Shown here piece by piece: positions 1 through 64,000 of a stretch of DNA of 64,000 bases. The stretch comes from Candidatus Lustribacter sp. (GTDB lineage: Bacteria; Vulcanimicrobiota; Vulcanimicrobiia; Vulcanimicrobiales; Vulcanimicrobiaceae): the NCBI GenBank assembly GCA_965277805.1, contig OZ255842.1, positions 224,001-288,000 of the forward strand, read 5' to 3'. Both the position numbers and the translations under genes were made by a program. Below the pieces are notes generated by a model. The model had not been told where the DNA came from, made no database searches, and saw only the letters and a program-made list of their open reading frames with translations. The first letter of the stretch is position 1; every line of letters starts with the position of its first letter.

Positions 1-321
1 CATGCCGGCCGCGCCGGCGTCGGCAAAACCGGTACTGACGACGACCGCGGCGCGGACGCCCGCGCCCGCCGCCTCAACGAGCACCTGCGCGACCATCGTC
101 GCGCGCACGGCAACGACGATCAGATCGGGAACGGCGGGCAGCGCCGCGAGCGACGGGTACGCGGGATAGCCGAAGACTTCACTGCGGTTCGGGTTGATCA
201 TCCAGATCGGTCCCGGAAAACCGTCGACCTTGAGGCGCGTCGCCATTCCGCTCAGCAGCGCCGAGCGTGGACTCGCGCCGACGAAGGCGATCGACGTCGC
301 GCCGAAGAGACGTTCGATCAT
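1..321 (-). CDS. Acetate--CoA ligase (ADP-forming)/acyl-CoA synthetase family protein, N-terminal CoA-binding domain (runs off the window edge)
   Basis: Not in the ORF track; hand translation from ATG 321: MIERLFGATSIAFVGASPRS...IWMINPNRSEVFGYPAYPSLAALPAVPDLIVVAV...AGVRAAVVVSTGFAD, a typical CoA-binding Rossmann pattern. ATGA overlap with the upstream permease stop. Confidence 0.85.
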   Translation of the reverse strand, partial: MIERLFGATSIAFVGASPRSALLSGMATRLKVDGFPGPIWMINPNRSEVFGYPAYPSLAALPAVPDLIVVAVRATMVAQVLVEAAGAGVRAAVVVSTGFADAGAAGM

Positions 322-1136
322 GCCGCCGCCCGCAGCTTCGGATCGAGCGCGTCGGAGAGCCAGTTGCCGAACGCATTCGCGAGCATGATGGTGAGCATCA
401 TCGCAAGGGCCGGCGTGAGCGGGACCCAAGGGGCAGTTTCAAGGTAGAGTTTCCCTTCCGCAATCGTCGAGCCCCACGCGCCCCCTTCGGGCGAGAGTCC
501 GAGGCCGAGAAACGCGAGCGAACTTTCGAGCAGAATCACGCGCCCGATATCGAGCGTGAGCAACACGACCACGGCGTTGATCACGTTGGGCAGAAAATGG
601 CGTACCAGGATCGTCGCCGTCCGCGTGCCGCAGACGATCGCGGCATCGACGAATTCCATCGAACGCAACGAGAGCACCTCGCCGCGCACGAAGCGTGCGT
701 ACCGTGCCCACGTCACCAGCATCAGCGACACGACCACGCTCCAAAAGCCGGGCCCGATCACCGCCACGAGAAACAGCGCGATCATCACGGCAGGCAGCGA
801 GAGCATCGCATCGGTGATGCGCATCAGCACCTCATCCCACCGGCCGCCGAGGAACCCGGCCGCCATTCCGATGCCGGTTCCGATGACGCCCGCGGTGGCG
901 ATGACGAGCGTCGTGATCGCGAGCGATAAGCTGGCGCCGGTGAGCGTGCGGCTGAGAATATCGCGGCCGAGCTGATCGGTTCCCAGCAGATGATGGAGGT
1001 CATGAAAGGGCGGAATGAAGCGCAGCGTCAGATCGACTTCGCTCGGGTCCTGCGGTGCGATGAACTTGCCGGCCAGTCCGACGACGACGAGCAGGACGAA
1101 CGCAATCGGCAGAGCACGCGAAAACGCGACGTTCAT
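318..1136 (-). CDS. Peptide/nickel ABC transporter permease, DppC/OppC family
   Basis: C-terminal 272 aa of ORF 318..2147; HLLGTDQLGRDILSR, EFVDAAIVCG (EAA loop), FLGLG, DALDPK; start ATG 1136 overlaps the DppB stop. Confidence 0.93.
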   Translation of the reverse strand: MNVAFSRALPIAFVLLVVVGLAGKFIAPQDPSEVDLTLRFIPPFHDLHHLLGTDQLGRDILSRTLTGASLSLAITTLVIATAGVIGTGIGMAAGFLGGRWDEVLMRITDAMLSLPAVMIALFLVAVIGPGFWSVVVSLMLVTWARYARFVRGEVLSLRSMEFVDAAIVCGTRTATILVRHFLPNVINAVVVLLTLDIGRVILLESSLAFLGLGLSPEGGAWGSTIAEGKLYLETAPWVPLTPALAMMLTIMLANAFGNWLSDALDPKLRAAA

Positions 1137-2056
1137 GCTGATGCAATTCTCGTGCGCGGATCGATGAAGCCGTAGATCACGTCGACGATCAAATTGATCG
1201 ACACAAACGCGCAGGTCGTCACCAGCACGATGCCCTCGACGACGGGGAAATCGCGGCCGGTGATCGCCTCGACCGCCGTGCGTCCGAGTCCCGGCAGCGC
1301 GAACATCGTTTCGGTCACGACGGTACCGGTCAGCAACGTCGCGAGAATCAAGCTGAAGATCGTCACCACCGGAACGAGCGCGTTGCGCAGCGCGTGCTCG
1401 TAGACGATCTGATCGGCGCGCAGCCCTTTCGCGCGCGCGGTCGTGACGTAATCCGAGCCCAGCGCCTTGATCATGCTGACGCGCGTGACGCGAATCATCG
1501 ACGCGAGGCCGAACCAGCCCAGCGTAACCGCCGGTAAGACGTAGCCTTGCGGCAAGTCGATGCCGGCGGCCGGCAACCAGCGCAGGCGCACGGAAAACAG
1601 CAAGATGCCGGCGAGCGCGGTCACGAAGATCGGCACCGACTGCCCGAGCAGCGCAAAGAAAAGAATCGCGCGATCGATCGCGGTGCCGCGGTGACGGGCC
1701 GAAGAAATGCCGAGCGGCAATCCGAGTCCGAGCGTGATCGCACCGGCCAGCAGCGCCAAGGTCAGCGTCACCGGCATGCGATCCAAGATCAGGTTCGCGA
1801 CCGGTTCGTGCCACTTGTACGACATGCCGAGGTTGCCGTGGGCAACGTCGCCGATGTATTCGACGTATTGCTGCCAGAGTGGGCGGTCGAGGTGCAAGAG
1901 TTGACGCAACGCCGTGCGGTCGTCGTCGGTCGCGATCGGCGGAAGGAGCGACGCGGTCGGATCGCCTGTGCTGCGCGACACGACGAACGTGAACGTGAGC
2001 AAAACGAAAACGGTGAGGAACGCGAGCATCACGCGTTTGGCAAGATACGATGTCAA
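1133..2056 (-). CDS. Peptide/nickel ABC transporter permease, DppB/OppB family
   Basis: GDP...LHLDRPLWQQY...GNLGMSY, DYVTTARAKGL, HALRNAL, ETMFALPGLG, DPR; TTG 2056 start estimated. Confidence 0.93.
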   Translation of the reverse strand: MTSYLAKRVMLAFLTVFVLLTFTFVVSRSTGDPTASLLPPIATDDDRTALRQLLHLDRPLWQQYVEYIGDVAHGNLGMSYKWHEPVANLILDRMPVTLTLALLAGAITLGLGLPLGISSARHRGTAIDRAILFFALLGQSVPIFVTALAGILLFSVRLRWLPAAGIDLPQGYVLPAVTLGWFGLASMIRVTRVSMIKALGSDYVTTARAKGLRADQIVYEHALRNALVPVVTIFSLILATLLTGTVVTETMFALPGLGRTAVEAITGRDFPVVEGIVLVTTCAFVSINLIVDVIYGFIDPRTRIASA

Positions 2057-2192
2057 AGGCTGAACCGCACGTCCGGGTACTATGGCGCGCCATTCTGCAC
2101 TTCCTGGAGCGCGCATCGCGTGCAGGTCGACTCGCCGAGCGCCGCACAATAGAATCCGTTCAGTCGACCGCGATCGAAAAGGAGATTCGACT

Positions 2193-3722
2193 TTGTTCCA
2201 TCGTATCACCGCGGCCCTCACCATCGTTCTCTGCACGCTCGGCGGCCTCGCCGCATCGGCGGCTAATGCGCCGGATACGCGACCGTCGATCGTTTACGCG
2301 ACGCCGGCGGTGCCCGACAGCATGGATCCCCACAAGCTCGCGGGTTCGGTGAGCACGCGTCTCAACGCGAATCTGTTCGATACGCTCATCCAGCTCAATT
2401 CGCAAGCCGGCCGCGGCCCGCGCTTGGTGCCCGATCTGGCAACCTCGTGGACCGTCGCCGCCGACGGCAAATCGATCGATTTCCAACTCCGCCCGCACGT
2501 GTTGTTCCATAACGGCAAGACGCTGACGGCCGACGACGTCAAGTTTTCACTTGAACGTGCAATCAACCCGAAGACCAAGGATCCGTTCGCGACGTACATG
2601 CGCAATCTCGTCAGCGTCGAGATTCTCTCGCCGTTGAGCGTGCGTCTGCACCTCTCGGAACCGTGGATCGGAACGCTGGACGGGCTCGCGGCGGGCGGTC
2701 AGATCTTGCCGAAAGCGTACGTCGAGCAGGTCGGCGACGACGGCTTCGCGGCGCATCCGGTCGGCACGGGACCGTTCATGTTCGTCGACCGGAAGATCGG
2801 CGACTCGATCACGTTCGCGGCCTTCGATCAGTACTGGGCCGGCAAGCCTGCGATTTCCAAAGTGCTCTGGCGATCGGTGCCGGATCCGAACAGCCGCGTT
2901 TCGCTGCTCACGAGCGGCGGCGCCGACCTCATCACCGATGTCCCGTCAAGCCTGGTGGACTCGGTGCGCAAAAGCGGCGCGCACGTCGACTACCTCACTG
3001 GGCCGGTGCAGCGTTTCATCGTGATCAACACGCTCAAAGGCGGGCCGCTGGCCGACAAACGAGTGCGCATGGCATTGAACGTCGCGCTCGACCGCAACGC
3101 GATCTTGTCCGCGGTCTTCGGCCGCAGCGTGGCGCAACTCGAGGGACCGCTCGCGCCGCAGCAAATCGGCGGGGCCGGCAAGCTCAACTATCCGTACGAC
3201 CCGAAGCGAGCGAAGGCGCTCTTGGCCGAGGCCGGATACGCCAACGGCTTTTCGACCGAGTTGATCTATCCACCGGGCCGATACACCGGCGATGAAGAAC
3301 TGTTGCCGACGCTGGCCTCGTATTGGAAGCGAGTCGGCATCACCGTGGCGCTCAAAGCCACCGACTATAGCGAATGGCTGGAATCCGTGCACGAGAAGAC
3401 CTATCCGGGCTTAGCGGACTTCTCCAAGAACGACTTGCCGGTAAGCGATCCGTTCAGCGCGTTCGACCGGCACATCCGGTGCGGCGCGTCCTATAGCGCG
3501 TACTGCAACAAGCAGCTCGATGCACTGATCGACACCGTCAACGCCGAAATCGACGTGCCGAAGCTCACCGCCGTGTTCAGCAAGGCGCAGCAGATCGCCC
3601 ACGATGATGCGGTGCAAGTCTTCCTCTACCAGGAGCCCGGGATCATCGGCCTGCGCAAAGGCCTGAACTGGAACAGCAACTACAGCCCCGACACCGGTCT
3701 CGGCTGGTACGTCCTCCGCTAA
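2193..3722 (+). CDS. ABC transporter substrate-binding protein, family 5 (DppA/OppA-like)
   Basis: Signal peptide; PDLATSWTV, FHNGKTLTADDVKFS, PVGTGPF, DKRVRMALN, YDPKRAKALLAEAGY; AAGGAG RBS before TTG 2193. Confidence 0.93.
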   Translation: MFHRITAALTIVLCTLGGLAASAANAPDTRPSIVYATPAVPDSMDPHKLAGSVSTRLNANLFDTLIQLNSQAGRGPRLVPDLATSWTVAADGKSIDFQLRPHVLFHNGKTLTADDVKFSLERAINPKTKDPFATYMRNLVSVEILSPLSVRLHLSEPWIGTLDGLAAGGQILPKAYVEQVGDDGFAAHPVGTGPFMFVDRKIGDSITFAAFDQYWAGKPAISKVLWRSVPDPNSRVSLLTSGGADLITDVPSSLVDSVRKSGAHVDYLTGPVQRFIVINTLKGGPLADKRVRMALNVALDRNAILSAVFGRSVAQLEGPLAPQQIGGAGKLNYPYDPKRAKALLAEAGYANGFSTELIYPPGRYTGDEELLPTLASYWKRVGITVALKATDYSEWLESVHEKTYPGLADFSKNDLPVSDPFSAFDRHIRCGASYSAYCNKQLDALIDTVNAEIDVPKLTAVFSKAQQIAHDDAVQVFLYQEPGIIGLRKGLNWNSNYSPDTGLGWYVLR

Positions 3723-3748
3723 CATCGGTTCACCGAAGGAGTCGAGTC

Positions 3749-4162
3749 ATGGCAAAATTGCGGCATCTGGCGATCGTCGTGGACGATCTCGAACAATCGG
3801 CGTGCTTCTATGAGAAGATCTTCGAGATGACGCGGGCCTACGAAGCGAAGGGGCGCGCGATCTACCTCACCGATGGGCTCGTGAACTTGGCGCTCTTGAG
3901 CAGCGCGAACAAGCCGTCACCCGGCGCCAAGGAACCGAACGCGCACGGCATCAGCCACTTCGGCTTTCGCATTGCAGACTTTGCGTCGACCGAAGCAGCC
4001 CTTACCGAAGCCGGCGCGACCTACGCCTACGACCTCGGCGATCCCAACGGCATGAACTACGAGCGCAAGTGGCGCGACCCCGAGGGCATCCTGTTCGACG
4101 TCTCCGAGAAGGGCTGGTACGGCGCCCTCGATGAGGCCGAGGAGCCGGCGCAGGTCCACTAA
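3749..4162 (+). CDS. VOC (glyoxalase/bleomycin resistance/dioxygenase) family protein
   Basis: KLRHLAIVVDDLE, GISHFGF, WRDPEGILFDV; AAGGAG RBS. Confidence 0.88.
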   Translation: MAKLRHLAIVVDDLEQSACFYEKIFEMTRAYEAKGRAIYLTDGLVNLALLSSANKPSPGAKEPNAHGISHFGFRIADFASTEAALTEAGATYAYDLGDPNGMNYERKWRDPEGILFDVSEKGWYGALDEAEEPAQVH

Positions 4163-4198
4163 GGGGCCGGTCGCCGTCTCCTCGGCGCCCGCCCGTCG

Positions 4199-4231
4199 AG
4201 GGACCCTCCGGAGCGTCGAGAATACTTCCAT
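4199..4231 (+). promoter_or_regulatory. Putative SigH-like promoter giving a leaderless mRNA
   Basis: AGGG(4199)-17 nt-GAATAC(4220)-6 nt-ATG(4232), no SD; resembles the Bacillus sigma-H AGGA...GAAT consensus. Confidence 0.45.
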
Positions 4232-5443
4232 ATGGCCACGACGCAAGAGCAAAATGAACGGCTGACCCAGATCGGCCCCGGAACCTTCATGGGGAACCTA
4301 CTGCGACGCTACTGGCACCCGGTGGGCGTCACGCTCGAACTCGACGAGAACCCGGTGAAAGCCGTGCGCGTTCTCGGCGAAGACCTGACGCTCTACCGCG
4401 ATAAGAGCGGCAGCTACGGCCTCGTCGGCCAGCGTTGCTTGCACCGCGGCGTCGCGCTCGTGCGCGGAATTCCGGAAGACTGCGGGCTGCGTTGCCCGTA
4501 TCACGGCTGGCTCTACGATGCCACCGGTCAGTGCATCGAGCAGCCGTTCGAAGATCGCGTCAACCCGGAAGCGCGCTACAAAGACCGCATCAAACTTGCG
4601 GGTTATCCCGTGCAAGAATTGGGCGGCATGATCTTTGCCTACCTCGGGCCGCTTCCGGCGCCGCTCTTGCCGCGCTGGGATCTGCTGGTCGAACCCGATC
4701 TCGACCGCGAAGCCAACGTCTTCCCGATTCCGTGTAACTGGCTGCAGTGCATGGACAACTCCGTCGATCCGGTGCACTTCGAATTCTTGCACGGCATCTT
4801 CGGCAACTACGAACTCGCGAAACAGGGCAAGCCGCCCGCGATGTTCCCGGCCAAGCACATCAAAATCGCGTTCGACGTCTACGAGTACGGCATCATGAAG
4901 CGCCGTCTGCTCGAAGGCGAACCGGAAACGTCCGATGACTGGACCACCGGCCATCCGTTGATCTTCCCGCTCACGCTCGCGCAGGGCGGCAAAGGCCAGG
5001 CGTCGTTCCAATTCCGTCTGCCGGTCGACGATACGCACACGGTCCAGACGTTCTACCGCACGAAGAAGCGCGCGCCGGGCGAAGCGCCCAAGCCGTTCAT
5101 GATGACGTACGAGCGTCTCTTCGACAACGATGCCGTCGTGCCGGGCGATAAGATTCCCAACCAAGATTTCATCGCGTGGGTCTCGCAAGGCCCGATCTCC
5201 GATCGTCCGATGGAACATTTGACGGCGATCGACACCGGCGTCATCCTCTATCACAAGCTGCTGCTCGAAAATGCAGCGAAGGTAGAGAAGGGCGAGGATC
5301 CGATGGGCACGATTCGCGACGCTGCGAAAAACGAACCGTGGATTGAGATCCCGCGCGAAGATCACGCTCTCGCTGCGTTCAAGATCGCCCGCGAGTTCGA
5401 AGATCGCACCTTCGACTACACGAAAGAACCCGCCGCGCGGTAG
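4232..5443 (+). CDS. Rieske non-heme iron oxygenase alpha subunit (phthalate 4,5-dioxygenase/LigX-like)
   Basis: GPGTFMGNLLRRYWHP; Rieske CLHRG...CPYHGW; mononuclear Fe motif NWLQCMDNSVDPVHFEFLH; EHLTAIDTGV. Confidence 0.92.
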   Translation: MATTQEQNERLTQIGPGTFMGNLLRRYWHPVGVTLELDENPVKAVRVLGEDLTLYRDKSGSYGLVGQRCLHRGVALVRGIPEDCGLRCPYHGWLYDATGQCIEQPFEDRVNPEARYKDRIKLAGYPVQELGGMIFAYLGPLPAPLLPRWDLLVEPDLDREANVFPIPCNWLQCMDNSVDPVHFEFLHGIFGNYELAKQGKPPAMFPAKHIKIAFDVYEYGIMKRRLLEGEPETSDDWTTGHPLIFPLTLAQGGKGQASFQFRLPVDDTHTVQTFYRTKKRAPGEAPKPFMMTYERLFDNDAVVPGDKIPNQDFIAWVSQGPISDRPMEHLTAIDTGVILYHKLLLENAAKVEKGEDPMGTIRDAAKNEPWIEIPREDHALAAFKIAREFEDRTFDYTKEPAAR

Positions 5444-5514
5444 CACAAAGTGACGGGCGTTACTCGCTGACGCCTGTCTAGGGAAATTCCCAGGAAGCCC
5501 TGAAAAGGGGCTGC

Positions 5515-6033
5515 GTGCTTTTCCGCAAGTTTGTTTTGCAAACGGCTGCGTTTGCAGTGTTGTCCGTGCTCGTTGCGGGCAACGCTCAAGCGCAGACCAA
5601 GGCGACCGTCAGGACGGCGACGACCTCGCCGCTAACGATCAATCTCACCACCGGCACGACGCCGGCCGCAGCGGGCGTGAAGCGGCTAGCCTTTACGACC
5701 GCCGCGCTTACGGTGAACCTCGTTGCCGGCGCACCCGCCTCGGCCGCAGCGGGCGTGAAGCGGCTAGCGTTCACGACCGCCGCGCTTACGGTGAACCTGG
5801 TTGCCGGCGCACCCGCCGCGGCCGCAGCCGGCGTGAAGCGGCAAGCGTTCACGACCGCCGCGCTTCCGATCAACCTGGTTGCCGGCGCAGCCCCCGCGGC
5901 CGCAGCCGGCGTGAAGCGGCTGGCGTTCACGACCGCAATCCTCGCGTTCAACCTTAGTTCGCAGTCTACGCCGCAAGCGGGAACGACGAAGCGAGCCGCA
6001 ACGACTCAGCCCCTGGTTTTCACCCTAAAATGA
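5515..6033 (+). CDS. Secreted Ala/Thr-rich tandem-repeat protein of unknown function
   Basis: Sec signal ending AQA; four near-identical 26-aa units plus two degenerate flanking copies; repeat differences keep the frame. Confidence 0.75.
   Translation: MLFRKFVLQTAAFAVLSVLVAGNAQAQTKATVRTATTSPLTINLTTGTTPAAAGVKRLAFTTAALTVNLVAGAPASAAAGVKRLAFTTAALTVNLVAGAPAAAAAGVKRQAFTTAALPINLVAGAAPAAAAGVKRLAFTTAILAFNLSSQSTPQAGTTKRAATTQPLVFTLK
5665..5955 (+). repeat. 78-bp coding tandem repeat, about 4 copies
   Basis: GTGAAGCGG anchor at 5677, 5755, 5833 and 5911 (exact 78-bp period); unit encodes GVKRLAFTTAALTVNLVAGAPAxAAA. Confidence 0.95.
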
Positions 6034-6058
6034 CTACCGCACTAATGGAGACCATCGT

Positions 6059-6565
6059 ATGACCCACGTTCTTCGAATCGCGGCCATCGCCGTAGCTTTT
6101 CTCATCGGTGCGGCCACGGTGGCCTCCGCCAACACGCAGGAACTCACGCTCACCGTTCCGTTGAAAATCACGCTGCCGGGCGGGCCGGGGAGTCCCGCGT
6201 TGGGGCCCAACGGTCAGCTCAAACCGTTCGACGTGAATTGCGCAATCGGAAGCGGTCTCGGCTATTCCACCGGCGCCAGCAGCGTGCAGGGCAATGTGGT
6301 TGGCCAGGGCAGCACCGCTACGTCAGGTTCGAAGACCGTGCAAGGTCCGGACGGCAAGCCCGTCGCCAACCCGCAAGCCACCGTCATCATCACCTACGAC
6401 GACGGGTTGAACTCCGGTCCTAACGGTGCTGTCAATGCCGGTGCCGGTGCCGGTGCGGGAAAAAATGTCTCTAACTACCTCTGCTTCGTCCAGTGGCAGA
6501 CGCCGATCCCGAGCCTCGCACCGATCTTCGTTCAGGGCGCGCTCCAGGCGACGGTAAAGAGCTAG
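6059..6565 (+). CDS. Secreted Gly-rich, probably beta-sheet protein with two Cys, unknown function
   Basis: GGAG RBS; signal peptide ending ASA; strands ELTLTVPLKITL, FDVNCAI, ATVIITY, NYLCFVQW, IFVQGAL. Confidence 0.75.
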   Translation: MTHVLRIAAIAVAFLIGAATVASANTQELTLTVPLKITLPGGPGSPALGPNGQLKPFDVNCAIGSGLGYSTGASSVQGNVVGQGSTATSGSKTVQGPDGKPVANPQATVIITYDDGLNSGPNGAVNAGAGAGAGKNVSNYLCFVQWQTPIPSLAPIFVQGALQATVKS

Positions 6566-6575
6566 AGCCCCGCGA

Positions 6576-7676
6576 TTACCGAAGTGCCGGCTCGGCGTCA
6601 CGCATGTCGAGCTTCGGCACGATCGGGCGTGGAATGAGGACCGCCTGCGGGTCCTCGACTTCGCGTTTCAAGGCCGCTTCCAGCAACCGCCGGCCCTGAA
6701 TCGCAGCGCCGTCGAGCGCGATCGCCATGCTCGGCACGCGATCGTCGCCGCGCTCGATCAGCGCTTGCTGCTGCAGTTCGAGCACGAACCGGTCTTCACT
6801 GAACGTCGATATCGTGCTGTCGACGATCGCTTGCGTCAGCGCGGCATCGTCGATTTCGTAGTTGCGGGCCAACGCGAAGAAGTAGTGCGTCGACGTCGCC
6901 GTTTCCGGCGTGAGCAGATGCAGCACGCGTCCGAAGGTGTGGTAATCGCCGCCCGCTCCGTGCGGACGATGGCCGGCTTCCGTCATGTTGACGCCCGGCG
7001 GCTGATAGCTAGCGATTTGCAGGCGGTCGATCTTGCCGGACGTTGCGCGCGCGGCAACCCAGGCCGGCGGCGCCTCGATGCCGGCCATGTCGCGGCGTGC
7101 GTGCACCGCCCGTCCATCCTCGATCGTGACGACCGCCGGAAAATCCGCGATGCTCTCTTCTTCGCGATTCCCGAGCGATGTCTGATGGATGTAGGTTTCG
7201 TGCGAGAGATCGAGCAGGTTGTCGGTGACGAGGCGGTAGTCGGCGCCCATATGGATGTAGCCCTTAGCCGCCGTCCAACGCGGGTCGTCGAGCCAAAATA
7301 AATTCGGCACGAGCGACGCATCGGCGAGCGCCGGATCGCCCATCCAAATCCAAATTAGGCCGAAGCGCTCCACCACCGGAAACGTGCGCGTGGCGGAGTT
7401 GTTCGGGATGTGCGCTTGTCCGGGAATCCGTAGACAGCGCCCGTCGGCTGCGACGACGGTTCCGTGGTAGCCGCACTGGATCGCATCGCCGTTGCGCTTG
7501 CCGATCGAGAGCGGCACCAGCCGATGCGGACAACGATCGTCCAGAGCGGCGACAGCACCGCCGGCGGTGCGTAGCAACACGACCGGCTGATCGAGGAAGC
7601 GTCGCGCCAGAAAATCCGCATCGAGCTCGTGGGCGAACGCGGCAACGTACCAGCAATTCCGCAAAAACGAAGCCAT
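6576..7676 (-). CDS. Rieske oxygenase, VanA/dicamba monooxygenase-like O-demethylase family
   Basis: FLRNCWYVAA, DRCPHRLVPLS...CGYHG, DNLLDLSHETYIH, TPETATSTHYFF, FSEDRFVLELQQ. Confidence 0.92.
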   Translation of the reverse strand: MASFLRNCWYVAAFAHELDADFLARRFLDQPVVLLRTAGGAVAALDDRCPHRLVPLSIGKRNGDAIQCGYHGTVVAADGRCLRIPGQAHIPNNSATRTFPVVERFGLIWIWMGDPALADASLVPNLFWLDDPRWTAAKGYIHMGADYRLVTDNLLDLSHETYIHQTSLGNREEESIADFPAVVTIEDGRAVHARRDMAGIEAPPAWVAARATSGKIDRLQIASYQPPGVNMTEAGHRPHGAGGDYHTFGRVLHLLTPETATSTHYFFALARNYEIDDAALTQAIVDSTISTFSEDRFVLELQQQALIERGDDRVPSMAIALDGAAIQGRRLLEAALKREVEDPQAVLIPRPIVPKLDMRDAEPALR

Positions 7677-7733
7677 TTGTCCCCCTTTGCCACGGCGCAG
7701 GCCAACCCCTCAGGCGCCGGGTATGCAACCGCC

Positions 7734-8678
7734 ATGACTACATCGACACGTGGAACGTTTCTCGCAGGCGCGGGCGCACTCGCAGCATTTCCCACAATCG
7801 CTCAAGCCGCCCCCGGCGCTCCGGTCGTTATCCGGGCCGGAACGATCCCCGCCGACGTCGCCGCCGTCGTGGAGTTTGCCCGCGACCGCGGCTACTTCAA
7901 AGCGGCCGGCCTGGACGTCCAAATTCAGATCTTTCAAAGCGGCCCGGTCATCGCGCCGGCGGTCGTCGGCGGTTCGCTCGACGTGGGCGCTGCAAACACG
8001 GGCTCGCTAGCCGGCGCGGTCGAGCGCGGACTTCCGTTGCGCATCTTCGCCCCATCATCGCAAGTCGGACCGAACACGTCGACCGACGTCATTATGGTCA
8101 AAGATGATTCGCCGATCAAGACGGCGGCCGACGTGAACGGCAAGACCGTTGCCATCGTCGCGATGAAAACCGTGCAGCACGCGCTGTTCCTGGCGTGGGT
8201 CGACAAACACGGCGGCGATTCGAAAACCGTCAAGATGATCGAAATTCCGTTTCCCGAAATGGTCGGCGCGCTCGATAGCGGCCGCGTCGACGTCGCGATT
8301 CCCTCGGAGCCGTTCACGAGTCAGGGACGTGCCGGAAATCGCGTGATCGGGAACTGTTACGAAGCGCTGACGACGCAAATGCTGCTGTTCGGCTTCTTCG
8401 CAACCGACGCGTGGCTCACCGCGAACAAAGACACCGCGCTGAAATTTGCCGCGGCGATCAAACAAGCTGCGGTCTGGGCCAACGCGAATCGGAAAGCCTC
8501 GGCGCTGCTGCTCACGAAATTCACAGATCTTGCGCCCGCCGTCGCCGACACGATGGGGCGCGCAACGTACGCGACATCGCTCGAACCCTCGATGATCGAG
8601 CCCGCAGTCGAATATATGGTCAAGTACGGCTTCCTGCCCAAGCCGATCGATGCTGCCCAGCTCATCTGGCGGCCTTGA
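7734..8678 (+). CDS. ABC substrate-binding protein, SsuA/TauA/THI5 family
   Basis: Tat-like leader TRGTFLAGAGALAA; GYFKAAGLDV, GSLDVG, DVNGKTVA, IEIPFPEMVGALDSGRVD. Confidence 0.9.
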   Translation: MTTSTRGTFLAGAGALAAFPTIAQAAPGAPVVIRAGTIPADVAAVVEFARDRGYFKAAGLDVQIQIFQSGPVIAPAVVGGSLDVGAANTGSLAGAVERGLPLRIFAPSSQVGPNTSTDVIMVKDDSPIKTAADVNGKTVAIVAMKTVQHALFLAWVDKHGGDSKTVKMIEIPFPEMVGALDSGRVDVAIPSEPFTSQGRAGNRVIGNCYEALTTQMLLFGFFATDAWLTANKDTALKFAAAIKQAAVWANANRKASALLLTKFTDLAPAVADTMGRATYATSLEPSMIEPAVEYMVKYGFLPKPIDAAQLIWRP

Positions 8679-8758
8679 GCGCGGTCCTCAACGTTGATTG
8701 TGGCTTCAATCCATGCGTTCGGAGGGCGAACGTCTAAGTAGAGCCGGGGGAGATCGAA

Positions 8759-10015
8759 ATGCTGACGTCTGCCGAGAACAAGCTGCTCACCGAGATCGAG
8801 CCGGGAACGCGGATGGGGGCGCTTCTGCGCCGCTATTGGCAGCCGCTCGGCGCCACGTCGGAGATGAACGATCGCTGGACGAAGCGCGTGCGCATCTTCG
8901 GTGAGAACCTCGTGCTCTACAAGGATCGCACCGGCGCGTTCGGACTGATCGCCGAGCAGTGTCCGCATCGCAACGCGTCGCTGGCATACGCGATCCCGAC
9001 GGCCGAAGGCATCCGCTGCCCCTATCACGGCTGGATGTTCGATGCGGCCGGCCGTTGTCTCGAGCAGCCCAACGAGCCCGACGAGAGCACCTACAAGAAC
9101 AAAGTCAAAACCGCCGCGTATCCGGTCGCGGAACTCGGCGGCCTCTTGTGGGGCTATCTCGGAGAGTTGCCCGCGCCGCTGATCCCGCGGCTCGATGGGC
9201 TCGTCGCCGAAGGCACGATCCGCAGCCTGGGCCGCGCCGTGGTCAACTGCAACTGGCTGCAGATCATGGAGAATTCCGTCGACTCGGTGCACACCGAATG
9301 GCTGCACGGCAAGTTCTACGAGTTCATCAAGGAGAGCGATGACGTCAAAGTCTCGATCTCCAAACATCACGTCAAAATCGGGTTCGATGAGTTCCAGCAC
9401 GGCATCATCAAACGCCGCGTGCTCGAGGGACATACCGAAGAAGACGACGACTGGAAGATCGGCCATCCGTTGCTGTTTCCGAATACGCTCGCAATCGGCA
9501 ACGCGGGCGAAGATTGGCACGAATACCGCTTCCAATTCCGCGTACCGATCGACGACACGCATACGCAGCACTACTGGTACAGCTCGTTCGTGGTGCCGAA
9601 GAACGTCAAGGTACCCGAACACTTCTTCGATCGCGTCCACGTCTACGACGTGCCGATCAAGGACGCGGACGGCGAGTACATTCTCGATTCGATCCACGCC
9701 CAAGACATCATGACTTGGGAAACGCAGGGCCCGATCGCCGATCGCACGCGTGAATCGCTCAACTCCACCGATCGCGGGATCACGCTCTACCGCCGGATGC
9801 TGTTGCGCGAACTGCGGCGCATGGAAGACGGCGCCGATCCGAAGAGCGTCCAGCGCGATCCGGCCCAAAATCACGTCATCGATATCCCGCTCGAACGCAA
9901 GAAGGCGCACCGGGCGGAGGGTTTCGAGGATCTGCTGCGCCGCCATCAGATTCGCTACGCGCCGATCGCCGACGAGCTAATCGCGATCTTCTCGGGGAAC
10001 GGCGTCGCTTCATGA
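8759..10015 (+). CDS. Rieske oxygenase alpha subunit (LigX/phthalate dioxygenase-like)
   Basis: MLTSAENKLLT, CPHRNAS...CPYHGW, NWLQIMENSVDSVHTEWLH; close paralogue of 4232..5443. Confidence 0.93.
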   Translation: MLTSAENKLLTEIEPGTRMGALLRRYWQPLGATSEMNDRWTKRVRIFGENLVLYKDRTGAFGLIAEQCPHRNASLAYAIPTAEGIRCPYHGWMFDAAGRCLEQPNEPDESTYKNKVKTAAYPVAELGGLLWGYLGELPAPLIPRLDGLVAEGTIRSLGRAVVNCNWLQIMENSVDSVHTEWLHGKFYEFIKESDDVKVSISKHHVKIGFDEFQHGIIKRRVLEGHTEEDDDWKIGHPLLFPNTLAIGNAGEDWHEYRFQFRVPIDDTHTQHYWYSSFVVPKNVKVPEHFFDRVHVYDVPIKDADGEYILDSIHAQDIMTWETQGPIADRTRESLNSTDRGITLYRRMLLRELRRMEDGADPKSVQRDPAQNHVIDIPLERKKAHRAEGFEDLLRRHQIRYAPIADELIAIFSGNGVAS

Positions 10016-11127
10016 GCGTGTGCATTTCCCCGGGCGGCCGCGCGGTTTCCGCGGCTGAGGACGCCGCTCGCCGGATCCACGTCGCGACGACCACGGGCGT
10101 CTTCACCTACGAGCGGGCCGGAGCGAACGCGCCGTGGGCGGTTGCCGGGCACACGCTCGAAGAGCATCACATCGGATCGCTGGTCGACGTGGCGGAAGCA
10201 GGCGCGCTCTTCGCCGGCGCGCACAGCGGCGGCTTATTCGTTAGCCGGGACGCGGGGAAAACGTGGGACCGCGCGATGAACGGCATCAGCCCCGACCACG
10301 AACACGTCTTCACGCTGGCCGCCTTCGCGCACGGAAACGGAATCGAACTATGGGCCGGCACGCAGCCGGCCGCGCTTTACCGCAGCACCGACCTCGGTCG
10401 AACGTGGACCGAAGTGCCGGGCGTGCGCAACGTTCCTGGTACCGGCGAGTGGAATTTCCCGGCACCGCCGTTCGTGGCGCACGTCAAGAACGTCGCGATT
10501 CATCCGGCGGAGCCGTCGGTCATCTACGCGTGCGTCGAGCAGGGCGCGTTGCTCAAATCGACCGATGCGGGCGCGACCTGGCGCGAAATCACGTCGTACG
10601 TTTCGGCCGAAGACCGCTGGTATCACGACATGCACCGCATCACGATCAGCCCGTCGGATCCGGCGCGTCTGTATCTCACCAGCGGTGAGGGGCTCTATCG
10701 CAGCACCGATGCGGGCGCGACGTGGACGCATCTTACGACGCGCCACGATCGCGTCGGTTATCCGGACGCCTTCTTTCTCGATCCCGAAGATGAGCGCACG
10801 ATCTACATGGCCGGCAGCGGTCTCTCGCCCGACGCGTGGACGGCCGGGGCCGATACCTCGGCGCGGGCAGCGGTGTTGCGCAGCGCCGACGGCGGCGCCA
10901 CGTGGACGGAGTTGCACGACGGCTTCACCGAACCGATCCGCGGCAATTTCGAGGCGATGAGCTTGCATCGCTTCGGCAATCGCATGGCGCTCTACGCCGG
11001 CACGGCGGTCGGCGAAGTGTACGAGCGGGCCGATCGGGATGCGCCGTGGGCGCGCATCGCAAAGGATCTCTCGCCCGTCTCGAAAGTCGGCCACTACAAG
11101 AAGTTCTACGCCGCCGCCGCGCACTGA
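10012..11127 (+). CDS. BNR/Asp-box repeat beta-propeller protein (WD40/YVTN/BNR-like)
   Basis: Five Asp-boxes: SRDAGKTW, STDLGRTW, STDAGATW twice, SADGGATW; no signal peptide. Confidence 0.85.
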   Translation: MSVCISPGGRAVSAAEDAARRIHVATTTGVFTYERAGANAPWAVAGHTLEEHHIGSLVDVAEAGALFAGAHSGGLFVSRDAGKTWDRAMNGISPDHEHVFTLAAFAHGNGIELWAGTQPAALYRSTDLGRTWTEVPGVRNVPGTGEWNFPAPPFVAHVKNVAIHPAEPSVIYACVEQGALLKSTDAGATWREITSYVSAEDRWYHDMHRITISPSDPARLYLTSGEGLYRSTDAGATWTHLTTRHDRVGYPDAFFLDPEDERTIYMAGSGLSPDAWTAGADTSARAAVLRSADGGATWTELHDGFTEPIRGNFEAMSLHRFGNRMALYAGTAVGEVYERADRDAPWARIAKDLSPVSKVGHYKKFYAAAAH

Positions 11128-11130
11128 CAC

Positions 11131-12366
11131 GTGGACTACGTAACGAGTCGCGAGGCGATCGCGCTGCTCGACGTCAAACTGCAAACGCTGTACGCGTACG
11201 TGAGCCGCGGGCTGATCCACAGCGCGCCGGTAAACGACGGTAGCAAAGAGCGGCTCTATCTGCGCGCCGACATTGAGAAGCTGCGACTGCGCGCGGAAGC
11301 GCGTTCGGGCCACGGCGCCGTGGCTGCGGATGCCATGCACTATGGCCAGCCGGTCATCACGTCGGAGATCACCGAGCTGACGGCCGCCGGACCGAAGTAC
11401 CGCGGCTATCTCGCGACCGATCTGGCTGCGAGCGTTCCGTTCGAAAACGTCGCGCGTCTGTTGTGGACCGGCACGCTCGACGTCGCGGTCGTGCCGGCGC
11501 CGCAGCCGCTCGCGGTGCCGGCGACCATCGACGTCTTGTGCCGCGACATCTACGCGCGCTACGGCGACAACTCGATCTTGCGGCTCTTTGCAACGTACGT
11601 GTTCGCGTGCGGCATGGATGAGCCCGATACCGGCCATCAGCTCGCGGCGCTGCGTATGATGTACGGTCTCAGCGGATTTTTCGGCTTTTTGAGCCCGCGC
11701 AAGCGGTACCGCAGTCCCGAACCCGGTGAGTCGATCGCGCAAGCGGTGCTGCGTTCGTGCGGTCTCGATTGCGACGAAGCGCAGGTGCGCGCGCTCAACG
11801 GCGTGCTCGTGTTACTCGCCGACTACGAACTCGCGTCGGCCACGTTCGTCGCCCGCGTCGCGGCGTCGTCGGCAGCGGACGTCAACGCCTGCATCGTGGC
11901 CGCGATCGAATCGAGCTCCGGCTGGGTCGTCGAACACCGGCGCGTCGAGCGGCTCCTGGACGGCGTGACCTCCGAAGCCGAGCTGAAAGCGCGGCTCGAA
12001 CCGTTTCGCGACAGCGGCGACTTGCCGCCCGGATTTCAGCCGAATCTCTACGCCTCGCACGATCCGCGCACGGCGCCGTTGCTCGCGCTCGCGCTGCGCG
12101 CCGGCGGTGCGCGCATCACGGAGAGCGTGCAGGCCTTTCTCGGCCGCGAGGCCGAACGCGCCGGATTGCACGCGAAGGCGATGCTCGGGCTCGAAGTGTT
12201 TGCGCGCGCGCTGAACCTGCCGCGCGGTGCGGTGCCGGGGGTGTTTCTGTTGGCGCGAACCGCCGGCTGGGTCGCGCACATTCTCGAACAGTACACAAGC
12301 GAGACGCCCTTGCGTCCGCGCGCGAAGTTCGTCAGCGATCGGCACCGCGCCGGGAGATATTCGTAG
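11131..12366 (+). CDS. Citrate synthase-fold protein with N-terminal excisionase/MerR-like HTH; probable regulator
   Basis: N-term YVTSREAIALLDVKLQTLYAYVSRGLI; CS motifs YRGY, FENVARLLW, LADYELASATFVAR, DPR, FLLARTAGWVAHILEQ, LRPR. Confidence 0.85.
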   Translation: MDYVTSREAIALLDVKLQTLYAYVSRGLIHSAPVNDGSKERLYLRADIEKLRLRAEARSGHGAVAADAMHYGQPVITSEITELTAAGPKYRGYLATDLAASVPFENVARLLWTGTLDVAVVPAPQPLAVPATIDVLCRDIYARYGDNSILRLFATYVFACGMDEPDTGHQLAALRMMYGLSGFFGFLSPRKRYRSPEPGESIAQAVLRSCGLDCDEAQVRALNGVLVLLADYELASATFVARVAASSAADVNACIVAAIESSSGWVVEHRRVERLLDGVTSEAELKARLEPFRDSGDLPPGFQPNLYASHDPRTAPLLALALRAGGARITESVQAFLGREAERAGLHAKAMLGLEVFARALNLPRGAVPGVFLLARTAGWVAHILEQYTSETPLRPRAKFVSDRHRAGRYS

Positions 12367-13535
12367 TGTTCGAAGAGTTCATGATCGGGCCCGGAACGCC
12401 GGGCGGCCGCTACATGCGCGCGTACTGGCAGCCGGTTGCGCGCGGTGCCGACGTCACCCCCGGCAACGCGATCCCGATCCGGATCCTCGGCGAAAAGTTC
12501 ACGCTCTATCGCGGCGACGGCGGCACCGTCCATCTGGTCGACTATGCCTGCGCTCATCGCGGCACGCAATTGTCGACCGGCTTCGTTGAGGGCGACTGCA
12601 TCCGCTGTCTTTATCACGGCTGGCGTTACGACGCGAGCGGTCAGTGCGTCGAGCAGCCGGGCGAAGATCCCGCGTTCGCGGGTAAAGTGCGCATTCGCAC
12701 CTATCCGGTGCAAGAATATCTCGGGCTCGTCTTCGCCTATCTCGGCGAGGAAGATCCGGCGCCGCCAATGCGCCGGTTTCCGGACCTCGAGGTTCCCGGC
12801 GTGCTGGAAACCGATCCGGCCGAAATCTGGCCGTGCAATTTCCTCAACCGGCTCGACAACGACATGGCGCACGTGTCGTGGACGCACCGCGAATCGCTCA
12901 AGCGCGTCGGTCAGCGCGTCGAGCACAACACCTACGCGCAAACCTACGAGGAAACGGCGTTCGGGATCGCCGATCCGAACGGCATCGGCAACCCGCACGT
13001 CATGCCGAACATTAATATCTTGCGAGTGCCGCTGCGCGGAAACGATCGCTGGAAGGGGCTCTTTCTCCAGCGCTTGATCTTCGTCGTACCGATCGACGAC
13101 GACAACAGCATTGCGTTCGACGTCACCTTCGCTCCCGGTCTGACCGGTGACGAAGCCGAAGCCTTCCGGCAGTGGCGCCGCCCGCGCCTCAACGACGGCG
13201 ACATGGACGCGACGCTCGATATCGCGCGCGAAATTCTGGCCGGCAAACGCTCGATCCGCGAGGTTCCGGCGACCTTGGCGCGCGAGAAGCAGTTCATGAT
13301 CGAGGACTACGTGACGCAAGTGGGTCAAGGCCGCTTGATCGATCGCGCGCCGGAGCATCTCGGCCGCAACGACGCGCTGATCATCCTGTTTCGCAAGATT
13401 TGGCGGCGCGAGATGCGCGCGTTGGCCGAGAAGCAGCCGCTAACGGCGTGGACCACCACCGGTCTGTGGAAGTATCAGGACTTGCGGCCCGGATATATTG
13501 ATTCTGCCGTCAATTCAAAGGGGACGTTTGCATGA
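12366..13535 (+). CDS. Rieske oxygenase alpha subunit (LigX-like)
   Basis: GTG 12366; GPGTPGGRYMRAYWQP, CAHRGTQ...CLYHGW, CNFLNRLDNDMAHVSWTH, EDYVTQVGQG. Confidence 0.9.
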   Translation: MFEEFMIGPGTPGGRYMRAYWQPVARGADVTPGNAIPIRILGEKFTLYRGDGGTVHLVDYACAHRGTQLSTGFVEGDCIRCLYHGWRYDASGQCVEQPGEDPAFAGKVRIRTYPVQEYLGLVFAYLGEEDPAPPMRRFPDLEVPGVLETDPAEIWPCNFLNRLDNDMAHVSWTHRESLKRVGQRVEHNTYAQTYEETAFGIADPNGIGNPHVMPNINILRVPLRGNDRWKGLFLQRLIFVVPIDDDNSIAFDVTFAPGLTGDEAEAFRQWRRPRLNDGDMDATLDIAREILAGKRSIREVPATLAREKQFMIEDYVTQVGQGRLIDRAPEHLGRNDALIILFRKIWRREMRALAEKQPLTAWTTTGLWKYQDLRPGYIDSAVNSKGTFA

Positions 13536-14698
13536 AAAGGCTGATCGCGAATCTCTGTATCGCCGCGTTGGCGGCTATCCCGTCGTTTGCCGTGGCCGCG
13601 GATCCATACGAAATCAACGTGATTCTGCCGATGACCGGCGCCGCGGCGTTTCTCGGTAAGGCAGACACGAACGCGCTCAACGTCATCGAGACGACCGTCA
13701 ACAAGAGCGGCGGCATTCGCGGCCGGCCGATCAAGTTCGTCGTCGCCGATGATGAATCGACTCCGGCGCTTGCGGTACAGCTGCTCAACGGCGTGCTCGC
13801 CAAGAAAGTACCGCTGGTCCTCGGTTCGACCCTGGGCGCAACCTGCAGCGCGATGATGCCCTTGATCAAAGACGGCCCGGTCGAATACTGCTTCTCGCCG
13901 AGCATTCGTCCGCCCGCAGGCGGCTACGTCTATTCCGCCGGCGTCGGCACCAACGATCTCGTCGCAGCGATCACGCGTTACTTTCGCGATAAGGGCTACA
14001 AGAAGGTCGCGGTGATCTCCACCACCGATGCGACCGGGCAAGACGCCGATAAATCGATCGATCTCGAATTCGCGTTGCCGGAGAACAAGTCGCTCACGAT
14101 CGTCGACCGCGAACACTACAACGGTGCCGACGTGAGCATCGCGGGACAAATGGCGCACATCGCTTCGTCCGGTGCCGACGTGCTGATCGCGTGGAGCACC
14201 GGAACGCCGTTTGCAACGGTCCTGCGCGGTGCGCGTGACGCCGGACTCAACGTTCCGATCATGTCGACCAACGGCAACATGTCCTACGATCAGCTGCACC
14301 AGTACAGCGGCATCATGCCCAAGCAGCTGCTCTTCCCGGGCTTGCCGTCGTTTTCGCCCGACCAGTTGCCGAAGGGGGCGTTGAAGGACGCCGTCGGGCG
14401 TTTCCTTGGCGCCTTTAAAGCCGCCGGCCTGACGCCGCAGAACGGCGAGAACCAGGTCTGGGATCCGGTCCAGATTTTGCTCGAGGGAATCAAGAAGTAC
14501 GGCTTCGATGTGACGGCCACGCAACTGCGGGATTACGTGAACAACGTGCACGGCTGGACCGGCATTTACGGCACGTTCGACTTCAAGGACATTCCGCAGC
14601 GCGGCGTCGGCGTCGATGCGGTGATCATTCAGTACTGGGACCCGGCGAAGGAACAGTTCGTCGGCGTGAGCCGTCCCGGCGGCGCGGCGCTGCGCTAG
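13532..14698 (+). CDS. ABC substrate-binding protein, LivK/branched-chain amino acid family
   Basis: Signal peptide; LPMTGAAAFLG, NKSGGIRGRPIKFVVADDES, GIYGTFDF. Confidence 0.9.
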   Translation: MKRLIANLCIAALAAIPSFAVAADPYEINVILPMTGAAAFLGKADTNALNVIETTVNKSGGIRGRPIKFVVADDESTPALAVQLLNGVLAKKVPLVLGSTLGATCSAMMPLIKDGPVEYCFSPSIRPPAGGYVYSAGVGTNDLVAAITRYFRDKGYKKVAVISTTDATGQDADKSIDLEFALPENKSLTIVDREHYNGADVSIAGQMAHIASSGADVLIAWSTGTPFATVLRGARDAGLNVPIMSTNGNMSYDQLHQYSGIMPKQLLFPGLPSFSPDQLPKGALKDAVGRFLGAFKAAGLTPQNGENQVWDPVQILLEGIKKYGFDVTATQLRDYVNNVHGWTGIYGTFDFKDIPQRGVGVDAVIIQYWDPAKEQFVGVSRPGGAALR

Positions 14699-14699
14699 A

Positions 14700-15758
14700 A
14701 TGGCACGCGCCAGCAACTCGGCCGCCGATGCGGCGAGCACACCGGCCCGGGAACGCTGCGTCACCTCGTATCCGGTGCGGCGCGGCTATCACCCGGGACC
14801 CCTATATCCGCCGGATGTCTCGCGGCTTGCAGGCGTCGTCGATATTCACGCGCACGCGCATCCGGGACAGCAGGATGCGTTCGCGACCGCGACGTTTGCG
14901 TCGCGTTCGGGGATGCGCGGCATCCTGTTCAAGACGATCGTCGGCAAACCGGATGCGGTGGGCGCGGTGCGCGACGTACAGGAACGCCTCAATCGCTGGG
15001 CCGAGACGGAGGGCGTTACGCCGATCGTCTGCTGGTCGGGTCATATCCTCGGCGCGCGCGGCGCCGAAGTCACGGTCGCCGAAACGCGCCGCGCGCTCGA
15101 TAGCGGCATCACGGCGATTTGGCTGCCCGTGTTCAACCATGCTAACACGCTCAATACCGTCGGCGGCAAGCCCATGTGGTGGGACGCGGGTGCGGATCCC
15201 GATCTCCACACCGCGCCGCTGACGTGGGAAGAGTCGCGGGAGCGCGGCCACTTCCTGCTCGACGAAAACGGCAAGCTGCTCGACGAAGTCCGCGAGATCG
15301 TGCGCTTGTGCGCGGACCGCGACGCGCCGCTGTCCTTCGGTCATGCGACGCACGCCGAGCTGTTTGCCTTGGCCGAGGAGGTGGGACGCATCGGCTTCAC
15401 GCGCGCGGTGATCGATCATCCCTACAGCCCGTTCATCGATCTCTCGATCGACGAGATGCGGCAAGTCGCCGCCTGCGGCGTGACGCTGAACTTCACCTAC
15501 GACGAGCTCTCGCCGCTGCTCGGCATCGATCCGGCGCAGATGTGCGCTGCGATCAAAGCGGTCGGGGCCGAGCACTGCACGCTTTCGAGCGACGTCGGCG
15601 AGCCGCTCTTTCCCAGCACCGTTGAGGCGATGCGCCAGATCTGCGCATACATGGAAGCATTCGGCTTGACGCCCGATGAGCTATGGCTCGTTTCGCGCGA
15701 TAATCCGGCGCGCTTGATGGGTCTCCCCATTTTGGACCGTTCGTGCGTGTCCTCGTGA
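14700..15758 (+). CDS. Metal-dependent hydrolase (TIM barrel), DUF6282-like
   Basis: VDIHAHAHP, GMRGILFK, LSFGH, VIDHP, LSSDVG, DNPARLMGL; true start may be downstream. Confidence 0.7.
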   Translation: MARASNSAADAASTPARERCVTSYPVRRGYHPGPLYPPDVSRLAGVVDIHAHAHPGQQDAFATATFASRSGMRGILFKTIVGKPDAVGAVRDVQERLNRWAETEGVTPIVCWSGHILGARGAEVTVAETRRALDSGITAIWLPVFNHANTLNTVGGKPMWWDAGADPDLHTAPLTWEESRERGHFLLDENGKLLDEVREIVRLCADRDAPLSFGHATHAELFALAEEVGRIGFTRAVIDHPYSPFIDLSIDEMRQVAACGVTLNFTYDELSPLLGIDPAQMCAAIKAVGAEHCTLSSDVGEPLFPSTVEAMRQICAYMEAFGLTPDELWLVSRDNPARLMGLPILDRSCVSS

Positions 15759-16363
15759 TCTCGACGAGCGAGCCGGCATTTGAGCGGTTCGTGAACTTGA
15801 TGAACGCGATCGGAGCGCAGGTGCCGGGGACGGTCTTCACGTTTGAGGCGATAGCGGAAGCGGCCGCGCTGCCGCAGCTCGCCTCGGGTGCCGCCGACAT
15901 GATCGTGCCGTATCCGAAGTCGCCGCTGGACGGCATGCCATACCTCCTGTCCGCGGCGCCGGTCACCAAAGCGTACTACGTGCTCTACACCAACACGGCG
16001 CGGCCGCTCGATCTCGCGCAAATCGGGCGCTATACCATCGAGGGCCATCGCCGCAACGAGAGCGTGCTAGGGTTGTCGCTGCAGCAGAGTGCCGGCCCCG
16101 AAGCGAGCCTTACCAAGGTGCACGACGGCACGATCGACGGGTACATCAACGCCGAGGGCGCGACCGATCCGGCGCTGCGCGCGCTCGGATTCACGAACAT
16201 CCGCCGCGACCTCTACAAAGAGACGCACAACTACGTCCTCTTAGCGGACACTTCCGCCGGGCGCGACATCGACCGGTTGCTCTCGCAAGCGGTTGCTCGC
16301 GCGGCGGGCACGCCCGGCTACGACGACATGCAGAAGCGCCCGTACGGCGATTGGCAGCCGTAA
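15743..16363 (+). CDS. Family-3 solute-binding-like domain protein lacking a signal peptide
   Basis: LASGAADMIVP, SLTKVHDGTIDGYI, DIDRLLSQAV; overlaps both neighbours in an operon. Confidence 0.55.
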   Translation: MRVLVISTSEPAFERFVNLMNAIGAQVPGTVFTFEAIAEAAALPQLASGAADMIVPYPKSPLDGMPYLLSAAPVTKAYYVLYTNTARPLDLAQIGRYTIEGHRRNESVLGLSLQQSAGPEASLTKVHDGTIDGYINAEGATDPALRALGFTNIRRDLYKETHNYVLLADTSAGRDIDRLLSQAVARAAGTPGYDDMQKRPYGDWQP

Positions 16364-17220
16364 CTGAACGGCGGGTCGCGCCGCCGGGAAGCTGCGACTG
16401 TCACTTCCACGTTTTCGGAGCGCCGGATGCGTACCCGGTGCGGCACGAGAATCCGCTCTACGCCTTGCCCACGTCGGGTTTGAACGAGGCGCTCGCGATG
16501 CACGCGCGCGTCGGCGTCGATCGCGGCCTGCTCGTGCACCCCACGATCTATACGACCGACAACAGCTTACTCGTCGACAGCCTCGCCGCGATCGGAAACG
16601 CGAACTATCGCGGTATCGCGCTGGTCGACGAAACGACGAGCGACGCCGAACTCGAGCGGCTGCACGCTGCGGGCGTGCGCGGCGCGCGCTTCCACTTCAT
16701 GCCGAAGATCGGCCTCGTGCCGGATTTCGCAAGCTTTCGCCGCACGCTCGAGCGGATCGCTGCCCTCGGCTGGTTTGCGAAAGTCTTCGCGACCGGCAAC
16801 GAGCTGGCCGAAGTTGCGCCGGAAGTCATCCGCGCGCCGCTGCCGGTTCTGCTCGATCATATGTGCAAGATCGACTTTTCGCTCGGCCTCGATCAGCCCG
16901 GGCACAAGCTCGTGTTGGAACTACTCGAACACGATCACGTCTGGCTGCAGCTCTCGAACGGCGATACCGGTCCCGATGGGCCGACGGCGCCGCCTTGGCA
17001 GGCCGCCGTGCCGTTCGGCCAGGCGTACGTTGCGGCGGCACCCGATCGCATCGTGTGGGGCAGCGACTTTCCGCACGTGCTCTACTCGTACTCCGGCAAT
17101 CCGCGCCGGCCGGTGCCCGACGATGCGGACCTCATTCGCTTGCTGTACCGTTATCTGCCCGACGAAGCGGCGCGGGAAACGGTGCTCGTACGAAACCCCG
17201 CCCGGCTCGCCGGCTGGTGA
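16351..17220 (+). CDS. Amidohydrolase_2 family, 2-pyrone-4,6-dicarboxylate lactonase (LigI)-like
   Basis: CDCHFHVFG, VHPTIYTTDN, LHAAGVRGARF, LLDHM, PDRIVWGSDFPH, NPARL. Confidence 0.85.
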   Translation: MAAVTERRVAPPGSCDCHFHVFGAPDAYPVRHENPLYALPTSGLNEALAMHARVGVDRGLLVHPTIYTTDNSLLVDSLAAIGNANYRGIALVDETTSDAELERLHAAGVRGARFHFMPKIGLVPDFASFRRTLERIAALGWFAKVFATGNELAEVAPEVIRAPLPVLLDHMCKIDFSLGLDQPGHKLVLELLEHDHVWLQLSNGDTGPDGPTAPPWQAAVPFGQAYVAAAPDRIVWGSDFPHVLYSYSGNPRRPVPDDADLIRLLYRYLPDEAARETVLVRNPARLAGW

Positions 17221-17245
17221 ACCATCCATCAGAGGAGATAACGTG

Positions 17246-18418
17246 ATGACCTCAGCTCGTTTGCGCATCGCCGTGTGCGCGCTGTTCGCGCTCGCGACGC
17301 TGCTGCCGCGCGCCGCGAGCGCCGTCGATCCCTACGAGATCAACGTGATCTTGCCGCTGACCGGCACGTATGCGTTCGTCGGTAAGGGATCGCAGGCCGG
17401 ACTCGCGGGCGTCGAACAAGTCGTGAACGCGGGCGGCGGCGTGAACGGACGGCCGATCAAGTTCATCGTGACCGACGACGCCTCGAGCCCGCAAAACAGC
17501 GTGCAAATCGCCAACGCGCTGATGACGAAGGGCGTGCCGGTGTTCTTCGCCTCGTCGGTGCAAGACTGCGGCGCGATCATTCCGCTCGTGAAAGACGGCC
17601 CGGTGCTGTACTGCCTCACGCCGGGCGTGCATCCGGCGCCGGGCAGCTACGTGTTTTCGGCAAACGTCGCCTCCGACGTGACGATGGCGGTCGGGATCCG
17701 CTACTTCCACCGCAAGGGTTTGCGCCGGCTGGCGATTCTCGCCTCGACCGATGCGAGCGGGCAGGACCAAGAACACGGTGTCGACGACACGCTCGCGCGT
17801 CCCGAGTATCACGACATGACGATCGTCGCGCGCGAGCACTACGCGCCGCCCGATGTCAGCGTCAGCGCCCAGATGGCGCGCATCAAGGCCGCCAATCCGC
17901 AAGCGCTCTTGATTCTCACCGTCGGAACGCCGCTGGCGACCGCACTGCGCGCGTTCGGTGATTCCGGACTCGATATGCCGATCTTCACCTCAAACGGGAG
18001 CTCGACGTACGCGCAGATGAAGCAGTATGCGGCGTTCGTGCCGAGCAACTTGCTCTTTCCCGATCAGCCGGAGATCGTTCCCGAGGCGGTGCGCGACCGC
18101 GGCGTGCGCGATGCCGCGCTGCTCTTCACCAAGACGCTGACGGCGGTGAACGTCAAACCCGATGCAGTTCCGGCGAACACGTGGGACGCAGCGATGCTGG
18201 TCGTCTCGGCGCTGAAGAAGTACGGCACCGGCATGACCGCATCGCAATTACGTACCTACCTTACCGGCCTAAAAGGCTTTCCGGGCGTGATGGGGCGCTA
18301 CGATTTTACGGCCGTGCCGCAACGCGGGCTCACCGAGCAGTCGGTGTTCGTGGTGCGCTGGGATGCGCAGCGCGATTGGTGGCAAGCGATGAGCGGCGCC
18401 GCCGGTGAGGCGCTTTGA
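17246..18418 (+). CDS. ABC substrate-binding protein, LivK family
   Basis: GAGGAG RBS; signal peptide; DPYEINVILPLTG, NAGGGVNGRPIKF; paralogue of 13532. Confidence 0.9.
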   Translation: MTSARLRIAVCALFALATLLPRAASAVDPYEINVILPLTGTYAFVGKGSQAGLAGVEQVVNAGGGVNGRPIKFIVTDDASSPQNSVQIANALMTKGVPVFFASSVQDCGAIIPLVKDGPVLYCLTPGVHPAPGSYVFSANVASDVTMAVGIRYFHRKGLRRLAILASTDASGQDQEHGVDDTLARPEYHDMTIVAREHYAPPDVSVSAQMARIKAANPQALLILTVGTPLATALRAFGDSGLDMPIFTSNGSSTYAQMKQYAAFVPSNLLFPDQPEIVPEAVRDRGVRDAALLFTKTLTAVNVKPDAVPANTWDAAMLVVSALKKYGTGMTASQLRTYLTGLKGFPGVMGRYDFTAVPQRGLTEQSVFVVRWDAQRDWWQAMSGAAGEAL

Positions 18419-18427
18419 GCGAGGACC

Positions 18428-19852
18428 TTACGCGCGCTTCTGAATAGCGAGGGCGGCCGCCGTCGCTTCGGCGGCGACCTGGGCGGCGTTGATGGCCGTC
18501 AGCTTTCCGTGACGTTTGAGGATGCGTCCGTCGACGATCACGGTGTCGACGTTCGCCGGTTCGACCGCTTCCACGATCGTGTGTTCGACGTCGAGCGTCG
18601 GCGCATCGTTGATCGCGCGCGTATCGATCATGATGAGGTCGGCCCGCTTGCCGGGCTTGAGAGAGCCGATCTTATCGTCGATCTGCATCGAGCGCGCGCC
18701 TTCGATCGTCGCGATCTCGATGATCTTGCGCGGCGTGATCTGGAACTCGTTCTGCGTGCGCCCGTCCTCGAGATTCTCGACGACCTTCATGATTCCGAAC
18801 ATGTCGGCGTTCCCCGACAGCGCCGTCGTATCGACCGAGAATCCGACCGTGAGGCTGCCGGCGATGAACGCCCCGACGTTCGAGACGCCGAAGCCGACGC
18901 GCAGTTCGGTGAACGGCGAGACGCTCACCGGCGAGCCGCTCGCTGCCAAGAGCGCGATGTCGCTCGCGGGCGCATCGGTCGCGTGCACGACCTGCACGTC
19001 TTTGCCGAGCATGTTGCCGGCTGCGAGTTTCGAGATCTGATCTTTATTGCGCGGCGTAGAGTGAATTGTAAGCGGAAGGCCCAGCCGGCGCGCGGTTTGG
19101 AATTCGTTCGTCGTGATGGACGTGTCCATCGTGTTGTTCGATGCCGCGATCCCGCGCCAGGCAACGCCGAGCGAAAGCAATCCTTCGGCGGAGTAGGTTT
19201 TCCAATCGCTGTTCAGTGCCGCGAGGTCGGTCAGGTTCATCGATTCGGTGGGCGGCTGCCCTTGGTAGTAGCCGTACGAGAAGCGTCCGCGAATCCCGAC
19301 CTCATGGAGAGCGCGAATGTCGGCGCGCGCATCGGCCGGCACTTTCACGTTGTGGCACCAGTCGTGCACGTGCGTGATCCCCGAGTAGAGCGCCTCGACC
19401 GCCGAAAGCCGCGCGCCTTGATACATGTCGCCCGGCGTCATGACCTTGCCCCACTTCACGATCATCGGAAAGTAGCCGACCGGGGCGGAGTTTCCGGACA
19501 GGCTGCGCGCGAGTGAATTCCACATGTGGAAGTGCGTCTCGACCAGCCCCGGCATGACGATCATCCCGTGCCCGTCGATCACTGTTGCGCCGGGTGCGGA
19601 AAGCGCGCGGCCGACCGCGACGATCTGGCCGTTGCGGACGTGGACGTCGCCGGCGGGCACGTCGCCGATCACCGGATCCATCGAGAGCACGTACGCTCCG
19701 CGAATGACGAAATCGGTGCGCGGCGGAAGCGGTCCGACCGCGGGCAACTTGGCTGCCGATTGCGTTTGGGCCGATGCTGCACCGCCGACGAGCGCGCCGG
19801 CGCCTGCGGCACCGGCAAGTTCGATCAGCCGGCGGCGGCTCAGCAGCTTCAT
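18428..19852 (-). CDS. Tat-exported amidohydrolase/deaminase (SsnA/AtzA/MtaD-like)
   Basis: SRRRLIEL Tat leader; VMPGLVETHFH, ATIEGAR, GSLKPGKRADL, VDTVIVDGRILK. Confidence 0.88.
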   Translation of the reverse strand: MKLLSRRRLIELAGAAGAGALVGGAASAQTQSAAKLPAVGPLPPRTDFVIRGAYVLSMDPVIGDVPAGDVHVRNGQIVAVGRALSAPGATVIDGHGMIVMPGLVETHFHMWNSLARSLSGNSAPVGYFPMIVKWGKVMTPGDMYQGARLSAVEALYSGITHVHDWCHNVKVPADARADIRALHEVGIRGRFSYGYYQGQPPTESMNLTDLAALNSDWKTYSAEGLLSLGVAWRGIAASNNTMDTSITTNEFQTARRLGLPLTIHSTPRNKDQISKLAAGNMLGKDVQVVHATDAPASDIALLAASGSPVSVSPFTELRVGFGVSNVGAFIAGSLTVGFSVDTTALSGNADMFGIMKVVENLEDGRTQNEFQITPRKIIEIATIEGARSMQIDDKIGSLKPGKRADLIMIDTRAINDAPTLDVEHTIVEAVEPANVDTVIVDGRILKRHGKLTAINAAQVAAEATAAALAIQKRA

Positions 19853-21096
19853 GCGTTAACGCGCTCGAGCATCTGCTGCCACGGCATGTCTTTGGGGATC
19901 ACGCCTTGCGCGCTACGGATTGACGTGTAGTCGGTCGAGCTATCGAGCCCGGGCGGCGTACCGCCGGTCTGGAACGTCTTCACCGCTTCCGACATGCGGC
20001 GCCGCATCCGGATGATCGCGATGTCGGACTGCCCGAGATGCTCTTGCGTGCGATCGGAAATCGCGCCCATCGACTCCACCGCTGCCGTGTCCTGATTCTG
20101 GAAGCCGGCGATTCCGGTGTAGCTGCCGTTCTTCATCGCCGCGCGATCTTGGTTCCAGCGCTGCTTGCGGCCGCCGCGGAAGAACCAATCCTCATCGAGG
20201 TCGACCCCCGGTTCCACTTTGAGCCGCTTGCGCAGCGCGACCGGATCGACCGGCGTACCGTTCTGACTGTGATAGATGTCGAAGAGCATCGTGTTCTCGT
20301 CGTCCATCGGCACGAAGATCGAGGTGTGTGCCGGCAGATTCGGGTCGAGCGGGGGCGGGATCGACGAACTCGACGGCACGTTGAAGATCGTCACGCGCGC
20401 GTACTTGGTCGTTTCGGGATCGACGTTCGGGACGCGGATTGCGGCATAACGGAAGCCGTACGGCGTGTCTTCGGCCTCGAGACGCGGCGAGGCATCGCTC
20501 GATACTTCGAAGCGCTTGTCCCAATCGCGCGAGCTGCCGCTGTGCAGATACCACGAATGCGCCGAGTCGATCGCGCCTTCGACGGCTTGCAAGTAATTGG
20601 AGCGGTAGCCGGATTTCGCGACGCCGACTTGGTTGGCCGGATAAGCGGTCCACGGAAAAGACGGGAACGGCGGCTCGTGCTCGCGCGGCCCGAGATAGGC
20701 CCACACCATGCCGGCAACTTCACGCGTTGGATAGGCGACCGCTTTGAGGCGCTCTTTGTAGCCGCGGTCGTCGGGCTCCGTCGGCATGTCCATGCAGTTG
20801 CCGTCCACGTCGAACTTCCAGCCGTGATAGACGCACCGGATGCCGCACTCTTCGTTCCGTCCGAGCACGAACGACGAGAGGCGATGCGGACAGCCCGCGT
20901 TCAGCACGCCCACGCGTCCGTTGGTGTCGCGGAAGGCCACGAGCTCGAGCCCGGTAACGCGCACCGCGGCCGGCGCGCCGTCAGGTTCGAGCTCTTCGCT
21001 CAGCACCATCGGTAGCCAATAACGGCGGAACATCTGCCCCATTGGAGCGTTGCCCTCGACCCGGGTGAGCAGTTCGTTCTCGGCCTGTGACAGCAT
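19849..21096 (-). CDS. Rieske oxygenase alpha subunit (phthalate 4,5-dioxygenase/CbaA-like)
   Basis: MLSQAENELLTRV, CPHRLSS...CVYHGW, NYLQAVEGAIDSAHSWYLH, QDTAAVESMG, EHLGQSD. Confidence 0.93.
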   Translation of the reverse strand: MLSQAENELLTRVEGNAPMGQMFRRYWLPMVLSEELEPDGAPAAVRVTGLELVAFRDTNGRVGVLNAGCPHRLSSFVLGRNEECGIRCVYHGWKFDVDGNCMDMPTEPDDRGYKERLKAVAYPTREVAGMVWAYLGPREHEPPFPSFPWTAYPANQVGVAKSGYRSNYLQAVEGAIDSAHSWYLHSGSSRDWDKRFEVSSDASPRLEAEDTPYGFRYAAIRVPNVDPETTKYARVTIFNVPSSSSIPPPLDPNLPAHTSIFVPMDDENTMLFDIYHSQNGTPVDPVALRKRLKVEPGVDLDEDWFFRGGRKQRWNQDRAAMKNGSYTGIAGFQNQDTAAVESMGAISDRTQEHLGQSDIAIIRMRRRMSEAVKTFQTGGTPPGLDSSTDYTSIRSAQGVIPKDMPWQQMLERVNA

Positions 21097-21121
21097 GCTG
21101 GATCTCCTCGATGAATAGCAA

Positions 21122-21136
21122 GGAATAGGTTATTCC
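21122..21136. promoter_or_regulatory. Inverted repeat in a divergent promoter region; possible operator
   Basis: GGAATA-ggt-TATTCC, perfect 6-bp arms, AT-rich, between the divergent Rieske and SBP genes. Confidence 0.45.
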
Positions 21137-21154
21137 ATCGGGCACTACGGAGCA

Positions 21155-22102
21155 ATGACCTCTCGGCGTACATTTCTCGGCGGTGCGGCCGCTAGTACTG
21201 CTCTGCTGGCACCCGCGCGTTCCCGTGCCCAGGCCCTCACGACGGTCCGCTGCGGTTCGGTGCCCGTTGACGGCTACGGGCAGCCGTACTACGGCTACGC
21301 GGCAGGGATCTTCCGCGACGCCGGGATCGATCTGCAGGTCGTCGATCTCGCCAACTCCGGTGCCATCGCAGCAGCGATCACGGGCGGTTCACTCGACATC
21401 GGCCTCGGCAGCCCGAGCCAGATCGCGGGTGCGAAAGAGAAGGGCCTGCCGTTTACGTTTTTCGCGCCCGGCGCCGTCTATACGGCCGACGCGCCGTCGT
21501 CGCTGTTGATGGTACTGAAAACCTCGCCCATTCAGACGGCGCGCGACCTGATCGGCAAGACGGTCGGCGTCGATAACCTCACGAGCTTCACGCAATTCGC
21601 GACGCTCGAGTGGCTCAAAAAGAACAACGTCGATCCCAGTACCGTCAAATTCGTCGAGATGCCGTTCTCATCGATGCCGAGCGCGCTCGATGCCGGGCGC
21701 CTCGATGCCGCGCTGATCTCGGAACCGGCCAAGAGCGCGGCCCGCGCGACGGCCCGCGTCGTCGCCGACACGAACGCCGCGATCGCGCCGCAGTGGTTCA
21801 TCTCCGTCTGGTTCACGACCGAGTCGTGGATGACGGCAAATCTGGCGCTCGCGCATCGGCTCGCTCGTGCCGTCGTGCAAACCTCGATTTGGGCGAACGC
21901 GCACCACGCCGAAACGGCGGCGACGCTCGAGCGGGCAACGAAAATGCCGCACGAGATCATTCTCGGCATGCAGCGTGCGCGTTTCGGCACGAAGCTCGAC
22001 GCCGCGCTGGTCGACCCGCTGATCCAGGTGGCCGCCAAGAACAACATGATTTCCGCCGTGATTCCGGGGCGCACGCTGATCTATCCCGGATTCGCGAGTT
22101 AA
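21155..22102 (+). CDS. ABC substrate-binding protein, SsuA/TauA/THI5 family (Tat)
   Basis: SRRTFLGG Tat motif; GSLDIG, DLIGKTVGV, FVEMPFSSMPSALDAGRLDA. Confidence 0.9.
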   Translation: MTSRRTFLGGAAASTALLAPARSRAQALTTVRCGSVPVDGYGQPYYGYAAGIFRDAGIDLQVVDLANSGAIAAAITGGSLDIGLGSPSQIAGAKEKGLPFTFFAPGAVYTADAPSSLLMVLKTSPIQTARDLIGKTVGVDNLTSFTQFATLEWLKKNNVDPSTVKFVEMPFSSMPSALDAGRLDAALISEPAKSAARATARVVADTNAAIAPQWFISVWFTTESWMTANLALAHRLARAVVQTSIWANAHHAETAATLERATKMPHEIILGMQRARFGTKLDAALVDPLIQVAAKNNMISAVIPGRTLIYPGFAS

Positions 22103-22105
22103 AGC

Positions 22106-23050
22106 GTGACCACACGTCGCGATCTCATCGCTGCTGCGGCGCTCTTCCCACTGGCGGTTGCCGCGTTGCCGGCTCGTGCCCAGAGCGCGCCGCTGCGCGT
22201 CGGCGTCGTGCCCACCGACACTTACGCGCAGGCGAACTTCGGCGTCCAAGCGGGGATCTTTCAGCAGAACGGCCTCGCGCTCGAGGTTACGGTGTTGGCG
22301 AATGCCGGCACCGTCGGCGCTGCGGTTGCGAGCGGTGCGCTCGATATCGGTTGCGGGTCGGTCGGCCAGATCGCTGCCGCGCGCGAGAACGGTGTGCCGT
22401 TTTATTTGATCGCGCCGGGGGCGCTGTTCAACGCGAAGGCACCGCCGGCCGAGTTGCGCGTCGCAACGTCGTCGACGCTGAAGACCGCGCGCGACCTCAA
22501 CGGAAAAAACGTCGGCATCGATAATTTGCGCGGGTTGCCGCAGATCTCAGTCGACACGTGGGTGCAGAAGAACGGCGGCGATGCATCGAGCCTGAAATAC
22601 CTCGAAGTCCCGTTTCCGGCGATGGCCGCGGCCCTGCAAGCCGGCCGCGTCGATGCGGCCGTGATCGCTGAACCGGCATTGACGGCAGCCCGCAACTCAA
22701 CGCGCCTGCTCGCCAACACGCTCGAGGCGATCGCGCCGTCGTTCTTCATCAGCGTCTGGTTTTCGACGAAGCCGTGGATCGCTCAAAACACCGCGCTCGC
22801 GCACCGCTTCGCCGCCGCCATCGGCCAAAGTGCGGTCTGGGCGAATGCGCATCACGCCCAATCGGCGCCGACCCTCGTCGCGATGACCAAGATATCGCCC
22901 GAGGTCGCGGCAACGATGAACCGGGCCTACTTCGGGACCAACCTCCGGGCGAATCTCCTCGACCCGATCTTGATGGTGAGCCAACGGGCCGGCGTCACCA
23001 AAACGACCGTTCCCGGCTCGTCGCTGATCTACGACGGTTTCGCAAGCTAG
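22106..23050 (+). CDS. ABC substrate-binding protein, SsuA/TauA/THI5 family (Tat); tandem paralogue
   Basis: TRRDLI leader; same motifs and C-terminus (LIYxGFAS) as the upstream gene. Confidence 0.9.
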   Translation: MTTRRDLIAAAALFPLAVAALPARAQSAPLRVGVVPTDTYAQANFGVQAGIFQQNGLALEVTVLANAGTVGAAVASGALDIGCGSVGQIAAARENGVPFYLIAPGALFNAKAPPAELRVATSSTLKTARDLNGKNVGIDNLRGLPQISVDTWVQKNGGDASSLKYLEVPFPAMAAALQAGRVDAAVIAEPALTAARNSTRLLANTLEAIAPSFFISVWFSTKPWIAQNTALAHRFAAAIGQSAVWANAHHAQSAPTLVAMTKISPEVAATMNRAYFGTNLRANLLDPILMVSQRAGVTKTTVPGSSLIYDGFAS

Positions 23051-23096
23051 CAGGCGCGTTTGGCAGCCCCGGCCGCTGCGGTATGAGGTAGCGACC

Positions 23097-23312
23097 ATGC
23101 AACCTGCGACGAACGACCTCGATACGATCACCGTGCAGCTCGCGCGACCATTGGCGCGGCGTCTGCTAACCGCAATCGAAATGCTTAGCCAAAGTACGAC
23201 CGCGGAGCGCCCCGAGTTCGATGCATTACGCGAAGCGATCAAGAGCGGCTTCGAACGCGCCATCGCCCCCGAAACCAACGACCGCGAACCCATCGAACGC
23301 GAACTGATCTAA
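23097..23312 (+). CDS. Small hypothetical protein
   Basis: 71 aa, GAGG RBS, fills the gap, stop overlaps the convergent gene by 4 nt. Confidence 0.55.
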   Translation: MQPATNDLDTITVQLARPLARRLLTAIEMLSQSTTAERPEFDALREAIKSGFERAIAPETNDREPIERELI

Positions 23313-24280
23313 GCGAGAATTTTTTGCGCCGTCTCGCCGAGGATCATGCGTTTTTGCGCTTCGGTGAGGTCGGCGCAGCGGTTGATGAAGCCGACCGGAT
23401 CGGTTTCGCCGACCGCGTAATCCGAGCCGAGGGTTAGGCGTTCCGGCCCGAGGATCTTCAGTACTGACGTGAGGACGCCCGGGTCGTACACGCAGGTGTC
23501 GTAGAAGAAGCTCTTGAGATATTCGCTCGGCAAGCGCGACATGTTCTTCATGTTGCCGGGCATGTTCTTCGCATTCTTGTCGAGCCGGCCCACGTAGTGC
23601 GGGAAATAACCGCCAGCATGCGTCACGACGATCTTCAAGCGCGGAAAACGATCGAGCATGCCGTCGAAGATCATCGATGCGAGGAACTTTGCCTCTTCGA
23701 ACGAGACGCCGAGCGAGTTCCAGAAACCGTAGCGCTGGAACCAGTCGCATTTCGGGCCTTCCGGATGCATGAAAACGGCGACGTCGCGATCTTGGACCGC
23801 TTCCCAGAACGGCGCCCATGCCGGATCGCCCATATAGCTGCCGCGCACGTTCGAAGAAAGGTTCACCACGCCCAGTCCGAGATCGTCGACGGCCCGCGTA
23901 AACTCTTTGAGCGCCAGATCGAGATCTTGCAGCGGCAGCACGAAGCTGCCGATGATGCGGTTCGGATAGCGTGTCGCCCAGTCGGCAGCGACGTCGTTGA
24001 GGCGGCGGGTGAAGCCGTTCTCGACGGCGGGCTCCGCCCACGACGTCGGCGAGAGAACGGTCGTCGACGAAAGCACCATCTTTGTGATGCCCATGCGGTC
24101 CATGTCTTCGATGATGCGTTCGGGGTCTTGCATGTTGGCGAAATTGCGCACGATTCCAGGCGAAGCCGGATGCGCGCCGAAGCCGGTCGCCGGCGAGTGT
24201 TGATGGCACTGGTCGAGAACGTCCCCGACCATGTAGTGCGCGTGGAAGTCGATGACCGGTGAAGGTTCGGCGTTGTCCAT
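23309..24280 (-). CDS. Amidohydrolase_2 family decarboxylase/hydratase (ACMSD-like)
   Basis: IDFHAHY, VFMHP, LDRFPRLKIVVTHAGGYFP, FFYDT, LGSDY. Confidence 0.88.
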   Translation of the reverse strand: MDNAEPSPVIDFHAHYMVGDVLDQCHQHSPATGFGAHPASPGIVRNFANMQDPERIIEDMDRMGITKMVLSSTTVLSPTSWAEPAVENGFTRRLNDVAADWATRYPNRIIGSFVLPLQDLDLALKEFTRAVDDLGLGVVNLSSNVRGSYMGDPAWAPFWEAVQDRDVAVFMHPEGPKCDWFQRYGFWNSLGVSFEEAKFLASMIFDGMLDRFPRLKIVVTHAGGYFPHYVGRLDKNAKNMPGNMKNMSRLPSEYLKSFFYDTCVYDPGVLTSVLKILGPERLTLGSDYAVGETDPVGFINRCADLTEAQKRMILGETAQKILA

Positions 24281-24336
24281 GACCGCGCGTTTCGACGATA
24301 ATCGACACGTTACCGTTTGTCTGGAGTACGAGAAGA

Positions 24337-24864
24337 GTGCACGAATCCGAAAGAACCCGCGAACGCGAACGCGAACGTCCGCCGCTCAGTTCCTACGAGC
24401 TGGCGATCGCGCACGACAAAGAGTTCGCCGAGCGCCAGAACCTTGGGCGGGTCGTGATTCGCGAAGAAGATTGTCCGCAGCAGATGACGCGCCAAGGTCT
24501 GCTGCGCTTTTACCTGAGCCCGTTCGTCGTGCACGACACGCCGCTGCAGGATTGGTCCGTGTTCACCCACGAGATCCGCACGAAATCGGGCAAGCACCGC
24601 CATCAAGGCGGGATCATCATCTACGTCGTTGCGGGCAAGGGCCATTCAGTGGTCGACGGCGAGCGGATCAACTGGAAGAAGGGCGACCTCGTGCTGTTGC
24701 CGTTGCGGCCGAACGGGGTCGAGCACCAGCACTTCAACGACGATCCGGACAAGCCGTCGACGTGGATGGCGTTCGTGCACTTCCCGCTGCGCGACTACGT
24801 AGCTTCAGAACTCACGCAGTTGGAAGTCTCCGCCGACTACGCCGCGCAGGAGGCCGGCCGGTGA
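24337..24864 (+). CDS. Cupin domain protein (gentisate-dioxygenase-like half) with metal ligands
   Basis: SGKHRHQGGIIIYVVAGKGHSVVDG, WKKGDLVLLP, VEHQHFN. Confidence 0.85.
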   Translation: MHESERTRERERERPPLSSYELAIAHDKEFAERQNLGRVVIREEDCPQQMTRQGLLRFYLSPFVVHDTPLQDWSVFTHEIRTKSGKHRHQGGIIIYVVAGKGHSVVDGERINWKKGDLVLLPLRPNGVEHQHFNDDPDKPSTWMAFVHFPLRDYVASELTQLEVSADYAAQEAGR

Positions 24865-25382
24865 GCGATCGCAAGGAACGCCTGGCGCAGTCGAACTTCT
24901 GGGATAACATCCTGGCCCTGCGCGACGAACAGCGCGAGAACCGCAAGAGCGGCATCCAGGTGATCGAAGAATCGGAGCTCCCGCTCGAAGTCAACCGTCA
25001 GGGCTTGATGCGCTGGTATCTGCATCCGGACATCAAAGACACGCTGCTCACGACGCATCTGTTCTTTTCTCAGGAGATCCCGCCCGGTAGCCGCTCGGGC
25101 CGGCTGAAGTTCCAAGGCGAACAGGTGATGTTTATCGTGGAGGGCAGCGGCTATACGCTGCTCGACGGCGTGAAGCATCCGTGGAAGGCCGGCGACGTGC
25201 TCAATTTGCCGTTGCGAAAGCCGGGCATCATCGTTCAGCACTTCAACACGGATACTGAGACGACGGCGAAGTTCATCGCGGTCGAGCCGAACTTTCTCGC
25301 CTGCGCGAGCGTCGATCGCGGCAGCGGGTTCGAACAGCTGGAGGATGCGCCGGAGTACGTGCGGACGAAACAGTCCCCATGA
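24861..25382 (+). CDS. Cupin domain protein, paralogue lacking the motif-1 histidines
   Basis: GTG 24861 (GTGA overlap); SGRLKFQGEQVMFIVEGSGYTLLDG, WKAGDVLNLP, VQHFN. Confidence 0.85.
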   Translation: MSDRKERLAQSNFWDNILALRDEQRENRKSGIQVIEESELPLEVNRQGLMRWYLHPDIKDTLLTTHLFFSQEIPPGSRSGRLKFQGEQVMFIVEGSGYTLLDGVKHPWKAGDVLNLPLRKPGIIVQHFNTDTETTAKFIAVEPNFLACASVDRGSGFEQLEDAPEYVRTKQSP

Positions 25383-26548
25383 CGCTTCTGGAAAGCGCCC
25401 GGCTTCTCGTGCCGCGGCTCATCGAGCGCGGCCCGGCCGGCGACGGCGAGCGCCGCATCCCGGATGACACGATCGCCGAGATGAAGGACGCGGGACTCTT
25501 CCGCGCGCTGCAGCCCAAGCGCTGGGGCGGTCACGAGACGGGGTTGCAGACGTTCTACGATGCGCTGATCACGCTCGCGGAGGGCGACATGTCGACCGCG
25601 TGGGTGTACGGCGTGCTCGGCGTTGCGCCGTGGGTCGTCGCATTGCTCGACGATCGCGCGGCAGCCGACGTGTGGTCGGACGATCCATCGACGCTGGTCG
25701 GCCTCTCGTTAGCGCCGGCCGGCGAGGCCACGCCGGTCGACGGCGGTGTGCGCATCAGCGGCCGCTGGCGCTTCGCGAGCGGCTCGGCGCACTGCGATTG
25801 GGCCTTTCTCGGCACGGTCGTGCGGCCCGAGGGCGCGCCGGCAAACGCGCCGCGCGCCGGTTGGACGATTCTGCTGGTGCCGAAATCCGACTACCGGATC
25901 GACGACGTGTGGTACACGTTCGGACTCAAGGGAACGGGCAGCAACGACATCGTCGTGGCCGACGCGTTCGTTCCGCACCATCGCATGCGACGGATGGAGC
26001 AGAACCTCACCTGCACCGGTCCGGGCCAAGCCGTCAACAGCGCGCCGCTCTACCGGCTGCCCTTCGGTCAGGTCTTCGGCGGCGGCGTCGCCTATGGGCC
26101 GATCGGCGGATTGCGCGGGATGCTGGATGAGTTTCTTGCCTACGCGCAAGCGCGGGTGCGCTCCGGCGGGCGCGCGACGGTCATGGATCCCGACGCGCAG
26201 CTCGTCGCGGGCGAAGCGGACAATGCGATCGACGAGCTCACCGCGATCGTCCATCGCAACGTCGCCAACCTCACCGCGTATGCGGAGCGCGGCATGGTCC
26301 CGCCGGATCACGAACGCATGAAGTACAAGTTTCAAATGGCGAACGTATCCGAGCGCTGCCGCGCACTCGGCGCGCGGATTCTGCAAGCTGCCGGCGCTTC
26401 CGGCATCGCGACGCAACATCGCTTCGGGCGGACGTTCGCCGATCTGACGTCGGCGCGCCAGCACATCACGAATCAGTACGAAATGCACGGCCGGCACTGG
26501 GGCGCGCATCTGTTCGGCGAAACGATGCCGCCGGACCTCATGCAATGA
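25379..26548 (+). CDS. Two-component flavin-dependent monooxygenase, oxygenase subunit (HsaA-like, acyl-CoA dehydrogenase fold)
   Basis: AGLFRALQPKRWGG, SGRWRFASGSAHCDW, WYTFGLKGTGSNDIVV, PLYRLPF. Confidence 0.9.
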   Translation: MTLLESARLLVPRLIERGPAGDGERRIPDDTIAEMKDAGLFRALQPKRWGGHETGLQTFYDALITLAEGDMSTAWVYGVLGVAPWVVALLDDRAAADVWSDDPSTLVGLSLAPAGEATPVDGGVRISGRWRFASGSAHCDWAFLGTVVRPEGAPANAPRAGWTILLVPKSDYRIDDVWYTFGLKGTGSNDIVVADAFVPHHRMRRMEQNLTCTGPGQAVNSAPLYRLPFGQVFGGGVAYGPIGGLRGMLDEFLAYAQARVRSGGRATVMDPDAQLVAGEADNAIDELTAIVHRNVANLTAYAERGMVPPDHERMKYKFQMANVSERCRALGARILQAAGASGIATQHRFGRTFADLTSARQHITNQYEMHGRHWGAHLFGETMPPDLMQ

Positions 26549-26552
26549 CGAG

Positions 26553-27770
26553 ATGAGCATGTTCGACGTCGGCGGCGTTCTGCTCGAGCGCCCGTTCAAG
26601 ATTCGCCGCTTGGGTCACTTCGGGTTGAACGCGACCCGAATGGACGAGTGCTTGCGCTTTTACACCGAAGAGCTGGGCTATCGCATCTCCGATGCGCTCG
26701 ACTTCGGCGCGCATGCCGAGCACCCCGAAGCGATCGCCGGACTCGGCGATTCGAACGGTTATTTCATGCGCCACGGGACGGACCATCATAGCTTCGTGAT
26801 CTTCAACAAACGCGTGCGTGAGGCGATGTCGCCCGGACGCGTTTTTCCGCCCGGCGTCGTCGTGAATCAGATTTCCTGGCAGGTCGGCAGCCTCGCCGAA
26901 GTGGTGAACGGCAGCGCGTGGCTCGCCGGAAAGGGCACGCGGATCATCCGCAGCGGCCGCGATATGCCCGGTGCGAACTGGCACACATACTTCCCCGACC
27001 CCGACCGTCACACGAACGAACTCTACTACGGCATGGACCAGATCGGCTGGGACGCCCGCAGCAAGCCGCAAACGATGTGGGATCGCGGGTTCGAACAGCG
27101 TCCCGATCTTCCGCAAATGTCGGAAGAAGATGAAGTTCGCGTTGCCGGGGAGCGCGGCGACGATCTGCTGTCCGGCTCCGCGCGGCGCGACGCGTTGGCC
27201 GGCGCAGCGTTCGACGTCGACGGCATCATGCTGCCGCGGCCGTTCAAGGTCATCAACGGCGGGCCGCTCAGCTTGTTCTCGGCCGATGTTGCCGCCGGTA
27301 TTCGCTTCTACACGGACGATCTGGGGCTGCGGCTCTCCGAAGAAATCGTGTGGAACGGACACCGTTGCGCGTTCTTGCGCGCAAATACCGAACATCACTC
27401 GATCGCTCTCTACCCGATCGAGCTACGCGAAACGCTCGGCATGCGGGCCGATTCGACGACGCTTGCGGTCGGCGTACAAGTCGGCTCGTACCGTCAGTTG
27501 CGAGACGCGCGCGCGTTCCTGGCCGAACGCGGCGCGGCGTTCGTCAATCTGCCGGCCGAACTGCATCCCGGCATCGACTACGCCTTTCACGTCCTCGATC
27601 CGGACGGTCAAGCCGTGCAGGTCTACTTCTCGATGGAACAGGTCGGTTGGGACGGGCGCACGCGCCCGGCGTCGATGCGCCCGAACCCGCAACCGGATGG
27701 GTGGCCCGATGCGTTGGCCGGTGAGCCCGACGTCTACGGCGGCGAAACGCTCCTCGGCCCGCTCGGGTAA
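26553..27770 (+). CDS. Two-domain VOC protein, putative extradiol ring-cleavage dioxygenase
   Basis: Internal duplication (RPFKIRRLGH/RPFKVINGGP; YGMDQIGWD/FSMEQVGWD); RHGTDHHS, GRDMPGANWHTYFPDPD. Confidence 0.8.
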   Translation: MSMFDVGGVLLERPFKIRRLGHFGLNATRMDECLRFYTEELGYRISDALDFGAHAEHPEAIAGLGDSNGYFMRHGTDHHSFVIFNKRVREAMSPGRVFPPGVVVNQISWQVGSLAEVVNGSAWLAGKGTRIIRSGRDMPGANWHTYFPDPDRHTNELYYGMDQIGWDARSKPQTMWDRGFEQRPDLPQMSEEDEVRVAGERGDDLLSGSARRDALAGAAFDVDGIMLPRPFKVINGGPLSLFSADVAAGIRFYTDDLGLRLSEEIVWNGHRCAFLRANTEHHSIALYPIELRETLGMRADSTTLAVGVQVGSYRQLRDARAFLAERGAAFVNLPAELHPGIDYAFHVLDPDGQAVQVYFSMEQVGWDGRTRPASMRPNPQPDGWPDALAGEPDVYGGETLLGPLG

Positions 27771-28759
27771 TGGCGCCACTTCTGTTCGGCGGAACCTCCA
27801 ATCGCGGACTGGCCGACGAGATCGCGAAGAAGATGCAGACCCGGGTCGGCAACGCGCTCGTCGATCGCTTCAAGAACGACGAATGCCGCGTCGAAATTCG
27901 CGAGAACGTCCGGGGAGCGGAAGTCTTCGTCCTTCAGTCGCTGTGTCGGACGCCGTGGGGCGGAACGGTCAACGACGCGACGATGGAGTTACTGATCATG
28001 ATCGACGCGCTGCGCCGCGCGTCGGCCAATCGCATTACCGCGGTGATCCCGTACTACGGTTACGCGACGCAAGACCAGAAGACCAAAGGCCGCGAGCCGA
28101 TCTCGGCCAAGCTGGTGGCGAACATGCTGCAGGCGGCCGGTGCCGAGCGCATCGTCACGCTGGATTTGCACTCCGCGCAGATTCAGGGCTTCTTTGACGT
28201 TCCGGTCGACAACTTGATGGCCGCGCCGCACCTGTCCAACCATTTGCGCAACGAGAAGCTCTTCGGCGACAAGATCGTCGTCGTATCGCCGGACGCCAGC
28301 GGCGTGCCGCGTGCTGAGTTCTTCGCCAAACGGCTGAAGTCGACGCTGGCCGTAATCATAAAGCGCCGCCCCGAGCCCGACGTTTCCGAAGTGACGCACA
28401 TCGTCGGCGAAGTCAAAGGCAAGATCGCGGTCGTCGTGGACGATATGATCTCGACCGGCGGCACGCTTGTCAAGGCTGCCGAAGCGCTGCTCAAGAGCGG
28501 CGCCAGCGACGTCTACTGCGTGGTCACGCACGGCATCTTTGCCGGCGATGCGGTCAAACAATTCGAGGCGTCGGGTATCCGCAAGGTGTTCGTCACCAAC
28601 ACGATCCCGGTCTCAGCCTATCCGCAAGGGCCCGGAACGCGCATCGAACAGCTCTCGATCGCGCAGATCCTTGCCGATGCGATCAAGCGCATCACGGATA
28701 ACCGCTCGGTCTCCGAACTGTTCGTGACCGATGACGCTCCCGAGCCGCCCCAGCGCTAG
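27770..28759 (+). CDS. prs: Ribose-phosphate pyrophosphokinase (PRPP synthetase)
   Basis: MELLIMIDALRRASANRITAVIPYYGY, REPISAKLVA, DLHSAQIQGFFDVPVDNL, VVSPD, VDDMISTGGT. Confidence 0.96.
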   Translation: MAPLLFGGTSNRGLADEIAKKMQTRVGNALVDRFKNDECRVEIRENVRGAEVFVLQSLCRTPWGGTVNDATMELLIMIDALRRASANRITAVIPYYGYATQDQKTKGREPISAKLVANMLQAAGAERIVTLDLHSAQIQGFFDVPVDNLMAAPHLSNHLRNEKLFGDKIVVVSPDASGVPRAEFFAKRLKSTLAVIIKRRPEPDVSEVTHIVGEVKGKIAVVVDDMISTGGTLVKAAEALLKSGASDVYCVVTHGIFAGDAVKQFEASGIRKVFVTNTIPVSAYPQGPGTRIEQLSIAQILADAIKRITDNRSVSELFVTDDAPEPPQR

Positions 28760-29712
28760 GTGAAGACCTTCGTGCGCAGATCGACGTCCGCGTTGAGCAG
28801 GCCGGTTTGCCGCATCATCGACGTTAGGCGCGGCAGCGAGGCCGGCACGATGTCCGCCTGCACCGCGACGGGCTTCATGCGCCGCACGAGATCGGGCTGC
28901 AATCCCGAGAACTCCGCCACGAGATCGAAGTACGGCTGTTTGCCCTGATTCGCCGTGACCCAGGCTGCGCCGCGTTTGTAGGCCCGCACGAACGCGCGGA
29001 TGTCGCCCGGCCGCGTCTGCGCCATCGTACCGGTCACGGCGAAGAACGCCATCGGGCCGCCGGCGTAGGCCGTGCTCATCGGCCAAGCGAGCAATTCGAG
29101 CGCCGGATCGTCCAGCGCGACGGTTAACGCCGGGTCGATGATCAGCGCCGCATCGACGCGTTTGCTCTTGATCGCATCGGGCATCGTGGGCAGCGCCAGC
29201 TCGATGATCTGCACCTTCGAGGGATCGCCGCCGGTGGCACTGATCCACGCCGTCACGACCATCCAGATCACGTCGCGCAGCGTGTTCACGGCCACGACTT
29301 TGCCTTCGAGGTCCTTGCCGGTGCGCAACGCATCGCCTTTGCGCTTGAGGATGGCGCCGGAATCCGGCGGCTTGTTTGAGGCGATCGTGCCCTCGAGAAT
29401 CAGGCGCAGGTCGATGCCGCGCGAGATCGCTTCGACCACGCTCGTCGAGTTCGTGAAAACGATATCGGTCGAGCCGCTGAGCATCGCCGGAATCGCAGCC
29501 GCACCGCCGCGGATGACTTGTCCGGTGACCGCGAGATTCTCGGCGGCGAAATAGCCGAACTTATCCGCGGCGTAAAACGGCGCGTTCGTCGCGATCGGGA
29601 TGATGCCGACGCGCAGCGGAATCGTATCTGCACGCGCGGGCTCGATCAGCGCGCCGCCGAGGGCGGCTCCAAGGGCGAGCAGGCTGGATTTGCGCGAGAT
29701 GGGATGCATCAT
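28756..29712 (-). CDS. ABC substrate-binding protein, SsuA/TauA/THI5 family
   Basis: Leader ISRKSSLLALG; GYFAAENL, DLEGKVVAVN, KRVDAA; start 29712 or 29709. Confidence 0.88.
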   Translation of the reverse strand: MMHPISRKSSLLALGAALGGALIEPARADTIPLRVGIIPIATNAPFYAADKFGYFAAENLAVTGQVIRGGAAAIPAMLSGSTDIVFTNSTSVVEAISRGIDLRLILEGTIASNKPPDSGAILKRKGDALRTGKDLEGKVVAVNTLRDVIWMVVTAWISATGGDPSKVQIIELALPTMPDAIKSKRVDAALIIDPALTVALDDPALELLAWPMSTAYAGGPMAFFAVTGTMAQTRPGDIRAFVRAYKRGAAWVTANQGKQPYFDLVAEFSGLQPDLVRRMKPVAVQADIVPASLPRLTSMMRQTGLLNADVDLRTKVFT

Positions 29713-29766
29713 GAACGGTAGTCCGCCCAGCGCAGGAATTACTCCTAGCAGCAGCAAGACCGGGGC

Positions 29767-30741
29767 GTGCTGAAGCTCTCTCGACGCGCGCTCATCCTCG
29801 CTGTCGCCGCAGCCGGCGCCGAGTGCGCGGTGGTGCGTGGTGTGGGCGCACAAACGCCCGCGAAGATACGCGTTGCATCCGTACCGATCGACCTCGACGG
29901 CGCCGCGCTGTACGCGCTCGCGCAGGGCTTCTTTCGCAAGCACAATCTTGACGTCGAGCTGGTGGTGATGACGAACGGCCCGGCAACCGCGGCAGCCGTG
30001 ATCGGCGGCTCGCTCGAGTTCGGCACGGCCGCCGTCATCACGATCGCCAATGCGCGCGAGCGCGGCATTCCGTTTGTGATGGTCGCTCCCGGCGCGGCAT
30101 ACTCATCCAAGCAGGCGACGGGCTCGCTCATCGCGCTTGCGGCAGCGCCGCTCCGCACGGCTAAGGATATGGCCGGGAAGACGGTTGCGGTAACGAGCCT
30201 GAAGGGCGTGAGCGAAATGGCCATGTGGGCGTGGCTCGACAAGAACGGCGTGCCCGCCGACGCCGTAAAGTTCATCGAGATTCCGTACTCGGATATGGGC
30301 GGTGCGCTGGCCGCCGGCCGCGTCGACGCGGTCGTTGCGGAGGAGCCGGCGCAATCGCTGATTCTCGCCAACGGCGGCCGTATCGTGGCCACCGTCAACG
30401 ATGCCATCGGCGACGAGTGGGTCGGCGGCGGGTGGTTTTGCATGCAAGACTATGCCGTCACGCACGCCGCCGTGGTGCGCCGTTTCGCCGACGCGATGGC
30501 CGAAGCCGGCGCTTGGGCCAACAAGAACCACGACGCCTCAGCCAAGATCCTCGAAGCCTACTCCAAGCAAACGATGAACCCGAACCAGAAGCGCGCGTTT
30601 TATCCGGAACGGATCGATCCGGCCCTGCTTCAGCCCCTGATCGACGTGTCGGCAAAATACGGCCTGTTGAAAGCCTCGTTCCCGGCCAAGGACGTCATCG
30701 CTCCGCAGGTCCTCGGCGCGCCGGCCCGGGCTTCGCAGTGA
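29767..30741 (+). CDS. ABC substrate-binding protein, SsuA/TauA/THI5 family (Tat)
   Basis: SRRALIL; GFFRKHNLDV, GKTVAV, FIEIPYSDMGGALAAGRVDA. Confidence 0.9.
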   Translation: MLKLSRRALILAVAAAGAECAVVRGVGAQTPAKIRVASVPIDLDGAALYALAQGFFRKHNLDVELVVMTNGPATAAAVIGGSLEFGTAAVITIANARERGIPFVMVAPGAAYSSKQATGSLIALAAAPLRTAKDMAGKTVAVTSLKGVSEMAMWAWLDKNGVPADAVKFIEIPYSDMGGALAAGRVDAVVAEEPAQSLILANGGRIVATVNDAIGDEWVGGGWFCMQDYAVTHAAVVRRFADAMAEAGAWANKNHDASAKILEAYSKQTMNPNQKRAFYPERIDPALLQPLIDVSAKYGLLKASFPAKDVIAPQVLGAPARASQ

Positions 30742-30802
30742 ATTAACAGAGCCTGCCGGTCCAGGCGAAGAGCGCAGGCAGCACGCGGCGAAAACGCCTG
30801 CA

Positions 30803-31810
30803 ATGCATGAGGTGAAGTTCCTGGATCGAGGGGTTCAACTGATCCTGGACGACATCGCCAGGCATCGTGAGGATCCCGCCAAGACCAAGGATGTGCTTTG
30901 GAAGGCCGCTTGGGCCCGCGGGTATCAGGACGTGCTCGTGCCGGTCCACGGTTCGGATACGCGCTACGAAGGTACCCTGACCCTCGCATACCGGTTGTCG
31001 TCCGGCCGCCACGTCATCGCTGTCGATACCGGAGAGCGCATGCTCACCGTGGCCGAAGAATTCGCTGAAGCGCTACCCGGCGTCGGTTCGAAGGTGCGCT
31101 TGACCGCGATCTTCATGGGCGAAAAAGAGAAGTGGATCGTCAAGGCGCTGGCGAGCGTCGGTTGCGGGCTCTCGATCGACTTCACCGCGGATGTCGCTAA
31201 CAAACGGATCGGCGACAACGCTTGGGCGGATACGCTGCGCAACGCGCTCGGCCAAGCGCGGTCGGCCGAAAACGAAGTGACCAAGAAGCTCAATCTCGAG
31301 CGCATGGCGTTGCCGCCGGTCGAAGACGAGCCGCCGTTCAAAGACCAGATCATGAAGCTGGACGAAGAGATGCGCGCACGCATTTCCCAGGCGCCGCTAA
31401 CGCCGGAAGAAGAGCGCGAGAAATCCAAGCTGCGAACGCAGGATCAGGCGAACGCGTTTTTTTCGCGCCGGAAGGCGAAGCTCGCCGAGCAATATCGCAT
31501 CGAATCGCTGCACTTTCGCGAAAAAGGCATTCCGGAATTACGGGCTGCGTACGATAAGCGTCAGGTTCGTCTGCAAGCCGCGCAAGCCGAAGTCGCGCGC
31601 GTGACCAAGCTCCTGGCTGAGAATCTGGCCAACGTCGAACTTGCCGGACAAGCGTCGAAGATGATCGAGCGCATCGAAGAAGCCTGCTTGCCGATCGTCG
31701 TCGGCGACATGAGCGCCGTTGCGTCCGATCCGCGTGGCCATTTCAAAGAGATCGTCGAGACGCTCTCGCAGCTCTATGACGTGGCCACTACCCAGCGCAA
31801 ACGCGTTTAG
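30803..31810 (+). CDS. Hypothetical protein with alpha/beta N-domain and long coiled-coil-like C-half
   Basis: 335-aa ORF filling the gap; E/K/R/A/Q-rich helical C-terminal half; no recognisable motif. Confidence 0.7.
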   Translation: MHEVKFLDRGVQLILDDIARHREDPAKTKDVLWKAAWARGYQDVLVPVHGSDTRYEGTLTLAYRLSSGRHVIAVDTGERMLTVAEEFAEALPGVGSKVRLTAIFMGEKEKWIVKALASVGCGLSIDFTADVANKRIGDNAWADTLRNALGQARSAENEVTKKLNLERMALPPVEDEPPFKDQIMKLDEEMRARISQAPLTPEEEREKSKLRTQDQANAFFSRRKAKLAEQYRIESLHFREKGIPELRAAYDKRQVRLQAAQAEVARVTKLLAENLANVELAGQASKMIERIEEACLPIVVGDMSAVASDPRGHFKEIVETLSQLYDVATTQRKRV

Positions 31811-33141
31811 TAACGGGCGTTGAGCCAGGCGGCGGCGTAGTCGAAGAGGTTTTTCATCGTGTTGCTGTATTGTCCGGGCGTCTTCTCGCACGCGGTGCAT
31901 GGTGTGAACCCATGGAGCGCGCCCTCCACCACGGCGTAGTCCTTATCCTTGGTGATCGCGAGATCGTATTCGTGCTCGACGTCGCGGACGAATTCGAACG
32001 CACCCATCGCCAGGAACAGCTCCGGGACCGAGATCGACTGCACGGCACAGACGGTCGAGTTGTTGCTCGAGCAGTCGTCGATCGCGTCGAGCGAGTTGGT
32101 GGCGCGGGTAGCATTCGCGCTGAGGAACGAGCGCAGGCTGAGCAGTTTCGAGCCGCCGCCGAACGTCAGGTGAGTCTTCGCGAGTCCGGGATCCGCCGCG
32201 TAGACGCTGTGGATCGGCTGCTTCACGACCGTTCCGTCATTGCGGATCAACTTCTCCGGCCGCACCGTATCGAAGATCCCGGCGATGCTCGGATCGAAAT
32301 TGAACAAGGCTGCCGACGCGCCGGGGCCGGCGCCCGGATTGCCGCCGCGCGGAATCGGCAGCAGGTCGTCATCCGGATAGCCGTAGTCGCCCGTATTCAT
32401 CAGGGCGATCTTTGCTTGGGCGGTCTTGATAAGGTTGTTCATGCGCACCGCTTGCGCGGCGTAATAGCGCTTCTGGAAATCCGCCGAGTAGTGCGAAGGA
32501 CCATTGGGGTTGAACCCGTTCTTGGGGTTGAACGGATCGAGGTCGGGGTTGACGTCTTTCGACGGCGGATCGGCTTCGCTGAGCACCGACGGATTGAGTC
32601 CGCGCAGGACGTTCACGGGATTGCCGGGATGCGAATCCGCAAAGATGATGCCGTCGGCGCGCGGCATGCCCGCCAGCTCATCCGTGCAGCGCACGAGCTT
32701 GGTGGGTTTGTTGCAGTAGCCCGGGCCGTTCTCCGCGACCGCCTGGTAGAAGCTCATCGTTGGCCCGCCGCCGCTGTGCCCGAATAGGATCACCTTCGTG
32801 ATGCCGGGTTGCGCGCGCAAGAATTGCACGCCGGTTTTCACGTCGAGCGCCATCGTTTCGAAGCGCACGGTCTCCTCGTTGCCGATGTAGCGTGAGTTCA
32901 TGCACAGCACGAGAAAGCCGCGCTTGGAGAGCTCGGTGCACGCCGGATGGCTGAGATAATTCGCCGTGCGGTGCATCACCAGCACGCCGACGTGCGGTGC
33001 AGGCCCGGTATCGGGATGATAGAGCGCGCCCTGCGCCGGTCCCATCGGGATATAGGTTGGCGCGCTTTGCGCCTTCGCCGCCGGCGGAGCGAACGCGAGC
33101 AGGAACGCAAGAACAGTTAGGAACGTCAAGGGGTATTTCAT
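31807..33141 (-). CDS. Secreted alpha/beta hydrolase
   Basis: Signal peptide ending AKA; nucleophile elbow LFGHSGGG; VEGALHGFTPC. Confidence 0.82.
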   Translation of the reverse strand: MKYPLTFLTVLAFLLAFAPPAAKAQSAPTYIPMGPAQGALYHPDTGPAPHVGVLVMHRTANYLSHPACTELSKRGFLVLCMNSRYIGNEETVRFETMALDVKTGVQFLRAQPGITKVILFGHSGGGPTMSFYQAVAENGPGYCNKPTKLVRCTDELAGMPRADGIIFADSHPGNPVNVLRGLNPSVLSEADPPSKDVNPDLDPFNPKNGFNPNGPSHYSADFQKRYYAAQAVRMNNLIKTAQAKIALMNTGDYGYPDDDLLPIPRGGNPGAGPGASAALFNFDPSIAGIFDTVRPEKLIRNDGTVVKQPIHSVYAADPGLAKTHLTFGGGSKLLSLRSFLSANATRATNSLDAIDDCSSNNSTVCAVQSISVPELFLAMGAFEFVRDVEHEYDLAITKDKDYAVVEGALHGFTPCTACEKTPGQYSNTMKNLFDYAAAWLNARY

Positions 33142-33163
33142 GGGCCGGCCTTTCTTGAAGGTG

Positions 33164-34852
33164 TTACCCGCGGATGAAATTGCGCGGCATTGCGAAATCG
33201 TAGTAGGGAAACGAGTCGAAGATCTTACGTCGCGCGCCGCCGGGATTGTCGAGCACGTGACTCTCCGTGTCGAGCATCATCGTGGAACGGTGCGCGGTCG
33301 TATAGCGCGGCCAGTGCGGCAGCGCCGCGTTGTTGGGATTACCGGTACGTGCGAAGGCGACCCACGCTCCCATCGTCGCGCGCGTCATCGTCGCAAGTTC
33401 GGGACCGGTGCCCACGAGCGCAGCGGCCTCATCGGTCGTTCCGAAGATGAAGGGTACCTCGAGCGTGTGCGGCGACCGTAAGCGGCCGCCGAGCACCGGC
33501 GTCTTCCAATCGAACACGTAGGCGTAGACCGGTGCCGGCTGCACGGACTTGAGGTCTTCAGCCCGCGTTGCATTGCGGCGGTAAACGTAATCGGTCGTAA
33601 TGTCGATGAGCAGGTCGTTGGGGGTCGCGTCGGGCTCGATGGCATGGTAGGCATCGTAAATGTAGGCGGCTGCGTCGTCGCCGATGTGCCAGAAATCTTT
33701 GAGCCGGCCTTTGATGTCGGCTTCGGTCAAGCTGAAGTTCTTGACGTCTTCGGCCTGCCAGAGGGCGATTTCCGAGGCGGCATTTCCCATCATGAACGGC
33801 ACGTGCGCCGAGAGCGGCGGCGCGTTCGGATCGAACGGATCGCGGTGAAAATTGCGATTGTCCAGCACCGGGCGGAATTGCGGATCGTCAACCTTCGGGA
33901 ACGCGGCTAAGCGGCGGTATTTCTCCGCCCCGTATGCGTGACTCGGCTGTCCCGGCGGACCCATGGAGTTGAACGCGGCCAGCAGATCATCCACGGCGAC
34001 CGCTTGCAGTCGGGCTCCGGTCGCGCGGTCGAGGCCGACGCGCTCGGCGAGCGTCTGCGACTTCCTTGCTGCGCCCGGAATCGTATCGAGACGCAGACCG
34101 CCCGAACAGCTCTCCGCAATCGCTTTATGAAAGAGCCCCTTCGCCGCCGGCATACCCATCAGCGCCGTTACCTTCGCAGCGCCGCCCGACTGTCCGAAGA
34201 TCGTCACGTTGCCGGGATCGCCGCCGAAAGCGGCGGCATGTTCGCGAATCCAGCGCAGGGCGGCGACCATGTCCAAGACACCGGCGTTGCCGGAATCTGC
34301 GAACCGCTCGTCGCCGTCGTCGAGGCGGAGATAGCCGAACAGGTTGATGCGATGATTGAGCGTGACGGCCACGACGTCTCCGAGGCGCGCGAGGTTCGTG
34401 CCGTCGAAGCCGGGACCGCCGCCCGATGCATTCTCCCACAGGCCGCCGTGCAGCCACACCATGATCGGCCGGCGCGCACCGTCTCCGAGCCCGGGCGTAA
34501 AGACGTTGAGCACGAGGCAGTCTTCGCTCATCGGCGTGATGAGGTTGTACCAGCGGTTGATCGGCGAGAGCGAGCCCGGCAGTTGGGGGGCGGAGGGTCC
34601 GAGTTCGAGCGCGTCGCGAACGCCGGTCCAGGGTGTCACCGGCCGGGGAGGCAGGAAGCGGTTTGCACCGGCTGTCGTCGCGCCGTAGCGCATTCCCTTG
34701 AACGCGTAGATGCCGTCGTGCGCCGTGCCGCGCACCTTGCCGTGCGCGGTTTCCACCACGGGGCTCGCGGTAAGCGCCTGCGCGTTGCCGCGCAGAACGG
34801 CGAATGCGGCGCCTCCCGCCAGCAGCGTGCGTCGCGTCAGATCACGTGTCAT
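33164..34852 (-). CDS. Tat-exported type-B carboxylesterase (PnbA-like)
   Basis: TRRTLLAGG; SEDCLVLNVFTP, WLHGG, FGGDPGNVTIFGQSGGA, SPHTLEVPFIFG, FARTGNP. Confidence 0.93.
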   Translation of the reverse strand: MTRDLTRRTLLAGGAAFAVLRGNAQALTASPVVETAHGKVRGTAHDGIYAFKGMRYGATTAGANRFLPPRPVTPWTGVRDALELGPSAPQLPGSLSPINRWYNLITPMSEDCLVLNVFTPGLGDGARRPIMVWLHGGLWENASGGGPGFDGTNLARLGDVVAVTLNHRINLFGYLRLDDGDERFADSGNAGVLDMVAALRWIREHAAAFGGDPGNVTIFGQSGGAAKVTALMGMPAAKGLFHKAIAESCSGGLRLDTIPGAARKSQTLAERVGLDRATGARLQAVAVDDLLAAFNSMGPPGQPSHAYGAEKYRRLAAFPKVDDPQFRPVLDNRNFHRDPFDPNAPPLSAHVPFMMGNAASEIALWQAEDVKNFSLTEADIKGRLKDFWHIGDDAAAYIYDAYHAIEPDATPNDLLIDITTDYVYRRNATRAEDLKSVQPAPVYAYVFDWKTPVLGGRLRSPHTLEVPFIFGTTDEAAALVGTGPELATMTRATMGAWVAFARTGNPNNAALPHWPRYTTAHRSTMMLDTESHVLDNPGGARRKIFDSFPYYDFAMPRNFIRG

Positions 34853-35754
34853 AGCGCATTCTCCAAGAGTCGCATGAGGTTGGGGCCTTCGATCGCCTGC
34901 AATTCATCGCTGCTGAAGCCGCTTTGCCGCAGGCCGGCGAGTTGCTCTTCCGCGCCGCGATAGGGGAAGTCCGTGCCGAAGAGCACTTGCGATACCGGCA
35001 CCAGCTCGCGCAGCGATGCCATGGCCCCGCGATTCGCGACTTGCGCCGTTTCGTAGTAGAAGCGCTGCAATTCCGGCATGAGCCCATTCGGGAGCCGCGC
35101 GGCCATGCGCTGCTGCTTCGCGAGATTCACGAACCGTCCGATCAAGAACGGCAGCGTTCCGCCGCCGTGCGAGAAGATGAAGCGGATGTGCGGATACTTC
35201 ACCGTCGTGCCGCTGAAGACGAGACTTGCGATGGCGCGCGTCGTATCCGTTCCGAACTCGATCGCCGTCGGGGGTATGCCGGGCACGATATCGGCACAAC
35301 ACGCGTTCAACGTCGGATGCGTGTAGACGATGGCCCGGCGGCGATCGAGTTCCGCGTAGATCGGATCGAGTACGGGATCGCCGAGATAGGCCGTGCCGTA
35401 GCTCGTGAAGAGCCCGATGCCGTGCGCCCCCAAAACGTCGTGCGCATGCGCGATTTCGCTCAGGCAAGCGTCGATATCGGGGATCGGCAACGCAGCGAAA
35501 AAGCCGAAGCGCCCGGGATGCTGACGCACGAGCGTGGCGGCGTACTCGTTCGTGGCGCGTGCCGTCGCGGCGGTGAGATCTGCGTCAGGGGTAGCGGAGA
35601 GCAGCGCTTTGTCGACGTTGCTGCGATCCATGTCTGCGAGCGAGTTCTCGACCGACCAGGCTTTCGAAACGGCGGGTAACTCGCCGCGCGCATCGAGCAT
35701 CGCGTTGACGTCCGGAGCATAGAAGTGATGATGAACGTCGATGCGCGCGGTCAT
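34849..35754 (-). CDS. Amidohydrolase_2 family (aromatic acid decarboxylase-like)
   Basis: IDVHHHF, VYTHP, EFGTDTTRAI, FIFSHGGGTLP, LFGTDFPY. Confidence 0.88.
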   Translation of the reverse strand: MTARIDVHHHFYAPDVNAMLDARGELPAVSKAWSVENSLADMDRSNVDKALLSATPDADLTAATARATNEYAATLVRQHPGRFGFFAALPIPDIDACLSEIAHAHDVLGAHGIGLFTSYGTAYLGDPVLDPIYAELDRRRAIVYTHPTLNACCADIVPGIPPTAIEFGTDTTRAIASLVFSGTTVKYPHIRFIFSHGGGTLPFLIGRFVNLAKQQRMAARLPNGLMPELQRFYYETAQVANRGAMASLRELVPVSQVLFGTDFPYRGAEEQLAGLRQSGFSSDELQAIEGPNLMRLLENAL

Positions 35755-35815
35755 GCTGGCGAGTATATCGGACCTCGCCTGGCCCCGCCTGCCCGCAATA
35801 TGCTATTCTTGCGGC
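35755..35815. promoter_or_regulatory. Back-to-back sigma70-type -10 elements driving leaderless transcripts
   Basis: Minus: TATACT (35767-35762)-7 nt-ATG 35754. Plus: extended TGcTATTCT (35801-35809)-6 nt-ATG 35816. No SD on either side. Confidence 0.6.
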
Positions 35816-36199
35816 ATGTTTCACCTCGATGGGTTCCTCGACTACGCCCTCGTCTTTCTCCGGATCATGGTGGGCCTAGTCTTTGCGTCCAGCGGCCTCA
35901 AGCACGTGAAAGATCCCGAGACGCGCAGCAAGGACATCGGTCTGCCGAAGAACGTCACGCTGTTCCTCGGCTGCGCCGAACTGCTCGGCGGGATCGCGGT
36001 GATCATCGGCTTCCTCGTGCAACTTGCATGCATCGGCTTGCTGCTCATCATGGCCGGGGCGTTGCAGAAAAAGCTGTTCGTCTGGAAGACCGGCTTCTGG
36101 GGTAAAGACGGTCTCGGTTGGAACTACGACCTGATCTGCGCGTCGATGCTGATCGTGATCCTCTGCGCCGACGGCGGCCGCTTCACGATCTTCGGGTAA
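35816..36199 (+). CDS. DoxX family membrane protein
   Basis: LRIMVGLVFASSGLKH, AELLGGIAVIIG, GWNYDL, GGRFTI. Confidence 0.88.
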   Translation: MFHLDGFLDYALVFLRIMVGLVFASSGLKHVKDPETRSKDIGLPKNVTLFLGCAELLGGIAVIIGFLVQLACIGLLLIMAGALQKKLFVWKTGFWGKDGLGWNYDLICASMLIVILCADGGRFTIFG

Positions 36200-36211
36200 A
36201 GGAGCTCGACC

Positions 36212-36850
36212 ATGCCGGACATCGATAAGTACGTCGACGACATCATCACGCGCCAATCCGACCTGCAGCGCCGCATGTATCGCGAAACGATGGCGGTGCC
36301 GCACGGCCGGATGCAGACCGGACCCGATCAATCCGCATTCTTGTCCTTTTTGGTGAAGCTGATCGGCGCGAAACGGGCGATCGAGGTCGGCGTGTTTCGC
36401 GGCTTCGGTTCGCTCGCGATCGCGAGCGCGCTCCCGCCCGACGGCAAGCTCATCGCGTGCGATGTGAGCGAAGAGTTCACGCGCGCGGCGCGTGCCTATT
36501 GGAAAGAAGCCGGGATCGAGGGAAAGATCGATCTGCGGATCGCGCCGGCGACGCAGACGCTCGAAGCCCTGATCGCAAGCGAGGGTCCCGGCAGCTTCGA
36601 CTTCGCGTTTGTCGACGCCGACAAATCGAAGTACCCGGTGTATTACGAGCAATGTCTCACGCTGTTGCGCGTGGGCGGACTTGTCGCGTTCGACAATGTC
36701 CTCTGGGGCGGTACGGTCGCCGACAAGCGTTACAAGGACGAGGACACCGCAGCGCTGCGCGCGCTGAATCTGAAGATCCGTGACGATCAGCGCGTCGATG
36801 CGGTCCTCGTCACGATCGGAGACGGCTTCCACCTCGCCCGGAAACGCTGA
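36212..36850 (+). CDS. SAM-dependent O-methyltransferase (caffeoyl-CoA/catechol OMT family)
   Basis: IEVGVFRGFGSL, FDFAFVDADKSKY, GGLVAFDNVLW. Confidence 0.93.
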   Translation: MPDIDKYVDDIITRQSDLQRRMYRETMAVPHGRMQTGPDQSAFLSFLVKLIGAKRAIEVGVFRGFGSLAIASALPPDGKLIACDVSEEFTRAARAYWKEAGIEGKIDLRIAPATQTLEALIASEGPGSFDFAFVDADKSKYPVYYEQCLTLLRVGGLVAFDNVLWGGTVADKRYKDEDTAALRALNLKIRDDQRVDAVLVTIGDGFHLARKR

Positions 36851-37290
36851 TGGCCGGCATGTCCCAGGCGGACGTATTCGATCTCCAGCGCTTCGTGCAG
36901 GCGCAAGATCCGGTCTTTGCAAGCGTGGAAGCCGAACTCCGGGCAGGCCGCAAGCGCACCCACTGGATCTGGTTCGTGTTCCCGCAACTGCGCGGGCTCG
37001 GACATTCCGAACTGGCACGATATTACGGCATCGCGTCGCTTGACGAAGCGAAAGCCTACCTCGCACATCCCGTACTCGGCCCACGCCTCACTGCCTGCAC
37101 GAATCTCGTGCTCGCGGTAAAGAACGTCTCCCTGACACAAATTTTCGGCACGCCGGACGATCTGAAGTTCTGTTCGTCGATGACTCTCTTCGCGCTCGCA
37201 AGCGCAGCAGGAGAGCCGGTCTTCGAGCAAGCCCTGCAGCGCTATTGCAGCGGCAAACGCGACGCGCGGACGCTAAAGCTCGCGGGTTAA
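36850..37290 (+). CDS. DUF1810 family protein
   Basis: LQRFVQAQ, ELRAGRKRTHWIWFVFPQLRGLG, YLAHPVLGPRL, DDLKFCSSMTLF. Confidence 0.9.
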   Translation: MAGMSQADVFDLQRFVQAQDPVFASVEAELRAGRKRTHWIWFVFPQLRGLGHSELARYYGIASLDEAKAYLAHPVLGPRLTACTNLVLAVKNVSLTQIFGTPDDLKFCSSMTLFALASAAGEPVFEQALQRYCSGKRDARTLKLAG

Positions 37291-38222
37291 ATTTGGGCGA
37301 TGATTTCGGCGGCGGGGAAGTTGCGCTTTAGGAGACCGTATTTGGCGCCGGCGTCGATGACGGGCTGAACGAGCGGCGGGGTGACTTCTTCGCCGAACAG
37401 CGTGCGCACCGACCTTGCGACTACGGCGGGGTCTTGCTTCGTCAACGTCGCGACGGCTTGGACCGATGCGCCGGGATCGGTGTTGTACCAATGTGCGCAC
37501 GAGATGAGCGCGGACTTGATTCTGCGCGCGGCATCGGGATGTGCGGCGATCCATGCCCCCGATGCGACGTAGGCGCCGTTGAGGAATCGTGTCGCGATGC
37601 CGTCGTTCGGCGAGCCGATCGAACGGCATGTCGCTAGGGCGGTCGTTGCGTAGGGCTGCGTGATCTCGGCGGAGTCGATACGGCCGGCTTCCAGCGCGGC
37701 CTGCATCGAGGAGAACGGCATCTCGATCCACTGGATGCTCTTGGAATCGCCGCCGTGTTTGTCGATCCATGCTTCGGACGAGATTTGAGCCGCGCCGCGC
37801 AGCACGTTGACGGCCACCGTCTTGCCGTTGAGCGCGCTGCCGCTGTTGATCGGCGAATCTTTGCGGACCATCATTTGCGAGCCGCCGTGACCGCTAACGT
37901 ACATCGGGCCGCCGGAGATCATCTTCAGGTCGACGCCGTTCTGGTGCGCGAGCGCCAGCGACATCGTGTTCATGCTGCCGATGACGATGTCGCCGCCGAC
38001 GATCGCGGCGGCGATGGCGTCACCGGAGCCGAGCGTCTGAATGTCGAGCGCAACGCCGGCCTTCGCAAAATAGCCTTGCGATTGCGCGAGCGGCATCAAT
38101 GCGTCGCCTTCAATCGGCGTCGCCGCGGCCCGGAACTGTTGCGGGCTCTGCGCGAACAGCGTCCGCGGCATGCCCGCAACGGCGACGCCGAGCGTGACGG
38201 CGATCAACTCGCTGCGCTTCAT
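37287..38222 (-). CDS. ABC substrate-binding protein, SsuA/TauA/THI5 family
   Basis: Leader MKRSELIA; GYFAKAGV, LNGKTVAVN, WIDKHGGDS, EMPFSSMQAALEAGRID. Confidence 0.9.
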   Translation of the reverse strand: MKRSELIAVTLGVAVAGMPRTLFAQSPQQFRAAATPIEGDALMPLAQSQGYFAKAGVALDIQTLGSGDAIAAAIVGGDIVIGSMNTMSLALAHQNGVDLKMISGGPMYVSGHGGSQMMVRKDSPINSGSALNGKTVAVNVLRGAAQISSEAWIDKHGGDSKSIQWIEMPFSSMQAALEAGRIDSAEITQPYATTALATCRSIGSPNDGIATRFLNGAYVASGAWIAAHPDAARRIKSALISCAHWYNTDPGASVQAVATLTKQDPAVVARSVRTLFGEEVTPPLVQPVIDAGAKYGLLKRNFPAAEIIAQI

Positions 38223-38701
38223 CGCGCGAACACGGCAGTGATTCGGCCCTGATCGAGGATGTGTCCGTTCATGCAGAACATCAGCATCGCGCCCGTCGTT
38301 CCCGATCCGAGGCCGAGCGTATCGACATCGAGTGCATAGACGTTGAACTGGTAATGGTGCGCGGGCCCGGGCGGCGGCGCCGCGCCGCCATAGCCGATCG
38401 CGCCGAAATCCGTATAACCGAGAATGGTGCCCGGAACGGCCTTTTCGGGCGAACCGGCGCCGGCGGGCAGCGCCGTTTTATCGCCCGGGATGTCCATCAC
38501 GAGCCAATGCCAGAACCCGACCGTCGTCGGCGCATCGGGATCGTAGCAGATGACGACGTAGCTCTTCGTTCCGGCCGGGCCGGTGCTCCAGGCGAGATCC
38601 GGCGAAACGTTTCCGCCGGTCAATCCGAAGCCGTTGAAGACGGCCGAATTGGGAAGCGTGCCGCCGTCGGCGAAAAGCGTACTTGTAACCTTCAGCGCCA
38701 A
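38219..38701 (-). CDS. YbhB/YbcL (PEBP/Raf kinase inhibitor-like) protein
   Basis: NVSPDLAW, YDPDAPTTVGFWHW, YGGAAPPPGPAHHYQFNVYALD. Confidence 0.92.
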   Translation of the reverse strand: MALKVTSTLFADGGTLPNSAVFNGFGLTGGNVSPDLAWSTGPAGTKSYVVICYDPDAPTTVGFWHWLVMDIPGDKTALPAGAGSPEKAVPGTILGYTDFGAIGYGGAAPPPGPAHHYQFNVYALDVDTLGLGSGTTGAMLMFCMNGHILDQGRITAVFAR

Positions 38702-38711
38702 AGCGAGTCTC

Positions 38712-39608
38712 CTAGGTCTTGACGGTTGAGGCTTTGTATATCTCGTCGATCGCTTCCCCGAGTGCGGTGTTGAACTCGGCGTCGCTCATGTTCACGTTGA
38801 GCCCGTCGACCAGCGCGCGCGAAAAGCTCGCGATCATCTTGTGGTTCTTGGCGAGGCGCGCGCAGGCTTCGTGGCGCGGGTAGCCGCCCGAGAGCGCAAC
38901 GACGCGCTGAATCCCTTTGTGCGCGATCAGCGGCGCATAGAGATCCGGCACCTCGGGGATCGTCACCTTGACCATGACTTGCTGACCGGCCGGCAGCGCA
39001 TCTGCGCCCTTGAGCAGTTCTTCGAGCAGCAGTTGTTCGGCTTTCGCTTTCTCGGGGCTCTTGATCAGCACTTCGGGTTCGAGGATCGGCACCAAGCCGT
39101 GCGCGTAAATCTGCGCGCCGACCTCGTATTGCTGTTTGGCGATCGCAGCGACGCCTTTGGGGTTCGCGAGGTTGATCGTCGAGCGCATCTTCGTGCCGTA
39201 CACGCCGAGTTTCACGGCGCGCTCGAGCAATGCATCGAGCCCCTTGATCGGCTTCATCAGCGTGACGCCGTCGGCTTCCGGCTCCATGCCTTGATCGACT
39301 TTGAGCAACGGCACGACGCCGCGGTCTTCCCACAGATACGACGGCACGGGTTTGCCGCCGGCTTGCCCATCCATCGTGCGCTCGAAGAGGATCGCGCCGA
39401 TAACTTTGTCGCCGGTAAACGCCGGCGCGCTCATGATGCGCACGCGCATCTCGTGCATCAACTTGAACATCTCGTCGTCGCCGCTGTAGGCGGTATCCGG
39501 GATGCCGTAGGCGCGGAGGGCGCCGGGTGTCGAGCCGCCGCTCTGGTCGAGGGCGGCGAGAAAGCCGGGCTTCTCGGAGAGCTGCTTGCTCATGGCGGCA
39601 TTTGACAC
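38712..39608 (-). CDS. fda: Fructose-bisphosphate aldolase class I
   Basis: GFLAALDQSGGSTPGAL, GAILFE, LKVDQG, GTKMRS, GLVPILEPEV, VALSGGY, IASFSRAL. Confidence 0.95.
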   Translation of the reverse strand: MSNAAMSKQLSEKPGFLAALDQSGGSTPGALRAYGIPDTAYSGDDEMFKLMHEMRVRIMSAPAFTGDKVIGAILFERTMDGQAGGKPVPSYLWEDRGVVPLLKVDQGMEPEADGVTLMKPIKGLDALLERAVKLGVYGTKMRSTINLANPKGVAAIAKQQYEVGAQIYAHGLVPILEPEVLIKSPEKAKAEQLLLEELLKGADALPAGQQVMVKVTIPEVPDLYAPLIAHKGIQRVVALSGGYPRHEACARLAKNHKMIASFSRALVDGLNVNMSDAEFNTALGEAIDEIYKASTVKT

Positions 39609-39633
39609 GGTGGGTCCCCTCTACGGATCGGCT

Positions 39634-40539
39634 CTAGTTGGCGCTTCCAATTCGGATGGACCCTGATTTCTCTTTCCATCCACGTTCGCGCGTATGCGCA
39701 AAAATCGGCAGGCCGACGAGTAAGAGTTCGAGTTCTGTGACCGACGTCAACAGCGCACCTTCATCGCGTTCGACGGAGAATGCGGCTTGCGGGCGGAGTT
39801 CGTGCTCGCCTGCCATCCCGGTACCCGCGATGATCACGCCGATTTGCGTGCTGCGCCGCGGCGTGATGCGCGCGCTTGCCCCGGCGGCGACGCGTACCAT
39901 CGCGATTTCGAACCGGCGTTCGGAAAACGTGCCGAGCCGTTTGATCGCGACGCCGGGTTGATCCGGATCGGCCACCCAATCGAAATGCGCCGGCTTCATC
40001 AAGATCGGTTCATCGTAGCGCGGCTTCGGATATTCCATCGGACGGCCGTTGATGTGTTCCCACACCGCTTCGTAGCTGTCACGCGTGCGGCGCATGCCGG
40101 GCGGAACGTCGCCGGTGCGCGTGAAGACGCCCTTTTCGAACGTACCGAAGGCTTTCATCTCTTCCATGCCCTCGAACATGCGGCGCAGGCTGATGTAGCC
40201 GCAGCCGCTCGCGCCGCCGAATTGAAACGTCATACCGTAACGCGCGGTGTCGTACTCTTGCGGACCGTACGGCGTGCCTTCCGGGAAATAGGCGATCTCG
40301 CCGGGCTGGATCCACTGGTCGGGACCGTAGTTCATCGGGCCGCCGCCGAGGATGATCCGAATCTGATCGAAGTTGTGCGCGTGGCGCGGGCTGTAGAACG
40401 GGCCCACCTGGCGGCTGAAGTTCAGCCGGTAGTTGTCGATCGCATCGTCCTCGCCGGACAGCAGGATCTGGCCGTCCTTCGGGTTGCCCCGGAAGTCTTC
40501 GCCGACTGCGTTGTTCGGATCGACGTAGGCGATCTTCAT
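39634..40539 (-). CDS. Uncharacterised bicupin-like protein
   Basis: SPRHAHNFDQIRII, YFPEGTPYGPQ, QFGGASGCGY; start ATG 40539 estimated. Confidence 0.7.
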   Translation of the reverse strand: MKIAYVDPNNAVGEDFRGNPKDGQILLSGEDDAIDNYRLNFSRQVGPFYSPRHAHNFDQIRIILGGGPMNYGPDQWIQPGEIAYFPEGTPYGPQEYDTARYGMTFQFGGASGCGYISLRRMFEGMEEMKAFGTFEKGVFTRTGDVPPGMRRTRDSYEAVWEHINGRPMEYPKPRYDEPILMKPAHFDWVADPDQPGVAIKRLGTFSERRFEIAMVRVAAGASARITPRRSTQIGVIIAGTGMAGEHELRPQAAFSVERDEGALLTSVTELELLLVGLPIFAHTRERGWKEKSGSIRIGSAN

Positions 40540-40593
40540 GGGTGGCCCTTCGAGAGGTCGGTGCTGACGTACTGCAATAATGCGGTCTTCACG

Positions 40594-41646
40594 ATGCATT
40601 GCGAACACGACTCGAACCACGCCGGCGCCCTGACGCGGCGACGCCTCTTGCAGCTCACCGCCGCCGGGGGCAGCGCGATCGTCGCGGCGGCCGCACTGCC
40701 GGCCGGGCTAGCGGCGCAAATGCCGGCCAAAAAAGTGATCGACGTGCATCACCACGTTGCACCGACCAATTTCCTCGCGCAGGGCGGTACGCCGGACGAG
40801 GCGCGCGTCTTTAAAGGCTGGAGCATTCCGAAGACCATCGACGAGATGGACCACGCGGGCGTTGCGACCGCATATGCGTCGATCACGGTGCCCGGCAAGC
40901 GCTTCGACGATCCGGCCAACGCGCGCCGCGTGTCGCGTGACTGCAACGAATACATGGCCGGTCTGCGCGTGCAGAACCCGGGCCGTTTCGGAATGTTCGC
41001 GCTCGTGCCGATGCCGAACATCGCGGACACGCTTGCCGAAATCGCCTATGCCTACGACACGCTCAAGACCGACGGCATCGGGCTCTACACGAGTTACGGC
41101 GATAAGTACATCGGCAACGCCGACTTCGATCCGGTATTTGCCGAACTCAACCGCCGCAATGCGGTCGTCTTCGTGCACCCCACCGTGGGACCGTGCTGCG
41201 GCAGCGTGCAGCCGTGGCTCACGACGGCGCAGATCGAATACGGCACCGATACGACGCGTGCGATCGCCGAGTACATCTTCAAAGGCGGCACGCAGAAGTA
41301 TCCCAATGTCAAGATGATCTGGTCCCACGCGGGCGGCACGATGCCGTTCTTGGCGGAGCGCTTCATCAACAGCGGTGAGGGAACGTACAAGAACATTACG
41401 CCCAACGGTTTTCTGGCCGAAGCGAACAAGTGCTATTACGATACCGCGCAAGTGCCGAGCAAAGGCGCGATGCTCGCGTTGCGCACGATCATCGCTCCAA
41501 CGCAGATCGTGTACGGCACGGATTACCCGTATCGCGGCTTCCAGTGGACGGAAGACATGCTGACGGCCGACGCGGTGTTCAATCCGCGCGAGCTGCAGGC
41601 CGTCTATCGCGACAACGCCGTGCGCGCTATTTCCCCCAGTAAATGA
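40594..41646 (+). CDS. Tat-exported amidohydrolase_2 family protein (decarboxylase-like)
   Basis: TRRRLLQL leader; IDVHHHV, VFVHP, EYGTDTTRAI, WSHAGGTMP, YGTDYPY. Confidence 0.87.
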   Translation: MHCEHDSNHAGALTRRRLLQLTAAGGSAIVAAAALPAGLAAQMPAKKVIDVHHHVAPTNFLAQGGTPDEARVFKGWSIPKTIDEMDHAGVATAYASITVPGKRFDDPANARRVSRDCNEYMAGLRVQNPGRFGMFALVPMPNIADTLAEIAYAYDTLKTDGIGLYTSYGDKYIGNADFDPVFAELNRRNAVVFVHPTVGPCCGSVQPWLTTAQIEYGTDTTRAIAEYIFKGGTQKYPNVKMIWSHAGGTMPFLAERFINSGEGTYKNITPNGFLAEANKCYYDTAQVPSKGAMLALRTIIAPTQIVYGTDYPYRGFQWTEDMLTADAVFNPRELQAVYRDNAVRAISPSK

Positions 41647-42577
41647 GCGCCTTGGCGACGATGGCTTTCGTGTCGAGCGGGACTTTTAGGCGGCCGTAGG
41701 CCAGGCCGGCGTCGAGTACGGGCTGGATCTCAGCGGCGGACATCGATTCCGCAAAGGTCGATCGAACCATCGCCGCCACCGACGCTGCATCGAGACCGGT
41801 GATGCGCTCGAGGACCGGCACCGTTTCGGCATGATGCGTGTTGACATAGTGCGCGGTTTCACGCAATGCTTGCGCCGCTCGCCGAGCGAGGTCGGGGTGC
41901 GCGTCAACCCACGACGAGGCGCCGAAATACACACCTGAAATGTAGAGCGGCGAAATCGCAGCGTCGGCATTCCCGAGCAGCTCGACGTCGTTGCGCGCTT
42001 GGCCGAAGTACGAGCCGGTCATCATGGCGGCGTCGACGCGGCCCGCCACGAGCGACGCGGCCATCGAGCTTTCCGGAAGCTCGACGAAGTGAACGCTCTT
42101 GGAGTTGCCGCCGTTCTTGTCGACCCACACCTCCGCACCGAGCTGCTGTTCGCCGTCGAGCGTGGTGACGGCGATGATTTTGCCGTTCAGATCCGCGCCG
42201 GTCCGCAGCGGTGAATGCCGCACTTTGGCGAGCACGATATCCGGAGCTTTGCTCGTGAACACGGTCGCGGGGGCAATGATCGTGATCGGAATGCCGCGAC
42301 CGAGCGCCGCCGCAACCGACATCAGGTTCGAGAAGCCGATTTCGGCCGAACCGCCCACCACGGCGGCCACGACCGCGCCGCCGCTGCTGGTAGCCGCCGC
42401 CGTGGCATCGAGTCCGTATTTCTTGAAGAAGCCGCCGTCGACCGCAAAGGCACCGAGCGAGCCGCCGTCGCCGCCGAGGTTGAGCACGCGGATGGCGGGA
42501 AGCGTCTGGGCGCTTGCGTGCAGCGGAAGAAGCGCGAACAGCAGTGCGAGCGTGCACGTTCGCCGCAGACCGCTCAT
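41627..42577 (-). CDS. ABC substrate-binding protein, SsuA/TauA/THI5 family
   Basis: GFFKKYGLD, DLNGKIIAV, WVDKNGGNS, AGRVDAA. Confidence 0.9.
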   Translation of the reverse strand: MSGLRRTCTLALLFALLPLHASAQTLPAIRVLNLGGDGGSLGAFAVDGGFFKKYGLDATAAATSSGGAVVAAVVGGSAEIGFSNLMSVAAALGRGIPITIIAPATVFTSKAPDIVLAKVRHSPLRTGADLNGKIIAVTTLDGEQQLGAEVWVDKNGGNSKSVHFVELPESSMAASLVAGRVDAAMMTGSYFGQARNDVELLGNADAAISPLYISGVYFGASSWVDAHPDLARRAAQALRETAHYVNTHHAETVPVLERITGLDAASVAAMVRSTFAESMSAAEIQPVLDAGLAYGRLKVPLDTKAIVAKALIYWGK

Positions 42578-43524
42578 TTTGCACCGCTCCAGATGATTTC
42601 GCGGGCGGGAAACGCGCGTTCGAGTATGCCGTATTTGGCGGCGGCATCGATCAGCGGCTGGATCAGCGCGGGGTCGAGCGTCGTCGGATTGGTGGTGCGG
42701 TGCATCTTCGCGACGTTCGCAAGCGTCGCTTTGGTGAATTCCGCAACGACCGGTGCGGTTTCCGGGCGATGCGTGTTAACGTAGGTCGTTGCGGATGCCA
42801 GCGTGGATGCGAACGTGCGCACTACGTCGGCGTGGTGCTGCGCCCAATCCGCAAGCGCCACGTAGCCCGCCAAGATGAACCGCGGAGCGATCGCCTCGTT
42901 GGCGTACGACAGGGTTTTCGTGGTGCCGGCTTCGAGCGAAATGTCGAGCTGCGGCGTCTGCAGGATCGCCGCGTCGACGCGGTGCGCGACGATCGCGGCC
43001 TCGAGCGCGGCGTTCGGAAACTCGACGAATTTCAGGCTGCGCCAATCGCCGCCGGTCTTGTCGACCCACGCACGAATGGCGACGCTCGTCGCGTCGCCGA
43101 GCGCCGGCACGCCGATCGTCTTGCCGTTCAGGTCGGCTCCGGTCTTGTAGGGCGAATCGGGTGCGATCTGCAGCAGCGAGCGCGCGTTCTGCGGTTCGTT
43201 GAGGATCGCCGGCGCGACGGCGACGAGCGGAATGCCCTTGAGATGCGCGTTCATCAACGCGAGCAGGCTCGACTTGCCGATCGGATACGTGCCGGAAACG
43301 ACGGCTGCCGTCGCGGCCGCACCGCTGCTGGTGGCGATCAGCGAGACGTCGAGCCCGCTGCGCGCGAACATTCCCGTCTTGACCGCGTAATAACAGTCGG
43401 TCATGTCTTCGCTCGGCACGCCGGCAATTTGCAGCGCCTCCGCCGCGCTTGCCGGCCGGCTCGCGCTCCACAGCGCCAGCGGAGCGAGCGCTGCTGCGCG
43501 CAAGAGTTCGTGGCGCTTCAGCAC
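42574..43524 (-). CDS. ABC substrate-binding protein, SsuA/TauA/THI5 family
   Basis: GMFARSGLDV, DLNGKTIGV, WVDKTGGD, IQPLIDAAAKYG. Confidence 0.9.
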   Translation of the reverse strand: MLKRHELLRAAALAPLALWSASRPASAAEALQIAGVPSEDMTDCYYAVKTGMFARSGLDVSLIATSSGAAATAAVVSGTYPIGKSSLLALMNAHLKGIPLVAVAPAILNEPQNARSLLQIAPDSPYKTGADLNGKTIGVPALGDATSVAIRAWVDKTGGDWRSLKFVEFPNAALEAAIVAHRVDAAILQTPQLDISLEAGTTKTLSYANEAIAPRFILAGYVALADWAQHHADVVRTFASTLASATTYVNTHRPETAPVVAEFTKATLANVAKMHRTTNPTTLDPALIQPLIDAAAKYGILERAFPAREIIWSGAK

Positions 43525-43528
43525 CGGA

Positions 43529-45148
43529 TCAATACCGTGAGAAATGCGTGCATTCTTTGGCCATTACCTCAATGAGCGCGGGGCGGCCGGCAGCGGTTAC
43601 GTCGAGCGCTTCGCGCGCTGCCGGGGTGAAATCTTCAACGTCCTCGATTCGCTTCGACCAAGCGCCGAGTCCGGCCGCAACCATCCGGTAGTCGCCGCCG
43701 AGGTCGATCGCGTGATACTGTTCGATCGCGCGTTCCATGCCGAGCCGCTCGCCCGCCATGATGCCGTTGTTGAACACGATCGTGATGATCCCGATGCGAT
43801 TGCGCACCGCCGTCTCAATGTCCATTCCCACCATTCCGATCGAAGCGTCGCCCATGACGTTGACGCACACGGCATCCGGATTGGCCAGCTTGGCGCCCAT
43901 GATCATGCCGAGCCCCGCGCCGAGTGAGGTCGATTTGCCCCAGCCGAGATAATCGCGCGGCGCGCGGCTCTGCCAGAACGGAATCATCTGCTCGCGCGGG
44001 CTGCCGGCTTCGTGCGTCACGATCGTGCGCCGGTCTTGGAGCAGCGCGTAGAGATCGCGAATCACGCGGTACTGGTTGATCGGCTTTTCGCCCGACGTGA
44101 GCTCGGGAGCCCATTCCGCTTCCCAAGCCTTTCGAACTGCGCCTACTTCGGCAGCCGCGTCGCGGCCGGCGGCGTGTTTGCGAGCCACGATCTCATCGGC
44201 GAGGGCTTGCAGCGCGAGTTTCGCATCGGCGAGAATCGCGGCGTCGGTGAACCAATCCTTGTTGATGTCGAGCGGATCGTTCGTCAGGTGCACGATCGTT
44301 TTTCCGGCCGGGATCTTCGGCGCCCAGTTGACGCGCGAGAGGCTCGTGCCCGCGCCGAAGACGCAGTCGGCGTCTTTCAGAAACGCGAAGGCCATTTTGG
44401 GCGCCGAGTTCACCATCGCGCCGAGCGCGAGCGGATGATCTTCGGGAAAGCTGCTCTTGCCCGGATTCGTCGTCAGCACCGGCGCTTGCAGCAGTTCCGC
44501 GACGCGCACGAGTTCGGCCGTGGCGCCGGCAAAGAGAATGCCTTGGCCGGCCTGGATCACCGGACGCTTCGCCGCGAGCAGCGCGTCGGCTGCCAACCGG
44601 ATTGCCTCGGGATCGGGCGCCGAGCGCAGCGAGCGCGTCGTGCGATAGGCGTACTCACCGCATTCGGCTTCGGTGATGTCGCCGATCGCCTCAATGAGCA
44701 CCGGGCCCGTCGCACCGCTGTGCAGGTTGTGAAACGCGCGGCGCATCAGCTCCCACACGCGCGCCGGATCGTCGAGTTCGCAACCCCACTTCGTGATGTG
44801 CGCGAAGTTGTCGACGGCGCTAAACGTCGGCGGCGTGTGACTGCGCCCCATCGGTGCCGGACCGGGCAGCACGAGCAGCGGAATGCCGTCGCTAAATGAC
44901 TGCGAGACACCGGAGAACGAATTCTCGATCCCGGGTCCGCCCTGCGGCGCGAAGACGCCGATCTGTTTGCCGTTCGTCGAGCGGCTGATGCCGTCGGCGA
45001 TCCCCGCTCCAACCCGCTCTTGACGGCAGATGATCGGGCGCAGCCCGGCTTCCACGCAGCGGTCGATCAGCAGGTTCCTGGGATAGCAGATCAGATGCTC
45101 GACGCCTTCGTCTTTGAGCACTCGTGCGATCGCGTCAGCTACTTTGAT
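43529..45148 (-). CDS. Thiamine diphosphate-dependent enzyme (acetolactate synthase-like superfamily)
   Basis: RQERVGAGIADG, GGPGIEN, ThDP motif MGDASIGM...VFNN; start probably ATC 45148 (ORF track uses GTG 45121). Confidence 0.88.
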   Translation of the reverse strand: MKVADAIARVLKDEGVEHLICYPRNLLIDRCVEAGLRPIICRQERVGAGIADGISRSTNGKQIGVFAPQGGPGIENSFSGVSQSFSDGIPLLVLPGPAPMGRSHTPPTFSAVDNFAHITKWGCELDDPARVWELMRRAFHNLHSGATGPVLIEAIGDITEAECGEYAYRTTRSLRSAPDPEAIRLAADALLAAKRPVIQAGQGILFAGATAELVRVAELLQAPVLTTNPGKSSFPEDHPLALGAMVNSAPKMAFAFLKDADCVFGAGTSLSRVNWAPKIPAGKTIVHLTNDPLDINKDWFTDAAILADAKLALQALADEIVARKHAAGRDAAAEVGAVRKAWEAEWAPELTSGEKPINQYRVIRDLYALLQDRRTIVTHEAGSPREQMIPFWQSRAPRDYLGWGKSTSLGAGLGMIMGAKLANPDAVCVNVMGDASIGMVGMDIETAVRNRIGIITIVFNNGIMAGERLGMERAIEQYHAIDLGGDYRMVAAGLGAWSKRIEDVEDFTPAAREALDVTAAGRPALIEVMAKECTHFSRY

Positions 45149-45199
45149 TTCGCATCCTCCCGGCTTGGTAATTTCTTTGCGACCTTGCGGCTACGCCCC

Positions 45200-45226
45200 A
45201 GGAGTTCCCTTTGCTGAAATGAAGGC
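45200..45226 (+). promoter_or_regulatory. Putative SigH-like promoter
   Basis: AGGA(45200)-17 nt-GAAG(45221), then GGAGG RBS and ATG 45246. Confidence 0.4.
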
Positions 45227-45245
45227 TCGCGACGCCGGAGGACGC

Positions 45246-46409
45246 ATGGAAAACGGACATCTCACCCGCCAAGAACTCTTGGCGCAGCTCACCCAAACCG
45301 CAGCGGGCACGCCGATGGGCACCCTGTTGCGCTCGTTCTGGCAGCCGGTCGCGACGGCTGATAGCGTTGCCCCCGGAAAAGCGCGCGCACTGCGCGTGCT
45401 GAGCGAGGATCTCACCCTTTATCGCGGTGAGACCGGAACGCCGTACTTGATCGGTGCGCGCTGCGCGCACCGATGCACGGTGCTCCACACCGGTTGGGTG
45501 CAAGACGATCAAGTGCGCTGCATGTACCACGGCTGGCGCTACGGCGGAACCGGTCAATGCACGGAGATGCCGGCTGAGAAGAACGTTAGTCCCGAGCTGG
45601 TGAAAATCGCCGGCTACCCGGTGCACGAATACGGCGGTCTGCTGTTCGCCTATTTGGGCGAGGGCCCGGCGCCGGAGTTCGATCTGCCGCGCAAGCCCGG
45701 GCTCGAAGAACAGGGACGGTTGCGCACGGTGCGCTATCAGGAGTGGGACTACAACTTCTTTCAAGGCACGGAAAACTCGCTCGACGCGACGCACGTGAGC
45801 TACGTGCACGTGTGGGGCAAAGTCAGCCGTTTCGGCGATGAGATCACCACCGCGGTGCCGGAGTTGTCGTACGAAGAAACGAGTGCGGGCATTCGTCAAA
45901 CGGCGTATCGTTCGGCGAACAACATTCGCATCAGCGATTGGACTTTTCCGAACAACAACCACATCGTTTCGCCGGGACCGCGCAAAGGCGATCCGTGGAC
46001 CGATAGCGTGACCTGGCACGTGGCGATCGATGACGAGCATACGATGCGCTTCGCCGTGCAGACCATGGCGTCGACGGATCCCGAAACCGATGCGCGCTTT
46101 TTGGCCGATCGGCAAGACGGTTACAATCCGGCCGACCACTATCACGAACTCTTCGACGAGCATCGCATTCCCGAGGGCATCGGCACCGGACAAGTGATCG
46201 CGACCCAGGACTACGTCGCGCTGCGCGGTCAGGGCCGGATCGTCGATCGCTCGCAAGAGCGCTTGGGACAATCCGACGCCGGCGTCGCGTTGCTGCGCCG
46301 AATTTTTCTGCGCGAACTCGAAGCGATTCGCGAAGGCCGTGCGACCAAGGCGTGGGCGCGACTCGACGAACCGGCGCACTTGCCGATTCAGGTTCCCGAA
46401 CCCGTTTAG
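45246..46409 (+). CDS. Rieske oxygenase alpha subunit (LigX-like)
   Basis: GTPMGTLLRSFWQP, CAHRCT...CMYHGW, ENSLDATHVSYVH, QDYVALRGQG, ERLGQSD. Confidence 0.92.
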   Translation: MENGHLTRQELLAQLTQTAAGTPMGTLLRSFWQPVATADSVAPGKARALRVLSEDLTLYRGETGTPYLIGARCAHRCTVLHTGWVQDDQVRCMYHGWRYGGTGQCTEMPAEKNVSPELVKIAGYPVHEYGGLLFAYLGEGPAPEFDLPRKPGLEEQGRLRTVRYQEWDYNFFQGTENSLDATHVSYVHVWGKVSRFGDEITTAVPELSYEETSAGIRQTAYRSANNIRISDWTFPNNNHIVSPGPRKGDPWTDSVTWHVAIDDEHTMRFAVQTMASTDPETDARFLADRQDGYNPADHYHELFDEHRIPEGIGTGQVIATQDYVALRGQGRIVDRSQERLGQSDAGVALLRRIFLRELEAIREGRATKAWARLDEPAHLPIQVPEPV

Positions 46410-47578
46410 CGGAGCGGCGTCGCTCCGAGCCCGCTCGCCGCGACCCAGCCGCGGGCGGGATCCCAGCGGATCATCACGACCGAGCCGATGCCTAAACCGC
46501 GCTGCGGAATCGCAACGAAGTCGTGCGGCCCGTAAATGCCGACGTTTCCTTGCACCGACGCGATGTGTTCGCGGATCTGTGCCGCGGTGGCGGAAAGGCC
46601 GATTTTCCGCAAGGCATCGAGGACCAGCAGCGTTCCGTCCCAGGCCAGCGAAATCGCGTTCTCGGGTTTCGCGCCGGCTGCTTTCAGCGCCGCGAAGTAG
46701 CTTTCGAGCGCGCGTTTCGTCGGACCGGGCGGCACGGCTTCCGGTGCAAACGCCGGCGTGCCCGGAAAGTAGAGTTCTTTCGGTGCGAAGGCCGCGTAGG
46801 CGTGCATCTCGGCATCGCTCAAGTTCGCGGCGGTGGTGAGCACCGGCAAGCCGAGACCCGCTTCCGACGCGTTGCGCAAGACCGTACCGAACGGCGTGCC
46901 GGTCGTCCACGCGACGAGAACTTGCGCGCCCGACGCTTTGATCTTCGCCATCTGCGCGCTCACGCTGAGATCGTTCGGATTGAAGTGTTCGTGTGCGGCG
47001 ACCGTCATCGTGCCGCTCGTGTCGCCGCCGAACACCTGATCGATGTTCAGATCGGCGTCTTGCCCGGTGGCATCGGTCGAGGTGATGAACCCGATCTTCG
47101 TCCAGCCGCGCATGGCGAAGTACTTCTTGGCGGCCGCGAGCGTGTCGAGTGTCGAGATGCCGCTCGAGAAGAGGAAGCTGCCCGGTTTCGGGTGCACGCC
47201 GGGCGTGAAGCAGTAGAGCGTGGGACCGTTTGCCATGAGCGGTGCGACTGCGCTGCAAAGCGATGTTGCGGCGAGCCCGATCGCGACCGCCGCGTGTTTA
47301 GCGATGATCGCGTTGGCGGCTTGAACGGCGGTCGCCGGATTCGACTGGTCGTCCCAGATCACGAACTTGATCGGACGGCCGTTGATGCCGCCCGCTTTGT
47401 TCGTCATGTTTTCGATGACGCTCAGCGCTTGAATGCCCTCGGCGCCTTGAAATGCGTACGCGCCGGAGCGCGACATGATCGCGTCGATTTCATACGGCGG
47501 TTCCGCCGCGCGGCTTCCGGCCGCGGACGCGACCAGGGCCAAGGCCACAAACAGCATGCCGATACGGACGTGGTTCAT
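46406..47578 (-). CDS. ABC substrate-binding protein, LivK family
   Basis: Signal peptide; NKAGGINGRPIKFVIWDDQSNP, TDATGQD, GTPFGTVLR. Confidence 0.9.
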   Translation of the reverse strand: MNHVRIGMLFVALALVASAAGSRAAEPPYEIDAIMSRSGAYAFQGAEGIQALSVIENMTNKAGGINGRPIKFVIWDDQSNPATAVQAANAIIAKHAAVAIGLAATSLCSAVAPLMANGPTLYCFTPGVHPKPGSFLFSSGISTLDTLAAAKKYFAMRGWTKIGFITSTDATGQDADLNIDQVFGGDTSGTMTVAAHEHFNPNDLSVSAQMAKIKASGAQVLVAWTTGTPFGTVLRNASEAGLGLPVLTTAANLSDAEMHAYAAFAPKELYFPGTPAFAPEAVPPGPTKRALESYFAALKAAGAKPENAISLAWDGTLLVLDALRKIGLSATAAQIREHIASVQGNVGIYGPHDFVAIPQRGLGIGSVVMIRWDPARGWVAASGLGATPLR

Positions 47579-47635
47579 GTGCCCCCCTTGTACACGTGAT
47601 TGGGAAACCCCGGCCGGACCGGAGAAGACCCGGCG

Positions 47636-49246
47636 ATGAAAGTCGAGAGCGTAACGGTACGCGACGGCGTTTCCATCGCGGTCGCGCTCTATCTGCCCGC
47701 ATCGGGCGGGCCTTTTCCGGCGCTGCTCGCGGCCTCGCCCTATCGTTTCGACAACAACGTCTTGCCGCCGACCGCGCAGTTTCTGTGGCGCGAGACCGGG
47801 CCGATCGACCTCTACGTCGAGCACGGATATGCGTACGTGAATATGGACGTGCGCGGGTGCGGGCGCTCGGGCGGCAGCTTCGAGTTCCTCGGCAAGAACG
47901 AGCAGCACGATCTCTATGACATCGTGCAGTGGATCGCCGCACAGCCGTGGTGTACGGGTAAGGTCGGCGGCCTCGGGCAATCGTACTTTTGCATGTCGCA
48001 GTGGTTCATGGCCGCGCAGCGTCCGCCGGCGCTGGCGTGCATCGGCGCGCACGACGGGCTGAACGATCCCTATCGCGCGAGCGTGTACAACGGTGGCATT
48101 CCGGGCGATTTCTTCCCCGGTTACTGGTGGCAGCAAAACCGCATCATCAATCGCACGCCGGCAAACGGCGGGCCGCCGCGCGAGCAAGACGTCGATCTCA
48201 ACCTGCTGCTCGCCGCGCATCCGACGTACGACGAGTTCTGGCGCGAGCGCACGGCCTGGGAAGTGCTCGATCAAATCGACGTGCCGCTGTACTCCGGCGG
48301 CGTGTGGTCGAAACACATGCTGCACACGCGCGGCAACATCGAGGGCTACAGGAAAGCGCGCGGCCCGAAGAAGCTGCGCATGTCGGGCGTGCCGAACGCG
48401 TGGGCCGCGAACGCGGAGTTCAACTCGCGCGAGTTCCACGAGCGCACGCTCTTGCCGTTCTACGACCATTATCTCAAGGGCACGGCGAACGGCTACGCGG
48501 ATTTGCCCGCCGTCGAGTACGCCGTGCGCGGCACGTCGATCACGCGCACCGCTCCGGACTGGCCGCCGCCGGGCGTGCGCTATCAACGCTGGTATCTGAA
48601 TGCGACGGCATCGGGCAGCGTCACGTCGCTCAACGACGGCGGGCTCGCGGTTGCAGCCGATGCTGCCGTCGGTTCGACCACCTACACCTATCCGAATCCT
48701 GGCTGGGTGAACGGTGTGGTCGGTTTCGGCCCGGCCGGGCCGGATTCGGTGCGCCGGGTCCTAACGTTCACATCGGCGCCGCTCGACGCCGATCTCGAAA
48801 TTGCAGGACCGATCAAGCTCGAACTGTTTGCATCGTCGACCGCGACCGACACGGATTTCTTCATCAAGCTGTCGGACCAAGCGCCGCAGGCGGAATCCGA
48901 ACGCGCGCAAGGCCGTAATCCCCTCGCGGAGATCGTGTCGCGGGGCTGGCTGCGCGCATCGCACCGCGCACTCGATCCGGCGCGCAGCACCGAGATGGAA
49001 CCCTACCACACGCATGCCGCACCCGAGCGGCTCGAACCCGGCACGGTGTATCGCTTCGACATCAGCATCGAGCCGATGGCCTACCGGTTCGCGGCCGGTC
49101 ATCGCATTCGCCTAGAGATCGTCAACGGCGATTCGGCCATCACGGAAATGCTCTGGACGCACTACTACCGCCCCGATAAGATCGGTACCGACACGATCTA
49201 TCACGATGCGCAACACCCGTCGGTCCTCATCCTTCCGGTGACGTAA
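47636..49246 (+). CDS. CocE/NonD family hydrolase (S15-like)
   Basis: VRDGVSIAVALYLP, DVRGCGRSGG, QPWCTGKVGGLGQSYF, GHRIRLEI. Confidence 0.92.
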   Translation: MKVESVTVRDGVSIAVALYLPASGGPFPALLAASPYRFDNNVLPPTAQFLWRETGPIDLYVEHGYAYVNMDVRGCGRSGGSFEFLGKNEQHDLYDIVQWIAAQPWCTGKVGGLGQSYFCMSQWFMAAQRPPALACIGAHDGLNDPYRASVYNGGIPGDFFPGYWWQQNRIINRTPANGGPPREQDVDLNLLLAAHPTYDEFWRERTAWEVLDQIDVPLYSGGVWSKHMLHTRGNIEGYRKARGPKKLRMSGVPNAWAANAEFNSREFHERTLLPFYDHYLKGTANGYADLPAVEYAVRGTSITRTAPDWPPPGVRYQRWYLNATASGSVTSLNDGGLAVAADAAVGSTTYTYPNPGWVNGVVGFGPAGPDSVRRVLTFTSAPLDADLEIAGPIKLELFASSTATDTDFFIKLSDQAPQAESERAQGRNPLAEIVSRGWLRASHRALDPARSTEMEPYHTHAAPERLEPGTVYRFDISIEPMAYRFAAGHRIRLEIVNGDSAITEMLWTHYYRPDKIGTDTIYHDAQHPSVLILPVT

Positions 49247-49247
49247 T

Positions 49248-50306
49248 TTGTTTCGTGTCGTATCGCGGCTCTTCGCGGCCGTCGCTTTTCTCGGGTTACT
49301 GGGTGTATCGGAAACCGTCGACGCTTCGACGGTGATCGCGCCCAAGGTCGTGGTGGTCGCGATGTTCGAGATCGGGAAAGACTCCGGCGATCGGCCGGGG
49401 GAGTTTCAACTGTGGGTCGAGCGCGAACATCTCACGCGCCTGATTCCGGTGCCGGGCGCATTTCACGGCGTGCGGACGAATGCCGATGCATCGGTGATCG
49501 GCATCGTCACCGGGCGCGGCAATACGAGCGCAGCGTCGAGCATCATGGCGCTTGGGCTCGATCCGCGCTTCGATCTGCGCAAGAGTTACTGGGTGATCGC
49601 CGGCATCGCCGGCATCGATCCGAAGAAAGGCTCGATCGGGTCGGCGGTCTGGACCGACGCGGTTATCGACGGCGATCTCTCGCATGAGATCGATGCGCGG
49701 GAAATGCCCCGCGATTGGCGCACCGGCTACGTGCCGCTCGATCGCACGCTGCCCTACGAGCAGCCGGTGCCGCAGGTCGACGAGATGGTGTACCGTCTCA
49801 ACCCCTCGCTCTTGCATTGGGCGTACGCGGTCACGCGCGATACGAAGCTGGCCGACAACAGCAAAGCGCGGGCGCGGCGCATGCTCTACACCGGCTATCC
49901 GCGTGCGCAAGCGCCGCCGTCGGTGCTCATCGGCGCGACCGTTGCGTCGAGCCGCTTCTGGGCCGGCGCGCTCTCCGACCAATGGGCGAACGATTGGACG
50001 CGCTATTACACGCACGGCCGTTCGACCTACGTCACGACCGCCATGGAAGATGCGGGCACCATGCACTCACTCACCGCGCTAGCGCGCGCCGGCCGCGTCG
50101 ACGTCAACCGGGTGCTGCTCCTGCGCACCGCCAGCGATTACGACATGCAGCGTCCGGGCGAGACGGCCGAGCACAGCCTCAACAGCGAAAAGTACGGTGC
50201 GTACTCCGCGTACATGCCGGCGATCGAGGCCGCCTATCGCGTCGGCAGCCGCGCCGTGCACGCGCTCCTCGCCGGCTGGCCGCGCTACGAGACGCAGATC
50301 CCTTGA
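49248..50306 (+). CDS. Purine nucleoside permease (NUP) family secreted protein
   Basis: PKVVVVAMFEIG.DSGDRPGEFQLWVERE, FDLRKSYWVIAGIAGIDP, TAMED, LRTASDY. Confidence 0.87.
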   Translation: MFRVVSRLFAAVAFLGLLGVSETVDASTVIAPKVVVVAMFEIGKDSGDRPGEFQLWVEREHLTRLIPVPGAFHGVRTNADASVIGIVTGRGNTSAASSIMALGLDPRFDLRKSYWVIAGIAGIDPKKGSIGSAVWTDAVIDGDLSHEIDAREMPRDWRTGYVPLDRTLPYEQPVPQVDEMVYRLNPSLLHWAYAVTRDTKLADNSKARARRMLYTGYPRAQAPPSVLIGATVASSRFWAGALSDQWANDWTRYYTHGRSTYVTTAMEDAGTMHSLTALARAGRVDVNRVLLLRTASDYDMQRPGETAEHSLNSEKYGAYSAYMPAIEAAYRVGSRAVHALLAGWPRYETQIP

Positions 50307-50307
50307 G

Positions 50308-51195
50308 CTAGTTGATCGACGCGCGCAGTGCTTCGTAGGAGAACGACGTGTCGCGCCAGGCGTCGATGTTGCCGAGACCGTGTTCCTCGTTCCAAACGAC
50401 GACGTCGAACATCTTGCCGGTGAGGGCTTTCGCGTCTTGGGCCGCAAGGTGCAGCGCGAGCGGCACCATGTGCTCCGGAACGAGCGGAAGGGGCCCCGCT
50501 TGGGTGGCGCCGGCCTTCATGCGCGCGATGTTCTGTTCGTCGAAGCCGGTGGTGCGCGTGTGGCCGGGGATCATGATGTTCACGGCCACGTTGTCTTTGC
50601 GCACTTCGTCGGCCAAGTAGAAGCTCATCGTGGCCAGCGCCGCCTTGGAGGACTGGTAGGGCATCTCCTGACTGTTGGGACGCAGGGCCGTATACGCACC
50701 GCCGGCCGAGCTGTTGACGATGCCGCTGCTCACCGTGTTGATGATGCTGCCGCGCTTTTGTTCGATCATCGGGCGGATGAAGCGGCGCGTGACCTTGAGC
50801 GCGCCGAAAATGTTCACCGCGAACGACTTCTGCCAATCGGCATCGGTTGTGGCCAGCGTGGTCGTGCGGCCGGTGGGCGGAAAGAGTTCGCGCTGCCGCA
50901 GGGCGGCGTTGTTGAGCAGCGCATCGACGGTGCCGAAGCGCTCGATCGTGCGCGCGAACACGCCGTCGATCGCGGCGTCGTCGGTGACGTCCATATCCGC
51001 GGTCATCAGGTTCGCGCCGCCCGCGGTGAGCGCCGCGTCGATCGGCTCGGCGCCGTCCCACGAACGGTCGGTCGACACGACCTTCGCGCCCGCTTTAAGA
51101 AACGCGAGCGTGTACGCGCGTCCGATTCCACGTGCGCCGCCGGTGATGACCACCACGCGGCCGGCCAGCTCTCTTGACGAATTCGGCGTATCCAT
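50308..51195 (-). CDS. Short-chain dehydrogenase/reductase
   Basis: TGGARGIG, NNAA, YQSSK; start ATG 51195 estimated. Confidence 0.9.
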   Translation of the reverse strand: MDTPNSSRELAGRVVVITGGARGIGRAYTLAFLKAGAKVVSTDRSWDGAEPIDAALTAGGANLMTADMDVTDDAAIDGVFARTIERFGTVDALLNNAALRQRELFPPTGRTTTLATTDADWQKSFAVNIFGALKVTRRFIRPMIEQKRGSIINTVSSGIVNSSAGGAYTALRPNSQEMPYQSSKAALATMSFYLADEVRKDNVAVNIMIPGHTRTTGFDEQNIARMKAGATQAGPLPLVPEHMVPLALHLAAQDAKALTGKMFDVVVWNEEHGLGNIDAWRDTSFSYEALRASIN

Positions 51196-51255
51196 AGCGC
51201 CGGACACGTTGGTCAGCGAGGTGCTGCATCCTCGTCGGCATATTCCCGCTGAACG

Positions 51256-52539
51256 ATGAGTGCAGTGTTGATCGTCCGCAACGTGACCGTGATCGACGGC
51301 TCCGGCGGTCCGCCGGTCGCCGATGCGGAAGTCGCGATCGCCGGCGGACGCTTTACCGCGATCCGCCCGATCGGCACGTCCGCCGGCCCCGGTATAACGG
51401 TGTACGACGGCAAGGGCGGTTTTTTGCTGCCGGGTTTATGGGAAGGTCACACGCATTTGCGCGCGCGGCCGGGCGAAGGCGACGCCGATCAGGTTGCGCG
51501 GCTCGAAACGATTCTCGCAAGCTATCTTGCGGCCGGTATCACCGCGGTGCTGGAGCTGGGCGGCCCGCTCGACATCGACGGGCGTCTGCGCGAACGCCAT
51601 CGCACGACGCCGCCGACCGGCGCGGCGGACCTGTTCTTCGCCGGCCCGTCGTTCACCGGAATCAACGGCTGGCCGCTCGAGCTGCACCACAATCACGCGC
51701 TCGTGCGCGAGGCCGGCGATGCGGAGACCGCGCGCCGCATGGTGCTCGAACTCGAAGGCGAGACGGATTTCGTCAAGTGCATTTACGACGGCGAACCCGG
51801 CGCGCCCGACAAGCTGCCGCGCGCGGCGCTGCAGGCGATCGTGAAGGCGGCGCACGAGCGCGGCAAGAGCGTGCTCGTGCACATCGCGACCAAACGCGAC
51901 ATCGAAGAAGCGGTCGACGCCGGTGCCGATTGCATCGAGCATGCGTTCATCCCCGAGGATCCCGACGACCTCACCGAAGCCGAAGACATCGCCGATCTGC
52001 TAGCAAGCACGGGCACCTACTTCTCGCCCACGCTCGCGGTATTCGAGCAGCTCGGCCGCAGCGGCGACAAAACGTACCTGAACGAACTCGCGCGCGATTC
52101 GATCATCTCGGCGAGTGAGGTTGACGAGATCGCGAGCCGTCCCGCCTTCGGCGCGCCGTTTCCGCATCATCCGGCAGCCGAAACGTTGACGCGCTTTCAG
52201 TACGCCATCCGGGCGCTGCCGATCATGCGCAACGCCGGCGTGAAGATCGTGGCCGGCAGCGATATCGCCCTGTTCATGTCGCGCCCGGCCGCGCTGCTGC
52301 GCGAACTGCAGCTTCTCACCGACGCCGGTTTACCGGCCGGCGACACGATCGTCGCCGCAACGCGCTACAATGCCGAGAAGATTCGCAAGTCGGCAAGCGC
52401 CGGCACGATCGCGCCCGGTCAGGTCGCCGACGCGCTGTTACTCAATGCCGATCCGCTCGGCGACATCATGCATCTCGTGCGCCCCGGCCATCGGGTGGCG
52501 ACGATCCGGCACGGACACCTGACCGAGGCGGCGGAATAG
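51256..52539 (+). CDS. Amidohydrolase family protein (imidazolonepropionase/prolidase-like)
   Basis: LLPGLWEGHTH, FVKC, VHIA, IEHA, AGSD, GTIAPGQVAD. Confidence 0.85.
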   Translation: MSAVLIVRNVTVIDGSGGPPVADAEVAIAGGRFTAIRPIGTSAGPGITVYDGKGGFLLPGLWEGHTHLRARPGEGDADQVARLETILASYLAAGITAVLELGGPLDIDGRLRERHRTTPPTGAADLFFAGPSFTGINGWPLELHHNHALVREAGDAETARRMVLELEGETDFVKCIYDGEPGAPDKLPRAALQAIVKAAHERGKSVLVHIATKRDIEEAVDAGADCIEHAFIPEDPDDLTEAEDIADLLASTGTYFSPTLAVFEQLGRSGDKTYLNELARDSIISASEVDEIASRPAFGAPFPHHPAAETLTRFQYAIRALPIMRNAGVKIVAGSDIALFMSRPAALLRELQLLTDAGLPAGDTIVAATRYNAEKIRKSASAGTIAPGQVADALLLNADPLGDIMHLVRPGHRVATIRHGHLTEAAE

Positions 52540-52546
52540 GCCGGTA

Positions 52547-53473
52547 ATGACGCAATCTTCAATTCGCCGCGTCGCAGTGGTGGGCGCCGGCACGATCGGC
52601 GCGAGCTGGGCCGCGTACTTTCTCGCGCACGGCCTCGATGTGACCGTGAGCGACCCCGCGGCAGCGGCGCCGGACCTGCTCAAGCGCACGATCGAGACGG
52701 TTTGGCCGAGTCTCGTGCAGCTCGGCCTCGCGCCGGGCGCATCACCCGATCGCGTGCGCTTCGAGAGCGATCCGGTGGCGGCCGTCGAGGGTGCCGAGTT
52801 CGTTCAGGAAAACGGGCCGGAGAAAGAAGACGTGAAGATCGCGCTGTTCGCGCGGCTCGATGCGGCGCTGCCGGTCGAAACGATCATCGCGTCGAGTTCA
52901 TCGGGACTGCTGATCAGCCGCATACAGTCGGGTTGCGCGCATCCGGAACGCACCGTGATCGGGCATCCCTTCAATCCGCCGCACCTCATGCCGCTGGTGG
53001 AAGTCGTCGGCGGTGCGAAGACGTCGCCCGCGACGATTGCGCGCACGATGGCGTTCTATCGCGCGATCGGCAAGTACCCGATTCACATTCGCGCCGAAGT
53101 GACCGGGCATATTGCGAACCGGCTGCAGGCCGCGCTGTGGCGCGAAGCGATCCATCTCGTCGACACGGGCGTGGCCAGCGTCGCCGACGTGGATGCTGCG
53201 GTATCGTACGGCCCGGGATTGCGCTGGGCGCTGATGGGGCCATCGCTGACGTTTCATCTCGGCGGCGGCGAAGGCGGGATGGAGCACTTCATGACGCATC
53301 TCGGCGGGCCGATGCAAACCTGGTTCGACGCGCTGGGCAGCCCCGATCTTACGCCCGAGCGCCGGCAGAAGATCATCGACGGGGTCGCCGGCGCAACCGC
53401 CGGCCGCAGCGTGCCCGATCTGGCGCGCGAACGCGACGCGTTGCTGGTGGAGTTGCTCAAGCTGAAGCAGTAG
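52547..53473 (+). CDS. 3-hydroxyacyl-CoA dehydrogenase family (carnitine dehydrogenase/lambda-crystallin-like)
   Basis: VGAGTIGASWA, VQENGPE, GHPFNPPHLMPLVEVVGG, GHIANRLQAALWREA, GPGLRWALMG. Confidence 0.92.
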   Translation: MTQSSIRRVAVVGAGTIGASWAAYFLAHGLDVTVSDPAAAAPDLLKRTIETVWPSLVQLGLAPGASPDRVRFESDPVAAVEGAEFVQENGPEKEDVKIALFARLDAALPVETIIASSSSGLLISRIQSGCAHPERTVIGHPFNPPHLMPLVEVVGGAKTSPATIARTMAFYRAIGKYPIHIRAEVTGHIANRLQAALWREAIHLVDTGVASVADVDAAVSYGPGLRWALMGPSLTFHLGGGEGGMEHFMTHLGGPMQTWFDALGSPDLTPERRQKIIDGVAGATAGRSVPDLARERDALLVELLKLKQ

Positions 53474-53526
53474 GGCTTATATCCGTCTGGCGGAATGCTT
53501 TGGCGACGACGTTTTGGAGGGCACCG

Positions 53527-54522
53527 ATGGCCAACGTAGCTGAGAGCCTGGCGGAAACTGCAGTCGACCGGTCGGAGTGGACGATCACCTCGACGTGCCG
53601 GCGGTGCCGGGCGGCGTGGAATCTCGCGCCCAGCGTCATCGGGACCGCCAAGGACGGCAAGGCGTTTTTCCGGCGGCAGCCCGAGACGGAAGAGGAACTC
53701 AGCGAAGCGTGGCGCGCCTTGGTGGCGTGTCCGACCGGTTCGATCAAAGCGCCGCACGGGCTGCCGCTGCCGAACGACGTGTTTCCGCAACTGCTGGCCG
53801 AGAATCTTTGGCGCCTCGGATACAACGACAACAGCAGTGCCGGCGCGCATCCGTTTTTCATTCGCGCGAAGAGCGGCCTGAACTTCATGGTCGACGGTCC
53901 GCGCTTCGTGCCGAAGCTGGTGAAGTTCATCGAAGAGCAGGGCGGGCTCGATCACGTGCTGTTGACGCACCGCGACGACGTCGGCTCGGCCGCGAAATAT
54001 GCCGAACATTTCGGCGCGCGATTGTGGATCCACGAGAATGACCGTGCGGCGGCGCCCGAAGCCACCGACATCCTGACCGGCTACGAGATCACCGAACCGG
54101 TACCGGGCTGCACCGTCATTCCGATTCCCGGCCACACGATCGGCAGCGTGGCGTTTCTCATCGATGAGAAACTGTTTCCCGGCGATTCGCTCGGCTGGGA
54201 ACTCGCGCAAAGCCAGCTGTGGACGAATCCGATTTTTTGCTGGGATGACTGGCCGATGCAGGCCCGCGCGCTGCGGCGGCTGCAAGCCTTCCGCTTCGAT
54301 TACGTGTGCTCCGGCCACAACTACAGCATTGGATTCCCGGCCGACCGCATGAAGGCGGAGTTGGACAAGGCGCTCGATTTCTTCGATACGCTCACGTGGA
54401 CGCCGCCGACGCATCTGCCGACCGGCGAGGCGATTCCTGCGGCGCGCATTCAAGAACGCGATCGCCGCGTCGCGGAAGTTCGCGCCGACTTTTTCGCGAC
54501 GCTCGAGCGCGAACAGGCTTGA
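53527..54522 (+). CDS. Ferredoxin-like N-domain fused to MBL-fold hydrolase
   Basis: TCRRCRAA...ALVACPTGSI; LTHRDD, PGHTIGS, FPGDSL, CSGH; GGAGG RBS. Confidence 0.85.
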   Translation: MANVAESLAETAVDRSEWTITSTCRRCRAAWNLAPSVIGTAKDGKAFFRRQPETEEELSEAWRALVACPTGSIKAPHGLPLPNDVFPQLLAENLWRLGYNDNSSAGAHPFFIRAKSGLNFMVDGPRFVPKLVKFIEEQGGLDHVLLTHRDDVGSAAKYAEHFGARLWIHENDRAAAPEATDILTGYEITEPVPGCTVIPIPGHTIGSVAFLIDEKLFPGDSLGWELAQSQLWTNPIFCWDDWPMQARALRRLQAFRFDYVCSGHNYSIGFPADRMKAELDKALDFFDTLTWTPPTHLPTGEAIPAARIQERDRRVAEVRADFFATLEREQA

Positions 54523-55469
54523 TGCACGTTTCGCGGCGTCACGCGCTGGCGGCCCTCGCTGCTGCCGGCAGCGTGCCGTATTTGGGGCGGCCGGCTGCGG
54601 CCGATGGGCCGGCGATTCGCGTCGGCATGATTCCCATCGAGTCGGCCTGCGGCGCCTTTTATGCGAAGGAAAACGGGTTCTTTCAAAACGCCGGCGTGAA
54701 CGTCGAGATCGAGCTCAACCCATCGACGCCGGCGATTGCGTCGGCCGTCGTTGCCGGTACGTACGATATCGCATTCAGCGGCATTTCGACGCTGGCAGCG
54801 GCGCATGCGCGCGGGCTGCCGTTCGTCCTCATCGCGCCGTCGGGCATCATCGCGCCCGGTACGGTCTCGGGTGGGATAACGGTCGCGCCGCAATCGCCGA
54901 TCCGTACGGCTACGGACCTCAACGGCAAGACGTTCGCGGCTTCGGGTCTCAACACGCAAGCGGAGTACTCGCCGCGCGCGTGGATCGACAAGCATGGCGG
55001 CGATTCGACGACGTGCAAGTTCATCGAGATGCCGTTTCCGCAGATCGCCGACGCGATCGCGGCCGGCCGCGTCGACGCCGGCTATTTGGTCGAGCCCTTT
55101 CTCACCGTGGCGAGCAAACGCGGCGTCGTGCGCACCATCGCCAGCGGCGACGACGCGATCGGAACGACCTTCCTCGCCAGCGGCTGGTTTGCGCTCGCCG
55201 CATGGGCGAAGGCGCATCCCGACGCCGTGGCGGCGTTCGCAAGCGCGGTTGGTCAGGCGGGGCACTGGGCCAACGCGAATCCGGATAAAGTCGTACCGAT
55301 CATCGCGGCGCACCTCAAGACCGATCCGGCGGTGACGGCCGCGGTTCCACGCACGCTCTACACGGATCGTCTGATCGCCGCGCAGGTTCAGCCGTGGATC
55401 GACGTCACCGCGAAGTACGCGAAATTCCCGTCCTTTGCCGCCGCCGACCTGATGTACCGCCGGTCATGA
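54522..55469 (+). CDS. ABC substrate-binding protein, SsuA/TauA/THI5 family (Tat)
   Basis: SRRHAL; GFFQNAGV, DLNGKT, WIDKHGGDS, IEMPFPQ, AGRVDA. Confidence 0.9.
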   Translation: MHVSRRHALAALAAAGSVPYLGRPAAADGPAIRVGMIPIESACGAFYAKENGFFQNAGVNVEIELNPSTPAIASAVVAGTYDIAFSGISTLAAAHARGLPFVLIAPSGIIAPGTVSGGITVAPQSPIRTATDLNGKTFAASGLNTQAEYSPRAWIDKHGGDSTTCKFIEMPFPQIADAIAAGRVDAGYLVEPFLTVASKRGVVRTIASGDDAIGTTFLASGWFALAAWAKAHPDAVAAFASAVGQAGHWANANPDKVVPIIAAHLKTDPAVTAAVPRTLYTDRLIAAQVQPWIDVTAKYAKFPSFAAADLMYRRS

Positions 55470-56638
55470 ACGTGCGCATCGTCGCCGCAGCGGCGCTTGC
55501 GCTCGGCGTGCTCGGGCACGCTACGAGGCTCGGCGCGGCCGACGTGGTGCCGGTCGAGTTCAACATGATCCTCTCGACAACCGGCGCCGCCGCGGTCGCC
55601 GGCGTTCCCGTCAGCCAAGGCGTGCGGGTTCTCGAGCAGATGGTGAATGCCGCCGGCGGCGTCAACGGGCGCCCGGTGAAGTTCAACATCCTCGACGATC
55701 AGTCGAGTCCGCAGATCGCCGTGCAACTCGCCAACGACCTCATCGCAAAGAAGGTACCGGCGATCCTCGGCCCGTTGTCGACCGCCTCGTGCGGCGCGGT
55801 CGCGACGCTGGTGGAAAAGAGCGGCCCGCTGATGTACTGCGTCAGCCCGTTCATCAAGCCGGCGATCGGCGGCTACGTGTACGCCGGCGGACCGGCCGAC
55901 ATCGACGGCGCGGCCGTCGTGCTGCGCTACTTCCGCGAACGCGGCATGACGCGCTTCGCGATGCTCAACTCGACCGATGCCAGCGGCCAGGCGCTGGATA
56001 ACGCCTTCGTCGAGGCCTTCGCGTTGCCGGAAAACAAAGGGATCACGCTCGTCGCGCACCAGCACTTCGCGCCGAGCGCAACGAGCACGTCGGCCCAAAT
56101 CGCGGACATCAAGGCGGCCAACCCCCAAGTCTTGATCAGCTGGATGATCGGCGCGCCGTTCGCGACGGTTTTGCGCGGCGCGCACGACGGCGGACTCGAC
56201 GTCCCGATCGTGACCAACGGCGCCAACGGATCGGCGGCCTTCATGACGCAAGTCGCGTCGTTCTTGCCGAAGGAGGTCGACTTCGCGTCCTATCCCGCTT
56301 CGCTCGCGAGCGCCGCGAGCAAAGGCATCGCCGCCGCTCAAGCCGCGCAAACGAAAGCCTTCGAAGCCGCGCACGTCAAACAAGAAGGCAACGCGATGGG
56401 CGCCTGGGATCTCGCGCTGATCATGGTCGATGCGATGCGCCACCTGCCCGCCAACGCGACGGCCGACGATCTGCGGGCCTACATCAACAAGCTGCAAGGC
56501 TTTGCCGGTACCAACGCGATCTACAACTTCCGAACTTACCCGCAGCGCGGCAGCGGACGCGACGGGAACATCATGGCGCGTTACGATCCCGCGACCAACG
56601 CATTCATCGCGATCAGCAAACCGGGCGGCGGCAAATGA
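55466..56638 (+). CDS. ABC substrate-binding protein, LivK family
   Basis: NAAGGVNGRPVKFNILDDQSSP, TDASGQ, GAPFATVLR. Confidence 0.9.
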   Translation: MNVRIVAAAALALGVLGHATRLGAADVVPVEFNMILSTTGAAAVAGVPVSQGVRVLEQMVNAAGGVNGRPVKFNILDDQSSPQIAVQLANDLIAKKVPAILGPLSTASCGAVATLVEKSGPLMYCVSPFIKPAIGGYVYAGGPADIDGAAVVLRYFRERGMTRFAMLNSTDASGQALDNAFVEAFALPENKGITLVAHQHFAPSATSTSAQIADIKAANPQVLISWMIGAPFATVLRGAHDGGLDVPIVTNGANGSAAFMTQVASFLPKEVDFASYPASLASAASKGIAAAQAAQTKAFEAAHVKQEGNAMGAWDLALIMVDAMRHLPANATADDLRAYINKLQGFAGTNAIYNFRTYPQRGSGRDGNIMARYDPATNAFIAISKPGGGK

Positions 56639-57858
56639 CGCAGACGTCAACGATGGTGCCGGTGCAAGGCGGTTACGTACCGCGTTTCTCGCTCGCCGAA
56701 CGCGACCGGCGCTGGAAACGCGTGCGCGAACTGATGGCAGCCGATAACATCGATTGCATTTTCGTGCCGCCGAACACCGGGCACTGGGACACGTTTCAAG
56801 CCAGCGGACGATACTTAACCACGCTCGGCGGTAACAACGCGCAAGTCGCGACGATCTTCCCGCACACCGGTGACGTCACGGCGATCTCGAGCCCCGACAT
56901 CGCGCCGGCGATTTGGCACGCGCGTCAGGACTGGCTCCAGGACATCCGCTCGGCGGGCAGCGGCGGCGGCTGGGGTTACACCGACCACGTCATCGCGCGC
57001 ATTAAAGAACTCGGCCTCGAACGGGGACGCATCGGCATCGTCGGCCTCGAAGGCAATACGCGCTACCCCGAGGGCGTCTTCTCGCACGGCATGTACGAAA
57101 AACTGCGCGCCGCCTTACCCGGCGCGCAATTCGTCAACGGCAACTTCGTTCTCGAACGCGCGCGCTTCGTCAAGAGCGCGGAAGAAATCGCCATCATGGA
57201 GCAGGGAATCGCGCTGACAGAAGGCGCGCTCGACGTCCTGCGCGCCGAGGCGAAGCCGGGCGTGCCGGAGTGCGTCGTCTACATGCGTCTGCTCGCGAGC
57301 ATGGTCGAACGCGGTGCCGAGCTGCCCAGCATGATTCTCTGGTCCGCCGCGTGGCCGCAGTCGCCGTCGAACTACTACATGCCGACGCAGCGCCCGCTCG
57401 CGCAGGGCGACATGATCTCGATCGAGCTGGAAGCGCGCGTTGCCGGCTACAATGGCCAGGTCACGCAGGTCGCCTTCATCGGGGAGCCGCCGCGCGAGTA
57501 TCAGGAGATGTTCGAGCTGCAGCAGCGCGCGGTCGCCCGCTGTTACGAACTGCTGCATCCTGGTTCGATCATGGGCGACTTCGTCGAAGCGATGAAAGAC
57601 TTCGAAAATGCGGACTACACCGTTCGCCTGATCATGCACTGCCGCGGCCTCGGTGACGACTCGCCGATCTGCATCGGCGAATTCCGCGACGAGATGATGC
57701 GCACGTGGCCGATCGAGGTGGGCGCGACCTTCATCGTCAAGCCGGTGATCTTTGCCCGCGAAGGGTTCCGCCGGCTCTACTGGGGCGACACCGTCGTTGC
57801 AACGGAGACCGGTGCGCGCCGTCTCGGCTCGCGCAAACCGGAAATCATGCGTCTATGA
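56635..57858 (+). CDS. M24/creatinase-fold hydrolase
   Basis: FSLAERDRRW, RFVKSAEEI, GDMISIE, HCRGLG, GDTVVATETGARRL. Confidence 0.85.
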   Translation: MTQTSTMVPVQGGYVPRFSLAERDRRWKRVRELMAADNIDCIFVPPNTGHWDTFQASGRYLTTLGGNNAQVATIFPHTGDVTAISSPDIAPAIWHARQDWLQDIRSAGSGGGWGYTDHVIARIKELGLERGRIGIVGLEGNTRYPEGVFSHGMYEKLRAALPGAQFVNGNFVLERARFVKSAEEIAIMEQGIALTEGALDVLRAEAKPGVPECVVYMRLLASMVERGAELPSMILWSAAWPQSPSNYYMPTQRPLAQGDMISIELEARVAGYNGQVTQVAFIGEPPREYQEMFELQQRAVARCYELLHPGSIMGDFVEAMKDFENADYTVRLIMHCRGLGDDSPICIGEFRDEMMRTWPIEVGATFIVKPVIFAREGFRRLYWGDTVVATETGARRLGSRKPEIMRL

Positions 57859-59069
57859 AACGTTCCATCAGGAGGCTGCCCTTCGTGAAAGTTCTGATCA
57901 GCGCGATGCTTACGCTGGTGCTCGCCGTTTCTGCCGATGGTCCGGGCGGCGCGCAGACGGCAACCGGCGCGCCGTATACGATCGATGCGATCCTCGAGCT
58001 CTCCGGCTCGAACGCGTTTACGGGCGAAATCTATGCGACGTCGCTGAAGATCTACGAGACGTACGTCAACGCGCACGGCGGCATCAACGGCCGGCCCGTG
58101 CATTTCAACCTGCGCGACGACGCGACCAATCCGCAGACGGCCGTGCAACTCGCGTCCGATACGCTCGCGAAGCATCCGGTGGTGTTCTTCGGCGGCGGCA
58201 ACACCGGGTCGTGCGCGGCGATCGCGCCGATGGTGAAAGACGGACCGGTCGACTATTGCATCTCGCCCGGATTCTCGCCGGACAAGGGAAGCTACGCGTT
58301 CGCGACGTCGCCGTCGTTGAAATCGATCGTGTCGGCGATCCTCGCGTACTGCCGCAGCCATGGATTGAAACGGCTGGCGCTGATTTCGGCGATCGACGCC
58401 ACCGGCAAGGCGTCGGAACAAGTGCTGACCGAGTTGCTCGACCTTCCGGCCAACCACGATCTGATGCTGACCACGAACCAGCACTTCAATCCGGCCGATC
58501 TCAGCATCGCCGCCCAAATCACGCAAGTGGCGGCTGCGAAGGCCGACATCGTGCTGTGCTTTGCGGGCGGAACGCCCTTCGGAACCGTGCTGCGCAGCCT
58601 CAACGACGGCGGCGTGCACCTGCCGGTCCTCACGTCGTCGGCGAACATCAACCGCGTCCAGCTCGATCAGTACAAGAGCTTTCTCCCGCCCCAGCTGATC
58701 TTCAACGGACCGATCTTCGAGATGGCGGATCAAGTCGGCGACCGCGGGCTGCGTGATGCCGTGAACGCCCTGTATTCCGCATACAAAGCGGCCGGCGCGG
58801 AGCTGAGCCCGCAAAGCGGCTTCGCCTGGGATCCGGCAGCGCTGGTCGTTTCGGGCCTGCGCAAGCTCGGGCCGTCGGCGACACCGCAGCAACTGCGCGA
58901 CTACCTGCTCGGCCTGCGCAAATATCCCGGCGTGAACGGCTCCTACGACTTCTCGATCGGCGACCAGCACGGGCTCGGGGCCGACTCGCTGGTGTTCGTT
59001 TCGTGGGATCCGAACACGCGGAACTTCTCCCTCGTCAGCGGGCCCGGCGGCTTGCCGCTGCGCCGTTAA
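57855..59069 (+). CDS. ABC substrate-binding protein, LivK family
   Basis: NAHGGINGRPVHFNLRDDATNP, GTPFGTVLR, GVNGSYDF. Confidence 0.9.
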   Translation: MKRSIRRLPFVKVLISAMLTLVLAVSADGPGGAQTATGAPYTIDAILELSGSNAFTGEIYATSLKIYETYVNAHGGINGRPVHFNLRDDATNPQTAVQLASDTLAKHPVVFFGGGNTGSCAAIAPMVKDGPVDYCISPGFSPDKGSYAFATSPSLKSIVSAILAYCRSHGLKRLALISAIDATGKASEQVLTELLDLPANHDLMLTTNQHFNPADLSIAAQITQVAAAKADIVLCFAGGTPFGTVLRSLNDGGVHLPVLTSSANINRVQLDQYKSFLPPQLIFNGPIFEMADQVGDRGLRDAVNALYSAYKAAGAELSPQSGFAWDPAALVVSGLRKLGPSATPQQLRDYLLGLRKYPGVNGSYDFSIGDQHGLGADSLVFVSWDPNTRNFSLVSGPGGLPLRR

Positions 59070-59087
59070 AAACGATAGGATACCAGC

Positions 59088-59732
59088 ATGAACGCAAAGC
59101 CCAAGATCACGACGATCGAAATCGAGGACTCGCTGGACAAGCTCGACGACTGGGATTTCTTCGCGGAGAAGGTTGTCGGCAAGTTCTCGGGGTTCAAAGC
59201 TGCGTCGGGCAATATTCTCGGCATTCGGCGCCGCATCATCGATCGCGATTCGGTGTACGACGAGAAGAAGGGCCCGCACCCGCACACCTTCGAGCTCTCG
59301 CCCACCGGCATCGAGACCATCAGCTTCAAGCCGATGAACTTCCATGTGACGCACGCCGGCACGCCGCATCGCGTCCCGCACAGTTTCGGTTACTGGCACA
59401 TCAACGATCTCGACGAAGTATATCTCGCGATCCCGGCGCCGGAAGGTGAAGAGCGCGGCCACTTCGTCGTCGTCATGCAGAAGCCGGCCGGCAAAGAAGG
59501 CGAGAGCTTCGCCTGGTACTGCGAAGAGTGCTTGACGCTGTTCGATGAGTACCGTTTCAATCACGGCGAGCTCGGTCTCACCGAATTTTGGCGCGCGGAA
59601 ATGCAAGCCGTCGCTCAGCACAACGCCAAGGACCGGACGTGTCCCGAATGCGGGCACGCGAATCCTCTCGCCTACACCTGGAATACGGTGAAAGATACGC
59701 CGGAGCTCACGGCTGCCCGTCACCACTGGTGA
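59088..59732 (+). CDS. Cupin-like protein with HAO-type rubredoxin (CxxC...CxxC) C-terminus
   Basis: HAGTPHRVPHSFGYWHINDLDEVY; WYCEEC...RTCPECGHANP. Confidence 0.72.
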   Translation: MNAKPKITTIEIEDSLDKLDDWDFFAEKVVGKFSGFKAASGNILGIRRRIIDRDSVYDEKKGPHPHTFELSPTGIETISFKPMNFHVTHAGTPHRVPHSFGYWHINDLDEVYLAIPAPEGEERGHFVVVMQKPAGKEGESFAWYCEECLTLFDEYRFNHGELGLTEFWRAEMQAVAQHNAKDRTCPECGHANPLAYTWNTVKDTPELTAARHHW

Positions 59733-60301
59733 GCACGTCGCCGCAACTGCCGGTCCTCGGGTTCGACTTCCCGCTCGACGCGCCCAATGGTTGGCATGAA
59801 GCGAACCGGTATCTGCTCTACGCCGGACACTTCGCGCTCGATGCGCCGCCGATCGCCCTGCAAGAATGGCTCGGCTCGGGTAGCGAGACGGTGCCGGCGC
59901 GTCACCGGCAACTCAGCATGGTGCCGGCCGGTACGCCGCACCGGTTGACGCACTTGGCCGGGTTCTGGCGTGAGTCCGACGCCGACTTGATCGTGCTGCG
60001 CGCCGTGCTGCCGGAAGCGTTGTACATCGCGCTGTACGTTTCGTCGGGACCATCGCATCACTACGATCGGATCTGCTGGTACTGCAATAAATGCGGTACG
60101 AAACTCGCGCCGTGGACCTACAACGTCGAGCGCTTCGGCGCGCTGTCGTTCTGGGAGAAGCTACTCGAACCCGTGCGCGCCTTCAATGCGGACGCTGCGC
60201 AGCGGACGTGTCCCGCGTGCGGGGCCGTGCATCCGTTAGCTTACGGCTTCGACGCGGCGGACGATACGAGCGAAGAGCGGGCCGCGCGGGCGAGCTGGTA
60301 A
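59729..60301 (+). CDS. Paralogue of the upstream gene; HAO-type rubredoxin tail, putative non-catalytic subunit
   Basis: GTG 59729 (GTGA overlap); PAGTPHRLTHLAGFWRESDADL; WYCNKC...FNADAAQRTCPACGAVHP. Confidence 0.72.
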   Translation: MSTSPQLPVLGFDFPLDAPNGWHEANRYLLYAGHFALDAPPIALQEWLGSGSETVPARHRQLSMVPAGTPHRLTHLAGFWRESDADLIVLRAVLPEALYIALYVSSGPSHHYDRICWYCNKCGTKLAPWTYNVERFGALSFWEKLLEPVRAFNADAAQRTCPACGAVHPLAYGFDAADDTSEERAARASW

Positions 60302-60305
60302 CGCG

Positions 60306-61112
60306 CTACTCGGCGCTCCAGCCGCCGTCGATCGGAATCGCGGTGCCGGTGATCGAGCGCGCGGCATCGCTGCACAGGTAGGCGCAGAGGGCGCCGACCT
60401 CGAGCGGATCGATGAACTTTCCCGTCGGCATCTTACTCAAGAACGCGCGCTTGAGCGCCTCTTCCTCGGAGATGCCGCCGCCGTACGACGTCGCCAGATC
60501 CTTGGCTTGTCCGGCGATCAGATCGGTGTAGACGGCGCCCGGACAAATCGCGTTCGCGGTCATCCCCGCTTCGGCGCCTTCGAGCGCGGTCGCTTTGGTG
60601 AACCCGACGACACCGTGCTTCGATGCGATGTAGGCGGATTTGAACGGCGAGGCGATTAGACCGTGGATGCTCGAGATGTTGACTACGCGCCCGTGCCCGC
60701 AGGCGACGAGATGCGGCCAGGCAGCCTTCGTGAGATGAAAGACCGAGTCGAGATCGACCGAACGCACGCGTTCCCAATCGGCATCGCCGAACTCGGCGAT
60801 CGGTGCGACGTACTGCACGCCCGCGTTGTTGACCACGTGATCGATCGCGCCGAAGTCGGCCGCGATGCGCGCAACGCCGGCGCGCACGTCATCCGGCTTC
60901 GTCACGTTGATCGCGTACCCGCGTGCGCGAACACCATACTCGGCAGCAAGTTTCGCGGCCGAGGCGGACGCCGTCGCTTCATCGAGATCGCAGATCGCGA
61001 CGTCGGATCCGGCGGCCGCGAGCGCCGTCGCGCAGGCGAAGCCGATGCCGCGCGCGGCGCCGGTAACGACGCTCACGCGACCGGCAAGGCTCAGGCTGGG
61101 AAGCGCGTTCAT
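60306..61112 (-). CDS. 3-hydroxybutyrate dehydrogenase-like SDR
   Basis: TGAARGIG, NNAGVQYVAPIAEF, SSIHGLIASPFKSAYIASKHG, IDGGW. Confidence 0.88.
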   Translation of the reverse strand: MNALPSLSLAGRVSVVTGAARGIGFACATALAAAGSDVAICDLDEATASASAAKLAAEYGVRARGYAINVTKPDDVRAGVARIAADFGAIDHVVNNAGVQYVAPIAEFGDADWERVRSVDLDSVFHLTKAAWPHLVACGHGRVVNISSIHGLIASPFKSAYIASKHGVVGFTKATALEGAEAGMTANAICPGAVYTDLIAGQAKDLATSYGGGISEEEALKRAFLSKMPTGKFIDPLEVGALCAYLCSDAARSITGTAIPIDGGWSAE

Positions 61113-61459
61113 TTCTTGCTGTAGTAGCGCACTTCGAACGTAACGCAGCCTTCCGGGCTGCGCCAGGGTCCGTGACGCATGCCCGGCGGGCGGCACGCAT
61201 ATTCGCCCGCGCGGAACGTCTGCTTCAGCTCGAGATCTTCGAACGCGCCTTCGAGGATGTAGACCTCTTCCCAGAAGTCGTGCACTTGCACGCCGTTCGG
61301 CGTCGTGTCGCAGCCGGGCGGAAACGTGAGGATGCGGGTGGCGACGTTGGCGTCGGGGTCCTTTGCGAGGATGCGCTCCGTCATGCCGACGTCGGCGCCC
61401 GCGACCTTCGTCCACGGGATCGTCGTCACGGGGAAAAATTCGTGTTCGGGTTTGGCCAT
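61109..61459 (-). CDS. ChrR-like cupin domain protein
   Basis: VHDFWEEVYILEG, YACRPPGMRHGP; GGAG RBS before ATG 61459. Confidence 0.85.
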   Translation of the reverse strand: MAKPEHEFFPVTTIPWTKVAGADVGMTERILAKDPDANVATRILTFPPGCDTTPNGVQVHDFWEEVYILEGAFEDLELKQTFRAGEYACRPPGMRHGPWRSPEGCVTFEVRYYSKK

Positions 61460-61460
61460 G

Positions 61461-62102
61461 TCACTCCACTGAGTATTCGAACGTAAGGGGATGGGCGAGC
61501 GGACCGCCGCTGATGCGGGCCGCGAAGGTCTTGCCGAAGCGAAAGCCGTGCGTGAGCAGCGGCACGGTGCCGCAGAACAGCACGAAGTTTGCGTTGCCCT
61601 TGCGCTCGCGCAAACCGGCCAGCAGCGTCGCGAGCGGCACGATCTGCGCGAACGTGCCGCGCTGATAGGGTTCGCCGTCGATCGTGCTCTCGAGCGCGAT
61701 CGCATCGAGCGCGGCATCGGGCGCGCCGATGCGGACGACGTTCTTGCCGACGGGCTTGGGGCAAATGCTCTTGCTCTTCGAGATGCTCTCGCGTTCGACG
61801 TCGCGCGCGGTGTGATCGCTGCCGAGGCCGAGATAGAGATCGTTGCCGATGCCGATCAAGATCGGCTCGACTTCGCCGCACGTCTCTTTGGTCGGCACGC
61901 TGATGCTCGACGCTTGGGTGAGAATGCCCACCGGCATCTCGTACCACATCGGCACCTCGGGCGGGGCCGGAATGCCCTCGTGCGCGAGCTCGTCGATGTG
62001 TTTCTGCACCATAGCGCGATCGCGGCCGGTGTACCCCGCGATGATGAAAACCTCGGGCTCGCATCGAATCTGTCGCTGTTGTTCGTCGGTGAAAGTCAGC
62101 AC
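61461..62102 (-). CDS. DUF2848 family protein
   Basis: IIAGYTGRD...HIDELAHEGIPAP, GEVEP, GSDHTARDVE, SKSICPKP, LFCGT. Confidence 0.85.
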   Translation of the reverse strand: MLTFTDEQQRQIRCEPEVFIIAGYTGRDRAMVQKHIDELAHEGIPAPPEVPMWYEMPVGILTQASSISVPTKETCGEVEPILIGIGNDLYLGLGSDHTARDVERESISKSKSICPKPVGKNVVRIGAPDAALDAIALESTIDGEPYQRGTFAQIVPLATLLAGLRERKGNANFVLFCGTVPLLTHGFRFGKTFAARISGGPLAHPLTFEYSVE

Positions 62103-62131
62103 GCGGTCTCCGGCTTGCGCATCATCCTCTG

Positions 62132-62161
62132 TTGACGGGACCGATGCATAGTGTATACACT
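62132..62161. promoter_or_regulatory. Sigma70-type promoter with overlapping palindromic operator (GntR-family-like)
   Basis: TTGACG(62132)-18 nt-TACACT(62156); perfect 12-bp palindrome AGTGTATACACT (62150-62161) in a divergent spacer. Confidence 0.6.
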
Positions 62162-62235
62162 TACCGTATCGCTATTTGCACCCCTCCCCAACAGCGTACG
62201 AGTCGCCACCGGCCACCGGCCGGCCTCTTTTAGGT

Positions 62236-62922
62236 ATGGGGGCGGTGATTGTAACGGGCGGAGCAGGCGGACTCGGAACGGCGATCGTCGCCGACCTGCG
62301 GGCGAACGGCCGCACGGTGGTCTCCTTCGACCGCCAGGCTGCATCAAGTGCTTCCGCGTCGTTTCAACTCGACGTGGCCGATGAAGCCGCGGTCGGCGCG
62401 CGCGCAAACGAAGTTGCCGAACGCTACGGCGGCATCGACGGTCTCGTGTGCGCGGCCGGCACGGTGGCGGAACATCCGGTTGCCGAGATGCCGCTCGCGG
62501 CGTGGCGCAGCGTGATCGATGCATCGCTGACCGGCACCTTCGTCGCCACGCGCGCGGTACTGCCGGCGATGATCGCTGCCGCCCGCGGCAGCATCGTCGC
62601 CTTTTCTTCGGGCTACGCAACGACCGGTTACCGCAACGGCGCGAACTATGCCGCAGCCAAAGCGGGCGTCGAGGCGCTGATCAAATCCGTCGCGCTCGAA
62701 AACGCGCAGTACGGCATCCGCGCGAACAGCGTCGCGCCCGGCCCGATCGACACGCCGATGCTCACGCCCGAACGCGCGGCGTTCATCGGCCCGCGCATTC
62801 CGCTCGGCCGCGTGGGCACGCCGGCCGACGTCGTCGGGATCGTCCGGTTCCTAATCGGCGATGAGGGCGCGTACATTACGGGACAAACCATCGGGGTCAA
62901 CGGGGGCTTGATCATGCAATGA
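62236..62922 (+). CDS. Short-chain dehydrogenase/reductase (FabG-like)
   Basis: VTGGAGGLG, YAAAK, NSVAPGPIDT, YITGQTIGVNGG. Confidence 0.9.
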   Translation: MGAVIVTGGAGGLGTAIVADLRANGRTVVSFDRQAASSASASFQLDVADEAAVGARANEVAERYGGIDGLVCAAGTVAEHPVAEMPLAAWRSVIDASLTGTFVATRAVLPAMIAAARGSIVAFSSGYATTGYRNGANYAAAKAGVEALIKSVALENAQYGIRANSVAPGPIDTPMLTPERAAFIGPRIPLGRVGTPADVVGIVRFLIGDEGAYITGQTIGVNGGLIMQ

Positions 62923-64000
62923 GTACTCGCGCAACGCAGGTGCCGGCTTGGGCACCGAAGATCGATCCGTCACGCTGGGTCGACAACCGTGTCTACACCG
63001 ATCCGCACGTCTACGAGCGCGAGACCGAGCGCATCTTCATGCAAACGTGGCTGTTTGCGGGCCACGAAAGCGAAGTGCGCAACGCCGGCGACTACGTGAC
63101 GCTGAGCTTGCTCGAGCAGCCGTTGATCCTCGTGCGCGGCAGCGACAACGTGGTGCGCGCGTTCTACAATACGTGCCGCCATCGCGGTTCGCGCGTGCTG
63201 CTCGATGATTGCGGTCATGCCGCTGCCTTCCGGTGTCCCTATCACTTCTGGTCCTACGACCTCAGCGGCAACCTCATCGGCGTGCCCGGTGAAGAAGCGT
63301 ACGACGGCAGCGGCTTCGTCAAAGAAGAGAACCCGCTCGTCGGCGTGCGCTGCGAAGTGGCGCTCGGCCTCGTGTTCGTGTGCTTCAACCAGCAGGCGCC
63401 GCCGTTGCGCGACTATCTCGGACCGAAGGTGATCGAGACGCTCTCGACGCCGCTCGCCAACGCGGATTTCGAAGTCGTGAAGTACTACGGCTACGAGATG
63501 CCGATCAACTGGAAAGTGTTTGCCGAGAATGCGCGCGACGGTTATCACGTGCCGTTCGTGCACCCGTTCTTCCGCAAAGCGAGCCCGCCCGGGCCGTATT
63601 ATCTCTTCGAGGGCGGCCACGCCGTGCAAACGCTCGGCATGGACCCCACCGGCATCGAACCCGAGCTGTGGGTGCGTTTGCAAGAGCACACGTTGCCCGG
63701 CGTCGAGACTGGCGACGGCTACATCGTCACGCTGTTTCCCGATGCGACGATCACACTGCGTTCGAACGTGATCTCGATCGATTCGCAGCGTGCGCTTGGG
63801 CCGAAAAAGGTGCGCATGGAGAGCCGCGTGCTCGGTCTGCGCGGCGATTCCGAGGCGGTTCGCGAAGTGCGCGCGCTCGGTCACGCAACGTGGTTCCTCA
63901 ACCCGGTCGAACTCGAGGACGGGCCGATCTTCGTCGGTCAGCAAGAAGGCGTGGCTGCGCAAGGCGTTCGCTACAGCGTGATCGCGCGCGGCGCCGACGC
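62919..64000 (+). CDS. Aromatic ring-hydroxylating Rieske dioxygenase alpha subunit (runs off the window edge)
   Basis: Not in the ORF track; hand translation from ATG 62919: VYTDPHVYERETERIF..W, FYNTCRHRG...CPYHFWSY, NWKVFAENARDGYHVPFVH. Confidence 0.93.
   Translation, partial: MSTRATQVPAWAPKIDPSRWVDNRVYTDPHVYERETERIFMQTWLFAGHESEVRNAGDYVTLSLLEQPLILVRGSDNVVRAFYNTCRHRGSRVLLDDCGHAAAFRCPYHFWSYDLSGNLIGVPGEEAYDGSGFVKEENPLVGVRCEVALGLVFVCFNQQAPPLRDYLGPKVIETLSTPLANADFEVVKYYGYEMPINWKVFAENARDGYHVPFVHPFFRKASPPGPYYLFEGGHAVQTLGMDPTGIEPELWVRLQEHTLPGVETGDGYIVTLFPDATITLRSNVISIDSQRALGPKKVRMESRVLGLRGDSEAVREVRALGHATWFLNPVELEDGPIFVGQQEGVAAQGVRYSVIARGAD

Follow-up and report, generated by a model that had tools for sequence, protein, structure and literature searches.

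Two adjacent genes, here termed alpha and beta, in the stretch of DNA that was analyzed (the window, 64,000 nt of contig OZ255842.1 of Candidatus Lustribacter sp.) encode paralogous proteins related to 3-hydroxyanthranilate 3,4-dioxygenase (HAO), and only alpha carries a His/His/Glu trio that would bind a catalytic metal. It is proposed, at what we regard as even chances, that the pair constitutes the terminal component of a non-haem iron oxygenase fed with electrons, and not a plain ring-cleavage dioxygenase. That the enzyme would consume electrons is suggested by the link of its family to Rieske ferredoxins, a link seen in neighboring ferredoxin genes, in gene fusions of two kinds and in reductase genes close by, since an extradiol dioxygenase needs no such supply.

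The alpha/beta gene pair

Both open reading frames were found where a preliminary description of this DNA had placed them, together with the GTGA coupling that it had noted:

59088..59732, + strand: alpha gene, 214 aa, ATG start with AGGA upstream; predicted HAO-like cupin barrel followed by a C-terminal four-cysteine (Cys4) ribbon
59729..60301, + strand: beta gene, 190 aa, GTG start; alpha paralogue in which the His/His/Glu trio is missing
59729..59732, + strand: GTGA overlap read from the sequence, the beta GTG start lying within the alpha stop

The overlap points to translational coupling of alpha and beta, and the length of 190 aa is shared by the relatives of beta. Both genes are annotated as “hypothetical protein” in the sources, and none of the Pfam and NCBIfam models matches either of them at its cut-off. 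Among 182 relatives of alpha, none contains an HAO or cupin Pfam family, and PF13458 is present in P0026 alone, a fused or merged form. Alpha and beta share 32% identity over 144 residues in BLASTP (E 5e-25), and when their family alignments are compared by hhalign the probability is 99.9 (E 4e-36); these sequence comparisons put their paralogy far beyond chance. All of the previously listed shared motifs (AGTPHR, WYCxxC, FW, RTCPxCG..PLAY and DT.E..AAR..W) were found. The segments that distinguish or unite the two proteins are located as follows:

59352..59381, + strand: alpha residues 89-98 (HAGTPHRVPH), resembling cupin motif 2; H94 in 81/81 copies, H98 in 69/81
59397..59417, + strand: alpha residues 104-110 (HINDLDE), a putative His-x5-Glu hairpin resembling HAO motif 1, situated 3' of the motif-2-like segment
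59520..59531, + strand: first CxxC of alpha (C145, C148), in 81/81 copies; aligns with WYCxxC of HAO
59640..59651, + strand: second CxxC of alpha (C185, C188), in 81/81 copies; aligns with the second CxxC of HAO
59924..59989, + strand: beta residues 66-87 (PAGTPHRLTH ... WRESDADL), corresponding to the metal segment of alpha in degenerate form
60083..60094, + strand: first CxxC of beta (C119, C122), in 62/62 copies
60209..60220, + strand: second CxxC of beta (C161, C164), in 62/62 copies

H94, H104, N106, D107, E110, R47 and the four cysteines each occur in 81/81 alpha copies, a count in which the invariance of H104, N106 and D107 is partly built in, because the 65 loci were collected by peptide patterns that include WH[IV]NDxD; H94 and E110 lie outside those patterns. 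A pattern-free exhaustive search, the counts of which carry no such bias, recovered H94/H104/E110 in 34 of 38 alpha-type representatives and an H/H/E set in none of 47 beta-type representatives. At the corresponding beta positions, His is found at H71 in 18/62 copies and at position 81 in 5/62, Glu at position 87 in 0/62, and the full trio in none of the 62. This bears out the notion of a conserved pair in which one subunit has the metal residues and the other lacks them (81/81 against 0/62), as well as the specific loss of H and E described for the beta of the window, where WRESDADL stands in place of His-x5-Glu and the counterparts of H104 and E110 are R and L. In the beta proteins, the Cys4 set, D86, W22, E46 and H168 show little or no variation.

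The alpha trio is of the classic O2-activating 2-His-1-carboxylate type and would be expected to bind iron. The Cys4 sites would also carry iron, or they may instead hold structural zinc; the resemblance of both proteins to rubredoxin lies in the cysteine pattern, and matches to Pfam zinc-ribbon models are sub-threshold. Based on these sequence features, alpha is regarded as the putative catalytic subunit and beta as its putative non-catalytic partner.

The pairing itself is widespread. Beta lies directly downstream of alpha in 50/81 copies and within 3 kb in 66/81, an adjacency that spans at least six phyla, and the genome of the window harbors four alpha-beta pairs and a fifth alpha copy. 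In the phylogenetic tree, alpha and beta each form one clade (SH-aLRT 95) separate from HAO (100), and their subclades are mirrored. A heterodimer had been postulated before, and the modeled alpha-beta complex lies well above its controls: the ipSAE value was 0.86 (individual runs 0.79, 0.86, and 0.87) compared with 0.00 for the best control, for a model computed with iron ions and a calibration that contained neither ions nor user alignments. The partners reached a pLDDT of at least 89 and a contact agreement of at least 82%. The predicted complex may lean on solved HAO homodimers.

Relationship to 3-hydroxyanthranilate 3,4-dioxygenase

Among solved structures, only the HAO fold stands out in comparisons with alpha and beta, as expected from the earlier suggestion of an HAO-related family. 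The family profiles gave significant matches in the PDB to HAO only (E 2e-6 and 1e-6). At the sequence level, the similarity is confined to the C-terminal 75-80 residues, which include the CxxC ... CxxC site of HAO with aligned cysteines in both proteins. No confident alignment to HAO was obtained for the N-terminal parts, and these had already been described as unlike HAO. For alpha and beta, respectively, the NCBIfam model PRK13264 was matched with E 9e-6 and 2e-7 (25.7 and 31 bits at a cut-off of 220) and TIGR03037 with 19.9 and 22.9 bits at a cut-off of 145.95, while the HAO Pfam family PF06052 showed no match at E <= 1 and the Cupin Pfam models no match in either protein. Two true PF06052 genes exist elsewhere in the same genome (E 3e-51 and 6e-21). 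The substrate-site residues of HAO are not recognizably kept in alpha or beta, and no kynurenine-pathway genes were found among the neighbors of the family loci examined.

The AF2 models (pLDDT 84 for alpha, 91 for beta) each comprise a predicted cupin barrel and a C-terminal lobe that superpose on solved HAO. VIA-align matched alpha to HAO 5v26_A with Z 8.5 and rmsd 4.2 over 142 residues (next non-HAO match 4.3) and beta with Z 9.5 and rmsd 3.0 over 136 residues (next non-HAO match 5.7); with eukaryotic HAO (human 5tk5, bovine 3fe5), the values were Z 6.9 for alpha and 7.5 for beta. The top 18 Foldseek matches were all HAO, but at TM values of only 0.37-0.52, and the ESM Atlas features contained nothing above 0.82 and no named family. 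The similarity to HAO exceeds that of a generic zinc ribbon, an explanation that the preliminary description had left to be checked, and the proteins are also not ordinary collinear HAO.

The order of the metal motifs requires separate consideration. His51, Glu57 and His95 of HAO, which we take to be its catalytic metal ligands, are invariant in the HAO alignment (A3), and no alignment places the conserved His/Glu/His residues of alpha or beta on these columns. In alpha, the trio follows the order H94, H104, E110 along the chain, the reverse of that in HAO, and the cupin order of motif 1 before motif 2 is not found: the PxGxxH-like segment (89-94) precedes His-x5-Glu (104-110), just as PHRVPHS (93-99) had been reported to precede WHINDLDEVY (103-112). 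In a profile scan, alpha 103-115 fitted best on HAO 50-62 (z 5.3), and in its gapless form alpha 84-100 fitted best on HAO 85-101 (z 3.9), with H94 falling on H95. A moved His-x5-Glu hairpin is suggested because the profile scan, the strand counts of the models and the predicted interface fit it. Set to give alternative alignments, hhalign found no further significant placement for the His-x5-Glu segment. The hhalign registers of alpha against HAO and of beta against HAO disagree upstream of the last barrel strand, for which HMMER profiles favor the alpha register, and a fully collinear reading with a near-constant strand offset of beta relative to HAO fits the strand lists as well. Taken together, the motif order is probably reversed relative to HAO, and under any reading the arrangement is not a circular permutation. 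Of the earlier label “permuted HAO-related family,” the relationship to HAO is retained, and a reversed order is probable. To our knowledge, a non-circular strand transposition of the metal hairpin has not been described for cupins.

Rieske ferredoxins and genomic context

A small Rieske ferredoxin ORF directly follows beta in 34/81 copies and is present within 6 kb in 50/81. Fusions were identified in at least three lineages, namely beta-Rieske fusions in L066, L081, P0247, P0346, and P0347 and a Rieske-alpha fusion in P0177. Reductase genes adjoin six of the 81 cassettes in total: Pyr_redox_2/Reductase_C reductases are located within 6 kb of five copies, and in L070 an FNR-type reductase gene comes next after the cassette. 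Rieske oxygenase genes are found within 6 kb of 15/81 copies, and some of the ferredoxins near the family may in reality serve these oxygenases. In L070, L074, L076, and L077, an alpha-beta-ferredoxin(-reductase) cassette exists without any Rieske oxygenase. Alpha and beta themselves contain no Ring_hydroxyl_A or SRPBCC domain, and a Rieske domain solely in the fused forms. No ferredoxin or reductase gene lies beside the pair of the window, and the two ferredoxins of the family type in this genome are located at other loci. The ferredoxin adjacency and fusions are newly described here; in the full-text literature, a coverage that excludes most subscription journals, no cupin-Cys4 protein working with a Rieske ferredoxin was found. 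The four-component 6-hydroxypicolinate monooxygenase was considered as a possible description of this system and rejected, as its components PicB1-4 are described as resembling those of classical Rieske oxygenases (10.1101/530550).

Upstream of the pair, a row of genes on the same strand agrees with the creatinase-like hydrolase and three binding proteins described before, the latter belonging to Peripla_BP_6 (two) and NMT1 (one):

57855..59069, + strand: Peripla_BP_6 binding protein (Pfam E 6.6e-33), directly upstream of alpha; N-terminus resembling a signal peptide
56635..57858, + strand: M24 / Creatinase_N hydrolase (Pfam E 8.6e-15 and 4.5e-7)
54522..56638, + strand: genes for an NMT1-type and a second Peripla_BP_6 binding protein (Pfam), in the same gene row

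The other three pair loci in this genome also each have a Peripla_BP_6 gene beside the pair. Across the family, M24 genes are recurrent neighbors, occurring within 6 kb of 43/81 alpha copies, and an NMT1 gene lies within this distance of 48/81. The family is small, with 147 representatives among 1.84 billion clusters, and within the phylum of the window alpha was detected in 1/151 sampled genomes, which is the genome of the window itself. Peat and soil bacteria carry up to five copies, and cultured carriers exist in Paraburkholderia, Bradyrhizobium, Methylocella, Streptomyces, Amycolatopsis, and Paenibacillus.

Candidate mechanism and competing explanations

In the proposed mechanism, alpha and beta, both HAO-like, would associate as a heterodimer, and in each subunit a ribbon with four cysteines would follow a cupin barrel. 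A mononuclear non-haem iron would be held by H94, H104 and E110 of alpha in a 2-His-1-carboxylate arrangement, and an anionic substrate by R47 with help from R49 and K61, while beta, having lost the metal residues, would act as a scaffold and as a docking or relay subunit. Electrons would pass from NAD(P)H via a flavin reductase to the small Rieske [2Fe-2S] ferredoxin and from there, probably via the Cys4 metal sites, to the alpha iron. In a multicomponent oxygenase carrying out hydroxylation or oxidative demethylation, the pair would thus be the terminal component, and the neighboring binding proteins and M24 hydrolase would take up the substrate and break it down further. What the analysis shows is the paralogy, the HAO-like fold, the pattern of conservation, the pairing of the genes, and the ferredoxin neighbors and fusions, whereas iron binding by the trio, iron in the Cys4 sites, the route of the electrons, the type of reaction and the substrate are the parts of this scheme that we infer.

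Parts of the proposed design can be found in known systems. Three-component Rieske oxygenases such as biphenyl and toluene dioxygenase consist of a reductase, a Rieske ferredoxin and a terminal oxygenase. Some alpha/beta cassettes likewise have genes of these electron-donor kinds, for a small Rieske ferredoxin and for a reductase of the Pyr_redox_2/Reductase_C or FNR type, beside a predicted terminal part of two different subunits with a candidate 2-His-1-carboxylate site, and the Rieske-alpha fusion has the domain order of a Rieske oxygenase alpha subunit. Unlike in these oxygenases, the terminal part is a cupin with a Cys4 ribbon, and its two subunits are paralogues of each other. Neighboring genes for one catalytic and one non-catalytic subunit are also a feature of AmnAB (2-aminophenol 1,6-dioxygenase), LigAB and PnpCD (hydroquinone dioxygenase), which differ in fold or family (LigB type; PnpD a cupin without Cys4 ribbon) and are not known to have a dedicated ferredoxin. 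In eukaryotic HAO, too, an active and an inactive cupin unit occur together, but as two domains of one chain, whereas here two genes each contribute their own Cys4 ribbon. HAO/NbaC proteins (PF06052, TIGR03037, PRK13264; 1yfu, 5v26, 1zvf) have in common with the family the cupin barrel followed by WYCxxC ... RxCxxCG and, with alpha, two His and one Glu at identical His-x5-Glu spacing; two different subunits of which one has no site, an extra N-terminal arm and helix, and the Rieske ferredoxin link set the family apart.

The closest known relative by fold and sequence is a ring-cleaving enzyme with the same ligand types as the alpha-specific trio. Several loci hold further genes of aromatic catabolism, for LigB, intradiol dioxygenase, FAD monooxygenase and dienelactone hydrolase, and many copies, including that of the window, have no adjoining ferredoxin. 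These points favor a heterodimeric extradiol-type ring-cleavage dioxygenase that would turn over with no electrons from outside, and in which the Rieske ferredoxin would merely re-reduce accidentally oxidized iron. XylT-type ferredoxins reactivate catechol 2,3-dioxygenases in this way, and their genes similarly lie beside a gene for an iron dioxygenase; they are, however, plant-type [2Fe-2S] proteins and not of the Rieske type found here, and we know of no XylT that is fused to its client or has its own reductase. Two independent kinds of Rieske fusion and dedicated reductases in compact cassettes resemble a stoichiometric electron supply, and the poor HAO model scores and unrecognizable substrate-site residues also speak against ring cleavage, which we consider unlikely. 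For its originally suggested form, acting on aminophenol or pyridine rings, no evidence was found, and the Rieske ferredoxin link argues against it.

A function outside oxygenase chemistry, as a cupin isomerase, decarboxylase, lyase or hydrolase or as a redox or metal-handling protein, would be in line with the many reaction types that cupins catalyze (PMC12746152). The Cys4 sites would then be structural zinc, and the ferredoxins would be present through true Rieske oxygenases in catabolic islands. The identity of the Cys4 metal is not readable from sequence, Rieske oxygenase genes do occur near a minority of copies, and hydrolases and binding proteins are the neighbors that recur; but fusions join the Rieske domain directly to beta or alpha, four cassettes have no Rieske oxygenase, and the conserved trio is of the O2-activating type, so that this explanation appears distinctly improbable. 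It is very improbable, finally, that alpha functions without beta, by itself or, as in bacterial HAO, as a homodimer, and that beta is a decaying duplicate without function. Beta evolves faster and has longer branches, no beta lies within 3 kb of 15/81 alpha copies, and this genome has five alpha and four beta copies. Against decay stand the intact beta ORF kept beside alpha in at least six phyla, the near-invariant beta residues, a beta tree that mirrors the alpha tree, the heterodimer model passing its controls and the position of some of the 15 lone alpha copies at contig ends.

The electron-fed oxygenase thus remains the preferred reading of the pair. More tentatively, and at a confidence that falls short of even, it is proposed that the family constitutes a new multicomponent oxygenase class, in which a cupin iron is fed by a Rieske ferredoxin and reductase via rubredoxin-like Cys4 sites, a catalytic subunit is combined with a dead paralogue, and the His-x5-Glu hairpin is transposed. 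The electron-fed oxygenases of bacteria known to us are few and comprise Rieske, soluble di-iron, P450 and flavin types. If the proposal is true, a cupin with a rubredoxin-like relay and a Rieske ferredoxin would add another design to these, and a purpose would be found for the second metal site of HAO-type proteins, which is puzzling. Alpha and beta provide a clean example of a putative enzyme/pseudo-enzyme heterodimer, and alpha is a possible case of metal-site relocation inside a conserved fold. The pair from Candidatus Lustribacter sp. represents an unnamed family with cultured, testable carriers and possibly a new kind of electron-fed oxygenase.

The HAO-like gene pair and its relatives

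The two HAO-like subunit genes, alpha and beta, and the genes around them that are discussed below are the following.

59088-59732 (+): alpha, ORF of 214 aa, ATG start with AGGA upstream
59729-60301 (+): beta, ORF of 190 aa, GTG start inside the GTGA of the alpha stop
53650-54522 (+): first gene of the pair's same-strand gene row; Fer4_13-like single-cluster ferredoxin segment plus metallo-beta-lactamase fold, both weak Pfam matches
61112-61420 (-), 61464-62102 (-), 62919-63998 (+): ChrR-like cupin (Cupin_7), DUF2848, two short-chain dehydrogenases, start of a Rieske ring-hydroxylating alpha subunit

The GTGA-coupled paralogues announced in the preliminary description are borne out by the ORFs, by 32% identity across 144 residues (BLASTP, E 5e-25) and by alignment of the two families with each other (hhalign, probability 99.9, E 4e-36), and every motif quoted there was found in the translations. 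The same-strand genes 5' of the pair (ferredoxin-like/metallo-beta-lactamase-fold, NMT1-type, Peripla_BP_6, M24/Creatinase_N and a second Peripla_BP_6) include the creatinase-like hydrolase and three binding proteins that had been described, and a short-chain dehydrogenase on the opposite strand converges on the pair from downstream. The Cupin_7, DUF2848, dehydrogenase and Rieske genes lie just downstream; catabolic genes are densely packed in the window, which forms an island of them. The 376-aa ORF at 24252-25379 (+), which spans position 24337 where cupins had been noted, gave no Pfam match at E <= 0.001; the gene after it is acyl-CoA-dehydrogenase-like.

Pfam assigned neither protein to a named family and returned zinc-ribbon matches below threshold only. 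In NCBIfam the HAO model PRK13264 aligns with no more than the last 60-80 residues, at 25.7 and 31 bits where its cut-off is 220. For alpha, 182 relatives came out of a word-indexed search, and for beta 47; most are named "hypothetical protein", and Pfam places none of them in an HAO or cupin family. When 1.84 billion cluster representatives were searched exhaustively with a profile, only 147 matched at E <= 1e-3, counting fragments and beta types, with true HAOs at E 4e-7 to 4e-4 confined to profile positions 118-192. Against all PDB sequences, the alpha family profile matched HAO at E 2e-6 and the beta one at E 1e-6, with no other sequence below E 0.001; the ESM Atlas yielded no useful match for the pair. 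In structure, the AF2 models (pLDDT 84.4 for alpha, 91.1 for beta) resemble HAO far more closely than anything else: alpha aligns with the HAO chain 5v26_A at Z 8.5 (rmsd 4.2 A, 142 residues, 7-194 on 1-171; next non-HAO Z 4.3) and beta at Z 9.5 (rmsd 3.0 A, 136 residues, 7-170 on 1-171; next non-HAO Z 5.7). In Foldseek, a comparison proposed at the outset, the first 18 ranks are all HAO chains, at a TM of only 0.37-0.52. The likeness therefore exceeds that of a generic zinc ribbon, the case that the preliminary description named as refuting its proposal, but the proteins are not ordinary HAOs.

The same genome carries two true PF06052 HAO genes, one canonical and one divergent, the latter with RidA/L-PSP on one side and Peripla_BP_6 on the other.

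G000:C1:2245853-2246299: canonical HAO, E 3e-51
G000:C1:466615-466953 (locus L012 7516-8046): divergent HAO, E 6e-21

Motif order and candidate metal site

In the HAO family alignment the invariant residues H51, E57 and H95, the iron ligands, follow in this order, whereas in alpha a PxGxxH-like segment with H94 precedes the His-x5-Glu motif (H104, E110). Gapless profile-profile scans placed alpha 103-115 best on HAO 50-62 (H104 on H51, E110 on E57; z 5.3, next 1.9), alpha 84-100 on HAO 85-101 (H94 on H95; z 3.9, with the collinear 67-83 third at z 2.9) and beta 59-77 on HAO 83-101 (z 3.2). The model strand lists contain two strands ahead of the first tight hairpin and three from the H94 segment to the WYC strand, the HAO numbers at the corresponding places being four and one. 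In the heterodimer model, alpha residues 42-46, 83-90, 111/113/115 and 125/127/129/131 present one face to beta, which fits a B-I-D-G sheet with strand 110-115 in place of strand D. The reordering of motifs proposed earlier is probably right; taken together, the scans and models favour a non-circular transposition, in which the His-x5-Glu hairpin would have shifted from before to after the second motif. A collinear arrangement with migrated ligands is a possible alternative: the structural aligners are sequential and their ranges collinear, and the hhalign registers against HAO conflict between alpha and beta, both of which count against the transposition or leave it open.

Across 81 distinct alpha ORFs (65 public loci), H94, H104, N106, D107, E110, R47 and four cysteines are invariant, although for H104, N106 and D107 this is partly built in, the 65 loci having been fished with peptide patterns including WH[IV]NDxD; H94 and E110 lie outside these patterns. 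H98 (69), D58 (69), K61 (68) and E69 (65 of 81) are partially conserved. Among 62 beta ORFs, the counterparts of H94 and H104 are His in 18 and 5 cases and that of E110 is Glu in none; all four cysteines, D86 and H168 are invariant. Of the representatives that span this region in the pattern-free set from the exhaustive search, 34 of the 38 of alpha type have His/His/Glu, against 0 of the 47 of beta type. This alpha-specific conservation marks a candidate 2-His-1-carboxylate site in alpha and none in beta; the earlier notion of an active and an inactive partner holds for the residues, and catalysis by alpha is a prediction from them. An anionic substrate, such as a carboxylate, is suggested by the invariant R47 together with R49 and K61. 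In two alpha-like proteins, P0221 (284 aa) and P0212 (272 aa), H94, H104 and E110 are preceded by an additional domain at the N-terminus, about 85-100 residues long and without Pfam match.

Predicted heterodimer and link to Rieske ferredoxins

Beta lies directly 3' of alpha on the same strand in 50 of 81 copies and within 3 kb in 66, and some of the remaining 15 sit at contig ends; co-occurrence of the pair had been proposed as a check. In a tree of 24 pairs (every second one of the 50 adjacent ones), the window's pair and nine HAOs, built by a quick method with SH-aLRT and no bootstrap, alpha and beta form one clade each (95), are jointly separate from HAO (100) and have subclades that mirror each other. 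The heterodimer, likewise foreseen, was predicted with an ipSAE of 0.86 (runs 0.79, 0.86, 0.87) against 0.00 for the best of three controls. In a calibration that contained neither ions nor user alignments, 116 of 157 solved complexes attained this mark, as did 2 of 215 mismatched pairs, and solved HAO homodimers known to the model may contribute to the score. Both partners have a pLDDT of 89 or more, the runs have 82% or more of their contacts in common, and the N-terminal arm of alpha (residues 2-10) contacts beta E46, 63-66, T69 and H71, which is what is left of the site in beta. For comparison, bacterial HAO is a homodimer and the eukaryotic form has two domains. It is quite probable that alpha and beta form a heterodimeric non-haem iron enzyme derived from HAO, in which alpha is catalytic and beta structural.

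An association with ferredoxins, detected with HMMs from our own ORF clusters and confirmed by Pfam (Rieske/Rieske_2), is new in this analysis. A small Rieske ferredoxin ORF on the same strand ends 700-1400 nt past the alpha stop in 34 of 81 copies, and one lies within 6 kb in 50. Beta and a Rieske domain share a single ORF in an uncultured actinomycete (L066), in Amycolatopsis (L081) and in the proteins P0247, P0346 and P0347, and in P0177 (Brevibacillus) a Rieske domain precedes an alpha with H94, H104 and E110. Pyr_redox_2/Reductase_C reductases occur within 6 kb of five of 81 copies (Caballeronia, Streptomyces, Paraburkholderia, Trinickia, Amycolatopsis), and in Bradyrhizobium an FNR-type reductase follows the cassette. 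Counting against a universal link, Rieske oxygenase genes lie near 15 of 81 alpha copies and no Rieske ferredoxin lies beside the window's own pair, for which the product of 53650-54522 could be a local redox partner. The two family-type ferredoxins of this genome lie elsewhere.

674771-675133: first ferredoxin
4018194-4018670 (locus L011 10191-10586 (-), G000:C1:4018191-4018586): second ferredoxin, between a beta and an alpha

At this second locus the order is MarR, Peripla_BP_6, beta, Rieske ferredoxin, alpha, with beta ahead of alpha; a divergent M24 hydrolase lies alongside. Given the heterodimer, the preferred reading, at about even odds, would make it the terminal component of an oxygenase fed by ferredoxin and reductase. 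The main rival, the self-sufficient ring-cleaving dioxygenase of the preliminary description with the ferredoxin as repair factor, is considered unlikely. XylT-type ferredoxins play such a repair role for catechol 2,3-dioxygenases, and AmnAB, LigAB and PnpCD are ring-cleavage dioxygenases that combine a catalytic with a non-catalytic subunit. Full-text literature searches returned nothing on such a system. PicB was suspected to be one; the preprint 10.1101/530550 presents it as a classical Rieske oxygenase.

Cassette neighbours and distribution

The families encoded at up to 6 kb from alpha, with the number of copies out of 81 that have them, are NMT1 binding proteins (48), M24 hydrolases (43), luciferase-like monooxygenases (34), NMT1_3 (TAXI-like) proteins (26), Peripla_BP_6 (17) and dienelactone hydrolases (13). 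LumW, a cobalt-dependent, methionine-aminopeptidase-like pyrone hydrolase in ring-product breakdown according to PMC12746152, offers only a hint of a precedent for the M24-type neighbours. NMT1_3 genes also lie inside alpha-beta-ferredoxin cassettes.

L076 8581-9576: NMT1_3
L077 8597-9559: NMT1_3
L074 5465-6445: NMT1_3
L062 8311-9273: NMT1_3
L052 8602-9555: NMT1_3

As no signal-peptide-like N-terminus was seen by eye in these cassette-internal proteins, which have a TAXI-like binding-protein fold, they may be cytoplasmic components and not transport receptors. The alpha homologue P0121 (238 aa) ends in ...PLHPGAEAYYREHGY..., like the conserved C-terminus of the cassette NMT1_3 proteins, which may reflect a fusion, a frameshift or an assembly join.

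Further neighbours, namely MarR, IclR, LysR, TetR and AraC regulators and MFS or ABC transporters, round out the picture of a catabolic cassette. Among the carriers are Eremiobacterota, Alpha-, Beta- and Gammaproteobacteria, Actinomycetota, Bacillota (Paenibacillus), Chloroflexota and Binatia. Among 151 sampled genomes of the phylum, alpha was found in one only, the window's own, and not even in the same-genus genome G145. The window's genome, at 5.5 Mb, holds five alpha and four beta copies over four loci, the listed relatives of its family and genus being smaller (2.3-4.4 Mb). The family is an accessory trait of patchy spread.
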